A stretch of 56,871 nt of DNA from Candidatus Zixiibacteriota bacterium (GCA_040752075.1 JBFMFQ010000002.1:1-56871); one strand, 5' to 3'. Numbered from the stretch's first letter, positions 1 through 56,871 are shown. The notes: generated by a model not told the origin, from the sequence alone. Numbers and translations: made by a program.

Positions 1-3
1 CTC

Positions 4-51
4 CTCGCAATGACTTGGACTTGCTCGTCATTGCGAGCGAAGCGAAGCAAT
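4..51. repeat. REP-like palindromic element at the window edge, possibly truncated
   Basis: An 11-bp perfect inverted repeat, CTCGCAATGAC (4-14) and GTCATTGCGAG (27-37), is followed by ATTGC (30-34) and GCAAT (47-51). The GTCATTGCGAGCGAAGCGAAGCAATCC string is of the type seen as short dispersed palindromes in many bacterial genomes. Confidence 0.45.
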
Positions 52-315
52 CCCGACCCAGGCCGATAAACGCTCAGTCAGCGAGCCACTTCAAGAGGCA
101 CCAAGGTCCGGGCACACGGCCCCTGTGCCACTCGCTCTGGCAGTCTGATCATGCGGTCACCATGGGTGGTCGGTGGTGGGTTCACGCACCCACCCCGCTG
201 TCAATTTGTCGCCTTTCTGACAATTCGAACACCCCCTCTCCCCCCTCTCGATGGTTGACCCGCCGCCCTGTACGCCCTTACTCTGTCTCGGGCATATGAC
301 ACCAAACGGGAGACA

Positions 316-1299
316 ATGATGGCCAGCGGCGTGTGGATCTTCGCAAATCAGAAGAAGGGGCAGATTTCCTCTTCGGCATTCGAACTTCTGAACATCGGGC
401 GCAAACTGGCCGACCAGCTCGGCCAGCCATTGACCGCCGTTCTCTTTGGACACAACGTCAAGGACGCCGCCGCGCAGTTGACCGCGCATGGCGCCGACCG
501 TGCGATTGTCGCCGACGACCCGGCGCTCGGAGAGTTCGTTGACGATTTGTACGCCGATTTGCTGGTTGGTTGGTTGAAGAAAGATCAGCCCGAAGTTGTG
601 CTCGGCAGCGCGGGATTCTACGGCAAGGCGCTCTTCCCGCGTGTCGCGGCGATGCTCGATGCCGGGATTGTCGCCGATGCGGCATCGGTGGCGGTGAAGG
701 ATGGAAAGATCGTGGTGACCAAGGCCACCTATGGCGGCAAGGGTTTCAGCGATTACACCTTCGGCCCGCAACGTCCCATGGTCATCACCATGCGTCCCAA
801 GTCCACCGAGGAAGCCCCCGACCAGGGCAAGACAGGCGAGATCGAGACCCGTGCGCTGGCCGGCGTATCCGCCAAAGCGCAGGTGACCGAATCGGTCGCC
901 ACCGGCGCAGGGCAGGTGAACCTCAACGAAGCCGACATCATCGTTTCCGGCGGTCGCGGCCTGAAAGGCCCGGAGAATTACAAACTGGTCGAGGAACTCG
1001 CGGCCGCTCTCGGCGCGGCGGCGGGAGCCTCGCGCGCGATTGTCGATGCCGGCTGGGTCCCCTACGAAAAGCAGGTGGGCCAGACCGGCAAAACAGTCAA
1101 CCCGAAGCTCTACGTAGCCTGCGGCATCTCCGGCGCGATCCAGCACCTGGTCGGCATGCAGTCCTCCCGCGTGATCGTCGCGATCAACAAAGACCCCGAC
1201 GCCCCGATCTTCAAAGTCGCGACTTACGGGATCGTGGGGGATGTTTTTGAGTATTTGCCGGCGATTACGAAGGTGGTTAGGGAGAGGTTGGGGGGGTGA
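316..1299 (+). CDS. etfA: Electron transfer flavoprotein alpha subunit (EtfA/FixB)
   Basis: 327-aa ORF with the canonical ETF-alpha C-terminal FAD-binding region ([40 protein letters not shown]...[29 protein letters not shown]...[14 protein letters not shown]). GGGAGA lies just upstream of the double ATG. Confidence 0.95.
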
Positions 1300-1324
1300 G
1301 GCCTCCCGAGGCTCCACCTGACAA

Positions 1325-4300
1325 CTACTGACATCCATCGCAGGGCCCAGCGCCCCCGAAGAAGACATGGTCGATCAAAAACGCCAAGTCAACCGCATCG
1401 GTGAGTTCATTACAATCAAAATCCGCTCGAGTTGTGGGGCACGATTGGTCCTGCACATCGGGCTGTCCGAAGAAGACTATGTCAATAACAATTGCCAAGT
1501 CGACCGCATCAACTGAACTGCTCTGATCCAAATCAGCGGCGGATGCGCAATCACACGCTCTTGTGTTTACGGCATAGACGTGTGAATACGGGCCCCATTC
1601 ACCGCCGTCCTTGGAACGAGTCCGCCAGTAGTACAAGGAATCGTTCACCAGGGGCGCTGGGAGGGAGAACATTGGCTGAGTCAGAGTGGTGTCAACGATC
1701 TCGGGATTGGCAAAGTCCCAGTAGTCGTCCAATTCGAATGAATACTGGACAGCCCGCTTGCTTGAAGGGATAGTCTGACTCCAGTCAAAGGTCGGCTGCA
1801 GACTCGAAGAAAACCCTCCTGTCTCAGGAATGACATCCAGATTCTCACCAAATGGGAACGCGAAATGGAATGTATCACCAGCCGCTGGCAATGCCGCGTT
1901 GCGCGCAAACACTCGCTCTTGGTGTCCATTGATTCCGATTGCGAAAGTGTAATGTTGGGCCCCTGTGGCATTTGGTGTCCGCCAAATGGCGATGTCATAG
2001 ACGCCATCCTGCAGGTTCAGATCGTTGATTTGCTGGTCCAACACGGCATTGGAGTCCGCATCACGGATCCCAACTCTTGCGCCTGGGATGGCTGTTCCGA
2101 GCTCACTGGAGGCGAGCCCCTGGGGGTTCGTCACCCGCGCACGGACGTCATTGAGGCATAGACTCACCATCTGACTGTCACGCAAGGCAAGCGGTGCGGC
2201 CGAGTTCAGAAATACGGCCGTGGAACCACCGGCGTCCCCAACAGCGAAGTCCCAGCGACCATCCTCCCGGAAGTCCCCCGCCGTGAGGGAAACCGCCCCG
2301 GTGGGGGATGTCACCAGAGATGCGGTATGACTAAAGGTTCCCGTCCCATCTCCTGAGATAATGTAAATCCGGTCAGCGCTCGAGCTGCCGACCGCGATGT
2401 CAAGATTGCCGTCGTAATTGTAATCCAGTACGTACGCAGGGTAGCATGTTCCCCCAACCGGACGGACGAGATGCCCAGCGATGCCACCGTTCCCGTTACC
2501 AAAGAGGATGTGTAAATCCGAATCCTGTCCTCCTGCACGCGGTTGGGTTAGAATGAAGTCGGCAAGCCCATCCTTGTTGAAGTCCATGAAATTACCCGCT
2601 GTCGATACTTGAATGTTGTAACTCGCGCCGCTCAGGGCCTCGACATGAGAGAGCACGAAACCGCCGGCTCCATCCCCGAGAAGCATCTGGACTTGATTGC
2701 CCACGAAAATAGCGTCCACGTTTCCATCGTCGTTTAGGTCGGTGAGGCCCGTGATGTGAAAACTTCCGGATGCAATCGTCCCCCACGACGTGAAACTTCC
2801 ATTCCCTGTTCCGAGGTAGAGCTTCCCACCCAGTTCGGTGCCGATGAGCAGGTCGAGATATGCATCTCCATTGATGTGTCCGGCGGCGATCCCGGGGAGA
2901 ATTCCAAATGAACCGAAGGTGACAATCGCTGGTCCGAATGTTCGGTCACCATTACTCAGGTTTACCCGGATTTCGCTGTCTTCAACCCCGACTAGGTCCG
3001 GGAACTCGTCTGCATTTACAAATCCCGTGGTCAGTGCGGAGGATCCCAGATTGTCGGGAGCCAAGTACAGCGGGGGCGTGAACCCACCCTCCCCATCCCC
3101 AAAGTACACCGCTTGCCTAAGGTTTAGAATGCCAGTCAGCGCAATGTCGAGGTTTTCGTCCCCGTCGAAATCGTCGCGAAGAATGCTGTAGACGACTGTC
3201 TCATCATCCGTCGGTAACGGCGATTCAATCAGGCTCGAGTCCTCGATCAACGTGTCCACTGAGACAATGCCCTTGACGAAGTTAGGGGCAACGGGCGTCC
3301 CCGCGCCGCATTCAGCTAGTTCAAGTTCACTCGCGGGCGAGAAAAAGGCAGTGTCGATTTCGAAGGTCCCGGCATTGCTTCCAACATCGAACCTAAGGGT
3401 GATCATCGATTGCAGTGGCCCGCTTGCGAGGCAGAATCCGCTGCCCTTTGACGCGGATAACAAGAATGGGTCAGGCGTGACTCCATCGACCATCGATTCG
3501 TCGAACGTCCTCTGGTCGGTCAAGGAATTGGAGAGACGACCGTACCACGGCAATGTGTCAAGTGACGATACCACGTTGGCCCAGAATGCACCGCCTGAAA
3601 CGGACCGGGCAACCAGCGGCAAAACGAAGCCCTCAAGGTCTACATCATTGGCGATCGAGATTGCAACGGTGACATTTTCCTCATTGGTGAGCGCGTAGCG
3701 GGATTCGATGGCAACGAGTGCCTGGGGCGCTGCACCACCGATTTGGATGACTCCAGGTGTGAACGATGGCTGAAGGCCAATCGTGGAACAGTCAACAAAT
3801 CTAAGATGATTCGCGGGCGTGACGCAGCAGGTATCAATCTCGAATGTTCCCTCCTGCGCAGTGACATTGAACGTGAATAGGAAAGACGGGGTGCCGACGC
3901 CAGGTATGCCATCTGAGCCGGTCGCCAGACAGGGCGAGGAAAACCTTACTCCCGCCCAGAACACTGCATCCGGGCTCACAAAATCTGCTGGATTATTCGT
4001 CGAGTACGTTCGCGACGTTGGTCCGCTACAGCTGTTCGTCCCTGACGGGATGCCCAGAACTCGGGAAGTAGGGAGGTCCATCAAACCGCTTGCTGCTACA
4101 CGCCCCTGCACTACGAAATTGAATGCGCCCGCTGTAAATGAGCCGGGCGTGACTTCTCGGATCTCAAGGGGAAGTGTTAGTCCACCAAGCGACACGTCGT
4201 TCGCGATGTAAACCCCGACCTGAACACCCGTGGCACCGGGATCGACTGCTTTCGATTCCACCACGACCGAATTGGCCGCATGGGCTGAACTTTGGATTGC

Positions 4301-4342
4301 AAAGAGGAATAAGTAGCCGACAACCAGAGCTTGCAGCCGCAT
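1325..4342 (-). CDS. Giant secreted protein: 2 cohesin-like modules, a 7-repeat FG-GAP/VCBS beta-propeller, an FN3-like module and a dockerin-like C-terminus
   Basis: - Start chosen at MRLQALVVGYLFLFAIQSSAHA (signal peptide) with GGAGG 7 nt upstream. The ORF track start is 4360.
- Two ~190-aa modules each end in GTFEIDT, with a cohesin-like pattern (VQVGVYIANDVSLGGLTLPLEI; VTVAISIANDVDLEGFVLPLVA).
- Seven Ca-binding FG-GAP motifs (FDGDENLDIA, LNDDGNVDAI, FNKDGLADFI, YNYDGNLDIA, and others).
- C-terminal duplicated dockerin-like segment (SVDAVDLAIVIDIVFFG ... LTDAVDLAFLIDHVFFG). Confidence 0.8.
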   Translation of the reverse strand: MRLQALVVGYLFLFAIQSSAHAANSVVVESKAVDPGATGVQVGVYIANDVSLGGLTLPLEIREVTPGSFTAGAFNFVVQGRVAASGLMDLPTSRVLGIPSGTNSCSGPTSRTYSTNNPADFVSPDAVFWAGVRFSSPCLATGSDGIPGVGTPSFLFTFNVTAQEGTFEIDTCCVTPANHLRFVDCSTIGLQPSFTPGVIQIGGAAPQALVAIESRYALTNEENVTVAISIANDVDLEGFVLPLVARSVSGGAFWANVVSSLDTLPWYGRLSNSLTDQRTFDESMVDGVTPDPFLLSASKGSGFCLASGPLQSMITLRFDVGSNAGTFEIDTAFFSPASELELAECGAGTPVAPNFVKGIVSVDTLIEDSSLIESPLPTDDETVVYSILRDDFDGDENLDIALTGILNLRQAVYFGDGEGGFTPPLYLAPDNLGSSALTTGFVNADEFPDLVGVEDSEIRVNLSNGDRTFGPAIVTFGSFGILPGIAAGHINGDAYLDLLIGTELGGKLYLGTGNGSFTSWGTIASGSFHITGLTDLNDDGNVDAIFVGNQVQMLLGDGAGGFVLSHVEALSGASYNIQVSTAGNFMDFNKDGLADFILTQPRAGGQDSDLHILFGNGNGGIAGHLVRPVGGTCYPAYVLDYNYDGNLDIAVGSSSADRIYIISGDGTGTFSHTASLVTSPTGAVSLTAGDFREDGRWDFAVGDAGGSTAVFLNSAAPLALRDSQMVSLCLNDVRARVTNPQGLASSELGTAIPGARVGIRDADSNAVLDQQINDLNLQDGVYDIAIWRTPNATGAQHYTFAIGINGHQERVFARNAALPAAGDTFHFAFPFGENLDVIPETGGFSSSLQPTFDWSQTIPSSKRAVQYSFELDDYWDFANPEIVDTTLTQPMFSLPAPLVNDSLYYWRTRSKDGGEWGPYSHVYAVNTRACDCASAADLDQSSSVDAVDLAIVIDIVFFGQPDVQDQSCPTTRADFDCNELTDAVDLAFLIDHVFFGGAGPCDGCQ

Positions 4343-4442
4343 TTTCCACCTCCGGACCAACGCTCACAACCTTGAGACGGCGCAACGTAAACGGGGAGAG
4401 GACTCTCGGAAATCGCTAGCAAACCAGAAACCTAGCAGTGGA

Positions 4443-4471
4443 TTGATACATTGCAGACTTCAATTTGTCAA
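4443..4471 (-). promoter_or_regulatory. Sigma70-type promoter for the 1325-4342 gene
   Basis: On the minus strand: TTGACA (4466-4471), a 17-nt spacer, then TATCAA (4443-4448). It lies about 100 nt upstream of the start codon in the 212-bp gap between the two giant genes. Confidence 0.45.
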
Positions 4472-4572
4472 GCTGTTACGCACGGTGCCAGAGAACCATT
4501 GCCCCACTGGGACTCCCCTTCTCACCTACACCCACGCGACTCAAACTCTGCCACCAATTGTATTGGCGATTG

Positions 4573-7500
4573 TCAGTCACAAGGGGGGTGCCCTGCGAAA
4601 TAGACGTAATCGATGAGAATTGCCAAGTCGACCGCGTTGACCAATCCGTCACAGTCCACGTCCGACAACTCCTCGACGTTCGGCACTCCTCCTCCAAAGA
4701 AGACAATGCTGACGAGGGTCATGATATCCTCCAACTGGATGACATCGTCGCCGGTCAGTTCACCTCGAGTCGGCGGGGCCAAATGGTAGGTTGCGCTCAC
4801 ATCTGACGAGGGCATTCGTCCGCTGACGGAAACGAATTCAATGGTCTGGTAGACCTCTGCGTGACCGTCGATACCGATTCCGGTCAGGTACTCGCCGGGA
4901 CTGCCAACCAAAGTGTAAATGATGTTGTACAATCCCGTGTCTGGGGAGGTGATCACGACCCGCGCGTCGGGCAAACCGCCACCGTTGTAGTCTGTCAGCG
5001 AGTCATAGGTGGCCCGTGATCCGAAGGTGTTAATTGCTGGCCCGATTGTGTCGACCCGCCCTTGTTCGTCTACCGGACCAACGACCGTCACTTGGACAGC
5101 AGGGCTCAACAACAGCTGATTGTCTGACTTCCCGGAGAGGGGTGGCGCTTCGCTATAAGCGGTGATTCTCAGGGGATCCGGCGTCAGCAACTTGTTCTTG
5201 GCTAGTTCGGATGTGTTGCCCAACGTGTCGGTGGCGGTGGCGGTCACCCTTGACCACTCGGGAAGTACAACTGAATCGACGTAGAACTGTCCGTTGGCAT
5301 CTGCGACGACCCTATCAAGCAGTAAATAGGCGGGCCCGTGGGCGGTCTCTTCGGGTTGCAGCGCAGGATTGCCACGCTTGGCCGCAAGGAACAGCTCAAT
5401 CCGAGAGCCAGGGGCAGCGGTTCCGAACACGGAGAAGGTGTCTCCACTCGCTTGCGATACCGAGTCGAAGACCGGGAAATTGATGAAGCCGTTCGGCCCA
5501 GTATCCCCATCCCCGAAGTCGTTTTCAGTCACCCCATCATCGCCCAAATCGATCCCAGGGCCCTGGTTGCCATAGAACTGGCATGCCGTTATTGTGTTGA
5601 AGAGCGCATTGGCGCCAGATACAGCCACGCCCGCACCCAGATTGCTATAAATCGCCACACCCTCGACAGTGTTGTTGGACGATTCGATCGTTAATCCTGC
5701 TTTCTCGTCCTTTCCATCGCCGCCGATGCGGATTGTGGGAACCCACGGAGGTACGGATCCGGGTGCGGTGAACCCCTGGACAAATGTCCCACCGCACCGA
5801 TCGGACAGGGGCGGCAAGGGCGATGTCAAGGAAATCCCGCCGCTCATTGCGAAAGTAATCGTGTCAGGCCCGGGATGCGCATTGGCAAACGTGATGGCGC
5901 CGCGCAGTGTGCCCTGTCCGCTGTTTGCGTTCGAGGAAACGACGGTCTCGAAAACGGAACCGCAGTTGGAGAGTACTGAGACGCTATTGGTGTTGGAACT
6001 GAGAACTGCAAGCTCGGGTGATCCGTTGCCGTCAAAATCAGCTGCAAGCATGGATGCTGGTGATGCCACGGGGTAGGATACAGGTAAGTCAAATTCACCG
6101 GTGCCTTTGTTCCGAAGGAGATTAACAAGCACAGGATTTCCGCCCAAGATCCCGAGGTCAACATCCCCATCGGAGTCGAAATCGGCCGCCTCGACCGGAC
6201 CAAGCCAGAATCCCAATTCAGTGTTCACGGGAGGCTTGAAAGTCCCAGCACGATTGTTCATGAGAACCGACAAGACATCGGAGCACGTGCACGTGACCAC
6301 TAAGTCAATGTAGCCATCATGATCCAAGTCAGCAGCCGTCACCGAGTTTGCTCCTCCCGACGGATAGGTCCCAGCCGAAACAAATTCCCCATTCCCTGAA
6401 TTTCTCAGAACATCATAGTAATTAGCGCAGCAGCCTGACTCCACGCTGACGATATCCATGTCCCCGTCCCGATCAAGGTCCGCCGCACAGAGGCGCCCTC
6501 TCAATCCGTTGTATTTGGCTAATGGGGCAAATGTGCCATCCCCATTGTTCAGGAGCACTGAGATGCGCCATGACGGGCCAGTACTGACAGCCAGGTCACT
6601 TACACCATCACCGTTAAAGTCCGCAGAGACGAGGAATGCCGGGCTTTCGCCGGCGTAATACTCCATCGGCGGCGAAAATAGTCCTGCGCCGTCGTTGATA
6701 AGAACCGACACAGTCGAGTTCCCATCATTGATCACGGCAAGGTCATTGGCCAAGTCCCCGTTCAGGTCTGCGGCTATGATTGTTTTGGGATTTGGCCCTG
6801 CAGGGAAGCTCACCGGGAGGGCGAATCCACCAAGATCAACATTCAAGAGGACGGATAAGGTTCCTGCAGCCGAATTCGCCGTTGCAAGATCAGGAAGACA
6901 ATCTCCATTGAGATCGACAGCCGCCGCGGAAGTGGGAGACGCGCCGACAGGGTAACTCGGAATCTCGGGGAATTTCCCATCCCCTGTGTTCTTGAGGATC
7001 GAAACACTTGCATCGTTCAGATTGGCCGTCGCCAGATCGAGGACTCCGTCCCCATTCAAGTCGGCAGCTACGATCGATCTTGGGTTACTTCCCACCCCAT
7101 ACGGGATCGCTTCTGCAAAAGCACCTTGCCCGTCACTCTCCAGGACTAAGACGCTTGGGGGGGTCGGGACGGGCGCTGTCGAGGACCTCGTAACTGCGAG
7201 ATCGAGATCACCATCTTGGTTCAAATCGGCGGCGACGAGGGATGTCAGGGTATGGAAACCGGAGGGCGACAGGGGAATGTAGTCATTAGCAGCAAACGAG
7301 CCGTCTCCGTTGTTCTCTCTGATGGCTACGCCGCTACCAGAGGAGACAGCCAAATCGAGGTCTCCATCACCTGTCAGATCGGCGGCAACCACCGACAGAG
7401 GCAGAGAGCCCGTCGTGTAAACCACCTGCGGAGCGTACGTGCCATCCCCGTAATTCATCAAAACTGATAGGCTGGTGCTCGCCCCATTGACTACTGCAAG

Positions 7501-8178
7501 ATCGGGGTCGCCGTCTCCGTCCAAATCGGCGGCACAGAGGGACAGAGGGTCTTTCCCGACCAGATAGTGCTCGGGTGCCCCAAACTCCCCGGATCCATTG
7601 CCTCGAAGCACTGAGATATTGGAGTCCGCTCGGTTGGAAGTCAGCAGATCGATCGTTCCATCGCCATCCACATCAGTGGCAGTGATAGCACTCGGTCTTG
7701 TTCCGGTGTGGAAGTTCTGAGGCGTGGAAAACGTTGCTGATCCGTTGTTCCTCAGAATTGAGATGTTTGCACTGGCCCAGTTCGCCGCCGCTAGGTCAAT
7801 ATCACCGTCGCCATCAAAGTCGGCAGATGCGATCGCGTAGGGAAGTGAATCCGCGCGGTAGAAACGGGGGGTTGCGAACCCTTCAGTCCCACTATTCAAG
7901 ATGACAGTTATATTGGAGCCGGTGTCATTGTAATTCGCAGTCGCCAAATCCATATCGCCGTCACCGTCCAGATCCGCCGCGATAATGGACCGTGGATTCG
8001 TCCCAGATGGGAGATTCGTAACCCCGCCGAGGCACAGGTCCTGGGCTCCGATTTCGCTCGGAATCTCGGCCACAAGGACCATCACGAATGCGACAATCAG
8101 CGATGCCAATGGATGGAATCGACGGTTTGCCATTCGGACGAGGTTAATCAAGGGACGAAAAGCTCTCAGCAAGTGCAT
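4573..8178 (-). CDS. Giant secreted protein: 14 FG-GAP/VCBS repeats (two 7-bladed propellers), a CSLREA/beta-helix-like region, Ig-like modules and a dockerin-like C-terminus
   Basis: - Fourteen motifs of the type AADLDGDGDxDLA spaced about 60 aa apart.
- GTLRGAITFANAHPGPDTITF (CSLREA-type).
- C-terminal LTGDDVIQLEDIMTLVSIVFFG ... DCDGLVNAVDLAILIDYVYFAG.
- Start chosen at MHLL (8178) because GGGAG lies 6 nt upstream. Alternative starts are 8133 (MANRRF) and 8229 (ORF track).
- Hydrophobic signal segment LASLIVAFVMVLVA. Confidence 0.8.
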   Translation of the reverse strand: MHLLRAFRPLINLVRMANRRFHPLASLIVAFVMVLVAEIPSEIGAQDLCLGGVTNLPSGTNPRSIIAADLDGDGDMDLATANYNDTGSNITVILNSGTEGFATPRFYRADSLPYAIASADFDGDGDIDLAAANWASANISILRNNGSATFSTPQNFHTGTRPSAITATDVDGDGTIDLLTSNRADSNISVLRGNGSGEFGAPEHYLVGKDPLSLCAADLDGDGDPDLAVVNGASTSLSVLMNYGDGTYAPQVVYTTGSLPLSVVAADLTGDGDLDLAVSSGSGVAIRENNGDGSFAANDYIPLSPSGFHTLTSLVAADLNQDGDLDLAVTRSSTAPVPTPPSVLVLESDGQGAFAEAIPYGVGSNPRSIVAADLNGDGVLDLATANLNDASVSILKNTGDGKFPEIPSYPVGASPTSAAAVDLNGDCLPDLATANSAAGTLSVLLNVDLGGFALPVSFPAGPNPKTIIAADLNGDLANDLAVINDGNSTVSVLINDGAGLFSPPMEYYAGESPAFLVSADFNGDGVSDLAVSTGPSWRISVLLNNGDGTFAPLAKYNGLRGRLCAADLDRDGDMDIVSVESGCCANYYDVLRNSGNGEFVSAGTYPSGGANSVTAADLDHDGYIDLVVTCTCSDVLSVLMNNRAGTFKPPVNTELGFWLGPVEAADFDSDGDVDLGILGGNPVLVNLLRNKGTGEFDLPVSYPVASPASMLAADFDGNGSPELAVLSSNTNSVSVLSNCGSVFETVVSSNANSGQGTLRGAITFANAHPGPDTITFAMSGGISLTSPLPPLSDRCGGTFVQGFTAPGSVPPWVPTIRIGGDGKDEKAGLTIESSNNTVEGVAIYSNLGAGVAVSGANALFNTITACQFYGNQGPGIDLGDDGVTENDFGDGDTGPNGFINFPVFDSVSQASGDTFSVFGTAAPGSRIELFLAAKRGNPALQPEETAHGPAYLLLDRVVADANGQFYVDSVVLPEWSRVTATATDTLGNTSELAKNKLLTPDPLRITAYSEAPPLSGKSDNQLLLSPAVQVTVVGPVDEQGRVDTIGPAINTFGSRATYDSLTDYNGGGLPDARVVITSPDTGLYNIIYTLVGSPGEYLTGIGIDGHAEVYQTIEFVSVSGRMPSSDVSATYHLAPPTRGELTGDDVIQLEDIMTLVSIVFFGGGVPNVEELSDVDCDGLVNAVDLAILIDYVYFAGHPPCD

Positions 8179-8324
8179 GCAGGGCTCCCTACCATACCGC
8201 TTGCGCTTACTTGCACGCGCGGTCCGCACCCAACACTTGGGTTATCGAATCTGAAGATCGATTGGACTGTTCTGTGTGGCTACGGAACAGCACTCTCCTC
8301 GGGTGAAACGGGCAACGACATAGC

Positions 8325-8354
8325 ACAATATGGCAGGAATGCAAGTCTTGTCAA
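8325..8354 (-). promoter_or_regulatory. Sigma70-type promoter for the 4573-8178 gene
   Basis: On the minus strand: TTGACA (8349-8354), an 18-nt spacer, then TATTGT (8325-8330). It sits in the divergent intergenic region shared with the kinase gene. Confidence 0.4.
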
Positions 8355-8468
8355 GAACGCAGGCCCGGCGCCCACCGTCCGCAGGTAATGGCGACCCTCC
8401 GACGACCTGTAAACCGGCCTGCCTGCCGTAAGGAATGTGGAGGCGGGTCACGTGAAGATCGTTTACAT

Positions 8469-8497
8469 TTGGAAAGCTGAGAGGTCGGTCTTACAAC
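8469..8497 (+). promoter_or_regulatory. Possible promoter of the kinase gene
   Basis: TTGGAA (8469-8474), a 17-nt spacer, then TACAAC (8492-8497), 40 nt upstream of ATG 8538. The match is weak. Confidence 0.25.
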
Positions 8498-8537
8498 TTG
8501 ATGGCCACCACAGGATCACTCTCGCGCGCCGAAGCCT

Positions 8538-10526
8538 ATGAATGCCAACGAAATCGCCGCCTGCCTGCCTGCGCATCTTAGACTGGGGGGAAAACTCGGT
8601 GAGGGCGGTGTTGCCAGCGTCTACAGGCTCACAAACGCAAAACTCGAGACTGACTGGGCTTTAAAGGTCTTTGAATCGAACAAGATCACGTCTTCCGGGG
8701 GGATGACGAAGGCACTTCGCGAAGCGCGGTTGACGGCGGTCCTGCACCACCCAAACGTCGTTACCATCCACGACGTTGACGAGGCCAACGGCTTCATCTT
8801 CATGGAACTCGTCGATGGCCCAACACTTTCCGAGCTGGCCAAGTCCGGAGTCGGGTCTCAGGCTAAGTATATCGAGATTTGCTCTGCGATTCTCGCCGGG
8901 CTCGCCGAGGCCCATCGAAACGGCATCGTTCATGGGGACATATCCTCGAGAAACATTCTCTTCACAAAGTCCAGAATTCCCAAGCTGGTCGACTTCGGTT
9001 TCGCACGCCACGTGGAGTTTTCCTCGTCCTCGGTGGGGATGACCCCGGGATTCGCCTCCCCGGAACACATCCTGGACAAACGCGTCACCATGCAGTCCGA
9101 TGTTTTTTCGGTAGCTTCGGTCCTCTACCTGTTGGGAACTGGCACCTACCCGTTCCACTGGGAGAGTTTCCATGCGTACGCTTATGCTATTCTAAACGAG
9201 CGTCCCCAGGATCCCGTCTTTGGCTTCCCCGATCCCGCGCCGTTTCTCGCCCCGATCATCATGAGGGCGCTCGCGCGTGAGCAGCGAGATCGATACCCCT
9301 CCGCGGTCGAAATGGAGACCGCCTTCCGGTCCAGAAACCGTGAAGCCGGAAAAGTCCCCATTTCAATCGATCGAACACTCCCCGTCGGCCGTGCACTCCG
9401 GCACTACCATCGTGGCCTCGAGTACTACCGCGGGACCTCCCGCCAGGAGATGGACTGGGCGGAGCATGAGTTTCGCAAGGCTCTTGAGTACGATCCAACG
9501 TTGGCGCTCGCGTACGCCGGACTGGCTGACATCGCCATATTCCGGTACATGTCCTACTTTGATCGATCGCTCGTCGTGCTGGCCCGTGCCGAGCATTACT
9601 GCCTGCAAGCCCTGTCGATGGACTCGGAGCGGCCGCAGACGCACCGCTCCCTCGGGCGCATTCGCATGATGAGGCGGGATTACCCCGCAGCGAGGGAGTG
9701 CTTCAAGAGGGCAATCGCGCTTGACCCGGATTACTTGGCGGCCCACCTCTCGCTCGGGTGGTGCGAGGTTGACGCGCACGAGCTCAAAGCCGCCGAACAA
9801 GCCGCATTGACTGCTCAAGCGATCATCGCAGATGACGTTGAGGTTGGGCTTCTTCTTGCAAGAATCTACTACTACCGGAAGGAATACGACCGCAGCATGG
9901 CTGTCGCCAACGAAGCCATCTCCGCCAATAGACGCTTCGGACGAGCCTATTATGAACTGGCGATGTCCGAGCGTGCCCTCGGTGAGCTCGATCGGGCAAC
10001 GGGCAATTTCCAGCGCTCCATCGAATTCCAAGGCGACCCAAATTCTCTGACCGATCTTGGAGTCCTGGAATTGTACCGTGGGGATTTGGAGTCAGCCCAG
10101 CAGGCGTTCGACCGGGCCGCCCAAGAAGGCACATTTGCCTTCCTTGCGTTGTACTACTCCGGATTGACGCACAAGCTGCGCAGGGATTCTGCAAAGGCTG
10201 ACGAACTCTTCCACCAGTCCGCAATCTTGACGGATCAGTTGGCAAAGAATGATCCATCGGATCCATACGCACGTGCAATTGGTGCGATGGCGGCGGCCGC
10301 GCTGGGAAATTCCGCTCGCGCTGACTCCCTCCGCGCGATAGCACGTGAAATGGACTCGCGTGATGGACTTGTTGCCTTTTACTCCCTTTGTGCAGAGTCT
10401 TGGTGTGCCGCGAATCGGCCATCCAAGGAAAGCATGGGCGCCGTCTTGGCTCTCCCCAGATCGCCTTCGCAAATAGAATTCACTCTGGACCCGCACTTCA
10501 CCGGTCGACTCTGGGAAGCGCTCTGA
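8538..10526 (+). CDS. Hanks-type protein kinase with a C-terminal TPR-repeat domain
   Basis: Kinase motifs present: Gly loop GEGGVASVY, WALKV (VAIK Lys), alphaC Glu (REARL), catalytic loop HGDISSRN, DFG (VDFGFA) and SPE (APE-like). The roughly 380 C-terminal residues have repeated TPR-like A/Y/L patterns (ALEYDPTLALAYAGLA, AIALDPDYLAAHLSLG). Confidence 0.9.
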   Translation: MNANEIAACLPAHLRLGGKLGEGGVASVYRLTNAKLETDWALKVFESNKITSSGGMTKALREARLTAVLHHPNVVTIHDVDEANGFIFMELVDGPTLSELAKSGVGSQAKYIEICSAILAGLAEAHRNGIVHGDISSRNILFTKSRIPKLVDFGFARHVEFSSSSVGMTPGFASPEHILDKRVTMQSDVFSVASVLYLLGTGTYPFHWESFHAYAYAILNERPQDPVFGFPDPAPFLAPIIMRALAREQRDRYPSAVEMETAFRSRNREAGKVPISIDRTLPVGRALRHYHRGLEYYRGTSRQEMDWAEHEFRKALEYDPTLALAYAGLADIAIFRYMSYFDRSLVVLARAEHYCLQALSMDSERPQTHRSLGRIRMMRRDYPAARECFKRAIALDPDYLAAHLSLGWCEVDAHELKAAEQAALTAQAIIADDVEVGLLLARIYYYRKEYDRSMAVANEAISANRRFGRAYYELAMSERALGELDRATGNFQRSIEFQGDPNSLTDLGVLELYRGDLESAQQAFDRAAQEGTFAFLALYYSGLTHKLRRDSAKADELFHQSAILTDQLAKNDPSDPYARAIGAMAAAALGNSARADSLRAIAREMDSRDGLVAFYSLCAESWCAANRPSKESMGAVLALPRSPSQIEFTLDPHFTGRLWEAL

Positions 10527-10527
10527 A

Positions 10528-10560
10528 CCCGGTAAGCCACTGAGAGTGGCTTCCACCGGG
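10528..10560 (+). terminator. Stem-loop 2 nt after the kinase stop, between convergent genes
   Basis: CCCGGT-AAGCCACT-gag-AGTGGCTT-cc-ACCGGG forms 14 bp of pairing with a 2-nt bulge. There is no U tract, so its function as an intrinsic terminator is uncertain. Confidence 0.35.
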
Positions 10561-10700
10561 TGCGAGTGACCGCCGGCCCGTGTGGCGCGATGCCTACCTC
10601 GGCGCCGGCTCCATCCGCCTCCAAACCCGATAATCTCATCTTTCCGGCGCGAAGTGTGGTAGGTCCCTGTGGCGCTGACGCGCCCCCCAGCGCCCATTTC

Positions 10701-13412
10701 CTACTTGATTATCACCAGCTTGCCCACTTGCTGGCCCAGCGGGGAATCCACGTGGTAGATGTAGACTCCCGAGACCACCGCCTGCGTGTTGCGGGACACC
10801 AGGTCCCAGTAGGCGCGCGAGGAGTAGTCGGAGGTGAAGGCCTTTCCTGATTTGGTCGTGTCCGGCAGGTCCGGGTCCTCGTGCACAATCGTGCGGACCA
10901 GGTCGCCATCGAGCGTGTAGATGCGAATGGTGGCTCTTTGCGGCAGGTTCACAAACCAGATCCGCCGGTCCTGCTCGATGAAGTTGGCGCTGCCGCGCTT
11001 TTGCGGCGCCTCGTACCCCTGGGCAAAGTACGTGGTCCGGTTGCCGTCCGACCCCTCGTAGGAGATCTTGTACGGGTTCGGGAAGACCGACACGCTGAGG
11101 CCCAGCGAATCCACCACCGCGGCGGAGTAGATGGGGATCGCGAATTCATTGCAACTGCCGGGGGTGGATTCGAGGGGATCGAGATTGATGGCGGCATCGC
11201 CGTAGTCGAAGGCGGTCACCGATACAAACAACCCCACTGCCGGGTTGAGGTTCTTGATCCGGGCCTCGTAAATGCCGAAGCGCAGTTCCTCGCCGGATTC
11301 GCTGAGGACCGTGCTGTCGCCGACACGCTGAATCACGTTCTGGAGTTCCACTCCGTTTTCGACATAAGAGTTGCCGCGGTTGTAATCCTGCTGGTGGAAA
11401 TAGGAGAAGCGTTCCACCGGCAGACCGGTCTCTTCATCCAGGACCGTGTCCCGGTAGCAGGTATTGAAGTTGGGATCCGGGTAGTCCCGGGGATCACTTC
11501 CGCCCAGGAGCGCCTGCCATTGCGCGAGGGTCCGGGCGTTGCCCATCTGCCGCCATGCCCCCGGGGGCTCGGGATCGTAGACGAAACGTGTGAAGTCCTC
11601 GATGTCCCAACTGGCGACGAGCGAGTATTGATCGGAGGAGTTGACGCGGGCCGTGTAGAGGCGATACCCCTCGAAGTCGAGCTCCTTCGACAGCGGATCG
11701 TAAACCGGCTCGGTGTTGCGCCCGGACCAGCTCACGATGATCTCGCCCGGGGCGGACTCCACGAACATGTCCACATCCGGCAACGGGCAGGATGGCCCGG
11801 CGGGACCGGCACGGTCGGGGCGGCTTGCTTCTTTGCCGTCGGGCGGCGGGTAGACTTTGCAGGGTTCCAGATGCGGCCCCGGTGCGGGGCCCAAGTCGCC
11901 GGTGTAGTACACGGTATCGCAACCGTAACCGACGCCGGAAACGACGCTGTCGCAGTCGAAGATGTGAAACTCCCCGCGGTAGGTGTCACGGTCGGAGTCC
12001 ACCCCGGGGCTGTCATAGATCCAGGAGGCCCATGTCGCCGCGAACTCGAGGTCGGAAAACCCGATCGTGCTCTCGTACGACTCCGGCGACTGGCAATCGA
12101 AGCGCAGATTGGGGTTGGTATGGAAATTGGCGCCGCCGATCAGCGCGAAGACAAACGGCATCGAGTCGCCGGGAAAGAGCGGCTGGCAGGAGGGGCCGAC
12201 GGAAGTGACCTGGCGCGTGTCCAGACCATCGGCGATGTCGCAACCGGCCGAGCCGCGCAGAGGCGGACGCCACCCCTGCGCGGTGAAATCCTTCACGGCG
12301 AACATCTGCCCATAGTCCACTTCACCGTTGGTCATCACATAGTAGCGGTTGCGGTCGCCATTTGGGGCACCCAGGCCGCCCCCGGACGCCGGGGTGCGCT
12401 GGCCGGCCTTGGATGGCCCCCAGTTCTGGGCGGTTGCGCCGCCAGTCAGCCACCAGTTAAAAGAGAACCGCTCATGCGGGAAGGCACGCAAAATGCGCAT
12501 GCCCACAATCCCGCGCGGGGAAAACAGCGGGTATGTGCCCCCCAAGGGTTCGCCATCGTTGTCCGCCACCCAGGCGATGTCCAGGGAATCCCGGATCGAG
12601 GGCAGCGCGAGGCCCCTTGCTCCTGTCAGGAAACCGGAGATGTCGTCGCGGGCCGCGGTCAACCCATCCTCCGTGTCCTTGTTCCAGACATCGGCATCGA
12701 TGTAAATCCCGGCGGCCAGTTTTGAAATGGGACGGCTTCCGATATTTCGTATCCAGCATTCGACAATGATGAACTGCCGCGAAAAGCGATCCGACCAGGC
12801 ATATGATGTCTGCGAGATTTCGATCGGCAGGGGAATGTGCGGCCGGTTGTCAAGTTCGTCCAGTGTGCCGCCGAGCACGGTGTCTGTGATCAGCGCCCAG
12901 TACTCCTGATCGGCGTATGCCCGGTCGCTGAAATAAGGTGAGCCGCGCAGGCTGGACGATTCGTGGACCGTATCCACGCCGGCGTACTCCGCGGGCCCGC
13001 TGAAGCTCTCTCCATCGATGGTGATGCTCACGAGAGTATCGCTGCCCACAATGCCGCCGATCCACAGGCCGCCGGCATACAGGTAGTCGTTCCGCGTGCC
13101 CGCCGGCCATTCGAAGGAGGGTGTGTACGCGATGCGCAACGGGAGGAGATCTTTGTCGAGACCACGGGCGACGTCCTCGGTCCCGATGAGTCCGAAATTG
13201 GTCACCGCAGCCCAGATCTGCCCCGCCGAGTGAATCCGGGTCTCAAAGACTGGGAAGGCGACGGCCGCCCGCATGTCCATCGAACGACCGAAGTGCGCCT
13301 TCCGCGATTGCGTCAACGCCCGCGCTGAGGCAGGCTGCGGCGCGATGGCCGCGAGTGTCAGCGTAGCCGTCAGAAACCACCCAAACCCTCTGGCAAGGCA
13401 CAGTGTACCCAT
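10701..13412 (-). CDS. Secreted protein of unknown N-terminal function with a T9SS-type/FlgD-Ig C-terminal sorting domain
   Basis: - Start at MGTLCLARGFGWFLTATLTLAAIAPQPASA (signal peptide) with GGAGG 5 nt upstream. The ORF track start is 13499.
- The C-terminal roughly 90 aa fit the Por-secretion-tail pattern: VSVFPNPYK...ATIRIYTLDGDLVRTI...WDLVSRNTQAVVSGVYIYHV...KLVIIK. Confidence 0.75.
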   Translation of the reverse strand: MGTLCLARGFGWFLTATLTLAAIAPQPASARALTQSRKAHFGRSMDMRAAVAFPVFETRIHSAGQIWAAVTNFGLIGTEDVARGLDKDLLPLRIAYTPSFEWPAGTRNDYLYAGGLWIGGIVGSDTLVSITIDGESFSGPAEYAGVDTVHESSSLRGSPYFSDRAYADQEYWALITDTVLGGTLDELDNRPHIPLPIEISQTSYAWSDRFSRQFIIVECWIRNIGSRPISKLAAGIYIDADVWNKDTEDGLTAARDDISGFLTGARGLALPSIRDSLDIAWVADNDGEPLGGTYPLFSPRGIVGMRILRAFPHERFSFNWWLTGGATAQNWGPSKAGQRTPASGGGLGAPNGDRNRYYVMTNGEVDYGQMFAVKDFTAQGWRPPLRGSAGCDIADGLDTRQVTSVGPSCQPLFPGDSMPFVFALIGGANFHTNPNLRFDCQSPESYESTIGFSDLEFAATWASWIYDSPGVDSDRDTYRGEFHIFDCDSVVSGVGYGCDTVYYTGDLGPAPGPHLEPCKVYPPPDGKEASRPDRAGPAGPSCPLPDVDMFVESAPGEIIVSWSGRNTEPVYDPLSKELDFEGYRLYTARVNSSDQYSLVASWDIEDFTRFVYDPEPPGAWRQMGNARTLAQWQALLGGSDPRDYPDPNFNTCYRDTVLDEETGLPVERFSYFHQQDYNRGNSYVENGVELQNVIQRVGDSTVLSESGEELRFGIYEARIKNLNPAVGLFVSVTAFDYGDAAINLDPLESTPGSCNEFAIPIYSAAVVDSLGLSVSVFPNPYKISYEGSDGNRTTYFAQGYEAPQKRGSANFIEQDRRIWFVNLPQRATIRIYTLDGDLVRTIVHEDPDLPDTTKSGKAFTSDYSSRAYWDLVSRNTQAVVSGVYIYHVDSPLGQQVGKLVIIK

Positions 13413-13636
13413 TGCATCCTCCAGGAGCATGACCACGTGGAGTGCCCTCTTGCACAGACCGCTATTCGATTGTCGATCGTTGCGGAAATCCGCTCGCAAT
13501 CATTACCGCCGATGAGCCCGTTTATTCCCGGCACTCACTTAAGAAATTCTCACAGTAACCGACGGAGCGAATCGGCAGGCGCCGGGTGAACAGGGTGATG
13601 CGATCGTGTAGCCCTTGCGCCTCCGCCCACGCCACT

Positions 13637-14419
13637 TCACCTGCTAAGCTCAAACACCACTTTGTACACAATCCACACACTCACCGGCCGTCCGTTCTGA
13701 ATCGCGGGGCGGTAGGTTTGGGTGAATGCCGCAGCGAGCGCGGCCTCGTTGAATCCGGAATTCCTGTCGGTTGAGTGGTAGATTTCTGCTTCGACGACTT
13801 TGCCGGTGGCATCGAGCCGGGCGCGAATTGACACTGTGGCGCTCTTGCCGAGGAGAGCTGCCTGCTCGGGATAGACTGGAGCGTCGCCGCCGATCGGGAT
13901 CGGGAGTTCCTGCACCAGATGGAGCGGGACGGGCGCATCCCACGCGCCGGGCAGCGTGCTGGGACCGGGGAATCCGCCCCCTGTGCCGTCAACGGACCCT
14001 TCCACCCCGCCGCGACCATCCTCCCAGTGGCCCGCATTGGCTTCGGCGTAGTCCAATCGTGTCGGGAATTCCGGCTCCTCGATGACCTCATCGTCCGGCA
14101 CTGGGTCCGGGATCAATCCCTTCAAGTCCTCGTGCGTGATGCTCGGGCGCCCGCGCGAAATGTCAGGCTCCGTCGTGATTGATCTTGGCGGCGGAAGGAC
14201 CACCACCGTTCTCTCGGTTGCGCCGCCCGTCGGGACGGGACCGGGCCCGATGATCGGCCGGTCATCGAATACGTCGAACGCGAGGAGTGTCGCCATGACG
14301 GCCAGATGCACCATGCTGGCCAGCGTGATTCCCCACATCAGGTTTCCCGGGTAGGCCTGCTTGAGCGCGAGGGTGCGTGCTCCTGCGGGCATTGACGAGA
14401 AGCGGTAGGTTTCGTTCAT
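13637..14419 (-). CDS. tonB: TonB family energy transducer
   Basis: - N-terminal anchor helix (WGITLASMVHLAVMATLLAF) and a Pro-rich spacer.
- C-terminal TonB domain (PVYPEQAALLGKSATVSIRARLDATGKVVEAEIYHS...GFNEAALAAAFTQTYRPAIQNGRPVSVWIVYKVVF).
- Start at MNETY (14419) with GAGGGGAGGGG upstream. The ORF track start is 14521. Confidence 0.8.
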   Translation of the reverse strand: MNETYRFSSMPAGARTLALKQAYPGNLMWGITLASMVHLAVMATLLAFDVFDDRPIIGPGPVPTGGATERTVVVLPPPRSITTEPDISRGRPSITHEDLKGLIPDPVPDDEVIEEPEFPTRLDYAEANAGHWEDGRGGVEGSVDGTGGGFPGPSTLPGAWDAPVPLHLVQELPIPIGGDAPVYPEQAALLGKSATVSIRARLDATGKVVEAEIYHSTDRNSGFNEAALAAAFTQTYRPAIQNGRPVSVWIVYKVVFELSR

Positions 14420-14605
14420 GGCGGTCCCCTCCCCTCGGATCGGCGTGAGCCCCATCGCATCACGGCGTCCGGGATAAGTGTGAATCGGGAAGCGGCCGCT
14501 TCGGTTGTCGTCCACTCTCAATACACGCGAGGTGTCAGGAAATTCCCATGGATTCGCTTTAGGTCACCGCCGAGGAAAAGCATATCCCTCACCCCGCCAT
14601 AGAGC

Positions 14606-14719
14606 CGGCGGGGTTCGGGATGACACCGGGCGGGGCGAGCTTTCAGATTAGGGCGCGGAGTTCGGGATGACTCCAACCGATATCAGATCTCACTCCACGA
14701 CGGCGGGGTTCGGGATGAC
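14606..14719. repeat. Three direct copies of a 19-20 nt motif with a GTTCGGGATGAC core
   Basis: CGGCGGGGTTCGGGATGAC occurs at 14606-14624 and identically at 14701-14719. The variant GGCGCGGAGTTCGGGATGAC occurs at 14652-14671. Spacers are 27 and 29 nt. The array lies in the gap between the FAD-oxidoreductase stop and the tonB start. Confidence 0.6.
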
Positions 14720-14733
14720 GTGCTCACTGACTC

Positions 14734-15945
14734 TCAGTTCTGCTTTCCGGCCATCAACCGCCCGACATTCTCATGCGAGAAGAACTCCGCCGGCGAGATA
14801 ACGCCCGCGTTCATTTTCGCGAAGCCCTCCATGGCGTCCGGGTTGCCGTGGACGGCGCCCAAGACTTGCTGGACTTCCGGGGGCGGGGGTTGGAGCGAGG
14901 CGAGCTGGGCGGTGAACTCGTACATGGGCATGACCTTGGTGTCGCGGGTGGATTGGTAGTCGGCCATGGCGTCGTTGAGGGGGCGGCGTCCGGCGAAGGC
15001 GTCGTCGATGGCGTTGGTGCAGAGTTCGGCGTCGCGGAAGGCATCGCTGATGCCCTGCGCGGTGATCGAATCGCGGTCATAGCCGGCGTCGCCGACCAGC
15101 GCCCAGCCCGGACCGTAGGGCTTTCGGAAGAAGTTGGGCACCGTGGCGCCGGCGAATCCCTCCACGCGCTTGGCGGCATGCACCCGCTCGGCGAACTCGG
15201 GCGCGAGGCCGAGCGTCCGCATGTAGTTGCCTTCGATGTCCTTCTTGTTGGCCTCGAACTCGTCAATCGGCCAGCCCGCGATCAGAAGCGTGTTGCCGTC
15301 ATTGGTCGGCCAGGCCGCGAAAGCCCGTTGCGGGCGGATGTAGGCCTCGAATCGGCCATTCATCGGCAGGCCGCTCCAGTAAGTGTAGTAGGATGCGTTT
15401 AGCCGCGGCTTCTCGTTGTACTGCTCCGGACGGACCGATTTCGCGACAATCGAGTGGACACCATCCGCGCCGATCACGATCCGGGCTTTTTCGGTGACCT
15501 CGCCCCCGTGTCCGCCGCGGCCGCGAATCCCGGCGACATGACCATCCTCGAAGAAAATCTCGCTCACCGAGAATCCTTCGCGGACTTCGGCTCCCGCCTC
15601 GGCGGCGGCATCGACCAGAAGTTTGTCGAGCACGGTGCGTCTTGGCCCGTAGGAGACCGGCGCTTCATCCGTCCCCGGTGAGCCGGCAATCGTGAACGGG
15701 CCGAAGTTGAAGGCATAGGTGTGAATCGGCGGACATCCGGTCGCCACCAGACGGTTGAGCAGACCCCAGCGCTTGAGCGCGGCCACCCCGGGCGGATGAA
15801 TGAGATGAGTGGAGATCGTGTCGCTCGGAAAGCTCGCCTTGTCAACGAGCAGCACTTTGTAGCCCTTCCGGGCCAGCAGCATGGCCGCCGGGGAACCCGC
15901 ACAGCGCGCCCCGACGACAATTGCATCATAGGGTTGTCCGGCCAT
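14734..15945 (-). CDS. FAD-dependent oxidoreductase/monooxygenase (GxGxxG Rossmann, geranylgeranyl-reductase/halogenase-like superfamily)
   Basis: N-terminal dinucleotide-binding motif YDAIVVGARCAGSPAAMLLARKGYKVLLVDK and a later GDAGY (typical GD motif). Start at MAGQPYD (15945) with GGGAGGAAG upstream. The ORF track start is 16014. Confidence 0.8.
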   Translation of the reverse strand: MAGQPYDAIVVGARCAGSPAAMLLARKGYKVLLVDKASFPSDTISTHLIHPPGVAALKRWGLLNRLVATGCPPIHTYAFNFGPFTIAGSPGTDEAPVSYGPRRTVLDKLLVDAAAEAGAEVREGFSVSEIFFEDGHVAGIRGRGGHGGEVTEKARIVIGADGVHSIVAKSVRPEQYNEKPRLNASYYTYWSGLPMNGRFEAYIRPQRAFAAWPTNDGNTLLIAGWPIDEFEANKKDIEGNYMRTLGLAPEFAERVHAAKRVEGFAGATVPNFFRKPYGPGWALVGDAGYDRDSITAQGISDAFRDAELCTNAIDDAFAGRRPLNDAMADYQSTRDTKVMPMYEFTAQLASLQPPPPEVQQVLGAVHGNPDAMEGFAKMNAGVISPAEFFSHENVGRLMAGKQN

Positions 15946-16040
15946 TTCTTCCTCCCGGGTTTGAAGCCACTCCAATACAGGGGTGAAGTTACCCTGTTTC
16001 CAATCCAAGCGCAAGAACGTGGCGGGCGAGATTCAAATGG

Positions 16041-16060
16041 ATTCCCGCTGTTGCGGGAAT
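16041..16060. repeat. 8-bp stem-loop with a GGGAATGAC end, in a divergent intergenic region
   Basis: ATTCCCGC-tgtt-GCGGGAAT, followed by GAC. It resembles the GGGATGAC-core repeats at 14606-14719. A second small palindrome, GAATGA-atgaa-TCATTC, overlaps the ATG at 16073. Confidence 0.35.
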
Positions 16061-16072
16061 GACATTCGAGGA

Positions 16073-17089
16073 ATGAATGAATCATTCGGCACGATCCCGC
16101 GGCTGGTATTGTCAACCGTCCTGATTGCTTCGTTTGCCACGGTGACGGTTGCCAACGAGCATCCGGTGAAGACCGTTTCCATCTTCGCCGGCGATGGAAT
16201 ACACTTCAGCCCGACTCGTCCGGATTCGTTTGCCACGGACCTGGTGCGAACGGAGGACAACGGGAGGGTTATCCTGCGCACGGTCGACCTGCCCTCCCCT
16301 CCCCCCGGTGAGCGCATCATCGCCCATCTCGTGATCAACCCGATCCCGAAGGACGAGCAGTCGGTCCACGACAAGTGGGACCGTGCGGGGAACCTGAGTC
16401 TGGCGTCGCCGGGCGGGCCCGATCTCGAGGTGATCAAGTTCATCACCGCCTATGGCGGGCGGACCGAGTACCGTGTCGATGTGTCCCACCTCGCGCCGCT
16501 GTTGCAGGGCGCGGCGGCATTCAGGGCCTTTGTCGATACCTGGGTCTCCCCCGCCTGGCTCGTGGACTTCGGGCTTGAGTACCATGCCGACTCTCTCGAA
16601 CGGCAATCGCGATGGGTCCTGCCGGTGATAAACGAGTCGTCGTACACGCGCGAGAATTATGGCGACTCGGGGCTGTCGGTGCGGGTGGATGTCCCGACGG
16701 GCGCCGGACGTGCGCTTCTGCACTACTTTGTCAGCGGGCATTGCACCGATGGCACCGATGCCGACGAGTTCGTGAAAAAGGACAATGTGATCTCGGTCGA
16801 TGGCGTGGTGGTCTACCGCTATCAGCCGTGGCGCGATGACTGCCGCCGATTCCGCGAGATCAACCCCTACACACGCCGCTGGTCCGACGGAACCTGGTCA
16901 TCGGACTACAGCCGATCGGGCTGGTGCCCCGGCGATTATGTCCGTCCGCTGGAATTGGATCTGACCGACCACCTCCCGCCCGGCCCACACACGATCCGGT
17001 TCGCGATTGAAAACGTCCGTCCCAAGGACGAGGCGGGGCATTACGGCTACTGGCGGATCTCGGCGTACGTGATCGGCGTCGACAAATGA
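16073..17089 (+). CDS. Peptide-N-glycosidase F (PNGase F) family protein, secreted
   Basis: Motifs align by eye with Elizabethkingia PNGase F:
- HDKWDRAGNLSL versus CDEWDRYANVYV (contains the catalytic Asp).
- VIKFITAYGG...YRVDVSHLAPLL versus IGRFITPYW...LEIDVTDFKSLL.
- YSRSGWCPGDYVRPLELDL versus APDRAGWCPGMAVPTRIDVL.
Signal peptide is MNESFGTIPRLVLSTVLIASFATVTVA. An alternative ATG lies at 16037. Confidence 0.8.
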   Translation: MNESFGTIPRLVLSTVLIASFATVTVANEHPVKTVSIFAGDGIHFSPTRPDSFATDLVRTEDNGRVILRTVDLPSPPPGERIIAHLVINPIPKDEQSVHDKWDRAGNLSLASPGGPDLEVIKFITAYGGRTEYRVDVSHLAPLLQGAAAFRAFVDTWVSPAWLVDFGLEYHADSLERQSRWVLPVINESSYTRENYGDSGLSVRVDVPTGAGRALLHYFVSGHCTDGTDADEFVKKDNVISVDGVVVYRYQPWRDDCRRFREINPYTRRWSDGTWSSDYSRSGWCPGDYVRPLELDLTDHLPPGPHTIRFAIENVRPKDEAGHYGYWRISAYVIGVDK

Positions 17090-17123
17090 CTGCCGACAAG
17101 GTTGATCGCGGGAGATTAGTCTC

Positions 17124-17388
17124 GGGAGGGCGAGGCTCCTGTCGCAGACCCCCGCGGCAGGGATGGGTTTCGCACGACCCTTTGATTCTCGCATCACGCC
17201 CCATCGCTCTGTAGCCCGACACCTTGTGGGTCGGGTCGGTGTTTCCGGCAACTGCCACCCGGGCCACAAGGGCCCGGGCTACAGAGCTGGGAAGGCTGCT
17301 TTTGGAACATGGTCGTTGTGCAATTCCCGACCCTGCCGCCGGGCTCGGCCCCGACAGCGGGGGTCTGCGACAGGAGCCTCGCCCTCCC
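17124..17388. repeat. 265-bp nested palindrome (MITE-like or REP-cluster-like) with perfect 32-bp terminal inverted repeats
   Basis: - GGGAGGGCGAGGCTCCTGTCGCAGACCCCCGC (17124-17155) is the exact reverse complement of 17357-17388.
- Inner modules also pair imperfectly: GGCAGGGATGGG.. with ..CCCGACCCTGCC, and CTCTGTAGCCCG with CGGGCTACAGAG.
- Each inner arm contains its own hairpin (GCCCGAC..GTCGGGT; CCCGGGCC-acaag-GGCCCGGG).
- It lies between convergent genes. Confidence 0.85.
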
Positions 17389-17418
17389 CAAAACGATCAC
17401 TCGATCGATGGGCAGAAT

Positions 17419-18885
17419 TCAGATGGGACGCAGCGAAAACTGATCGGTCGGTTGTTCGCTGATTCGCTTGAATACGAGGTACGTCGGGCCACGTTCCATT
17501 CCGAAGCGCGTCTGCTCTTTGTACAGCGCCAGAAACTCGGGATCTTCGATGAAATCGCTGTTCATCCCGCCCGCATGAACGACAACCCACGCCGGGTTGA
17601 ACTTGAGGATCATGCCAAGGTGATCGCCGGACCGGTTGAATGCGATCGCCTCCGGCGACACGAGGCCATCGCGATCGAGGATTCGGCAATCAGAGTAGTA
17701 CCCCAGGTAACCGATGTCCTCGGCGGCGACCAGGTCCGCCGGGGCGGCATTCTCGCGCAGGTACAACCCGATGGCCCGATGAACCTCCTCGAGCGCCGAT
17801 TGCTCGAACCGGTATCCATTGACCGTTCGCACGTTCACCAGGAGAAGGGACGTGACGACCAGGACTTGCGCTGACCGCAGGATAGCATTTGGCACAGCCT
17901 TGTGGCGCTTGAGCCGGTCCAAACCCGCGACCGCCAATGCACAGGCAAACATCACCAGAATGGGATATGCCGCCGCCGGATACCAGAGGAAGGGGCGTGT
18001 CGGGGCGAGTGACAGACCGAGAATGAGCGCGGCCGCCCAGATCGCCTCAACCGCGCCCGCGCGGCCAGTGGAGTGGAGCCAGAATCCGCCGCCAACCGCC
18101 AGTCCCGTCAGCACAATCCCCAACGGATTGTGCAGTCCCAATAGAAACGAGATGCTGTGCCAGATGGAGACATCGCGCAATCCGGCGTAAAGCGCCAGCT
18201 TGGCGGGGATGGAATTCGGGATGGGCGACCCGAAGTACTGCTTTGCGAAGACCACCCACGGTCCAATCAGGCAGATCGCGGCTAAAAGTCCCCGTAAGGC
18301 CGACTCCCGCTTTTTGCGCAATCCATATGCGAATAAGATGGCCAGCAAGAGCAGCCCCTCGGGACGTGTCAAGGCAGCCAGCGCTGCCATGACCATCGCC
18401 GCGATCAGGCGATCTCGGTGATGCAGGTACAATCCGAAAACGATCAGCATCGTAAACAGCGCGGTTTCCATTCCGGCCATGTCGAATGCGAGCGTCCGGG
18501 GGTGAAGCGCGTAGACGATCACGGGCAACAGCGCGAAATCGCCGAAGCCCCAGGACTCCGCGTACATCGCGATGACCACGGCCGTGAGGCCGGAGGCAGC
18601 ACAACCGACAATCAGGGCGGCGGTATGGGGATCTCCCCCCAACCCGGCAAAGGCCGCCAGGAGGAGAGTGAATAGCGGCGTCGTTGTTCCCAGCACGTGT
18701 TCGCCGGCGTTGTACGCAAAGCCGTTCCCGGCGGCGAGGTTGGCGGCGTACCGGAATGTGATGAAGGCGTCATCGGCCGCAAAGCGAGTCAGGGCATAAA
18801 ACACGACCCGGCTGGCCATGACGCCGGCGGCAATCACGGTGAGCCGCAGTAGCTTTTCACGCTGGTCGAGGGCAGATTGCAACAT
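17419..18885 (-). CDS. Polytopic GT-C-type membrane glycosyltransferase-like protein
   Basis: About 10 hydrophobic segments. A DD motif follows the first helix (RFAADDAFITFRYAANLAAGNGFAYNAGEHVLGTTTPLF), as in GT-C enzymes. There is a soluble C-terminal domain. The family call is from memory of the motif only. Confidence 0.6.
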   Translation of the reverse strand: MLQSALDQREKLLRLTVIAAGVMASRVVFYALTRFAADDAFITFRYAANLAAGNGFAYNAGEHVLGTTTPLFTLLLAAFAGLGGDPHTAALIVGCAASGLTAVVIAMYAESWGFGDFALLPVIVYALHPRTLAFDMAGMETALFTMLIVFGLYLHHRDRLIAAMVMAALAALTRPEGLLLLAILFAYGLRKKRESALRGLLAAICLIGPWVVFAKQYFGSPIPNSIPAKLALYAGLRDVSIWHSISFLLGLHNPLGIVLTGLAVGGGFWLHSTGRAGAVEAIWAAALILGLSLAPTRPFLWYPAAAYPILVMFACALAVAGLDRLKRHKAVPNAILRSAQVLVVTSLLLVNVRTVNGYRFEQSALEEVHRAIGLYLRENAAPADLVAAEDIGYLGYYSDCRILDRDGLVSPEAIAFNRSGDHLGMILKFNPAWVVVHAGGMNSDFIEDPEFLALYKEQTRFGMERGPTYLVFKRISEQPTDQFSLRPI

Positions 18886-19168
18886 TGTGCAGGAATCCGT
18901 TGGCTGTCATGCACCCATTCGGATCGGGCAGCACCCAGAGTCACAATTTCGGAATTGTCGGCGCCGGGCAACAGCAATGATTCGGTGTGGGGACTTTACC
19001 CCACGCGGTCCAAACAAAGCGCACCCCAACCGGCATGCTTTGACACCCTGATCGATTTCGGTTGCGGCGGAATGGCCGATACAAACACTGGGACGAATCG
19101 GGCCATTGATGGCATGACAACTGAGCGTCTTAAGCGGGATCGGGGTGACGCCGGTCCACGGAGACATC

Positions 19169-20341
19169 ATGGGCGTATTTCTGGAAATCATCGAATGGAC
19201 CGACCCTTCCGGCGCGGAAATGATCCACCGTATCCCTGAAGTCGGCTCGGCGGACATCAAGTGGGGCGCGCAGTGCATCGTGCGTGACTCTCAATCGGCG
19301 GTGTTCTTCAAAGACGGCAAGGCGTGCGATGTCCTCGGCACCGGCCGTCACACGCTCACCTCGCTCAACCTGCCGATCCTTACCCGGCTTCTGGCCCTGC
19401 CGTGGGGGATGAAGTCGCCCTTCCGCTGCGAAGTGTACTATCTCAATCACAAGGTCTTCACCCAGCTGCGGTGGGGCACGACGCACCCGGTGGCGTTTCG
19501 CGACAAGGAACTGGGGTTGGTGCGCTTGCGCGCCTTCGGCAACTTCACCATGAAGATCGCCGAGCCGCTTTTGTTCCTGAACACGATCGTGGGACGCCAG
19601 GCGGTCTACACCACCGACGAGATCGAACAGTACCTGCGCGATGTGATTGTGTTTCGCCTGACCGACCTGTTCGGCGAGACCCTGGAGACCATCTTCGACC
19701 TGCCGCGTCAATACGAGGAACTGGCGGTGGCCGCCAAGCAACGGATCGCGCTTGAATTCTCCAAGTACGGCCTCGAATTGATCGACTTTTATATCACCTC
19801 GATCACCCCGCCGGAGGATGTGCAGAAGATGATCGACGCGCGCGGCGGCATGGCGGCGGTCGGGGATTTGAACCGCTTCCTCAAATTCGGGCTCGCCAAG
19901 GCGTTCGCCGACTCGGGCGGTTCCTGGCCCGCGGCCGGCGCGGGAATGGGCATGGGAGCGGGAATCGGGATGATGATGCCGGGTTTGATGTCGCGCGCCA
20001 TCGGCCCCGATCAGGTCGATCTCAAGACCGATCCGCTGCCCACGGTCACCTGCCCGAAGTGCGGCTGCGACACGCCGGAGACATCGCGCTTCTGCTACCG
20101 TTGCGGGCATCAAATGGTGGCGATCAACAACTGCCCTTCCTGCAACGCCGAGCTCCCGGCGGAGGCCAATTTCTGCATGGTCTGCGGCACGCACCTGGCG
20201 CAGAAGATGGACTGCCCGTCCTGCGGCAAGTCGCTGCCGATGGACACCCGTTTCTGTCCGGACTGCGGCACGGACCTCGGCGCCGCCCGTCCCGGCTCGG
20301 AAGCGGGTCCGGATGGACCGGCAATCGGTCCGACGGCATAA
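19169..20341 (+). CDS. SPFH/Band-7 domain protein of the COG4260 (YdjI-like) family with three C-terminal zinc ribbons
   Basis: - The N-terminus MGVFLEIIEWTDPSGAEMIHRIP...DIKWGAQCIVRDSQSAVFFKDGK is typical of the family.
- The C-terminus has three CxxC-N11/12-CxxC units: CPKCGC..FCYRCG, CPSCNA..FCMVCG, CPSCGK..FCPDCG.
- ATG 19169 has GGAGA 4 nt upstream. The ORF track GTG is at 19145. Confidence 0.8.
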   Translation: MGVFLEIIEWTDPSGAEMIHRIPEVGSADIKWGAQCIVRDSQSAVFFKDGKACDVLGTGRHTLTSLNLPILTRLLALPWGMKSPFRCEVYYLNHKVFTQLRWGTTHPVAFRDKELGLVRLRAFGNFTMKIAEPLLFLNTIVGRQAVYTTDEIEQYLRDVIVFRLTDLFGETLETIFDLPRQYEELAVAAKQRIALEFSKYGLELIDFYITSITPPEDVQKMIDARGGMAAVGDLNRFLKFGLAKAFADSGGSWPAAGAGMGMGAGIGMMMPGLMSRAIGPDQVDLKTDPLPTVTCPKCGCDTPETSRFCYRCGHQMVAINNCPSCNAELPAEANFCMVCGTHLAQKMDCPSCGKSLPMDTRFCPDCGTDLGAARPGSEAGPDGPAIGPTA

Positions 20342-20356
20342 TGGGCGGAAGGCCGG

Positions 20357-21688
20357 ATGCCAACCTGGGAGTTGAAGTGCCCGCACTGCGGCGGCCCCAA
20401 TGCGGTCGCCGCTGACCGTTCCTGCCTCGCCTGCCGATTCTGCGGGGCGGGATTGTGGGTTCGCCTGCCGAGTGACCACACCACCCTGGTGGCTCCCGCC
20501 CGTCTCAAGAAGCAGGAGGCGGTCTTCGCCTGGGATCGTCATCTCAAAGAGTCCGACCAGCCACTGTCGCGTTCGCCCCGCGACACGCGTCTTTTGTTTC
20601 TCCCCTTCTGGCGAATCAGCGCGATCGTTGCGATCCGTGAATCGGCCGAATCGAAAGTGGAGCAGGAGGAAGACCAGTGGGGCACTTTCGATTCCGAGGG
20701 GTATGTCCCAGCGCCGAAGCGTGATACCAGCCGGGACGCGACCGATGTACTGCTCGGCAACTGGTCGATCAAACCGTGGGAAACCACCACTCCCGCCTTT
20801 GCCGGGGGGCTGGCATGCCTCGACTCTCTCGGGATGCGGGCCGAGACCGCGCCGCTGACCGGCTGGGACCGGGTTGTCCTTTCCGATGAGTCCGTTTGCT
20901 GTCGCCCAGTCCTCGAGGCCGCAGACGCATTGCGACGGCTGGAGCCGGCCATCGCCAGCGTGCTCGGCATGGGCAAACGGGTGATCGAGGAACAGCGGAT
21001 CATCGCTCCGCGCCTGACTCTTATCTACTGGCCGGTCTGGCAAATGGCAGAACGTCGGGGTGAAGACTCCTCGGCCGCCGAGGTCGATGCGGTCAGCGGC
21101 CGGATCATCTCGACTCTGTCCGGACCGTTGCCTGAGGTCGATGCCGCCGGCGACTCCCCCGGGCACGCCCCCGTTCTGGTGCCGCATCGATGCCTGACCT
21201 GCGGGGCCGACTTGCCGGTTGATGACCGTTACGTGGTCTTTGTCTGTGGGAATTGCCGTAAACTGACGGCGCATTCCGAAAACGGCTCCCGGCTGGTTGT
21301 CGGAGCCGACTACACGATACCCGAATCCCGGGGAGATCAGCAGTGGTATCCGTTTTGGAGCTTCAACCAAGGGCGCACTCTTGTCCCTGCCTTTGGCATC
21401 CGCAGTTATAGGCACCGTTTGCGCCTCGGTGTGATCATGTCCGGCGCGGTGCGTGAGGTGACCCGCCCCGACGAGCCGCCACGCCATCTGGCGGGGGTTG
21501 CCGTTGGTCCCGAAGTGGCCGCCGGCCTTGCCCGGATCATTCTGGAGCGGGGACAGGTCGTGCCGGAGACGACAACGCCGGACACCGAACCCCGGCTGGT
21601 TTATGCCCCGATGAAGACCGTGGGCCGGGAGTTGGTCGATCCGGTCACCGGGCTGTGCATCGCCGGTAATGTCATATCTGCGTTTTGA
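20357..21688 (+). CDS. Uncharacterised protein with two zinc ribbons (internally duplicated)
   Basis: - Starts 15 nt after the SPFH gene stop, with GGAAGG SD.
- N-half: CPHCGG..CLACRFCG ... LLFLPFWRI ... LIYWPVWQM..VDAVSGRI.
- C-half: CLTCGA..FVCGNCRK ... WYPFWSF ... LVYAPMK..VDPVTGL.
- No family recognised. Confidence 0.6.
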   Translation: MPTWELKCPHCGGPNAVAADRSCLACRFCGAGLWVRLPSDHTTLVAPARLKKQEAVFAWDRHLKESDQPLSRSPRDTRLLFLPFWRISAIVAIRESAESKVEQEEDQWGTFDSEGYVPAPKRDTSRDATDVLLGNWSIKPWETTTPAFAGGLACLDSLGMRAETAPLTGWDRVVLSDESVCCRPVLEAADALRRLEPAIASVLGMGKRVIEEQRIIAPRLTLIYWPVWQMAERRGEDSSAAEVDAVSGRIISTLSGPLPEVDAAGDSPGHAPVLVPHRCLTCGADLPVDDRYVVFVCGNCRKLTAHSENGSRLVVGADYTIPESRGDQQWYPFWSFNQGRTLVPAFGIRSYRHRLRLGVIMSGAVREVTRPDEPPRHLAGVAVGPEVAAGLARIILERGQVVPETTTPDTEPRLVYAPMKTVGRELVDPVTGLCIAGNVISAF

Positions 21689-21739
21689 TCAGAATCATCC
21701 CTGTTGCCGTTTCCCCCGCGCCCTCATATTCACCGCATC

Positions 21740-22699
21740 ATGATCGGGGCCAAGCGCCAGCCTGTGCCGCGTGGCGACACCAACTCACCGGTCGCAATTT
21801 GCGATCTCGGGACTTTTTCGGGTCTCATTCTCATTGCTCGCAAGCGGGGCGGGAGAATCGAAGCAATCCGTGAGGAAGCGCACACCGTCGACCTCTTTCG
21901 CGAGTCAGGCTCAAACCGGAACGTTGGCAGCGCGGCGCTCAGACGGGCCGGGGGCGTGCTTGCAAGGCTGGACGCGCTGGCGGCTGAACTGGGCTGCATG
22001 CGGGGCACGGTCATCTGCACCGAGGCGATCCGTTCCGCCGGCAATCGGGATCGTGCGGTGGCCGCGCTGGCCGGGCATGTTCGCTTTCCCATCCGGGTTG
22101 TGTCGCAGAGGCAGGAAGCCCTTTTGTCGGCCTCGGGATCCTTGATCGGGCTGCCAGGATCAAGACGTCCATCCGCCGTGATCGATGTCGGCGGCGGGTC
22201 CACGGAGATCCTGTTCCCAAAAGTCGGGCAGGGCTGGTCCTTTCGGGGAGTCCGCTACGGCGCGGCGCGGGCCACAAGGGAGTGGTTCGCCGACGGGAAA
22301 CCGGCTGAGGGGTTGGCGCAGGAGCAGGCGGCCCGGACCTTTCGGGCGCTCCGTCTCCCTGACTCGCTCCCCGGTCACCGCATGGTGGGCGTCGGCGGTA
22401 CCATAACCACCCTGGCGGCAATGGAACTCCGCCTCCGGTCTTACTCTGCCGGCCGAATCCACGGTGTTCGACTTTCGGTGGGACGGATCGAGCAGTTCGC
22501 CCACTTCCTTTTGGGGAAGTCCGAACAGCAGATTGCCCGCATGATCCCCTTTGATCCTGCACGGGCGCGCGTCCTGACCGCCGGAACTTTCCTTTGGGCC
22601 GGGGTGTTGAATCGGGTTGGCGCACGGGAGGTCATGGTGTCGGCGCACGGCCTCCGCTGGGGCGCTGCGGCCAGGCTTCTCGAGACGAACCCATCATAG
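21740..22699 (+). CDS. Ppx/GppA family phosphatase (exopolyphosphatase / pppGpp phosphohydrolase family)
   Basis: ASKHA-fold motifs are present: ICDLGTFSGLILIA (degenerate phosphate-1), IDVGGGSTEI and GVGGTITTLAAM. ATG 21740 was chosen. The ORF track start at 21704 is a TTG. Confidence 0.8.
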   Translation: MIGAKRQPVPRGDTNSPVAICDLGTFSGLILIARKRGGRIEAIREEAHTVDLFRESGSNRNVGSAALRRAGGVLARLDALAAELGCMRGTVICTEAIRSAGNRDRAVAALAGHVRFPIRVVSQRQEALLSASGSLIGLPGSRRPSAVIDVGGGSTEILFPKVGQGWSFRGVRYGAARATREWFADGKPAEGLAQEQAARTFRALRLPDSLPGHRMVGVGGTITTLAAMELRLRSYSAGRIHGVRLSVGRIEQFAHFLLGKSEQQIARMIPFDPARARVLTAGTFLWAGVLNRVGAREVMVSAHGLRWGAAARLLETNPS

Positions 22700-22805
22700 G
22701 CCCTGCTTCCTGATTCTGCCATTCGGGTAAAATCCCTTGACTGACACCGGCACCCGCCCGAAATTCGCCCCTCTTAACGGCAGCCAACAGGATGAAGCCA
22801 ACTTC

Positions 22806-25457
22806 ATGCGCGACACTCGAATAGTCCTCCCGACATTCACCAATCAATCCCCGCGCCGCATGCTTGCGGTCGCAACAATCATGCTCGGCATCCTGGGGGG
22901 AACCGCCCTCTCTGATGCCGCCGGGAACCGGCCGAGAATGAGCTGGATGCTCCCAACCGACGCTCCTGCGACAGAGGTCGTGGAGGATACGGTCCCGGGC
23001 TCCAACACGATCGTCGATCTCATCACCACCGAGGGCGGCGGCGGGGTCTGGGCGGCGACCGGGCAGGGCGCCAGCCACTTCACCTTCAGCCGCAATAATT
23101 GGCAGACGTTCAATTCGGAAGATGGCCTGGGCTCCGACGAGATACCGGCGATGCACGTGATGGGCGAGGAGGTCTGGGTTGCGACCTCTCATTCACAAGT
23201 TTATGAGAAACAACTGGTGCCTACCGGCGACGGGCTCTTTCGCTCCACGAACGACGGACTGACTTGGACCGATGTTTCGCCCGATCTAAACCAAGCCTCG
23301 GCACCGTTTATGCTCTGCTACGACATCGTTCCGTTTCGTGATGGGATGGTCGCCGCCTGTTTCGCCGGCGGACTCGTTGTGACGATTGATGGCGGACAAA
23401 CCTGGACCAACATATTTGCATCAACTGCCGATCAGTCCGACTTCGAGAATCGCACCTTCGCGCGTCTCAGCAATCGCTATTTCTCCGCCGTTGTCGATCC
23501 CACCGTGCCCGACTCGCTGGCGCTCTACGCCGGGAGCGCGGAAGGCATCGCCAAGTTCATTTTCCTCGACTCGGCCCTGAAGGTGACAGGAATCGATTTC
23601 CGCGACTTGTGGGTTGACGGTTCGAGAATTCTTGCCGGCTCGGAGGCGGGGGTGTCGCGGACCCTGACGCGGGGGACAACCTGGCGCAGCTTCTATGAGG
23701 AAAACGGCCTTCCCACAAACAACGTTTCTGCCATCCATGCCTCCGGTGGATCGATCATGGTCGGTGTCGATGACACACCGGGCGGCGCGGGCGCGGGACT
23801 GGCATTCAGCAGCGACAGCGGAGCGACGTGGGTCGGGCGTCCTGCTGCCCGCGCGATCGGTGAGGGCCGCGGGGTACGGAGCATCCTGCGGGCGGCCGGC
23901 GCGTGGTGGGCCGCTTGTCAGGCGGGCGGTTTGATTCGCTCGACCGACGACGGTGTCACCTGGAACAGCGTAACCCCGGACTCGGCGCACGCCGAGAATC
24001 TGCGTGACTTTGAAGCGCCCCTTTTCACCACAAACTACGTGAACAGTCTTGCGGCCCTGACCGATGGCGATTCGACCACGCTTTGGGCAGGCACCGATGG
24101 CGGTGTCATCATCTATCGAATCGTCGGCGAGGCCTACCCGGAAAGCGCCGAAATCGTCGTCGTCGATGAAGCCGGATCGATGACCACACGGGTTGCCGGT
24201 GTGTTCCATCAAGCCAGTCCGGTCGCGGGGGACCTTGTCTGGGCGCTTTGTGTCCCGGGCGGCAGCGTGACCACGGGCGACCCCGGCCATGCGGTTTCCG
24301 AAGACGGCGGCCACACATGGATCGTCGCCAATTCGATTCTGTCGTTCGAACGCGCCGCCTTTGTGAACAGCCAGTATTACCTGGTTGGGGCGTCTGGTTT
24401 GCGTCAGGGGACATACCCCGAAATCGATGCGGCCGATATGACCACCGTCGCCGGATTCCAAACACTAGTGACCAACAATCGGATCGGCACCGAATTGCGC
24501 GACGTGATCGTTGAAACCATCAATGTCGATGGAAATCCAACGCTCTCGGGCATGTGGGTGGCCTCGGATTCCGGCTTGGCCTTTTCGCTCAATGCCGGTG
24601 CCGACTGGGGAGTGATCTTTTCCAATCCGGATCCTTATGAATGGGACCGGCTGCAACGGACGAAGTATGGGGGCCGTGACACCCTGGACACCGAGAAGTT
24701 CCTCTCCATATCAGGCGATTTCATCACGGCGCTGGGATTCCAGAGTCTTGCCGGCCTGCGGGTGATCTGGGCGGGCACGCAGTCGACCTCGACCGGACAC
24801 AAAAATGGGATTTCGCGCAGCGAAAACGGCGGGTTGAGCTGGACCGTACCGGTCACGGGACACCGTGTCTGGAACTTCGAATTCGACGGACAGCAGGTCT
24901 GGGCGGCGTCGTCCGAGGGTCTTCTGCACTCACCGGATGGCGGTGGCACATGGGACACGCTCATGCACTTTGTCGATCCGTCCAGCGGCGCGGTGATCGA
25001 CTCCCAGACCGAAGTATTCTCGGTGACAGTTGTCGGAGATGAGGTCTGGGTCGGCACCGAAAACGGACTTGCCGTGCTGGACCGCGCCAACCCCGAGACT
25101 GTGCTGCGCGTGCGCCGGACATTCGAAGCCATCGGCGAGGATGCTCCTTCCGGCGAGGGCGGCGCGTACGCGACTCCGGTTCCCTTCTCGCCCGACTTCC
25201 ATCCGGACGGCCTGCGGTTTCATTACAAACCACCGGTCACCGGCCCGGTCACGATCACGATCTACGATTTCTCAAACCGGGTGGTCAAGGTCGTGACGAA
25301 AGGGGCCGAACGTCTGGCCGATGTCGAGTATCACGAAGCGGACATCTGGGATGGCCGCAACAGCAAGGGCGACTTCGTGGCCGTGGGGACCTACGTCTTC
25401 ACGATTGAATACTCCAATGGCGATGTCCACTGGGGCAAACTGGCGGTACTTCCGTAA
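22806..25457 (+). CDS. Secreted BNR/Asp-box beta-propeller repeat protein with a T9SS-type/FlgD-Ig C-terminal domain
   Basis: - Seven or more Asp-box-like motifs: TNDGLTWTD, IDGGQTWTN, SDSGATWVG, TDDGVTWNS, EDGGHTWIV, ENGGLSWTV, PDGGGTWDT.
- C-terminal PVTITIYDFSNRVVKVV...IWDGRNSKGDFVAVGTYVFTIEY...GKLAVLP.
- The ORF track start 22737 is a TTG. The first ATG is at 22806. Confidence 0.75.
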   Translation: MRDTRIVLPTFTNQSPRRMLAVATIMLGILGGTALSDAAGNRPRMSWMLPTDAPATEVVEDTVPGSNTIVDLITTEGGGGVWAATGQGASHFTFSRNNWQTFNSEDGLGSDEIPAMHVMGEEVWVATSHSQVYEKQLVPTGDGLFRSTNDGLTWTDVSPDLNQASAPFMLCYDIVPFRDGMVAACFAGGLVVTIDGGQTWTNIFASTADQSDFENRTFARLSNRYFSAVVDPTVPDSLALYAGSAEGIAKFIFLDSALKVTGIDFRDLWVDGSRILAGSEAGVSRTLTRGTTWRSFYEENGLPTNNVSAIHASGGSIMVGVDDTPGGAGAGLAFSSDSGATWVGRPAARAIGEGRGVRSILRAAGAWWAACQAGGLIRSTDDGVTWNSVTPDSAHAENLRDFEAPLFTTNYVNSLAALTDGDSTTLWAGTDGGVIIYRIVGEAYPESAEIVVVDEAGSMTTRVAGVFHQASPVAGDLVWALCVPGGSVTTGDPGHAVSEDGGHTWIVANSILSFERAAFVNSQYYLVGASGLRQGTYPEIDAADMTTVAGFQTLVTNNRIGTELRDVIVETINVDGNPTLSGMWVASDSGLAFSLNAGADWGVIFSNPDPYEWDRLQRTKYGGRDTLDTEKFLSISGDFITALGFQSLAGLRVIWAGTQSTSTGHKNGISRSENGGLSWTVPVTGHRVWNFEFDGQQVWAASSEGLLHSPDGGGTWDTLMHFVDPSSGAVIDSQTEVFSVTVVGDEVWVGTENGLAVLDRANPETVLRVRRTFEAIGEDAPSGEGGAYATPVPFSPDFHPDGLRFHYKPPVTGPVTITIYDFSNRVVKVVTKGAERLADVEYHEADIWDGRNSKGDFVAVGTYVFTIEYSNGDVHWGKLAVLP

Positions 25458-25484
25458 CGAAGACCATTTCGGGTGCGTGTGACG

Positions 25485-26480
25485 ATGACAACTCTCGGTT
25501 CCAACTCCTGCCGGACTTCTGTGCTGCTGCTCCTTTGCCTCTTGGCGGCACCCGTCGGCGCAACTGCCGGCGAGGACGGCGGGTATCCCGGCAACCAACT
25601 CCAATGGGGTGTCGGCGCCCGCGCGGTCGCCATGGGCAGCGCCTTCACCGCGATCGCCGAGGGAGCGACCGGCTTTGCCTGGAATCCGGCCGGTATCTCG
25701 CAGGGACGCGAGGATCGGCTGGAGTCCGCCTGGAGGACCAAAAGTTTCGACCGGCAGGCGGGTTACGTCGCCTATGTCCATCCCTTCGGCCGGGAAGAAG
25801 CGGCCATGGGTCTCTCGTGGGTCTACGCCGGGGAATCAAACGTTTATGAACGCAGCCTCGACGGCACACGCGGCGACAAACTCTCGAATTTCACCAACGC
25901 CGCGGCCTTCACGTTCGCGCGGCGTTTCACCCGCGTTCTCTCGGTCGGGCTGAATCTGCGCTATGTGCAGCAGGACATCGCGAACGTCGATGCGTACACC
26001 GTGGGGTTCGATATCGGCGCGCACTTCCGGTTTGTGCGCGACTGGCAACTGGGCAGCATGACCATTCCGATGTCGAAAGTCCGGATGGGCATCGCGGTTC
26101 AGCAACTGAACCAGAAGTACCCTTGGACCACCGGCGAATACTGGGTGAAGCAGGGCGAGACGGGCAGTTCCTTCGACGAGAAATTCCCGCTGATCATCCG
26201 TGCCGGCGTGGCGGCCAATGTCTGGAAGGACCGGGCGCTGGTCTCCGTGGACGGCGAGTTCAGCGACGAGTTGGATGAGCGCATCCATGCCGGGGTGGAA
26301 GTCATTCCGGTCACAAAGTTTGCCTTGCGCGCCGGGTTGGACCATGACCAACCGACCCTTGGAGCCGGGTGGTCTTTGCCCATCGAGCAGGCGCTCCTCT
26401 TGAACCTCGATTACGCCTTCGCAACACAGCGTGATGCGATCGATCCGGAGCATGTCTTTTCACTGGGTCTTCGATTTTGA
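25485..26480 (+). CDS. PorV/PorQ-family outer-membrane beta-barrel (paralogue 1)
   Basis: Signal peptide MTTLGSNSCRTSVLLLLCLLAAPVGATA. Family-typical N-terminal motif WGVGARAVAMGSAFTAIAEGATGFAWNPAGI. Alternating beta-strand pattern with a C-terminal OMP signature ending ..FSLGLRF. A GTG alternative start lies at 25473. Confidence 0.6.
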   Translation: MTTLGSNSCRTSVLLLLCLLAAPVGATAGEDGGYPGNQLQWGVGARAVAMGSAFTAIAEGATGFAWNPAGISQGREDRLESAWRTKSFDRQAGYVAYVHPFGREEAAMGLSWVYAGESNVYERSLDGTRGDKLSNFTNAAAFTFARRFTRVLSVGLNLRYVQQDIANVDAYTVGFDIGAHFRFVRDWQLGSMTIPMSKVRMGIAVQQLNQKYPWTTGEYWVKQGETGSSFDEKFPLIIRAGVAANVWKDRALVSVDGEFSDELDERIHAGVEVIPVTKFALRAGLDHDQPTLGAGWSLPIEQALLLNLDYAFATQRDAIDPEHVFSLGLRF

Positions 26481-26529
26481 TCTGCCAGGCGGCGCTTGAC
26501 CGATTGTCAGGCGGGCCGACAATCCCAAC

Positions 26530-27453
26530 ATGAGGCGCCGTTCAACCATGCGAATCGTTCCCGCCGCCTGCGCGGCTCTCTTGGGGTTATTGGCGACCGG
26601 GACATCGGTTTGGGCGCAAACGGGGGACTCGAAATCGGCGGGCTTTAAGTTTCTCACGATCGGCAGCGGCGCCCGTGCGGTCGGACTCGGGGAGACCATG
26701 GTCGCCGATATGGAGGATCCGTTCGTCCTCGAGTACAATCCTGCCGGCCTGGCCGGGATCGGCCGCGCCGTGGTGTCCTTCGCACACACCGAGTATTTCC
26801 AAGATACCCGTGGCGAGCACGTCGCGGCGTCGGTGCCCATTGGCCCTTGGGCGGCCGGGGCGCGTGTGGGGTACTTCGGCACAGAAGATCTTCCCTATCG
26901 CACCGGCCCCTCCGAGCAGCCGATCGCCTTCTTTGATGCGACCGATGGTGTCTTTCAGGCCGCCGTTGCGCGCCGAATGAATGAGACATTCTCGCTTGGG
27001 ATGTCCGCCGGCTATGTGATCGAACACATCGACCAGGAAACGGCACAGAGCGCGGTCTTCGCGCTGGGCGGCCAATACCGGCGCAGCGACCGTCTCACGG
27101 TGGGCGCCTCCCTGGTCAATTTCGGCCCCAGCGCCAGTTTCGTCGAGAAGGACTTCAAGATGCCCAACCGGTTCCAGTTGGGCGGTCTCTATCATTTCAA
27201 TCACTTCACCATTCGTGGCGAGCTGGTGGCCCCCGATAATCAGAACGCGAAGTGGCATTTGGGCACGGAGGCGACTCCCTCCCCCTACTTCGCGTTGCGC
27301 GCGGGCATCCGGCTCGGGTACGACTCGCAGGTCTTCTCCGCCGGGATTGGCGCGAAAACGCCCAACGGGCAATTCGGCGTCGACTACGCCTTTGTCCCGT
27401 ACAGCAACGATTTCGGTTCCACGCACCGGGTCGGTGTGTCGGTTCGTCCTTAA
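26530..27453 (+). CDS. PorV/PorQ-family outer-membrane beta-barrel (paralogue 2)
   Basis: Signal peptide MRRRSTMRIVPAACAALLGLLATGTSVWA. It carries the same motif as its neighbour (IGSGARAVGLGETMVADMEDPFVLEYNPAGLAGI) and has beta-barrel-like alternation throughout. Confidence 0.6.
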   Translation: MRRRSTMRIVPAACAALLGLLATGTSVWAQTGDSKSAGFKFLTIGSGARAVGLGETMVADMEDPFVLEYNPAGLAGIGRAVVSFAHTEYFQDTRGEHVAASVPIGPWAAGARVGYFGTEDLPYRTGPSEQPIAFFDATDGVFQAAVARRMNETFSLGMSAGYVIEHIDQETAQSAVFALGGQYRRSDRLTVGASLVNFGPSASFVEKDFKMPNRFQLGGLYHFNHFTIRGELVAPDNQNAKWHLGTEATPSPYFALRAGIRLGYDSQVFSAGIGAKTPNGQFGVDYAFVPYSNDFGSTHRVGVSVRP

Positions 27454-27502
27454 ATCGCACAATTCCCATTGACGCGACTCATTCGCGCCGTTTCATGCCT
27501 GC

Positions 27503-28381
27503 ATGAACCGGCCACGGCAGTTGTCATGCTTGTTGTCCTCGCTTCTTCCCGGGCTGACGGCACTGCCGGTCGCCGCCGCCGAAACGCCGGCGGACAGCCT
27601 CTCCGGCGGGTGGTTGGCGGCCGGGCGAAACGCCGAGCTGGCCGGAATCATCCTGTGCGTGATCGCCCTCGGAGTGACGGCATGGCTGGCGCGCCGGGGA
27701 AGAACTCCCCGTCTCCGGTCGCTGCCGGCGCTGGATGCGATTGGCAACGCCTTGGGCCGGGCCACGGAACAGGGAACGCCGGTGGTCTACATCACCGGCT
27801 GGGGCGGGGACATGGCGCGTCCGACGACCATGGCATCGATGGTCATTCTCTCCGAAGTGGCCCAGAACGCCGCAGGGATGAACTGCCGTCTGATTTTCCC
27901 CTCCCACGACCCGTTGGTGGCGTCGGTGGCCCAGGAGACCGTGCAGCAGGCGGCGCGCACAGCGGGCCGCCCGGATTGGTACCGCCCGGATGACGTGGCG
28001 TTTGTTTCGCAGAGCCAGTTGGGGTATGCCGCGGCGGTGGACGGGCTTATGGCGCGCGAACGGCCCGGCGCGGTCTTCCTCCTCGGCACGTTCGAAGGCG
28101 AGGCGCTGATTCTGGCCGAGACGGCCCATCAATCCCGCGCGGTGACGATCGCCGGAACCGACTCCACCATTCAGCTATCCTTTTTGCTTGTCGCCTGCGA
28201 TTACACATTGATCGGCGAGGAACTCTTCGCGGCCTCGGGGCTCGTGGCGAAGGACCAGACCATCGCGGCCGCGGTTTGGGGTCAGGACTGGCTTCGGTAT
28301 CTGATCATCACCACGCTCCTGGCCGGCGGCGCGTTGTTCTCTATCTGGGGATTCAACCTGGGTGCATGGCTAACAGGATGA
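27503..28381 (+). CDS. Uncharacterised membrane protein A (bitopic, about 190-aa soluble domain)
   Basis: 292 aa. N-terminal hydrophobic segments (LSCLLSSLLPGLTALPVAAA; LAGIILCVIALGVTAWLA), a soluble core, and a C-terminal helix LRYLIITTLLAGGALFSIWGF. No family recognised. It is the first gene of a tightly coupled four-gene set. Confidence 0.7.
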   Translation: MNRPRQLSCLLSSLLPGLTALPVAAAETPADSLSGGWLAAGRNAELAGIILCVIALGVTAWLARRGRTPRLRSLPALDAIGNALGRATEQGTPVVYITGWGGDMARPTTMASMVILSEVAQNAAGMNCRLIFPSHDPLVASVAQETVQQAARTAGRPDWYRPDDVAFVSQSQLGYAAAVDGLMARERPGAVFLLGTFEGEALILAETAHQSRAVTIAGTDSTIQLSFLLVACDYTLIGEELFAASGLVAKDQTIAAAVWGQDWLRYLIITTLLAGGALFSIWGFNLGAWLTG

Positions 28382-28388
28382 GAGTCGC

Positions 28389-29012
28389 ATGCTGAGAGAC
28401 TGGCTCTCCGTCGGCGTGGCAATGGCTGCCGGTCTGTTCATGACCGTGCAGTATTTCCTGGTCTCAGAGTCCGCCAACGCGGCCTACCGTACGGTTCTGC
28501 TGTGGATGCAGATTGTGTTCGCGTTCGCCCTGATCATCGGTGTGATCGGGGTGCTCCGGATTCACCTGAAGAAATTGTCGCGTCCAGGGAGCGGACGGAT
28601 CTATTCGGGAACACTGCTGGCGGGGGCTGTGCTGATGAGCGTGTTCGGGTTTTCCGGCGGCATCGAACGCGGGTCTGCCTTCCTCTGGGTCTTTGACAAC
28701 CTGCAGGCGCCGATGCAGTCGACTGTCTTTTCGCTGTTGGCCTTCTATGTGGCCTCGGCGGCCTACCGGGGGTTTCGCGCACGCTCCATGGAATCGGCGG
28801 TGCTGGTCATCGCGGCGTTGATCGTGCTCATAGGCCGTGTGCCCGTTGGGGAATGGCTCTCGCCGCACATTCCGGAATCGGCGGACTGGATATTGAATGT
28901 GCCCGCGCTCGCCGCCAAGCGCGCCATCCTGATCGGGATCGGACTCGGCATGATTGCGACCTCGCTTAAGGTGATCGCCGGACTTGAGCGCACCTACCTG
29001 GGGGGACGATAG
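28389..29012 (+). CDS. Uncharacterised polytopic membrane protein B (about 6 TM)
   Basis: 207 aa with about six hydrophobic segments (for example VLLWMQIVFAFALIIGVIGVL, TVFSLLAFYVASAAY, AILIGIGLGMIATSL). It starts 7 nt after gene A, with AGGATGAGAG upstream. Confidence 0.7.
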   Translation: MLRDWLSVGVAMAAGLFMTVQYFLVSESANAAYRTVLLWMQIVFAFALIIGVIGVLRIHLKKLSRPGSGRIYSGTLLAGAVLMSVFGFSGGIERGSAFLWVFDNLQAPMQSTVFSLLAFYVASAAYRGFRARSMESAVLVIAALIVLIGRVPVGEWLSPHIPESADWILNVPALAAKRAILIGIGLGMIATSLKVIAGLERTYLGGR

Positions 29013-29825
29013 ATGAGCGCCGCACCGCGCCGGTGGGTCTTCGCCGTAATGGGAGCGGTCGTGATCGGCGCACTCCTGTTTCGGGTGGGACTTCCCATTC
29101 GCATTACATCGGAGACACGGCAGGTCTACGAGCAGCTTGAGTCGCTCGACTCAAGTGACGTGGTCATGATCTCGTTTGACCACGAGGCGTCGAGTTTGCC
29201 GGAGATCGGCCCCATCGGGAGCGCCATCATCGACCATTGCCTGCGGCGCGGGACCAAGATCATCGGACTGGCGCTTTTTTCCGAAGGGACCGCGGCAGGA
29301 TACAGCCTGTTGGGCGATCGTGCCCGTCGTGCGGGCGCGGTCGAAGGCGAGGATTGGCTGTACCTGGGTTTTCGCCCGCAGTATGCCGCCGCGATTCTCG
29401 GCATGGGTGAGGACATCCCACAGGTATTCGAGACGGATTACCAAGGTCGCCCGCTCAGTGGCACGCCACTGGGGATGCGGGTTCACGACTATCGCGACAT
29501 CGCTATTGTCGTTTCCCTCTCGGATGGATCGATGCCCACCTATTGGGTGGAATACGCCGGCGCCCGCTATGGAGCGCGGGTGGTCGCGGCCCTCACCGCG
29601 GTGATGGTGACATCGTTTTTGCCCTACCTGGAATCCGGCCAGCTGGCCGGCATCGTGCCCGGCATGAAGGGCGCGGCCGAGTATGAGCAGTTGATGGGGC
29701 TTCCGGCGGCGGGCACCCGGGGCATGGACGCCCAATCGGCGGCGCATGTGGTCATCGCGGTGCTGGTTGTCCTCGGCAACATTCAGGCCTGGAGTGATCG
29801 TCGACGAGCGCGGAGGTCGCCATGA
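29013..29825 (+). CDS. Uncharacterised membrane protein A' (bitopic, apparent remote paralogue of A)
   Basis: 270 aa with an N-terminal helix WVFAVMGAVVIGALLF and a C-terminal helix AAHVVIAVLVVLGNI. The ATG abuts the stop of gene B (TAGATG), with GGGGGA upstream. Several short motifs line up with protein A. Confidence 0.7.
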   Translation: MSAAPRRWVFAVMGAVVIGALLFRVGLPIRITSETRQVYEQLESLDSSDVVMISFDHEASSLPEIGPIGSAIIDHCLRRGTKIIGLALFSEGTAAGYSLLGDRARRAGAVEGEDWLYLGFRPQYAAAILGMGEDIPQVFETDYQGRPLSGTPLGMRVHDYRDIAIVVSLSDGSMPTYWVEYAGARYGARVVAALTAVMVTSFLPYLESGQLAGIVPGMKGAAEYEQLMGLPAAGTRGMDAQSAAHVVIAVLVVLGNIQAWSDRRRARRSP

Positions 29826-30418
29826 CGATTGAGGTCACTCTCACCGCCCTGCTGACTTTGGCGATCTACTCCTTTCTCGCCGGCGACAACCCGTTTTATC
29901 GGTTTGCCGAGCACCTGCTGGTCGGCCTGACCATCGGTTACACGTTGGTGGTCACCATCAAGTCGGTCATCTGGCCGCAATGCGCGATCCCCATCGGCAA
30001 CGGCCAACTCTCCGCCATCATCCCGCTGGTCCTCGGACTATTGATCTTGCTGCGGTTGTCGCGTTCACTCGCCCCCTGGTCGCGCATCCCGCTCGCCCTG
30101 GTGGTGGGGGGCGGCGCGGGGGTCGCCATTCCGGCCATGCTCCAAGCCCGGGTCTTAAGCCAAATGGAGGCGACCATTTCCGGCACGGGGTCGGTCACTG
30201 GGTGGATTGTGCTCATCGGGGTGGTTACGACCCTGACCTACTTTGTCTTCACCCGCGAGCATCGGGGAGCCTGGGGGGCGGCCGCCCGTGGAGGGCGCCT
30301 ATTTATGATGGTCTTTTTCGGGGCGACGTTTGCCTACACGGTGATGTCGCGTGTGGCGCTCCTCATCGGCCGCCTGGAGTTCCTTCTTGGGGACTGGCTT
30401 GGTCTCCTGCGGACTTGA
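29822..30418 (+). CDS. Uncharacterised polytopic membrane protein B' (about 6 TM)
   Basis: 198 aa. ATGA start/stop overlap with gene A' and GGAGG 6 nt upstream. Hydrophobic segments include VTLTALLTLAIYSFLAG, LSAIIPLVLGLLILL, IPLALVVGGGAGVAIPAML and LFMMVFFGATFAYTVM. Confidence 0.7.
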   Translation: MTIEVTLTALLTLAIYSFLAGDNPFYRFAEHLLVGLTIGYTLVVTIKSVIWPQCAIPIGNGQLSAIIPLVLGLLILLRLSRSLAPWSRIPLALVVGGGAGVAIPAMLQARVLSQMEATISGTGSVTGWIVLIGVVTTLTYFVFTREHRGAWGAAARGGRLFMMVFFGATFAYTVMSRVALLIGRLEFLLGDWLGLLRT

Positions 30419-30433
30419 CCCGGGGGCGCCGCG

Positions 30434-30610
30434 ATGACCTGCCCGAGATGCAAGTCCGCCATGGTCGAGCAGAAGCGGGTGTTCCACGGCCAGCGCAAAT
30501 GGGTTTGCCCCGCTTGCGGCCGGGTCCGCTTTCAGGCTGTCAAAAAGCGGGTGACCCGGCGGCGTGATCGTGATCATTCGGCGCACCCACAGGGCCGATC
30601 TAGAAAATAG
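30434..30610 (+). CDS. Small zinc-ribbon protein (58 aa), absent from the ORF track
   Basis: My translation is MTCPRCKSAMVEQKRVFHGQRKWVCPACGRVRFQAVKKRVTRRRDRDHSAHPQGRSRK, ending at TAG 30608-30610. It has CPxC-N18-CPxC and a strongly basic tail. It starts 15 nt after gene B'. Confidence 0.55.
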   Translation: MTCPRCKSAMVEQKRVFHGQRKWVCPACGRVRFQAVKKRVTRRRDRDHSAHPQGRSRK

Positions 30611-30625
30611 TGGACAGGATCATGC

Positions 30626-30653
30626 CCCGGCGGACTTTTGTGTTGCCGCCGGG
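30626..30653 (+). terminator. Stem-loop after the zinc-ribbon gene
   Basis: CCCGGCGG (30626-30633) pairs with CCGCCGGG (30646-30653) across a 12-nt T-rich loop. There is no trailing U tract, so the function is uncertain. Confidence 0.25.
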
Positions 30654-30721
30654 AGCGTGGAACGATAGGTTTGCGCGGCGGCGTTGCAAGGGGGCGGCGC
30701 CGGCTCTGTTATCGGGGTATC

Positions 30722-31657
30722 ATGGGAAATCGTCGCATGTTATGGCTGGCGGGCGGACTGATTGTCGCCGCCATCGCGTTCGGAACACCGCAGCAGGCGC
30801 AGACTCCCCCCTCGGGTGACCGACCCGGGGTGGAAAGCGCCACGACGGCCAGCATCGAGTGGACGGTCTGCGAAACGCCGCCGCCGGGGATTGAGAGACG
30901 CCCTTCGATGCGCTGCCAATCGGCGCTGGTTGTCGATAATTCCGGCCGGCAGATACTGTTCGAGAAGAACTCCCACCAACGCCGTCCCATCGCCTCCCTC
31001 ACGAAGCTCTTGACCGCGCTGGTTTTCCTTGAAACAGGCACGGATTTGCTGAAGACCGCCACGGTGACCGAGGAGGATGCGCTCAACTCCAGCAAATCGC
31101 ACCTGCGGACCGGGGAGGAGCTCACGCTCCGGGATTTCCTGTCGGCCGCACTCGTGAGTTCGGACAATCGCGCGGCACGGGTGCTCGCGCGTTCAACTTC
31201 GATGACGGCCGATCAGTTCATCGCGCGGATGAACGAGCGCGCCCGCGAACTGGGGATGGACTCCACCTCGGTGGTCGAACCGACGGGACTTTCGGAACTC
31301 AACTTGTCGACCGCCTACGACTGCGCGATTCTGATCAACGCCGCCCTGGAAAACCATTTGATCCGGGAAATCACGACGACGCCGGAAATCACGCTTTACC
31401 CCTTAAACCGTAAACGGTCGCATCGCCTGGTGAACACCAATCGCCTGCTGCGTTTTGGCCGCGAGTTCCTCGGTTCCAAAACCGGGTACATCAGCGAGTC
31501 CGGGTGGTGCATTGCGGCCCGTGCACGCTCCGGCGAGGAGCATGACGTGACCGTGATCGTGCTCGGCGCACCTTCGAACAACCAGAGATTCCGGGCCTTG
31601 GACAACGCTCTACGGTGGGCCTATCGCTTCCCACAGCGAAGCCCGCAGAAATCCTGA
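30722..31657 (+). CDS. D-alanyl-D-alanine carboxypeptidase (peptidase S11, low-MW PBP)
   Basis: All three PBP motifs are present: SxxK (IASLTKLLTA), SxN (VSSDNRAA) and KTG (SKTGYI). Signal/anchor MGNRRMLWLAGGLIVAAIAFG. The ORF track start is 30638. Confidence 0.85.
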   Translation: MGNRRMLWLAGGLIVAAIAFGTPQQAQTPPSGDRPGVESATTASIEWTVCETPPPGIERRPSMRCQSALVVDNSGRQILFEKNSHQRRPIASLTKLLTALVFLETGTDLLKTATVTEEDALNSSKSHLRTGEELTLRDFLSAALVSSDNRAARVLARSTSMTADQFIARMNERARELGMDSTSVVEPTGLSELNLSTAYDCAILINAALENHLIREITTTPEITLYPLNRKRSHRLVNTNRLLRFGREFLGSKTGYISESGWCIAARARSGEEHDVTVIVLGAPSNNQRFRALDNALRWAYRFPQRSPQKS

Positions 31658-31665
31658 GGCTGAAA

Positions 31666-31968
31666 ATGGGCAAGGACGCCGAAGTACCGTCGGGAGCCGT
31701 GTCGGGCGGCCTGGACGAAATCGCCGAGATCCTTGATGAGGATCACCTCGAATTCGAGGAGTTGCTCCTCAACATCCAGGAGCGCATCGGACACCTGGAG
31801 ACCCGCATCGCCTCCCTCGCATCGCAGACCGCGGAAACCCGCGGCGAACTGGGTGAAACCCGCGAGATCATCGAGACCCTTGATGCGAAGCTGGACCGTT
31901 TGCTTGGCTTGCTAACGGGGCGCGCCAATGTGCGGTCCGGCGAGCCCGTCGAGCCCGCGGACCATTGA
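31666..31968 (+). CDS. Acidic coiled-coil protein, unknown function (100 aa)
   Basis: ATG lies 8 nt after the carboxypeptidase stop, with GAGG 8 nt upstream. Heptad-like sequence EELLLNIQERIGHLETRIASLASQTAETRGELGETREIIETLDAKLDRLLGLL. Confidence 0.5.
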   Translation: MGKDAEVPSGAVSGGLDEIAEILDEDHLEFEELLLNIQERIGHLETRIASLASQTAETRGELGETREIIETLDAKLDRLLGLLTGRANVRSGEPVEPADH

Positions 31969-32016
31969 GGCTAACCCCGTCACGGTCACTGGGGAGCAAC
32001 GGACGAGCGGCAGGAT

Positions 32017-32460
32017 CTAACGATCGCCGGGATTCTTCTTGAGCAGGTCTTCTGCCAGGGAAAGAGCGACCCCTGAGAGCATGACTTCCACCCCCAGATT
32101 CGCGAAATCTCCAGAAATTAAATCCCGCCGGACATTGGCATAGACGGAGCAGGCCGCTTCGCGTTCCACCACGAGACCGGAGAGCCAGCGTTCCGATTCG
32201 CTCACGAACGTGACCTCGCCGAGCTCCTCGGAGACCACAAAGCCGGTGCAGTTGTGGAGTTGGAGATGGCCGCCAATGGTGTACACGACAACCATCGAGC
32301 CCTGTTCCTTGCCCAGCCGGACCGTCGGGTAGATTTCGAGTACCAGCATCCGCCGGTCGGTGGCGTTGACCAGTTTGAGCCGGTGGTGGTCGGTCTCAAA
32401 GCTCCGCGATTCCGGCTGGAGACACTTGGCGATATTGTCGATGTCGTTGTCGTTGAACAT
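32017..32460 (-). CDS. Hypothetical protein (147 aa)
   Basis: Clean ORF with GGGAG about 9 nt upstream of the ATG. No motif recognised. Confidence 0.5.
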   Translation of the reverse strand: MFNDNDIDNIAKCLQPESRSFETDHHRLKLVNATDRRMLVLEIYPTVRLGKEQGSMVVVYTIGGHLQLHNCTGFVVSEELGEVTFVSESERWLSGLVVEREAACSVYANVRRDLISGDFANLGVEVMLSGVALSLAEDLLKKNPGDR

Positions 32461-32510
32461 CTTGACGGGCTCCCGTTGGGGTCGGAGAGTTCCTGGTTGT
32501 GGCGATTCAC

Positions 32511-32744
32511 TCAGGGTGCGTGTTCATCTTTGGCGGTATCGTCCGTGGGCTTGCGTTCCTTTGGCCGGGGTGGTTCCGGGGGTGGCGCATTAATGGCATC
32601 CTGAGTCTCCTGCATCGCCTTTTTGAAGTCGTGGATTCCCTTACCGATGGCATGCGCGATGTCGGGTATCCGCTTGGAGCCGAAAAGCAGAAGCACCACG
32701 AGGAAGATGAGGATGAGTTCCTGAACGCCGATCCCGCCGAACAT
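32511..32744 (-). CDS. tatA: Twin-arginine translocase subunit TatA/E
   Basis: MFGGIGVQELILIFLVVLLLFGSKRIPDIAHAIGKGIHDFKKA is the canonical TatA TM helix plus amphipathic helix. GGAGG lies about 10 nt upstream. Confidence 0.9.
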   Translation of the reverse strand: MFGGIGVQELILIFLVVLLLFGSKRIPDIAHAIGKGIHDFKKAMQETQDAINAPPPEPPRPKERKPTDDTAKDEHAP

Positions 32745-32768
32745 AAGAAAGCGCCTCCAGTGTATATA

Positions 32769-33065
32769 CTACAGATACCACCACTGGAAGTAGACAAATA
32801 CAAGGAGCACAAAGAGAACGCTGACAAAATTGATCTTGATGGTCAGGCCGAAAACGAGGGTCATGGCATAGAGATTCAAGACGAGCGGCTCGGCCGGGCC
32901 CATTCCAATTCCGCGTCCCAAACCGATCTCGATACTGGTCTCAAAGAGAGTTTTTATGGTGCCTTCGGGCAGGAAGGACCCGACCAGACTTCCGATCAAT
33001 CCACCGGCAACAGCCCCGAGGATCATGCCCACGATCAGGAAGGTGAATTCCTGTCGCTTGAGCAT
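32769..33065 (-). CDS. Small membrane protein, DUF4321-like
   Basis: 98 aa with an N-terminal helix FTFLIVGMILGAVAGGLIGSLVG and a C-terminal helix. Size and layout resemble DUF4321 as I remember it. Its start abuts the purQ stop. Confidence 0.55.
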   Translation of the reverse strand: MLKRQEFTFLIVGMILGAVAGGLIGSLVGSFLPEGTIKTLFETSIEIGLGRGIGMGPAEPLVLNLYAMTLVFGLTIKINFVSVLFVLLVFVYFQWWYL

Positions 33066-33805
33066 CAGACCTCCCGATCGGTGACCATGCGGCGGCGGAT
33101 GACCGGATCGATCCCGGTGGCCGTTGTGCCCAGAAGTGAATTGAAGAGGACGAGGCCGTCCTCGCTGCCCAGGATCGCTTCGACCGCCCGTTCCGGGTGG
33201 GGCATCATGCCAAGCACATTGCCCTCCCGGCTGATGATGCCGGCGATGCTGCGGCGCGAGCCATTTGGATTGGAGGCCTCATCCGGCACCCCGCGTGCAT
33301 TGACATAGCGGAACACGATGCGGCCGGAACTCTCCAATTCCATGAGAGTCTCCTCGTCCGCGTAGTAGTTCCCTTCCGCGTGCGCGATGGGGACTCTCAG
33401 GATCTGTCCCGGACGGCAGCCGCGTGTGAACGGTGTACGCGTGGTCTCGACACGCAGGCGAACCCATTGGCAGGCAAATCGCTGGGTGTCGTTGCGCAGC
33501 ATGGCGCCGGGCAGGAGCCCGGCTTCCAGGAGGATTTGGAACCCGTTGCAGATACCCCAGACCAATCCGCCGCTCTCGGCAAACTTGATGACCGATTTCA
33601 TCACCGGCGAGAAACGCGCAATCGCCCCGGCGCGCAGGTAATCACCGAACGAGAACCCGCCCGGCAGGATGACGCATTCGACATCCTTCAGGTCGGAATC
33701 GGCGTGCCAGAGAAACTCCACCGGGGCGCCCAGCACCCACCGCAAGCCGGCATAGGCATCGTAATCGCAATTCGAACCCGGGAATGTGACCACGCCGAAT
33801 CTCAC
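33065..33805 (-). CDS. purQ: Phosphoribosylformylglycinamidine synthase subunit PurQ (glutaminase)
   Basis: [18 protein letters not shown]..., catalytic Cys in GICNGFQIL, and HAEG/HPER near the C-terminus. Confidence 0.95.
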
Positions 33806-34047
33806 TGGCCGACCTCCACCTGGTAAGTTTCGATCACAGGATTCGCGAGCAACCGATCCGAGATCTCCTTAAGCCGCTGCCGCAGGGCATCGTCGGATCC
33901 GGCCTCCATTTCGATCTCAAAGGTCCGGCCCGTGCGAACACCCCTCACCCAATCGTAACCCATCTGTTGAAGGGCGCGCTGGATGGTCACCCCCTGCGGG
34001 TCCAAGACCCCATCTTTCAACCGGACTTTGACGGTTCCCTTAACCAC
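33802..34047 (-). CDS. purS: Phosphoribosylformylglycinamidine synthase subunit PurS
   Basis: (M)[30 protein letters not shown]... is typical of PurS. The GTG at 34047 gives 81 aa, the usual length. The ORF track start 34077 is a TTG that adds 10 atypical residues. 4-nt overlap with purQ. Confidence 0.85.
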
Positions 34048-34054
34048 GGTGACA

Positions 34055-34084
34055 ATTATACATGGCGGTGCGATCAATTCCCAA
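34055..34084 (-). promoter_or_regulatory. Promoter with an extended -10 placed 7 nt from the purS GTG (leaderless geometry)
   Basis: On the minus strand: TTGGGA (34079-34084), an 18-nt spacer, TGTATAAT (34055-34062), TGTCACC, then GTG (34047). Confidence 0.4.
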
Positions 34085-34128
34085 CGGAATCGTCGCCGAC
34101 GTGCCGGGCGGACCGAAGTGAATGAAAC

Positions 34129-34890
34129 TCATGGAACTGGCGGCTTGGGGCGAACATGCGGTATGCGGCGTGTGCCCGAACGGATGAGGCGATAGACTTC
34201 GCGCACAACCCCGGAGGCCACGTAGATCAGGATCAACGGGAAGAGTGTTTTGGATAGATCGATCGCGACCGCGATCACTCCGACGAAGATAAAGACGAAC
34301 TTCAGGCGATCCTTGGGGTTGCGCCAGGAGGTCGGCTTGTTTTCATAGGCGATGCTCGAGACCATCAATCCCGAAGACAGGAAGATCATCACGACCAGCA
34401 TGCGCACATAACGCATTTCCCCCCAGAGCTCGGTGCTGAACATCGTGTACGAAATGAGAAGCGCGGCGGCGGCCGGTATCGGCAGACCTTCGAAGGTCGA
34501 GCGCGCGGCGGACTTGGCGGAGAGGTTGTAGCGCGCCAGGCGAAACGCGCCGCACATGACGAAGACAAACGCCAGCATCCATCCCCACTTGCCGAGTCCG
34601 CGCAACTGCACGCTGTACATCAGGACAGCCGGCGCGAGGCCAAAGGTGACCAGATCGGCAAGGGAGTCGAGTTCCACACCGAAACGGCTCGCCGCGTTGG
34701 AAACCCGTGCGACGAACCCGTCCAGACCATCGAGGAAGAACCCCAACAGCACAAACCGGCAGGCGTGCCCGACCTCGCCCTCGATGGCGGAAATGATCGA
34801 CAGGAACCCGCAAAAGAGGTTCCCCATGGTGAACGCCCCCGGAAAAATCCCGCGGAAGTTGCTCACCGCTGTTCCATCCCTCTCAATCAT
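34129..34890 (-). CDS. pssA: CDP-diacylglycerol--serine O-phosphatidyltransferase
   Basis: CDP-alcohol phosphatidyltransferase motif DGLDGFVARVSNAASRFGVELDSLADLV. Start at MIERDG (34890) gives an ATGATTGA overlap with the psd stop. The ORF track start 35085 would run through psd. Confidence 0.85.
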   Translation of the reverse strand: MIERDGTAVSNFRGIFPGAFTMGNLFCGFLSIISAIEGEVGHACRFVLLGFFLDGLDGFVARVSNAASRFGVELDSLADLVTFGLAPAVLMYSVQLRGLGKWGWMLAFVFVMCGAFRLARYNLSAKSAARSTFEGLPIPAAAALLISYTMFSTELWGEMRYVRMLVVMIFLSSGLMVSSIAYENKPTSWRNPKDRLKFVFIFVGVIAVAIDLSKTLFPLILIYVASGVVREVYRLIRSGTRRIPHVRPKPPVP

Positions 34891-35515
34891 CACTTCCGTT
34901 GTAGCGCGCGATGATGGATTCACCCGCGCGCACCTTGTCGCCGACGTTGACGACCGTCTCGAATCCGGGCGGGGCAATGACCTGCATGCGGGAGCCGAAA
35001 CGGATGAGTCCAAAGCGCTCGCCCATCTGGATCTGATCACCCGGGCGCAGCCGGCAGACGATCCGGCGCGCGAGCACGCCGGCAATCTGTGAAAAGCGGA
35101 CCTCGCCGTGCGCGGTTTCCAGGGTGATGTCCTGACGTTCGTTGCTGGTCCCGGCCTCCGGTTTCATGGCGGCATGGTACTCACCCGGGCGGTGGATGCT
35201 CTCCAGGACGCGTCCCTTGGCCGGTGATCGGTTTACATGCACATTCAAAACGCTCAAGAATATGTGAATCTGGGAACGGTTGTCGGGCAGTTGCTCGACG
35301 ATGACCACCCGGCCGTCGGCGGGCGCAACCAGCGCCAAAGGATCCTCCGGGATTCGGCGCACCGGATCGCGGAAGAAGAACGCGAAGCACACGGCGGCGA
35401 GCAGTCCCGCCGCCGCGAACACCCACAGGGGTGTCCAGACCATCCAAGAGAGGACGCCGGCCACGAGGGCAAACAGGATTGCCGGTCCGACGAACAGCCA
35501 TCCATCACGCGCCAT
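34883..35515 (-). CDS. psd: Phosphatidylserine decarboxylase (short form proenzyme)
   Basis: 210 aa with an N-terminal membrane segment and a self-cleavage-type site in ...RFGLIRFGSRMQVI (the GS motif of pyruvoyl Psd enzymes). Sits beside pssA. Confidence 0.85.
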   Translation of the reverse strand: MARDGWLFVGPAILFALVAGVLSWMVWTPLWVFAAAGLLAAVCFAFFFRDPVRRIPEDPLALVAPADGRVVIVEQLPDNRSQIHIFLSVLNVHVNRSPAKGRVLESIHRPGEYHAAMKPEAGTSNERQDITLETAHGEVRFSQIAGVLARRIVCRLRPGDQIQMGERFGLIRFGSRMQVIAPPGFETVVNVGDKVRAGESIIARYNGSDD

Positions 35516-35533
35516 TCTGGCTATCCCTCCTCC

Positions 35534-36838
35534 TCAATCCCGTGTCCGGCTCTGCAGCGCGCGCTTGATGATCGCCGGGGCGCGGCGCAGGTAAAACGAC
35601 ACATCAAAGATTGCCGAGAGTTCGCCGGGCGTCATGTGTTTGCGAATCGTTGCATCCTCGCGAACCCGGGTCTCGAATGGATGATCCGGCGTTGATGCCA
35701 AAGCCAGCCGTTGCACAACCGCATACGCCTCATCGCGCGAGCCCATGCGTTCGGCCAGCGGCAACAGCAGGCGCTGCGAGTAAACGGCGCCGCCGAGACG
35801 GTCGAGATTGTCGCGCATCCGGCGGGGGTGGATCCCGAGGTTGCTGAGCACGGAGTTCAACAAATGGAGCATGTAATCCAGCGTGATAGCGGCATCGGGA
35901 ATCACCACCCGCTCGGCGGAGGAGTGGCTGATGTCGCGTTCATGCCAGAGGGCCACGTTCTCGAGTCCGGTGAGCGCATAGCCGCGCAGGACGCGCGCAA
36001 GCCCGCAAAGCCGCTCGCAGAGGATTGGGTTTTTCTTGTGAGGCATGGCGGATGAGCCGCGCTGTCCGGCGAAGAACCCTTCGGTCAATTCGCCGATCTC
36101 GGTTCGATGCAAAAGCCGGATTTCCTGCGCGATCTTCTCGATTTCGGCTCCCAGCGCGGCGATGGCAAACAGGTACTCCGCGTGCCGGTCCCGCTGGATG
36201 ATCTGGGTCGAGATCGGCGCCGGGCGGAGTTTGAGCCGCCGGCAGACGTACGACTCAACCCGCGGGTCCAGATGTGCGAAGTTGCCGACCGCCCCCGAGA
36301 TTTTGCCGACCGCCACTGTGTGAATGGCCGATTTCAGCCGCCGCCGCGCGCGCTCACAATCGGCGTACCAAAGCGCGAATTTCAACCCGAGGGAGGTCGG
36401 CTCGGCAAACACCCCATGCGTGCGTCCTGCGATCGGGGTGCGCACATGCTTGCGCGACAGTTGGGCCAGACGCTTCATGATCGGTTTGAGGCCGTCGAGG
36501 AGCAACCCGCCCGCCTTGACCATGCGCACCGACAGCGCGGTGTCGATCACATCGGAGGAGGTCAGGCCGTAGTGGAGGTATTTCTCATCCGCCCCCAGAT
36601 GCGACCCGACATCGGTGAGAAACGCGATGACATCATGCCGGGTGCGTTCCTCGATCTTTTCGATGCGCCTGGCATTGAAGCGCGCGTTGCGGCGCATCCG
36701 CGCCGGCGCGCCCTTGGGGATGATCCCCAATCGCGCCACCGCTTCGGAGGCCAGCAACTCGATTTCCAGCCAGGTCGCGAACTTGACCTCTTCGGACCAG
36801 AGCCGCCCCATCTCGGGACGAGTGTAGCGTTCAATCAT
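35534..36838 (-). CDS. purB: Adenylosuccinate lyase
   Basis: MIERYTRPEMGRLWSEEVKFATWLEIELL..., the fumarate-lyase signature region GSSAMPHKKNP, and a length of 434 aa. Confidence 0.95.
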   Translation of the reverse strand: MIERYTRPEMGRLWSEEVKFATWLEIELLASEAVARLGIIPKGAPARMRRNARFNARRIEKIEERTRHDVIAFLTDVGSHLGADEKYLHYGLTSSDVIDTALSVRMVKAGGLLLDGLKPIMKRLAQLSRKHVRTPIAGRTHGVFAEPTSLGLKFALWYADCERARRRLKSAIHTVAVGKISGAVGNFAHLDPRVESYVCRRLKLRPAPISTQIIQRDRHAEYLFAIAALGAEIEKIAQEIRLLHRTEIGELTEGFFAGQRGSSAMPHKKNPILCERLCGLARVLRGYALTGLENVALWHERDISHSSAERVVIPDAAITLDYMLHLLNSVLSNLGIHPRRMRDNLDRLGGAVYSQRLLLPLAERMGSRDEAYAVVQRLALASTPDHPFETRVREDATIRKHMTPGELSAIFDVSFYLRRAPAIIKRALQSRTRD

Positions 36839-36857
36839 CGGCGCACCCGTCCGTCGA

Positions 36858-37505
36858 TCACTGCGGGACCTTCTGCCAGTCGCTGTTGAAACGCGCGTTT
36901 CCGAGGTCGGTCAAAGGATGCTTGACCACCGCCTCGAGGACCTTAAACGGCATCGTGCAGGCATCCGCGCCGAGCAGGGCCGCATCGACCACGTGGAGCG
37001 GACTGCGGATTGAGGCGGCCAGGACCTCGGATTCGAGCGCGTAGTTGTCAAAGATGGTGACAATCTGCCCGATCAGGTCCATGCCGGTGTGCCCGATGTC
37101 GTCAAGGCGCCCCAGGAAGGGCGACACGTAGGAGGCGCCCGCCTTGGCGGCCAGCAGGGCCTGTGTCGCATTGAAGATCAGTGTGCAATTGGTATTGATC
37201 TCCTGGTCGTGGAGGATGCGGATGGCCTTGAGTCCCTCGATGGTCATCGGAATCTTAACCAGGATGTTCGGGGCGATTTTCGAGAGCCGCACACCCTGGG
37301 TCACCATGTCCTCGGAGGCCTCGGCAACGACTTCCGCCGACACCGGCCCGCTGGTGATCTTGACGATTTCGTTTAAGAGGTCTTCGAACCGCTTCCCCTT
37401 TTCCTTGGAGACCAACGACGGGTTCGTTGTTACGCCGTCGAGCACACCCCAAGACGCCGCCTCGCGTATCTCATCTACACTTGCCGTGTCCAGAAAGATT
37501 TTCAC
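36858..37505 (-). CDS. tal: Transaldolase / fructose-6-phosphate aldolase (short TalC/FSA type)
   Basis: (M)[30 protein letters not shown]... and the Schiff-base Lys region ILVKIPMT. The GTG at 37505 has AGGAG 6-7 nt upstream and gives the usual 215 aa. The ORF track ATG is at 37538. Confidence 0.9.
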
Positions 37506-37570
37506 ACCGTTCTCCTCTCGGATGTCGATCCATGTCAATCAACTAAGAAACGGATCGCGGCCTGCTCAAT

Positions 37571-38347
37571 TCAACCGAAATTGTCCCCCGGCGGGAACGC
37601 GGGCGGGTACTCGACCGCAATCAATGTCAGCCCGTGCGGCGGGGCGGCATTGCCGCAGAGTGTCACGTCGCGCCGCTCGATGATTTCCTGCATCAATCCC
37701 ACCGGGCTTCCACCCCGTGCAATCTGTACCATGGTTCCGACCAAGAGCCGAACCATCTCATGGAGAAACCGGTCGGCGGTGATCCGGAACCGGTATTCGG
37801 CTCCGAGACTCTCCCATGACGAAAGAGTCACCCGGCAGGTATTGTTTTCGCGCAGGGATCCCGCACGGCAAAACCCCGAGAAATCATGCCGGCCGAGGAC
37901 CGTGGCGGCCGCCGCCTGCGCGGTCCGGAGATCGAAGGGACGCGGCGCGTGCCAGACCCGATCTCGGTCAAAAGGGGACTTCTCTGTCGCCAGCCGGTAT
38001 TCGTAGGTCTTGCGCAGTGCGCTGTAACGGGCATGGAAATCGGGAGGCGCCGGGCCGAGCGCCAACGCGGCCATGTCATCCGGGAGCGCCGCCTTTAGTC
38101 GATCCAACAGGATGTCACACTCCAGCGTCGCTTCGCAGTCAAAGTGTGCGACCATTTGCTCGGCATGAACTCCCGCGTCGGTACGCCCGGCGCCGGTCAC
38201 CGCCAGCGGTTCCGCCACCCCCACCAGCCGGGCCAGCCAGAGCTCCAGTTCACCCTGCACAGTGCGCGGGCCCGGCTGCTTCTGCCAGCCGTGGAAGCCG
38301 CCGCCGTGATAGGCAATGTCCAGCCGATAACGCAAAGAATCACCCAC
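37571..38347 (-). CDS. truA: tRNA pseudouridine(38-40) synthase
   Basis: YRLDIAYHGGGFHGWQKQPG...TVQGELE...GAGRTDAGVHA contains the catalytic Asp motif. Confidence 0.9.
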   Translation of the reverse strand: MGDSLRYRLDIAYHGGGFHGWQKQPGPRTVQGELELWLARLVGVAEPLAVTGAGRTDAGVHAEQMVAHFDCEATLECDILLDRLKAALPDDMAALALGPAPPDFHARYSALRKTYEYRLATEKSPFDRDRVWHAPRPFDLRTAQAAAATVLGRHDFSGFCRAGSLRENNTCRVTLSSWESLGAEYRFRITADRFLHEMVRLLVGTMVQIARGGSPVGLMQEIIERRDVTLCGNAAPPHGLTLIAVEYPPAFPPGDNFG

Positions 38348-39221
38348 CCGAAACCAGATTGGAGCCCCCCGTGCTCAAGATCAGCCAGACAATCCACCCG
38401 GCCGCCAACGCGATCAGCAACAGGAAGTCCGGAGGTGCAAATCGAAGGTCGCTTACCGAAGCGGGAATGCGATCCGGATCGAATCCCCTGGTCGCCAAGG
38501 CCAGCGAGAGGCGCTCGGACCGACGGATTGCTGAGGCAAACGCCGGGACGATCAAGGATAACGATGCCCGGACCCGGCGCGGGAGTGACCCCTCAAAGCG
38601 GATCCCCCGCGACTTTTGCCCCAACCTGATCGTGCGCAGTTCCTCGGCAATCAGCGGCGCCATGCGCGTGGTGAAGAACACCAGGTGGTAGAGTGTCTGG
38701 ACTTTGACACCAACCGCCCGTAGCGGCAAAAGCAATCTGGTAATGCCCGCGGCGAGGCCCGAGGGGCTGGTCAGGTCTGTCAGGAGACCCGCAAGCACCA
38801 CAAACCCCAAAAGACGCAGCGCGAGATGAATCCCAGTGTCAACTGCCCGATCCGTGATAATGAGTCCACCGATGTCGGCGATGGCATTGCCCGGCTCGCG
38901 CGCAAACAGGACATACAGGATCAGCACAATCAGCGCCATCGGCATCGCCCAGCGGAGGCGGCGGAAGATTGTCCGGTATCCGGAAACGTGCCGGCGGGCG
39001 ATCCCCCCCAGGATGACCGAAACGACCAGCCAAGTCCCAGCGGCGAAGATTGACCTTGTGGAGGTCAACCAGGCCGCGATCGAAAGAAAGCCTATCAGGA
39101 GGACCCGTGGATCGAGATGCACCGCACCCACTTCGGGTGGCGCCTTGACGGAAACGTCGGGGGCTGATGGCCTCGAATTGGGGGTGGAGATCTCTGCCAT
39201 GGCGATGAGGTCCGGATTCAT
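38340..39221 (-). CDS. ecfT: Energy-coupling factor transporter transmembrane subunit (EcfT/CbiQ family)
   Basis: Polytopic protein with the conserved C-terminal region LIAEELRTIRLGQKSRG...ASLSLIVPAFASAIRRSERLSLALATRGF. 8-nt overlap with truA. Start at MNPDL (39221). The ORF track start 39506 would overlap the divergent gene. Confidence 0.75.
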   Translation of the reverse strand: MNPDLIAMAEISTPNSRPSAPDVSVKAPPEVGAVHLDPRVLLIGFLSIAAWLTSTRSIFAAGTWLVVSVILGGIARRHVSGYRTIFRRLRWAMPMALIVLILYVLFAREPGNAIADIGGLIITDRAVDTGIHLALRLLGFVVLAGLLTDLTSPSGLAAGITRLLLPLRAVGVKVQTLYHLVFFTTRMAPLIAEELRTIRLGQKSRGIRFEGSLPRRVRASLSLIVPAFASAIRRSERLSLALATRGFDPDRIPASVSDLRFAPPDFLLLIALAAGWIVWLILSTGGSNLVSGG

Positions 39222-39247
39222 AAATGCCCGGCCCGTCGGGGAGGGGA

Positions 39248-39277
39248 TTGCCACCGTCGGACCCGGGGGTCTATAAT
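39248..39277 (+). promoter_or_regulatory. Sigma70-type promoter with the -10 placed 7 nt from the ATG (leaderless geometry)
   Basis: TTGCCA (39248-39253), an 18-nt spacer, TATAAT (39272-39277), ACGCACC, then ATG (39285). Confidence 0.45.
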
Positions 39278-39284
39278 ACGCACC

Positions 39285-41537
39285 ATGACAGGCGCACACC
39301 AACGGGGAGAACACGAACATGGACCGGGGCAACACACCGTCTCCGGAGCCCGGCCCCGGCTTGAACATGACTTTCGATTTGGGACGGACCGCTGGCCGCT
39401 GATCGTGGTCTTTGCCATCGCGCTGTTTGCGCGGCTTTTGGTCAACTGGGAACTTTTCCGCAACAACCCGGGCTTCTACTACCCCGATGTCGATTCCGCA
39501 TGGCATTATCAGTGGGCGCAGGAGATCGCAAGGGGCAACTGGCTGGGCGAGGGAGTCTTTTATCGGGCGCCGCTCTACCCTTATCTCCTCGGCCTCTGGA
39601 TGACCGTGTTCGGCGAGGGGATGTGGCCGATTCGAATCATCCAGGCGATCATAGGCTCATCGACGGCGATCCTGATCACGCTGGTCGCGTGGCGCGTGTT
39701 CGGACGGCGTGCGGGAATTCTGTCGGGGATCATCTGGGCGCTCTGGGGGCCGGTGATCTACTACGAGTCGGAGTTCCTGCTGGAGCCGATGACCCTGCCG
39801 CTCAACCTGATGGCCCTCTGGTTGGCGCTGGGCGAACTCAAACGGGATCGTCTTCGGTTGCGCCCTTGGCTTGCCGTCGGGCTTCTGCTTGGCATCTCAG
39901 CCATTGCGCGCCCGAACATACTGATCACGGTTCCGGTGTTTCTCGCCATGGGCTGGATGGCGGCACGCCGCCGGCCCGGCGTGGATGGGTCCTGGTGGCC
40001 GCCGGTCCGCCCGGCCCTTGCGCTCCTGCTTGGACTGATGATCCCCATCCTGCCGGTAACCATCCGCAATGCCGTGGTCGGCGGGGACCCCGTTCTGATC
40101 GCCTACCAGGGCGGTGTCAACCTCTGGATCGGCAACAACCCGGTGGCGGATGGTCTGACCATGATGATCCCCGAGATCAGCCTGGATGCGACCAAGGGAT
40201 GGGATGAATTCGTCGGGCTGACCGACTCGATCGCGGTGTCGGAGGCAGGGCGTCCGCTCACACCCTCGGAGATTTCCTCGCACTGGACCGGCAAGGCGCT
40301 CGATTACATCCTTGCGAATCCGGGTGAGGCGATCGGGCGCTGGGCCACCAAGACGTATTACCTGCTGAATGGATTCGAAGTCGGAGATCAGACCGACATC
40401 TATGCCTTTCGGCGGTTTTCGCCCACGCTGACCGCACTCATCTGGAAATTCGGCATCTACTTCCCATTCGGGCTGGTCGGGCCGCTGGCGCTGGTCGCCA
40501 TGGTTTGGGCTTGGGTCGCCGTTCGTTCATCGCGGTGGCTGACCTTGTTCGCGTTGTTCTATGCGCCGTCGATCATCGGCTTTCTGGCGACCGCACGGCA
40601 CCGGTTGCCGTTGCTTCCCATCGCTGTGATTCTGGCCTCCGGTTTGGTGTGGCAATTGTGGACATGGCGCCGCGCACGCCGTTGGAAGCCCCTGCTGGTG
40701 TGTATTGCCGCTGCCTTGGCGTTGGGTGTGGCGCTCAATCAATCGAGCGTCGAACAGATGATGCGGGACCCCGGGTTCACGCTGTACCAGGAAGCCTTGA
40801 TGCACGACCGTCAGGGGAACTACAAGGAAGCGATCCGGCTGTATGGCGAGGCCCTCAACAAGCAGCCGATGCTTTTAGCGGCAAGACGCAATCTGGCTCT
40901 CGCGCTGGTCAGGGATAAACAGTGGGATCTCGCCGTCGCCGTTTCATTCGCATACCTCCGGTACCAGCAAGAGGACGCCGAGGCGTACAACAATCTCGGA
41001 TTGGCTTACCTGGGGCAGGGCGATACGAGCAAAGCCATGGGCTCCTTCCGCACCGCGGCGCGTTACGGCGCAAACCTCGCGCAGCCACACCTCAACCTTG
41101 GCGACATTGCGCTGGCGCGCGGAGACGCCGTGTCGGCGGTCTACGCCTACCGTACCGCGATCGATGCGGACTCGACCTTTGGCCCGGCGTACAATGCCCT
41201 CGGGCTCCTGTATGCCCACGCTGGCATGCCCGACAGCGCGGTGGCCGTTCTTGAGCGCTGCACACAGCGCAACCCCCTGTATCCCAGCGCCTGGTCGAAT
41301 CTCGGGAATGTGCTTGTTGAAGCCGGACGACTGGAGGAAGCCATCCCCCCGATGAAGCGGGCCGTCGAACTCAACCCGAACACACCCATCATCCGCTACA
41401 ATCTCGCCGTCGCGTACTGGAAACTCGGCCGGATTGACGCGGCGAAGCTCGAGGTTTCGGAAATTCTCGCAAGGGACCCCGCGAATGAGCCCGCGCGCCA
41501 ATTGCGGGACGTGATCGATAAGTCACAGATTCCTTGA
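39285..41537 (+). CDS. GT-C (ArnT/PMT-like, family 39/83-type) membrane glycosyltransferase fused to C-terminal TPR repeats
   Basis: About 11 hydrophobic segments. An acidic first-loop motif (YYPDVDSAWHYQWAQEIARGNWLGEGVFYRAPLYPY). C-terminal TPRs (EAIRLYGEALNKQP, AYNNLGLAYLGQGD, AYNALGLLYAHAGM, AWSNLGNVLVEAGR, and others). Confidence 0.8.
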   Translation: MTGAHQRGEHEHGPGQHTVSGARPRLEHDFRFGTDRWPLIVVFAIALFARLLVNWELFRNNPGFYYPDVDSAWHYQWAQEIARGNWLGEGVFYRAPLYPYLLGLWMTVFGEGMWPIRIIQAIIGSSTAILITLVAWRVFGRRAGILSGIIWALWGPVIYYESEFLLEPMTLPLNLMALWLALGELKRDRLRLRPWLAVGLLLGISAIARPNILITVPVFLAMGWMAARRRPGVDGSWWPPVRPALALLLGLMIPILPVTIRNAVVGGDPVLIAYQGGVNLWIGNNPVADGLTMMIPEISLDATKGWDEFVGLTDSIAVSEAGRPLTPSEISSHWTGKALDYILANPGEAIGRWATKTYYLLNGFEVGDQTDIYAFRRFSPTLTALIWKFGIYFPFGLVGPLALVAMVWAWVAVRSSRWLTLFALFYAPSIIGFLATARHRLPLLPIAVILASGLVWQLWTWRRARRWKPLLVCIAAALALGVALNQSSVEQMMRDPGFTLYQEALMHDRQGNYKEAIRLYGEALNKQPMLLAARRNLALALVRDKQWDLAVAVSFAYLRYQQEDAEAYNNLGLAYLGQGDTSKAMGSFRTAARYGANLAQPHLNLGDIALARGDAVSAVYAYRTAIDADSTFGPAYNALGLLYAHAGMPDSAVAVLERCTQRNPLYPSAWSNLGNVLVEAGRLEEAIPPMKRAVELNPNTPIIRYNLAVAYWKLGRIDAAKLEVSEILARDPANEPARQLRDVIDKSQIP

Positions 41538-41554
41538 GACAGTGGATGGGCTGA

Positions 41555-42481
41555 TCAGTACTTGCTGCGCCGTTCGATGACATAGTTCGAGCCGGGGAGT
41601 GTCTTGGCGTATTTCTTGAGGTCGGCCACCATGTGGGAAATCTCGCCCACGTGCTGGAAGGTGTCGCCATGGTTGATCACCACGGCGATCGACAGTCCCA
41701 TGAGCGGGTAGGTCTCCGGAACACTGCGCCGGTTGGTGGAGATGATGTAGCCGTTGCGCCGGTCGCGCGGATCGTAACAATCGCCGATCTCCGCATCGAA
41801 GCGCTGGAGGATCGCGCGGCAGATGCGCTCCGCCTTCGAGGGATGAACCACGAACACGAAGTCATCGCCGCCAATGTGCCCGACAAATCCATCCACTTGG
41901 TGCTCAAAGACGGCATCGCGGATGACGCGTGCGGTGAGCTTGATCACCCGGTCCCCATAGAAGTAGCCGTAGTAGTCATTGTACGCCTTGAAATCATCCA
42001 AGTCGGCGTAGCACACGGAGAAATGCTCGTGACGGCGAATCTTCTCGCGCAGGACGTGCTCGATCGACATCGGGCCCGGCAGACGGCTCGAGGGGTTGAC
42101 ATCGAGATCGCGGTGGCTGCGACGGATGGCCAGCCGGAGACGCGCGCGGGCGGCGGGATCATCCGGCGAGCCGATCACCAGTTCGTCAACGGGGGAGCTG
42201 AGGATGCGGCCGGCGGTCTCCGAAGCCGCATCCGGATGCCAGAGCACAACGGGAACAACCATCAATGCGGGGACCGTCTTGGCGCGCTTGCCCAAGGCGA
42301 GTTCACGCTTGATTGAGGAATTGCACGGGATGACGACGGCGTCGAGAATCGTGGTCCGCGCAATCGCAACGAGATCCTGAAAACTGTTGAACGGAAAGAG
42401 AACGGGCTGATACCCTTTCAGGGTCTCCTCCAGCACCGTCCCCCACTGTTTTCCGAGCCCATCCCAGAACGCGCAGTTCAT
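41555..42481 (-). CDS. GGDEF-domain protein (GGDDF variant) with an N-terminal receiver-like domain
   Basis: FSVCYADLDDFKAYNDYYGYFYGDRVIKLTA...FVGHIGGDDFVFVV, with GGDDF encoded at 41858-41872. The N-terminal roughly 120 aa have an alternating beta/alpha receiver-like pattern but lack the usual acidic pair. Confidence 0.8.
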   Translation of the reverse strand: MNCAFWDGLGKQWGTVLEETLKGYQPVLFPFNSFQDLVAIARTTILDAVVIPCNSSIKRELALGKRAKTVPALMVVPVVLWHPDAASETAGRILSSPVDELVIGSPDDPAARARLRLAIRRSHRDLDVNPSSRLPGPMSIEHVLREKIRRHEHFSVCYADLDDFKAYNDYYGYFYGDRVIKLTARVIRDAVFEHQVDGFVGHIGGDDFVFVVHPSKAERICRAILQRFDAEIGDCYDPRDRRNGYIISTNRRSVPETYPLMGLSIAVVINHGDTFQHVGEISHMVADLKKYAKTLPGSNYVIERRSKY

Positions 42482-42593
42482 TCCCTCTACCCCGCAAGCA
42501 CCAGTGGGAGCAACCCCATACCGAGCGCGATCCAGTCCCGGGGCCTAAGCCCCTGCCCCTTACTCGTCTAGTCGGTACAATGGGCGCTTGAAA

Positions 42594-43568
42594 TTACGCC
42601 CGGTCCGGGGGCGTGCCTGGTCCGCTTTCCAGAGGATGATGCCGCCGATGGACTTCGGCGAGTCTGGCGCGATCCAAATGGGTGTAGATTTGGGTGGTGG
42701 ACACCGACTGGTGACCGAGCATGACCTGGACCGAACGCAGGTCGGCTCCGCCCAGCAGGAGATGCGTGGCAAAGGAGTGACGAAAGGTGTGCGGGTGGAC
42801 CTTGCGTTCGAGGCCGGCGAGACGGGCCGCTTTACGCACGATGGTCCACACACTCATCCGTGAGAGCGGCCGCCCCAGACGATTGAGAAAGACCTGATCC
42901 GGTGTGCGGCTCAAGCGCGTGTCAAGACGGGGACCATCGATGTACTTTGTCAACGGCGCCGCGGTGGCCGGTCCGAACGGAACGAGTCGTTCCCGGTTGC
43001 CCTTGCCGCGCACACGCACAAAGCCTTCATCGAAATCGACATCACCGAGAAGCAGCCCTGATACCTCCGAGGCACGCAAACCGCACCCGTATAGCACTGC
43101 GAGCAAGGCCCGGTCTCGCAGCCCATCGGGATCCGACTCCTTGACGGCGGTCAGGAGTTTGCGAACATGGGCGACCGAGAGCACCCCCGGGAGCTTGCGA
43201 GGCAGCCGCGGCGTTTTGATTGAGCGGGCGGGGTTGGACGGTGTGACCTCATCCCAGACCAGAAACCGGTGGAACCCCTTCACGGCCGACAGGGCGCGCG
43301 CCATGGACGCCGGTGACAGTCCGGCGGTCGTGAGTCCCGCCACGAATTCGCCCACCGTCTGAGAGTCTACCTTGTCCGGTTCTGTAATCCCCCGTGATGT
43401 GCAAAACGCGATGTAGGACGCAAGATCGCGCTGGTAGGCAAGCAGCGTATTGGCAGACCGCCCGGCACTTAGTGCGAGGTGGTCGAGGTAGCGCGCCACA
43501 TGGCGCGAAACGGCGGTCTCTGCAGGTCGTCGCCGTGATGTTGGCAATTGGCTGGCCCTTCCAGGCAT
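42594..43568 (-). CDS. xerD: Tyrosine recombinase XerC/XerD family
   Basis: YLDHLALSAGRSANTLLAYQRDL; LYGCGLRASEVSGLLLGDVD...VRVRGKGNRERLVPFG; HPHTFRHSFATHLLLGGADLRSVQVMLGHQSVSTTQIYTHL (R..HxxR..Y catalytic set). An alternative ATG at 43610 overlaps comF. The ORF track start is 43751. Confidence 0.85.
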   Translation of the reverse strand: MPGRASQLPTSRRRPAETAVSRHVARYLDHLALSAGRSANTLLAYQRDLASYIAFCTSRGITEPDKVDSQTVGEFVAGLTTAGLSPASMARALSAVKGFHRFLVWDEVTPSNPARSIKTPRLPRKLPGVLSVAHVRKLLTAVKESDPDGLRDRALLAVLYGCGLRASEVSGLLLGDVDFDEGFVRVRGKGNRERLVPFGPATAAPLTKYIDGPRLDTRLSRTPDQVFLNRLGRPLSRMSVWTIVRKAARLAGLERKVHPHTFRHSFATHLLLGGADLRSVQVMLGHQSVSTTQIYTHLDRARLAEVHRRHHPLESGPGTPPDRA

Positions 43569-43596
43569 TAGAGCACTCAGGCGGTCAGACCGTTTC

Positions 43597-44358
43597 TCAA
43601 CTCGGGCCATCCGGCAGTCCACCGGAATTGACGGCAACCACCACGGCTCGGACCTGATCGGCGCCAGCCTCATCCAGTGCCCGGGCGGCCTCGCGAAGTG
43701 TCGCTCCGGTTGTGAGGATGTCGTCGACGATAAGAACCGAACATCCGGCAATGCGGTCCGGATCGCGTGCCATAAGCGCGCCCTTCAGGTTTTCAACGCG
43801 GTGGGGCCCGCTCAAACGGGTTTGATCTTTGACCTTTCTCGTAAATCTGAGCCCGCGCGGATCGAACGCCGCGGAGAGTCCCGCCGCCACTCGGTCCGCG
43901 ATGCGCTCGGAGTGTCCGAATCCCCGCTCCCGGATCTTGTGCTTGGATGTCGGCACGGGAATCACGAGCATGTCAGCGGACACCGTTCCGGTCAGCAGAC
44001 CGGCCATCGCCGATCCGATTGGCCCGGCCAGGGCACGATCCCCACGGTACTTCAACTGGTGCACAATCGAGCGCCAGGCATGATCGAATGCGCCCAGCGC
44101 CCATACAATTGCCGGGGAAACCGGGGCGTGCGCCCCGGGGCAGACGGGAGTGTCGTAATCCCGATAGCGCCGGCAGGCCGGACAGACCGGCTTGGTCAAT
44201 CGCACCAGCCGGCTTCGACAGGCATCGCAGCACAGTTCATCGCGGCCACGTCCCGCCGCACCGCAGATGGGACAGCAAAGCGGAATGGCGACAGCCAGGG
44301 CCGATTCGGCCAGGCGGGCAAACGGCGAGACGAACCGCGCAAGCGCTTGATAGCTCAT
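43597..44358 (-). CDS. comF: ComF family protein (phosphoribosyltransferase domain)
   Basis: N-terminal Cys pairs (CCPICG...CCDAC; CPACRR) and a PRTase motif VLIVDDILTTGATLREAA. Confidence 0.8.
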   Translation of the reverse strand: MSYQALARFVSPFARLAESALAVAIPLCCPICGAAGRGRDELCCDACRSRLVRLTKPVCPACRRYRDYDTPVCPGAHAPVSPAIVWALGAFDHAWRSIVHQLKYRGDRALAGPIGSAMAGLLTGTVSADMLVIPVPTSKHKIRERGFGHSERIADRVAAGLSAAFDPRGLRFTRKVKDQTRLSGPHRVENLKGALMARDPDRIAGCSVLIVDDILTTGATLREAARALDEAGADQVRAVVVAVNSGGLPDGPS

Positions 44359-44368
44359 GGGTGAGTGC

Positions 44369-45592
44369 TCAATACTCCTGCCAACTCCGGCGGACATTCG
44401 CCATCAAGCCCGTGAGGAACCAAAAGAGCACAAGCGAAGTCCCACCGTAGGAAACAAACGGCAACGGGATTCCGGTCACGGGCATGATGCCGACCGTCAT
44501 CCCGGCGTTCACCAGTAACTGAAACGCCACGATCCCGGCCCCACCGGCACAGAGGAACCGACCGAAGCGGCTCCGCGCCCGGTAGGCGGTGTCAATTGCC
44601 CGCCAGAGGAAGACACCAAACAGCACAAGGATCACCACCGAGCCAAGAAAGCCGAACTCCTCTCCGCAAACCGAAAAGATGAAGTCCGTGTGCTTCTCCG
44701 GGAGAAAGTGAAGACCGGTCTGCGTGCCCTCGAGGAACCCCTTTCCCCAAAAGCCGCCGCTTCCGATGGCCACCTTGGACTGAATGATCTGGTATCCGGC
44801 GCCACGCGGATCGGCGCCCGGGTTGAGGAAGATCAGGATTCGCTGCTGCTGGTAGGGGCGCAGATGATTCCAGACCAGTGGAGTGATGACACCGAACGTG
44901 AGGTTTAGCGAAACAAGGCCGATGGAGACAATCAACCGGGGCCGAACAGCGGCCAGTACGGCCAGCAGTATGGCTGCGAAAATGATCCAGGCAATCCAGT
45001 TGAATGCCAGGACCAGGCTGATCACGGGGGAGACCAGAAAGAACAACCCCACGGGCGGCACCCCGCCCCAGAAGATCAGAACGAGGGTCATGGCAAGAAA
45101 CACAAGCGCGGTTCCGAGATCGGGCTGCTTGAGAACAAGGAGCGTCACCGGGCCGACAATGGCCGCCACGTACAGGAGCGGCTGCACCGCCGCGAGCGGT
45201 TTCTTCAAGTAGGCGAGATACCGAGAGAGCGCCAGGAGCACCACCAGCTTGGCAATCTCCGATGGCTGAATGTTCGCGGGTCCCAGAGCAATCCAGCGAC
45301 CGCCGACCCCTGATCCCCAGAACAGCACAACCGCCAGAACGACGATGGCGCCTCCCAGGTAGACATAGGCGAAGACCTCGTGGAATCGCATCGGGACTTT
45401 CAGAGCAACGAAAAAGCCCACGAGCGCAACAATCCACCATGTGAGTTGCCGGCTCCAGTAATGCCTTTCTGCGGGAAAGGGCGAGCTATGCTGGGCCGCG
45501 TAAATGAGGAGAATCCCGAATGCGGTCAGGAGGGCCGCGCTGAGTATCAACGCGGGATCATACTCCCGAATGCTTTTCCAGAGCTTATCCAT
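44369..45592 (-). CDS. rodA: SEDS peptidoglycan glycosyltransferase RodA (FtsW/RodA/SpoVE family)
   Basis: 407 aa and about 10 TM. Conserved C-terminal region HTDFIFSVCGEEFGFLG...GMTVGIMPVTGIPLPFVSYGGTS. Located near the mrdA/mreCD locus. Confidence 0.9.
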   Translation of the reverse strand: MDKLWKSIREYDPALILSAALLTAFGILLIYAAQHSSPFPAERHYWSRQLTWWIVALVGFFVALKVPMRFHEVFAYVYLGGAIVVLAVVLFWGSGVGGRWIALGPANIQPSEIAKLVVLLALSRYLAYLKKPLAAVQPLLYVAAIVGPVTLLVLKQPDLGTALVFLAMTLVLIFWGGVPPVGLFFLVSPVISLVLAFNWIAWIIFAAILLAVLAAVRPRLIVSIGLVSLNLTFGVITPLVWNHLRPYQQQRILIFLNPGADPRGAGYQIIQSKVAIGSGGFWGKGFLEGTQTGLHFLPEKHTDFIFSVCGEEFGFLGSVVILVLFGVFLWRAIDTAYRARSRFGRFLCAGGAGIVAFQLLVNAGMTVGIMPVTGIPLPFVSYGGTSLVLFWFLTGLMANVRRSWQEY

Positions 45593-45849
45593 TGCCCCCG
45601 TCTTCCGACCCCGGTATTGTGCCGTGCTGCACAGTTTCTGTCAATCGCGATCCCGTCACGCCCAGAATTAATGTACCGATTCCGGCCCGTCTGCAATCCG
45701 CTGCACTCCTCCCCTGTTTGCCAACGACTTACCGGCCCGGTTCTATGAGGGCTTTGGCGGCGATTTTGCTATGTTTACTGATGCGAAAGCACGCCTTCGG
45801 GCGTAGAACACTTGTGACGGCGTTCTCCGCCTGTCCAAAGGAGCCTGCG

Positions 45850-47247
45850 ATGAAGAGAATCCTGACCGCATTGGCGCTCATCCTGACGTTTGGCGTCTCT
45901 GCACGAGCCATGTCGGTCGATGACATCATTGAACTTTGCAAGGCCGGATTCGAGCCTGACCGGATCGCCAGCATTGTGGAGGCGACCGGGCTCGACGAGC
46001 CCCTTGAGGCACAGGATTGGGTCACCCTGAAAGAGCAAGGGTGCGATGAGGAACTGGTCGATGCGTTGCTTGCGGTGCTCGTTCCGGTCGAGGAGGACGC
46101 GGAGGATTACACCGGCGAGTACGGAGAGGGCTTCCACCGTGCCGGCAACGCTGACGTTAATGTCTACCTCGGCGGCGGCTACTGGAACCGCTGGAACGAC
46201 TGGTGGTACGGGGGATTTTCCATCGGCTGGTATGATCCGTACTGGTCGATTGGCTGGACTTACTGGGATCCGTACTGGTATTCGACCTGGTGGGGCTACC
46301 GCCCGTACACCTACCACTACGCGTGGTGGGGTCATCCCTGGTACCGTTACTGCCAGCCGACGTACTACTGCTACTCGTGCTACGATTACGGCTGGACCGG
46401 TCATCACGGGAGCTACGCGAGGTACAAATCCGAGCGCCGCGGCTCGCTTAAAAGCGACAATTACTCCTACGCCGGCGCCAAGACACGCACCACTGTCGAG
46501 TCCGGGGTGATGTCGAAGGTGCGCGCCAAGAGCACCTTTGCGTCGGCGACCATGGGTGCCGATGGCGGATTGAAGTCGAAGAGCACGTCCAGCGGCGTGT
46601 ATAAGTCCAAAACCGCCTCCGGTCAGACCAAGACCACCTACACCACGCGCAAGACCACGACCGAAGCAGGGGTGGGACAGACCAAGTCGGGCACATCGGG
46701 CGGATCATCGGTGACAACCCGCCCGAAGTCGACCACCACGAAAACGAAGGGCACTTACACTCCTCCCTCAACGGGCACAACGACCAAGACGCCCAGCGGG
46801 ACGACGACCACGAAGAAATCGGATGATGGGAACACAACCAAGACTCCGTCGGTGACGACACCCAAATCACCGGAGCCGTCCAATCCGCCTTCGACAACCG
46901 GATCGTCCAAGGGACGCCCCAAGGGGAAATCGCAATCCTCCCTGAGCCGCAGTCATGGCGGTGTGCAATACACCACGGCGAGGCAGGCACGCGAAACTCG
47001 AGCAGCCTACTCGCACGCTCGCAGCTATTCGAGCGCGAAGAAGTCTGTGCAGCGACCCGCCAGTGCGAGCTGGTCCCGGACGAACGCGAAGTCGACGCCG
47101 TCATACAGTTCCGGAAGCGTGTCGCCCAAGTCGGGGTCCTATCGCTCCTCGTCGCCCGCTCCTTCGCGGTCGGTCGGGGCGCCGTCGGCCGGGCATGGCA
47201 AGTCGGTGTCTGCATCCGCGGGCCGCGCCGTGGCACGACCGAAGTGA
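45850..47247 (+). CDS. Secreted protein with an extreme Trp/Tyr-rich block and a Ser/Thr/Lys-rich tail, unknown function
   Basis: ATG 45850 has GGAG 7 nt upstream and gives the signal peptide MKRILTALALILTFGVSARA. The ORF track start 45592 adds 86 implausible residues. See the findings for composition details. Confidence 0.65.
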   Translation: MKRILTALALILTFGVSARAMSVDDIIELCKAGFEPDRIASIVEATGLDEPLEAQDWVTLKEQGCDEELVDALLAVLVPVEEDAEDYTGEYGEGFHRAGNADVNVYLGGGYWNRWNDWWYGGFSIGWYDPYWSIGWTYWDPYWYSTWWGYRPYTYHYAWWGHPWYRYCQPTYYCYSCYDYGWTGHHGSYARYKSERRGSLKSDNYSYAGAKTRTTVESGVMSKVRAKSTFASATMGADGGLKSKSTSSGVYKSKTASGQTKTTYTTRKTTTEAGVGQTKSGTSGGSSVTTRPKSTTTKTKGTYTPPSTGTTTKTPSGTTTTKKSDDGNTTKTPSVTTPKSPEPSNPPSTTGSSKGRPKGKSQSSLSRSHGGVQYTTARQARETRAAYSHARSYSSAKKSVQRPASASWSRTNAKSTPSYSSGSVSPKSGSYRSSSPAPSRSVGAPSAGHGKSVSASAGRAVARPK

Positions 47248-47269
47248 CTTAACTCGTCGGCAGTAATCG

Positions 47270-47303
47270 CGAGGCGCCGTGTTCACGGTGCCTCGTTTTG
47301 TTT
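47270..47303 (+). terminator. Rho-independent terminator
   Basis: CGAGGCGCCGT (47270-47280) pairs with ACGGTGCCTCG (47285-47295) over 11 bp including one G-U, with a 4-nt loop. It is followed by TTTTGTTT and lies 23 nt after the stop of the + strand gene. Confidence 0.6.
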
Positions 47304-47364
47304 CAGGAAGCACCCGCGCGCTCGGAGTGCAACCGCAGGAGCTCTTGGCGGAAATCCAGGGATG

Positions 47365-49179
47365 TTACTGGTGTGCCGTTGTCGATGAGTCCGCGTTCGA
47401 TGCGGCGATGGGTTGATCCGTCTTCTTGCCGCGGGTGAGATAGTCCTTCGCGATCCAACGGCAGACCGGCGCGGCGAATTCGCTGCCATGGCCGGCGTTT
47501 TCGACCAAGGCAACAATCGCGATCTCGGGCGCCTCGGCCGGCGCATAGCCGGCGAACCATGAGTGTTCCTTGCCGTGCGGGTTCTGGGCCGTCCCGGTCT
47601 TTCCTGCCATTCTTACATCGGGGTCGCGGATGCCCCGCGCAGTGCCGTGGGGACCGGCGACCACACTGCGGGCGGCATCCCGGAGAAACATGAGCGTCGA
47701 AGCGGAGTAGGGCAGGCGGAAGGCGACCTCGGGCTGCGTGTAGACCCAATCCTCCTGCACCCCCCGGGTTGCCCGCAGCAACCGGGGTTTCATGGCGGTA
47801 CCGTTGTTGGCGATCGCCCCATAGAATTGGACCAGCTGGAGCGGTGTCACGAGGAATTCTCCCTGCCCGATTCCGAGGTTGAGCAGAAGTCCCCGCGACC
47901 ACTTCCCCTTGCCGTACCGCTCGTCGAAGTACGCATCGGAGGGAACCAACCCGCTGCCCTCGCCCGGCATGTCGATGCCGGTCGACGTCCCGAGGCCGGC
48001 GGCCTTCATTTGGGTCGACCAGGTCTTCAAACTCATCTTCTGCACGAGTTGGTAGAAGTAGACGTTGCACGACTGCTCGATCGCGCCCGCCATGTCGAGT
48101 GAGCCGTGTCCCTCGGGCTTCCAGCACTTGTAGACACGATTGCCGAAACGGTACCCGCCCCGGCAGCCGGTGAACCGGTCGCGGACGGTCGCCGAGCCGG
48201 ACTCCAGCGCCGCGGCCGCGACCATGAGTTTGGCCGTGGAGCCAGGCGAGTAGAGTCCCTTCAGTGCGCGGTTGAGCAGCGGGTGGCGGGGATCGGTGCG
48301 CAGCGTCTCCCATTCTTCGGAGGACAGGACACCCGAAAAGGAATTGGCGTCGAATCCGGGCCGTGTTACGAAGCAGATGATCCCGCCGGTCTTCAAGTCC
48401 ATGGCGACCACCGTGCCGGCGTGATGCTCGCCCAACAACGAATCGGCGAGAAGTTGCAGCCTTGCATCGAGGTTGAGCATCAAATCGCTGCCCGGGATGG
48501 GAGGTTCGTCCTTGAATCCGGGCATCGGGCCCACGAGCTGCCCCAGCGCGTTGACCTGCACATAGCGGATCCCGTCGACACCGCGAAGCAGATCGTCGTA
48601 TTGCTTCTCAAGCCCCACCGCGCCGATCAGGCCCCGCAACGGCGCGCCGCTGCGATCGACCTTCTTTTCATCCTCGGGTGAAACCTCGCGGACATAACCG
48701 AGCGCGTGACCGGCCCAGCCGAAGTAGGGATACTCGCGCACACTTTCGTTACCAACAATCACCCCGGGGAATTCGTCGAGACGCTCTTGCAGGCGGCAGA
48801 TGGTGCGAAAGTCCGCGTCGCGATACACGCCGACCGGTTCCAACGGCAGACCGCTGCGCCGCGACAGCCGCTTTTGCAGTTCGGGCTCGTCGATTTGCAG
48901 CACGTTAGCCAGCCGGGTCCGGCTCTCGCCGCCCTTGAAGTCGGAGGGCAGGACCGCGATGCCGAAGGAGAGGCGGTTGTTGACCAGAACTTCTCCATTG
49001 CGATCGTAGACCATGCCGCGCGGTGCGTTCACCGGGAGAATGCGGATGCGGTTTTCGGTGGCAATGCGGCGATACTCGCCGGCCCGGATGACCTGCATGT
49101 AAAACAGGCGCCCAACGAGGAGCGCGAGGATGGCGGCAACACCAAAGAGGAGAACGTTTCGCCTGGCGGTCCAGTTCAT
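47365..49179 (-). CDS. mrdA: Penicillin-binding protein 2 (elongasome transpeptidase)
   Basis: N-terminal anchor, then SxxK (GSTAKLMVAA), SxN (EQSCNVYF) and KTG (GKTGTAQ). Lies directly downstream of mreC-mreD. Confidence 0.92.
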   Translation of the reverse strand: MNWTARRNVLLFGVAAILALLVGRLFYMQVIRAGEYRRIATENRIRILPVNAPRGMVYDRNGEVLVNNRLSFGIAVLPSDFKGGESRTRLANVLQIDEPELQKRLSRRSGLPLEPVGVYRDADFRTICRLQERLDEFPGVIVGNESVREYPYFGWAGHALGYVREVSPEDEKKVDRSGAPLRGLIGAVGLEKQYDDLLRGVDGIRYVQVNALGQLVGPMPGFKDEPPIPGSDLMLNLDARLQLLADSLLGEHHAGTVVAMDLKTGGIICFVTRPGFDANSFSGVLSSEEWETLRTDPRHPLLNRALKGLYSPGSTAKLMVAAAALESGSATVRDRFTGCRGGYRFGNRVYKCWKPEGHGSLDMAGAIEQSCNVYFYQLVQKMSLKTWSTQMKAAGLGTSTGIDMPGEGSGLVPSDAYFDERYGKGKWSRGLLLNLGIGQGEFLVTPLQLVQFYGAIANNGTAMKPRLLRATRGVQEDWVYTQPEVAFRLPYSASTLMFLRDAARSVVAGPHGTARGIRDPDVRMAGKTGTAQNPHGKEHSWFAGYAPAEAPEIAIVALVENAGHGSEFAAPVCRWIAKDYLTRGKKTDQPIAASNADSSTTAHQ

Positions 49180-49197
49180 CGCGACACCCGAGGGGAT

Positions 49198-49719
49198 TTA
49201 CACCCTCTTGGAGTCATCGGCCAGAACTTTTTCGAGCGCAGAGGGTCCGGCGGTTCGGGATCGCTCCCAAAGCACACCAATCAGGACGCCAAGGGTGGAA
49301 TTGATGAGCGTGGTCGGCAGAATCCGCAGAGGCAGGTCGAGGAGCCAGTCCGCAGGAGATCCTCCCTCGACCAGAATCATGTAGAAGACCTTGTACCCAA
49401 GAATTCCCAGGGTGAACACGAGCCATTGGGAGGTGAGCCGCTCGAGAAACAGCCGTTCGCGCCAAACCCCGATCAGCCAGCCCAACAGTGATCCCAGAAG
49501 GGCGCCCCAGACCATGTGATCGGGATCGGCCGCATGCACCAGAAAACCGATTCCCCATCCCGCGGCGGCGCCGACACGCGGCCCGCGGGCCAATCCGACA
49601 AGGGCGATCGCCACAATCTCGTAATCCAGACGCACCATGGGGGGCGGATTGCCGATGGGAAACCAGACGTGATAGATGATCACGCTCGTTAAGAGCAAGA
49701 GCCAGCGAATGAGCCTCAT
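49198..49719 (-). CDS. mreD: Rod shape-determining protein MreD
   Basis: 173-aa polytopic protein with a 4-nt overlap with the mreC stop, in the canonical position between mreC and mrdA. Confidence 0.75.
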   Translation of the reverse strand: MRLIRWLLLLTSVIIYHVWFPIGNPPPMVRLDYEIVAIALVGLARGPRVGAAAGWGIGFLVHAADPDHMVWGALLGSLLGWLIGVWRERLFLERLTSQWLVFTLGILGYKVFYMILVEGGSPADWLLDLPLRILPTTLINSTLGVLIGVLWERSRTAGPSALEKVLADDSKRV

Positions 49720-50537
49720 TGCAGCAGTCCCCCGGGAAGGGAATCCTGTTCAATGCTCGCCAGCGGCTCGATGACAAACACATGCTCAAGCAGGCCGGGT
49801 TCGACCACGGCGGCGATGGACACATGCAGGAAAGGTTCGCCTGGACGGACCGCCACCGAATCCACGGTGCCGACCCGCAGTCCCTTGGGAAACACCTCTC
49901 CCCAACCCGACGATATGACCGTGTCGCCCGCCTGAATGTCCGCCTGGTGCTGGATATAGGTCAGCGACAAGTCGGGGCCGCTCTCCCAACTGATGATCCC
50001 GGTCACGCGGCTTCGCTGATCGTACGCCGCCACCCGCGAGAGACGATCCCAGAGTGTGCGAACACGCGCCAGGTTTCCGCGCACCTCAACGACCTTCCCT
50101 ACCAGTCCGTGTTCGGTCACGACCGGCCATCCGCTTTGGACATAGCGGCCGGCGGCCACTTCGATCCACATGACCCCGGACGCCGGGGAAATCGGGGAAA
50201 CGACCTCCGCCGAAGTCACCTGACCACGCCAGGGCCGCGCCAGGCCGAGCAGGCTGCGCAACTGGAGGTTTTCAATCGTGCTCTCGCGCATGCGCTGGTT
50301 TTCGAGGCTGAGTTCGGCAATCTGACGGCGCAGCTCGCGGTTCTCGTCGAACACGCGCGCGCTGGCCGCGATGCGGTACTTCATGTCGTAGAACGGGGCG
50401 TAGATGTAATCAACGGTGAGCTCTGAGAGCTGGCGGCGGAAACCGTCACCGAGGATCAGAAGCAGGATCGAGAAGAAAATCGCCCACGGGAGAACGGTGG
50501 GCCGTTCCGTCGTCCACCAAAAAAGTCGGCGCCACAC
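49716..50537 (-). CDS. mreC: Rod shape-determining protein MreC
   Basis: N-terminal anchor, coiled coil (ENRELRRQIAELSLENQRMRE) and beta-rich core (GLVGKVVEVRGNLARVRTLWDRLSRVAAY...GDTVISSG). Confidence 0.85.
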   Translation of the reverse strand: MWRRLFWWTTERPTVLPWAIFFSILLLILGDGFRRQLSELTVDYIYAPFYDMKYRIAASARVFDENRELRRQIAELSLENQRMRESTIENLQLRSLLGLARPWRGQVTSAEVVSPISPASGVMWIEVAAGRYVQSGWPVVTEHGLVGKVVEVRGNLARVRTLWDRLSRVAAYDQRSRVTGIISWESGPDLSLTYIQHQADIQAGDTVISSGWGEVFPKGLRVGTVDSVAVRPGEPFLHVSIAAVVEPGLLEHVFVIEPLASIEQDSLPGGLLQ

Positions 50538-50546
50538 CGGTTCGCC

Positions 50547-50999
50547 TTAGAGTGACGCGTCCAGGATGAGCATCACCTCGCCCGCGGTCTTTGCGCGCAT
50601 GAGACGCTCACGGTTTTTTTCGCTTTTCATGACGTACGACAGGCGGGCCATCACGTTGAGGTGCGCACCGATGGCGTCCTCGGGCGCGGCAATCAGGAAA
50701 AACAGGTGCACCGGCTTTTTGTCCATGGCTTCGAAATCGACACCCACTTCGGAGCGGCCGAAAACGATCACGATACCCTTGAGGGAACGGGTCTTCGCGT
50801 GCGGGAACGCGACGCCGTATCCGACGCCGGTGGTGACCAGGTTCTCGCGTTCGAGGACGGCCGACAGGAGGTCTTCTTTGTCCCGCACCAGACTGGACTT
50901 GCCGGCCAATTCGACAAGTTCGCGGATCACCTCTTCCTTCGTCTGACCCTCCAAGTCAAAGGTCATCAGGTCTTCTTCGCAAAACTTGGACAGTTTCAT
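50547..50999 (-). CDS. PTS EIIA(Ntr)-type domain protein (PtsN-like)
   Basis: PTS_EIIA type-2 pattern with the phospho-His motif TTGVGYGVAFPHAKT. ATG 50999 has GGGAGAGG 5 nt upstream. The stop lies 9 nt before the mreC start. Confidence 0.8.
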   Translation of the reverse strand: MKLSKFCEEDLMTFDLEGQTKEEVIRELVELAGKSSLVRDKEDLLSAVLERENLVTTGVGYGVAFPHAKTRSLKGIVIVFGRSEVGVDFEAMDKKPVHLFFLIAAPEDAIGAHLNVMARLSYVMKSEKNRERLMRAKTAGEVMLILDASL

Positions 51000-51084
51000 T
51001 GTGTCCTCTCCCGCCGGGACAATCGCTCGGATCGCCATACCGCACCATTCACGCCGGACGCCTGCATCGTCCCGTGGTTCGCAC

Positions 51085-51249
51085 TCAGAATCGCTGGGCT
51101 TCCTCGATCAACATAATGGGCACGTCATCCCGGACTTCGTAACGCAGCCGGCAATGATGGCAGTCCAGCGTGCTCTTCTCCCGATCGTACACCAGATCGC
51201 CCTTGCAGGCGGGACAGACCAGGATTTTCAGTAACTCTTCATCAAGCAT
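51085..51249 (-). CDS. Trm112/UPF0434 (YcaR-like) small zinc-finger protein, 54 aa, absent from the ORF track
   Basis: My translation is [54 protein letters not shown] with stop TGA. The LL..LVCP.CKG.L.Y........L.C..C...Y.I.DGIP.ML pattern is the family hallmark. Confidence 0.7.
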
Positions 51250-51266
51250 GGGAGATCGTTCGCCTC

Positions 51267-52244
51267 TCAGAAGGTGCCGTCCTCCGAGTACACCCCCATT
51301 CGACGATACTTCAATCGACGGCGGGCAATCAAGTCCTCTGGGGAATGAGAACTCAACTCGATGAGGTTTTCCAGGATAACCGCCCGGAGGAGACTGGCGG
51401 CCTCGGCGGGATCGCGGTGGGCGCCCCCGAGAGGTTCGGGGACAATTCGATCGACGATGCCGAGTTCGATCAAGTCCTCGGCCGCCACCTTCAATGCCTC
51501 AGCGGCCCGTGGCGCGTTAACGGCACCCTCGCCCCTCCAGAGGATTGACGCGCACCCCTCGGGTGAAATGACCGAGTACCACGAGTTTTCCATCATCAGG
51601 ACACGGTCGCCGAGGCCGATGCCAAGGGCTCCGCCTGAAGCACCTTCGCCGATGATCGCAACCACGATCGGCACTTGCATGAGAGCCATCTCGCGCAGGT
51701 TTCGGGCAATCGCCTCCGCCTGCCCGCGCTCCTCCGCGCCGATCCCCGGGAATGCACCCGGAGTGTCGATCAAGATGACGATCGGACGGCCGGAGCGCGA
51801 AGCCATCGCCATGAGCCGTAATGCCTTGCGGTACCCCTCTGGATGGCACATGCCGAAGTTATTCGCGAGCTTTTCCTTGGTGCTTCTTCCCTTCTGCTGG
51901 CCAATCATCATGACCGGCCAGTCCCCCAGCATCGCGGGACCCGCCACGAGGGCCCGGTCATCACCAAAGGCGCGGTCCCCGTGGAGCGAGAGAAAACCGG
52001 TGGTCATCTTGTCAATGTAGTCCTGGGAGTACGGGCGCAGGGGATGGCGGGCGAGTTGCACCCGCTGCCAGCGGCTGAGCCCGGAAAAGGTCTCCCGTTT
52101 CAGCTTGTCGAGTTTGCGCTCAAGGAGGAGGATTTCCTTGGACAACTCGACATTCTCGTCGTCGGCGAAAGCGCGCATATCTCGAATGCGCGCTTCAAGT
52201 TCCAAGACGGGCTTTTCAAAGTCGAGGTAGGTCCCGGGTCCCAT
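51267..52244 (-). CDS. accA: Acetyl-CoA carboxylase carboxyltransferase alpha subunit
   Basis: [15 protein letters not shown]...RHPLRPY...[26 protein letters not shown]...GEGASGGAL is the canonical AccA sequence. Confidence 0.95.
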
Positions 52245-53330
52245 TTACTCCTCACGCGCCGGCCGCCCCGAACGGGCGTCTGGGCCGGGCACATTACTCC
52301 GCAAAATGATAGCCAAGGTCACCCCGAGCAACAACACAAAAAACGCGAGCCCCAAGGTCAGCCACCGCCGGTTGAAATAACGATATCCGACACAAAACAG
52401 ACCGAAGACGGCGCTTGTAATCGAGTATGCGGCAACGACTTGGTTCTCACTCCATCCTCTTTTCAGCAAGAGATGGTGGACATGCCCCAAGTCGCCCTGG
52501 AATGGGTGGATGCCGGCCACTGACCGGCGGAAAACTGACAGGGCTGACTCGGCCAGAGGGAGCATCAAAGCCAGAAGAGGCAGGAAATAGGCCAGCGCCG
52601 TGAGCCGCTTGATTGGTGCGAGCAAGGCCACCACCGCGAAGAAGTGCCCGAGGGTAAGCGACCCAGAGTCTCCCAGAAAGATGGAGGCGGGACTGCCATT
52701 ATAGCGCCAAAAGCCGATGAGGGCGCCGAGGAGGGCGCCGGACGCGGCCAGAATCGGCGAGAGGTGCAGGGTCCAGGAAAGCCAGATGAGGGTAACCGCC
52801 GCCACCCCGGTCGTGGCGGTCGCCAGACCATCGACGCCATCGATCATGTTGACCGCGTTCACAAGAATCAGAAACCAGAAGGCCGATACCGGCAGGGCCA
52901 GCCAGCCCAACTCAACAGCACCCCAGAATGGGATCCAAAGCTGGGTGAATCCGATACCGCCGAACCAAAGCGGCATTCCGGCAACTACCTGCGCTCCGAG
53001 TTTGATGAATCCGCTCAGGGGACGAATGTCATCCCAGATCCCCACGCCGAGTATGAGCAGAGCGCTTAGGAAGATAGGAGCGGTGTGCCCATCGAACTCC
53101 TGCATGCTGGCGGGGAACACGAGCGCGGTTATCGCCAGCGCCCCCCAGAGGCCGGCAAACACGGCGACACCGCCGAGACGGGGCGTCGGGCGTGCATGAA
53201 CCTTCCTGGGACCTGGCTTGTCAAGCCAGCCGGCGACGTGGCAGATGCGCGAAATCGGCGGGACGAGCAGGGTGACAATCACCCACGCGGTGACGATGGC
53301 GGTGACCACTGGGAGAAGCATTGCCATCAC
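52245..53330 (-). CDS. Polyprenyl-phosphate N-acetylhexosamine-1-phosphate transferase (WecA/MraY family, GT4 of PNPT superfamily)
   Basis: About 10 TM. DKPGPRKVHARPTPRLGG and NAVNMIDGVDGLA motifs. Confidence 0.85.
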   Translation of the reverse strand: MMAMLLPVVTAIVTAWVIVTLLVPPISRICHVAGWLDKPGPRKVHARPTPRLGGVAVFAGLWGALAITALVFPASMQEFDGHTAPIFLSALLILGVGIWDDIRPLSGFIKLGAQVVAGMPLWFGGIGFTQLWIPFWGAVELGWLALPVSAFWFLILVNAVNMIDGVDGLATATTGVAAVTLIWLSWTLHLSPILAASGALLGALIGFWRYNGSPASIFLGDSGSLTLGHFFAVVALLAPIKRLTALAYFLPLLALMLPLAESALSVFRRSVAGIHPFQGDLGHVHHLLLKRGWSENQVVAAYSITSAVFGLFCVGYRYFNRRWLTLGLAFFVLLLGVTLAIILRSNVPGPDARSGRPAREE

Positions 53331-54178
53331 TGCTCGCTGTCCGTGTCACGACCACCGGCCACCAGTCCGGACACCCAGAGCGCCAGCCCCAGGAACGCAT
53401 TCCGTATCCGCTTCTCCGGGTGATGCTTCTGAAAGTACTTCCGGATGCCTTCGCGGTGGTACCGGCGGAGCACCTCGCTTCGCTTCTTGAAACCTCCCCA
53501 CTTGTGCCTGATGACGATGCCGGGGTCGATCCAGGCCTCCCACCCGGCATCCCGCAAGCGCTTGGAGAGATCCGTGTCCTCGACGTACATGAAGAATCGC
53601 TCGTCCAGCATACCGACTTCGACGAATGCATCACGCCTTAATAGGAGAAAGGTTCCCGAAATGGCCTCCACTCTGGCGGCATGATCGGGGTCGGGCAGTG
53701 TGTACGTCCATGGTCCCCACTTTCCCGGCCAGCGCTCCCCCCACGGTGTACCGCGCGAGAACCAGATGTTGGAATGTGTCGGAAAGCGGCGGGTGCTTGG
53801 CTGCGGGCGTCCATTGGGAAATGCGAGGCGCGGTGTCACGGCAGCCCCGCGAGGGTGCATGTCGAGGAATCCAATCAGCCGGTCGATTGTGCCTTCCTGC
53901 CAGGTCACGTCCGGATTCGCCAAAAGTAGGTAACGGCCGCCAGCGCAACGCGCCGCCTGGTTGACGCCAGCAGCAAATCCATTGTTCGTTGCGTTCACTG
54001 CTATCCGAGCTTCGGGGAATCGGCGCTTCACCACCTCAGCGCTGCCATCGCCGGATGCATTGTCGGTGACGACGAGTTCCCATGAACACTTGGGCGGAAA
54101 TTGCTCCAGGCAGGTCAGAAACCCCTCGATCACCTCTGATGAGTTGTACGTGACAACGATGATGGATAAGTCGATCAC
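53327..54178 (-). CDS. Glycosyltransferase family 2
   Basis: DLSIIVVTYNSSEVIEGFL...VVTDNASGDGS...NNGFAAGVNQ and a DxD-like ED motif (FMYVEDTDL). 4-nt overlap with the downstream WecA-like gene. Confidence 0.85.
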   Translation of the reverse strand: MIDLSIIVVTYNSSEVIEGFLTCLEQFPPKCSWELVVTDNASGDGSAEVVKRRFPEARIAVNATNNGFAAGVNQAARCAGGRYLLLANPDVTWQEGTIDRLIGFLDMHPRGAAVTPRLAFPNGRPQPSTRRFPTHSNIWFSRGTPWGERWPGKWGPWTYTLPDPDHAARVEAISGTFLLLRRDAFVEVGMLDERFFMYVEDTDLSKRLRDAGWEAWIDPGIVIRHKWGGFKKRSEVLRRYHREGIRKYFQKHHPEKRIRNAFLGLALWVSGLVAGGRDTDSEQ

Positions 54179-54228
54179 GCCCGAGAGCGGCTAACCCGGG
54201 AGCAGCCGCGGCCCCATACCCTGCGCGC

Positions 54229-54942
54229 TCACAAGCGTCCGGTCCAGGATAGCAGACGCAATTTCGGCACCATCCAGATCGCTTCGCGCACAATCTTCTT
54301 GGACATTTTGGAGTGCCCTTGCTCACGATCGGTGAACACAATCGGGATTTCCTTGATCGTAAACCCCTTCTTCCAGGCGCGGAAGGACATCTCGATTTGG
54401 AAGGCGTAACCGTTGGAGGCCACGGCGTCCAAGTCGATCGCTTCGAGCACTTCCCGCCGGAAGCACTTGAAACCGCCGGTGGAATCGCGCACCGGAAGCC
54501 CGGTGACCACGCGCGCGTACATGTTGGCATAGTATGAAAGTAAGAGGCGGCTCATCGGCCAGTTGATGACATTGACACCGGAGATATAGCGCGAGCCGAG
54601 CACGATGTCGTACTCCATGCTCTCCTTCAGGAAAACCGGCAGGTACTCCGGCTTGTGCGAGAAGTCGGCATCCATCTCGAAGATCCGGTCGTAGTGGCGC
54701 TCCAGCGCCCAGCGGAACCCGGCGAGATAGGCCTTCCCGAGTCCCTGCTTCGCGGTCCGGTGGAGCACGTGGACACGGGGATTGTCCCGGGCTATCTCAT
54801 CCGCCATCCGGCCCGTGCCATCCGGTGAGTTGTCATCCACGACGAGGATCGACAGGCGCTCGTCCTGCGCCAAGACCTCCGGGATGATGCTCGGCAGGTT
54901 CTCTTTTTCGTTGTACGTGGGGATGACAACCAGGGGATGCAT
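54229..54942 (-). CDS. Polyprenol/dolichol-phosphate mannosyltransferase (DPM1-like GT2)
   Basis: MHPLVVIPTYNEKENLPSIIPEVL...LSILVVDDNSPDGTG...KQGLGKAYLAGF...IFEMDADFSH. ATG 54942 was chosen. The ORF track start 54981 is a TTG. Confidence 0.85.
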   Translation of the reverse strand: MHPLVVIPTYNEKENLPSIIPEVLAQDERLSILVVDDNSPDGTGRMADEIARDNPRVHVLHRTAKQGLGKAYLAGFRWALERHYDRIFEMDADFSHKPEYLPVFLKESMEYDIVLGSRYISGVNVINWPMSRLLLSYYANMYARVVTGLPVRDSTGGFKCFRREVLEAIDLDAVASNGYAFQIEMSFRAWKKGFTIKEIPIVFTDREQGHSKMSKKIVREAIWMVPKLRLLSWTGRL

Positions 54943-55012
54943 GTCAGGTCCGCGAGTGAGCGGCTCGGCGCCGTTTGTCAACCATACCCCGCCGCCAAGG
55001 TGGGATCAAGCC

Positions 55013-56212
55013 CTATCCAACCGGCGAACCGAAGTACCATTCCCGGAACCGCGCAACGATCGCCCGGGAGGAAAACCGGTCGCGGGCGGATCTTTGCCCC
55101 TCCTGCGCGAGCCGCAGGCGGAGCGCCTGATCCGACAGGACACGACCGAGAACATCAGCCAGACTTTGCGGGTCATCGGGGCCGGCAAGAAGCCCGGTCT
55201 TTTCGTGCTCGATGATGTCCGTCAACCCTCCGGACCGCGCCCCGATCACCGCCGTGCCGCACAACTGGGCTTCGAGAAGCGTCATCCCGAATCCTTCGTC
55301 GACAGCCGGCAGGACGGTGACCGTGCTCTCACGGTATGCCTCCGCCAGTTCTGATTGGGGTCTGGGATCATCAAACACCACGACATTGGTCAGTTCCAAC
55401 GATCTGGCACGTTCCTCACAGTCGCGCCGCAGCGGACCGTCCCCGATGAATCGCGCTTTGAATTCGATTTTCTGCTGTCGCAGAAGACTCAGGGCATCTA
55501 GGAGCACCGAGTTGCGCTTCTGGCCGGTGAACCGGGTCACGCAGAGAACCGTCGGTACAGGGTCATCCCGTCGTGGTTCAACCGACGGAACAAACACCGC
55601 ATCGTCCGGGGGCATCGGGGTGACATGGAGTCTGCCGGTCACCGAGGGCACCAGCCGGGCCAGCGTCTCGGCCAGCCAGGTGGAAACGACGGTCACAACC
55701 TCAGCCCGCTGGAAGACCCGTGCCGCCAGCGGACGGAGGTAGGACTTCTGCTGTAACATCCTCAAGTCGGTGCCGTGCAGGGTGACTATCACCCGGCCCG
55801 AAAACGGCAGCCCTCGTGCAATCCAACCCCCGGGCACCCACCAATGTGCATGGATGACGTCGGGCGGGTCGCTCCTGACCAGTTCGAGCGCCGCTCGTCG
55901 AAAAGAACTGAAGAACCGCTGATGCGCGAGAATGCCACGGGGACCAATCAAGCTGACTTTGCCGAGGTCTCCGCGATAGGCCAGTGTCTCACGGTGGTCG
56001 GGGCCATAGCGAAACCTCACAACCCGCACCCGCTCCACGGTCTCCTTCAAAGCGGCGCCCGGATGGTGCGGGGCGAGCACAGTGACTTGATCACCCTCTG
56101 AAATCAGTTGTCCCGCGAGGCGTGCGAGAAATCGCCCGGCGAAGTCTTCGCCATGACGCGGGTAGTTGTGGGTTATGAAGAGGATTCGACCGCAACGGGA
56201 GGCATTGCCCAC
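55013..56212 (-). CDS. Glycosyltransferase, GT-B fold (GT4 family / Glycos_transf_1)
   Basis: ILFITHNYPRHGEDFAGRF... at the N-terminus and C-terminal VLPAVDEGFGMTLLEAQLCGTAVIGARSGGLTDIIEHEKTGLL (EX7E region). Confidence 0.85.
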   Translation of the reverse strand: MGNASRCGRILFITHNYPRHGEDFAGRFLARLAGQLISEGDQVTVLAPHHPGAALKETVERVRVVRFRYGPDHRETLAYRGDLGKVSLIGPRGILAHQRFFSSFRRAALELVRSDPPDVIHAHWWVPGGWIARGLPFSGRVIVTLHGTDLRMLQQKSYLRPLAARVFQRAEVVTVVSTWLAETLARLVPSVTGRLHVTPMPPDDAVFVPSVEPRRDDPVPTVLCVTRFTGQKRNSVLLDALSLLRQQKIEFKARFIGDGPLRRDCEERARSLELTNVVVFDDPRPQSELAEAYRESTVTVLPAVDEGFGMTLLEAQLCGTAVIGARSGGLTDIIEHEKTGLLAGPDDPQSLADVLGRVLSDQALRLRLAQEGQRSARDRFSSRAIVARFREWYFGSPVG

Positions 56213-56220
56213 GGCGCACC

Positions 56221-56871
56221 TCAGCGCCGATTGCGGCGTCCAAAGGGAGCGCCCGGGCGCTCGGTGGCTGGGGACGGCTCAGGTGATACGGGCCCGTCCT
56301 CCGGGACTTGACCGCGGACTCCCGCCTCATCCGGGCCCTTCGCCGGGCGCCCCTCATCCGGCGCGGGGACATCGGCGCTCACCGGCCGGTCAAAGAGGTC
56401 GCTGCCGATCAGCTCGCTTCTGTCCTCGCGGGGAGCGGTGTTGGCCAGATTGGGGGATTCGATCGACACCGGCCCGGATGAAATTCGCGCCTGCGGCTCG
56501 CCATCGGCCGGACGCGTGGACTCTCGCGGCCGATCCTCTCGCGGAGACGGCGCCGAGGGCGGCTGATTTCGCGGCCCTTCGGGTCGGGGACGGCGATCCT
56601 CACGTCGGCGATCATTCGGCCCGTGGCGTCGGTCGCCCCTTGGACCTCTTCCCCGGCCGGGGTCGGCAACGGGTGCCGGTTTCTGCTCGGAACGAAGCGT
56701 TTCTGTCGCGGGCTGTTGCGGCTGGGACGCAGGCGCGTCCGCCCGCCCGGCCGATGGGTGGTACAGTTGGAACTTCGGCCCTCCCCGGAGCGACTCGATG
56801 CGCTGCCTGACTCCGGCAATGGACTCCGCCAGAAACCCGAGTGTGAAGAAGATGACGCTTGAGATCCCCAG
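56221..56871 (-). CDS. 3' part of a gene running off the window: terminal TM helix plus a ~190-aa Pro/Arg/Glu/Asp-rich tail
   Basis: By my own translation this minus-strand frame is open from 56871 to TGA at 56221-56223: LGISSVIFFTLGFLAESIAGVRQRIESLRGGPKFQLYHP... then a low-complexity tail ending ...GAPFGRRNRR. The ORF track only shows the last 82 aa, from an internal GTG. The stop lies 8 nt before the GT4 start. The TM-plus-amphipathic segment resembles the C-terminus of membrane-anchored GT2 enzymes. Confidence 0.45.
   Translation of the reverse strand: MGISSVIFFTLGFLAESIAGVRQRIESLRGGPKFQLYHPSAGRADAPASQPQQPATETLRSEQKPAPVADPGRGRGPRGDRRHGPNDRRREDRRPRPEGPRNQPPSAPSPREDRPRESTRPADGEPQARISSGPVSIESPNLANTAPREDRSELIGSDLFDRPVSADVPAPDEGRPAKGPDEAGVRGQVPEDGPVSPEPSPATERPGAPFGRRNRR

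Follow-up and report, generated by a model that had tools for sequence, protein, structure and literature searches.

The locus lies on the plus strand at positions 27503 to 30610 of a 56,871-nucleotide stretch of DNA (the window) from Candidatus Zixiibacteriota bacterium (GCA_040752075.1 JBFMFQ010000002.1:1-56871). ORF calling recovers the four consecutive genes proposed in the initial annotation, here named A (27503..28381, 292 aa), B (28389..29012, 207 aa), A' (29013..29825, 270 aa) and B' (29822..30418, 198 aa), followed by a 58-aa ORF (30434..30610) encoding a putative CPxC-N18-CPxC zinc ribbon with a basic tail. Hydropathy agrees with the description of A and A' as bitopic proteins, in which a domain of about 200 aa is held between two hydrophobic helices, and of B and B' as polytopic proteins with about six hydrophobic segments each.

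The genes are closely packed, and the junctions read from the sequence are those originally reported. The TGA of A (28379-28381) is separated by 7 nt from the ATG of B (28389), the TAG of B (29010-29012) directly abuts the ATG of A' (29013) to give TAGATG, and A' and B' share an ATGA overlap (29822-29825). A GGAGG motif on the plus strand (29812..29816), presumably acting as a Shine-Dalgarno sequence, lies within the end of A', 5 nt upstream of the B' start codon. Because of this tight spacing, the four genes are likely to be translationally coupled. The TGA of B' (30416-30418) is followed after 15 nt by the ATG of the zinc-ribbon ORF (30434), and on the upstream side the second of two PorV-like genes ends at 27453, 49 nt before A.

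Conservation of the four-gene set

Orthologues of all four proteins were found in 80 independent genomic loci (tblastn E ~1e-25 to 1e-120) spanning at least 8 phyla, placing the cassette far beyond chance association. B, A' and B' follow A in 75 of 76 testable A genes, so that the gene order is conserved well outside the source genome; the sole exception (L056) shows a permuted yet contiguous B-A'-B'-A arrangement, and the canonical order is kept even in a remote lineage where B' identity drops to 33%. Across 67 cassettes, with start codons picked heuristically, the median spacing between successive genes is 8, 2 and 1 nt. Complete cassettes occur in two to three tandem copies at five loci (L036, L042, L064, L075 and L079), and natural fusions join A' to B' (P0458) and B to A' (P0126). 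B, for which 1,323 homologue clusters were recovered, always adjoins A and A', and B', with 2,052 representatives at 50% clustering, is the most conserved of the four proteins across phyla. The cross-phylum survey of cassette neighbours revealed none that is conserved besides the four genes themselves, the flanking genes being heterogeneous and devoid of functional hints; the cassette is abundant in the Poribacteria and WOR-3, where it is flanked by unrelated genes. A, B, A' and B' hence constitute an obligate set whose members are inherited together, keep their spacing, are duplicated as a block and are occasionally fused, which bears out the proposal of a tightly packed module. Given the conserved set and order, the duplication of whole blocks and the A'-B' fusion, the products of the four genes almost certainly assemble together. 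This membrane-protein set is present in hundreds of little-studied bacterial species, and the pairing of DUF6754 with three unassigned families, together with the topology and cassette structure outlined below, appears to have gone undescribed so far.

The zinc-ribbon gene follows a different pattern. In the window, its product contains C3-P-R-C6 and C25-P-A-C28 knuckles separated by 18 residues and followed by the basic tail, and both CxxC knuckles (CPRC-N18-CPAC) are conserved in its orthologues. A conserved small ORF of the form M.CP.CK..M.E.KRSFHKQRKWVCP.CG.VRFQ immediately follows B' in 14 of 66 cassettes, often overlapping the B' stop codon by 4 nt. All 14 belong to the most closely related loci (L001-L022), the named ones being Zixibacteria, GN15 or Ignavibacteria, and in three loci (L018, L021 and L027) the gene neighbours an S11 peptidase gene rather than the cassette. 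The best Pfam matches to the ORF in the window are below threshold (Zn_Ribbon_TF, 20.7 against 29; Zn_ribbon_TFIIB, 19.3 against 22). The initial annotation was thus right to call a gene here, but the gene is a lineage-specific accessory or neighbour that falls outside the universal core and accompanies the cassette in one clade only.

The four subunits and their predicted membrane arrangement

The membrane topologies put forward here are predictions that combine hydropathy, the positive-inside rule (74-81 sequences per family) and the architecture of natural fusions. The claim that no protein of the module could be assigned to a known family holds for B, A' and B', each of which lacks a match in Pfam, NCBIfam, PADLOC, PHROGs or PDB sequences, but not for A, which matches Pfam DUF6754 (PF20539) with E=4.8e-76 and 255.7 bits against a cut-off of 27, over profile positions 9-249 of 257. 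The domain is present in all A orthologues examined. DUF6754 is an uncharacterised catalogue entry with no attached function, and no mention of it was found in the searchable literature. The AF2 model of A (pLDDT 79.4, pTM 0.74) features a (beta-alpha)5-6 arrangement between helices 40-64 and 252-282, and the domain of about 190 aa is accordingly modelled as a Rossmann-like, doubly wound beta-alpha-beta sandwich. Across phyla, 89 of the 292 positions of A are at least 85% conserved, with conserved motifs that track the beta-strands of this domain and conserved polar residues (D262 and K265) at a TM-helix start. Conservation of the domain at this level is equally compatible with an enzyme and with a gating module. 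A Foldseek search of the A model against the PDB gave no match at E<=1e-3, the best (9e-3) being to generic Rossmann folds. The K+R count is 4.47 just after the first TM helix, versus 1.56 before it and 0.81 after the second, and in some A homologues the first TM helix is preceded by a signal peptide and fn3 domains. A is hence predicted to have a signal-like N-terminus outside, a TM helix, a cytoplasmic domain, and a second TM helix leading to an external C-terminus.

The opposite arrangement is predicted for A', where K+R counts are 2.84 before the first TM helix and 3.89 after the second, versus 1.88 and 1.69 on the domain side. A' would run from a cytoplasmic N-terminus through a TM helix, a periplasmic domain of about 210 aa and a second TM helix to a K/R-rich cytoplasmic C-terminus. 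Judged by eye, the periplasmic domain looks to be of the alpha/beta type, and the second TM helix contains two invariant residues, H245 and N256. The A'-B' fusion P0458 contains exactly one extra TM helix between its two halves, with a K/R-rich segment on the N-terminal side of that helix and an acidic linker on its C-terminal side; the need for this helix to join them suggests that the C-terminus of A' lies inside and the N-terminus of B' outside. B' is thus probably a six-helix, N-out membrane protein. Its AF2 model is confident (pLDDT 91.7), with helices at 3-20, 24-59, 63-79, 84-120, 125-141 and 150-192, and it may represent a membrane-protein fold absent from solved structures: a Foldseek search against the PDB retrieved no structural neighbour (best E=3, TM-scores <=0.23), and a BFVD structure search found nothing. 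Conserved polar residues (R78, R88, T173 and R177) lie in or at the TM helices of B', and the loop between helices 4 and 5 accommodates long lineage-specific insertions, EF-hands among them. In B, the N-terminus, L2-3, L4-5 and the C-terminus hold 10.2 K+R, versus 4.6 in the remaining loops, suggesting a six-TM protein with both termini inside. The predicted arrangement therefore distributes the two soluble domains over the two faces of the membrane, cytoplasmic in A and periplasmic in A', and inserts B (N-in) and B' (N-out) in opposite orientations.

Competing explanations and a candidate function

Two ideas in the initial annotation concerned the origin and the partners of the cassette. The alternation of bitopic and polytopic genes of similar sizes, together with the beta-alpha-beta appearance of A in its model and of A' by eye, invites the view that an ancestral A-B unit was duplicated to yield a pseudo-symmetric hetero-oligomer, with A' a paralogue of A and B' of B. 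A weak sub-profile match between B' helices 3-4 and B helices 1-2 (hhalign 38.6%, E=3e-4) points the same way, but it is one of 15 comparisons, falls in hydrophobic helices and implies opposite orientation. The pairwise comparisons speak against this origin: BLASTP yields E=0.098 for A/A' and 7.8 for B/B', hhalign of full-length profiles (~75-85 sequences each) gives probabilities of 3.4% and 2.9%, respectively, and the A/A' soluble-domain profile score of 12.9 is under those of reversed-profile nulls (18.3 and 19.8). Since the predicted topologies also put the domains of A and A' in different compartments and insert B and B' in opposite orientations, the duplicated two-gene unit, with the paralogy it requires, is regarded as very unlikely; the cassette appears instead to comprise two non-homologous pairs, A+B and A'+B'. 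The second idea, in which the cassette would serve an envelope-spanning export system as its energiser or base in the inner membrane, together with PorV/PorQ-like barrels and a T9SS-type BNR cargo, starts from a sound identification. Both upstream barrels pass the NCBIfam PorV/PorQ family model NF033709 (99.6 and 130.5 bits against a cut-off of 90), while falling short of the PorV and PorQ equivalog models, the gene order Ppx-BNR-PorV-PorV-cassette recurs in two related loci, and A' as well as lineage-specific decorations of A and B' are predicted to be periplasmic. The adjacent PorV pair is nevertheless confined to one of 80 genome loci, that of the nearest relative (L001), and to a metagenome locus of the same lineage (L081), with a PorV-like gene some 5 kb away on the opposite strand in one further genome locus, whereas the cassettes that abound in Poribacteria and WOR-3 lie beside unrelated genes. 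Furthermore, the C-terminal domain of the BNR protein yields a sub-threshold FlgD_ig match and matches no T9SS CTD model, no NCBIfam or Pfam match at E<=1 links A, B, A' or B' to T9SS models (PorL/M, GldL/M), none is seen to MotA/ExbB/TolQ, and a stator-type conserved TM aspartate or glutamate is absent. A role in PorV-linked export is consequently deemed improbable.

Other explanations address the activity of the complex itself. A membrane-bound enzyme complex for cell-envelope biogenesis or recycling, acting on peptidoglycan or lipid-linked intermediates with the A domain as the catalytic part, would account for the enzyme-like level of conservation along the beta-strands of the Rossmann-like domain, and MurR and MurQ, which bind phosphosugars through SIS domains, are among the weak structural neighbours of A. 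A gene for an S11 D-Ala-D-Ala carboxypeptidase is found close to the cassette in Zixibacteria and Ignavibacteria, and one further cassette (L082) adjoins NlpC/P60, LD-carboxypeptidase, amidase and epimerase genes. This link to peptidoglycan genes is, however, lineage-specific, being absent in Poribacteria, WOR-3 and other phyla; the Foldseek matches of A are insignificant (E>=9e-3, TM<=0.33) and generic, and no catalytic motif of any known family is detected by Pfam or NCBIfam, making an enzyme unlikely. The soluble domains predicted on opposite membrane faces, and the Ca-binding EF-hand insertions in a B' loop with a predicted periplasmic location, could also belong to a signalling or mechanosensory module in which a cue from the periplasm, sensed through the A' domain, fn3 or EF-hand, is passed to a ligand-binding cytoplasmic A, whose domain is weakly RCK-like (Foldseek probability 0.99, but E=0.036) and for which the basic-tailed zinc-ribbon protein might provide the output in some clades. 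That protein is missing from most phyla, no known output domain (kinase, GGDEF or HTH) lies in or beside the cassette in any lineage, and sixteen TM helices are many for a pure sensor; the odds are strongly against such a module. Separately, a role in anti-phage defence or a phage origin found no support: PADLOC and PHROGs returned zero matches for all five proteins.

The reading favoured over these alternatives is that of a transporter or translocase. We give roughly an even chance to the cassette being a widespread four-subunit complex of the cytoplasmic membrane, with about 16 TM helices, in which such a role is the preferred one; in broader terms, the complex is probably a transporter or transducer. 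In the transporter model, B and B' would form the membrane-embedded core, probably the conduit, A' would provide a periplasmic receiving or hand-over domain, and A could act as a cytoplasmic module for ligand binding, gating or energising. Movement of a substrate or signal through the inner membrane would then involve neither an ABC-type ATPase nor any known proton-motive-force stator motif, and a small zinc-ribbon protein would be added in Zixibacteria and Ignavibacteria as an accessory or neighbour. Neither a Walker motif nor a conserved TM-buried acidic residue emerged from the conservation analysis of the cassette proteins, no substrate, cofactor or energy-coupling motifs were identified in them, and searches for riboswitches and other known RNA elements came back empty. 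The expansion of paralogues and the lineage-specific periplasmic additions, namely fn3 domains in A and EF-hand or other long insertions in the B' loop, are consistent with transport.

Comparison with known systems

In agreement with the initial annotation, neither family models nor conserved residues reveal Walker, MotA/ExbB/TolQ, ABC-2 or Rnf/Nqr signatures, and the one catalogued family, DUF6754 (PF20539), of which A is a full-length, high-scoring member, covers just one of the four subunits. NqrD and NqrE are inner-membrane subunits of about 200 aa and six helices whose genes share an operon and which face opposite ways in the membrane. B and B' would resemble NqrD/NqrE of Na+-NQR and RnfA/RnfE of Rnf in all of these respects, but they match neither PF02508 nor any other Rnf/Nqr model in Pfam and NCBIfam, show no detectable homology to each other, lack conserved cysteines for an Fe-S centre, and are not accompanied by flavin, Fe-S and NADH-binding subunits. 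GldG has a periplasmic domain anchored by N-terminal and C-terminal TM helices, and the combination of a six-TM protein of about 200 aa with an A'-type periplasmic domain between two TM anchors recalls GldF/GldG. Unlike this ABC-2 system, the cassette contains no Walker motif and, in any phylum, no ATPase gene, shows no match to PF09822 (ABC_transp_aux), PF01061 or PF12698, and includes a second bitopic subunit, A, with a predicted cytoplasmic domain. ABC genes do occur near the cassette in Ignavibacteria loci, as a lineage-specific feature.

The weak likeness of the A domain to known folds is similarly partial. Ranked by Foldseek probability, RCK (MthK, 0.99) and SIS (MurR/MurQ, 0.96-0.97) domains come out on top, but at E 9e-3 to 5e-2, TM-scores <=0.38 and RMSD 5.6-18 Å, with no sequence similarity, and the A domain sits between two TM helices, unlike RCK or SIS proteins. 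MotAB, ExbBD, TolQR and GldLM, like the cassette, pair polytopic with bitopic inner-membrane subunits encoded by tightly coupled genes. On the other hand, neither B nor B' matches PF01618 (MotA_ExbB) at E<=1, nor do 94 family members at E<=0.01; GldL, GldM, PorL and PorM models and peptidoglycan-binding or TonB-like domains are likewise without a match. The bitopic subunits lack the conserved TM Asp/Glu of stators, A' having H245 and N256 instead, and four different subunits replace the two of a stator. The cassette would also share with these stators the linkage of the cytoplasmic face to a periplasmic domain. The stronger proposition, that the four subunits form an unrecognised class of inner-membrane machine with at least one PDB-absent fold and an alpha/beta domain on each side, coupling the two compartments, is held at slightly less than an even chance. 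If it is true, compartment coupling, whether for transport or for energy or signal transduction, would be carried out by a novel machine unrelated to ABC ATPases, Mot/Exb/Tol and Rnf/Nqr, and spread over Zixibacteria, Ignavibacteria, WOR-3, Poribacteria and allied phyla.

Layout and conservation of the four-gene cassette

The cassette comprises four membrane-protein genes on the + strand, A (27503-28381, a 292-aa ORF), B (28389-29012, 207 aa), A' (29013-29825, 270 aa) and B' (29822-30418, 198 aa), and is followed on the same strand by a 58-aa ORF (30434-30610) that encodes a putative CPRC-N18-CPAC zinc ribbon and a basic tail. The initial annotation had described five closely packed ORFs, and reading of the sequence confirmed all of them together with their junctions: a 7-nt gap between the TGA of A (28379-28381) and the ATG of B (28389), a TAG-ATG abutment of B and A' (29010-29015), an ATGA overlap of A' and B' (29822-29825) with GGAGG in front of it (29812-29816), and 15 nt between B' and the small ORF. 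Each cassette gene is single-copy in the window, and the start of A lies 49 nt downstream of the second of two PorV-like genes. A scan for promoters and terminators performed at chance level and was uninformative, and no riboswitch or other Rfam element was found near any cassette in the window and 13 further loci.

Judged by the source names of the A homologues, the window belongs to the Zixibacteria. The protein families are large (more than 3,800 clusters for A, 1,323 for B, 868 for A' and, for B', 2,052 representatives at 50% identity), and species-representative genomes contain at least 594 loci. The 80 loci that were retrieved belong to the Zixibacteria/GN15, Ignavibacteria, Poribacteria, WOR-3, Stahlbacteria, Latescibacterota and Gemmatimonadota, as well as to one Bdellovibrionales and one Terriglobales MAG, with 40-50% identity across phyla for the module. 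In tblastn searches with the window proteins, 76 A genes could be followed far enough downstream, and in 75 of them B, A' and B' come next in this order, which is kept even in a remote lineage with a B' of 33% identity. Median gaps between consecutive genes are 8, 2 and 1 nt (67 cassettes). The sole exception, in a Gemmatimonadota MAG (L056:5229-8780), is a contiguous B-A'-B'-A arrangement, with fxsA and glucokinase as unrelated genes behind it; the permuted order is still tight, as B' stops at 7495 and the longest ORF for A begins at 7500. Two or three complete cassettes occur in tandem in five loci (L036, L042, L064, L075 and L079), and their proteins are only about 40-46% identical to those of the window, which suggests that the copies may be old paralogues with diverged specificity. 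Such tandem cassettes, found in WOR-3, a Zixibacteria MAG (L064) and unclassified MAGs, are arranged head to tail (e.g., L079:4357-14792). In the closest A' orthologue (66% identity), codon 110 of an otherwise intact gene is an in-frame TAG (L001:9808-9810), which could come from sequencing error or recoding or mark a pseudogene.

Across phyla, 89 of the 292 positions of A are at least 85% conserved, and they cluster in GRATEMG, AESLILAET and ACDYTLIGEELFAAS. Conserved polar residues lie in or at the membrane helices of A (D262, K265), A' (H245, N256) and B' (R78, R88, T173, R177), and in the adjoining loops of B' (D22, N23, E30, E146, H147). The four families contain no buried conserved acidic residue and, as the initial annotation had stated, no Walker motif; B and B' have no conserved cysteine.

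Family membership, predicted folds and the question of duplication

The proposal that none of the four proteins can be assigned to a known family is not strictly true, since A scores far above the cut-off of Pfam DUF6754 (255.7 bits, cut-off 27; E=4.8e-76). This family is functionally uncharacterized, and no mention of DUF6754 or PF20539 was found in the searchable literature. The proposal stands for B, A' and B', which match nothing beyond noise in Pfam or NCBIfam at E≤1; member-by-member Pfam scans of diverse B, A' and B' alignments returned only scattered single-member noise. PADLOC and PHROGs gave zero matches, and searching PDB sequences against the family profiles of all four proteins returned nothing at E≤0.1. 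As judged by sequence, three of the four subunits hence belong to no described family and A is catalogued only as a DUF.

The predicted structure of A (pLDDT 79.4, pTM 0.74, from a 24-sequence MSA) consists of a pre-helix and a Rossmann-like (beta-alpha)5-6 sandwich flanked by helices 40-64 and 252-282. Foldseek found nothing in the PDB at E≤1e-3; the best matches, at E 9e-3 to 5e-2 and with TM-scores of no more than 0.38, are to generic Rossmann folds, with MurR/MurQ SIS domains, the MthK RCK domain, vWA domains and SDRs as weak neighbors. The model of B' (pLDDT 91.7, pTM 0.67, from 66 diverse sequences) has six helices in which a short one (about 17 aa) and a long one (36-43 aa) alternate three times over, yet no internal three-fold repeat is seen at the profile level. 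For B', 11 PDB matches at E≤10 were obtained, the best with E=3 and all with TM-scores ≤0.23, and BFVD yielded nothing; fold comparison thus covered the PDB for both proteins and BFVD for B', and the sensitivity of Foldseek is reduced with membrane proteins that are small and helical.

The suggestion that A'-B' arose by duplication of an A-B unit is without sequence support and is considered improbable. In BLASTP, A/A' reach E=0.098 and B/B' E=7.8, and profile-profile probabilities are 3.4% and 2.9%, respectively (75-85 sequences per family), with only hydrophobic helices matched; the soluble-domain profiles of A and A' score 12.9, below the 18.3 and 19.8 of reversed-profile controls. The motif pairs seen by eye between A and A' are hence no more than would be expected of any two beta-alpha-beta domains. 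A weak hhalign match (probability 38.6%, E=3e-4) joins B' residues 62-100 (helices 3-4) to B residues 5-54 (helices 1-2); it is one of 15 sub-profile comparisons, the other 14 of which were noise, and may reflect hydrophobic composition.

Genomic neighborhood

The zinc-ribbon ORF is a genuine gene, as the initial annotation had proposed, but not part of the cassette core. Its motif, M.CP.CK..M.E.KRSFHKQRKWVCP.CG.VRFQ, is conserved directly after B' in 14 of 66 cassettes, often with a 4-nt overlap of the B' stop, and all 14 are in the most closely related loci (L001-L022), those with names being Zixibacteria, GN15 or Ignavibacteria. In three loci (L018:15660-15776, L021:12488-12601 and L027:13545-13658) the gene lies several kb away from the cassette, immediately upstream of an S11 D-Ala-D-Ala carboxypeptidase gene, and its functional partner may therefore be this peptidase rather than the cassette. 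The downstream gene in the window also encodes an S11 D-Ala-D-Ala carboxypeptidase. The zinc-ribbon gene is hence a clade-specific accessory or neighbor.

Both upstream barrels (25473-27453) truly belong to the PorV/PorQ family: NF033709, with a cut-off of 90 bits, is matched at 99.6 and 130.5 bits. The equivalog cut-offs specific to PorV and to PorQ are not reached by either, and at 24% identity (E~1e-7) the two are distantly paralogous. Their link to the cassette is not conserved, the pair being adjacent in only one of the 80 genome loci (L001) and in a related metagenome locus (L081), and a T9SS association of the cassette is considered improbable. The putative T9SS-type cargo gene was not borne out either: the C-terminal domain of its BNR-repeat product stays below the FlgD_ig threshold (24.3 bits, cut-off 27) and matched no T9SS CTD model. 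Further upstream, two co-directional genes (19145-21688) appear, from their translations, to encode CxxC-containing proteins: one of 398 aa has at least four putative CxxC...CxxC zinc-ribbon repeats at its C-terminus, and one of 443 aa starts with CxxC motifs.

Clustering of all flanking ORFs revealed no fifth partner conserved across phyla. The commonest neighbors are lineage-specific: ABC sugar-transport genes in the Ignavibacteria, aroK/aroB and sulfatase genes in the Poribacteria, and S11 peptidase and DUF72 genes in the Zixibacteria and Ignavibacteria. In one locus, the stretch ahead of the cassette (L082:1-7408) carries NlpC/P60, LD-carboxypeptidase S66, MR_MLE epimerase and Amidase_3 genes, a putative peptidoglycan-recycling-type cluster, as well as an ABC sugar-type importer.

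Predicted topology and a model for a probable complex

The distribution of K+R residues points to opposite orientations of the two bitopic subunits. In A, it averages 4.47 in the 15 residues after the first TM helix, 1.56 before it and 0.81 after the last helix, and the soluble domain is predicted to be cytoplasmic; in A', it is 2.84 before TMa and 3.89 after TMb, against 1.88 and 1.69 on the side of the soluble domain, which is predicted to be periplasmic. B (10.2 vs. 4.6) is predicted to be N-in/C-in, and B' (6.9 vs. 4.4) is probably N-out. Independent evidence agrees with these predictions. In long homologues of A, the first TM helix is preceded by a signal peptide and by fn3 domains that score 30.3 and 30.7 bits (cut-off 25), suggestive of an extracytoplasmic binding module. 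Furthermore, a natural A'-B' fusion (P0458; A' residues 5-283, B' residues 373-597) joins its halves through a K/R-rich segment, exactly one additional TM helix (295-313) and an acidic linker; the extra helix would be required to link a cytoplasmic C-terminus of A' with a periplasmic N-terminus of B', and the fusion argues for a physical association of A' and B'. A B-A' fusion lacking the last helix of B (P0126) is probably an assembly artefact, and an apparent A'-B' fusion in the tblastn results for L042 was discarded, as a stop codon separates the two genes.

Extensions and insertions vary among homologues. The N-terminal extensions of A span 100-450 aa (L066:6522-8798, L050:6702-8813; P0073, P0086, P0111), one with a weak GH85_C-like match. 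About half of 150 listed B' representatives exceed 235 aa, and many carry 50-300-aa insertions (e.g., P0365, P0372, P0412) in the loop between helices 4 and 5 (query residues ~120-125), which is predicted to be periplasmic; some contain EF-hand motifs of the Ca-binding kind, and one has a high content of charged, coiled-coil-like sequence.

The four genes form an obligate set under strong constraint. Their products have predicted topologies that complement one another, and at least A' and B' are fusible. We infer that the four products assemble as one inner-membrane complex of about 16 helices, in which B and B' would form the core, with A' acting on the periplasmic side and A on the cytoplasmic side. 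For such a complex, transport or translocation of a substrate is tentatively favored. An envelope-related enzyme complex appears rather unlikely, and a sensor or transducer is improbable, as is a T9SS-linked energizer, a role suggested by the PorV pair of the window but at odds with the rarity of that pairing. With neither an Rfam element nor a conserved partner gene, the choice of function is not narrowed further.

The analysis removes two misleading leads, gene duplication and T9SS association, and yields testable predictions, namely a four-subunit complex, opposite orientation of its bitopic subunits, and conserved polar residues open to mutation (H245 and N256 of A', E30 and R177 of B', D262 and K265 of A). 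Comprising three family-less subunits and one confidently predicted fold without a solved relative, the module is a clearly delimited subject for genetic and cryo-EM studies. The whole system is unlike any characterized system by sequence, and the models of A and B' are also unlike by fold; the conservation of the module makes it likely that it serves a basic envelope or membrane function that is absent from model organisms or carried out differently in them.
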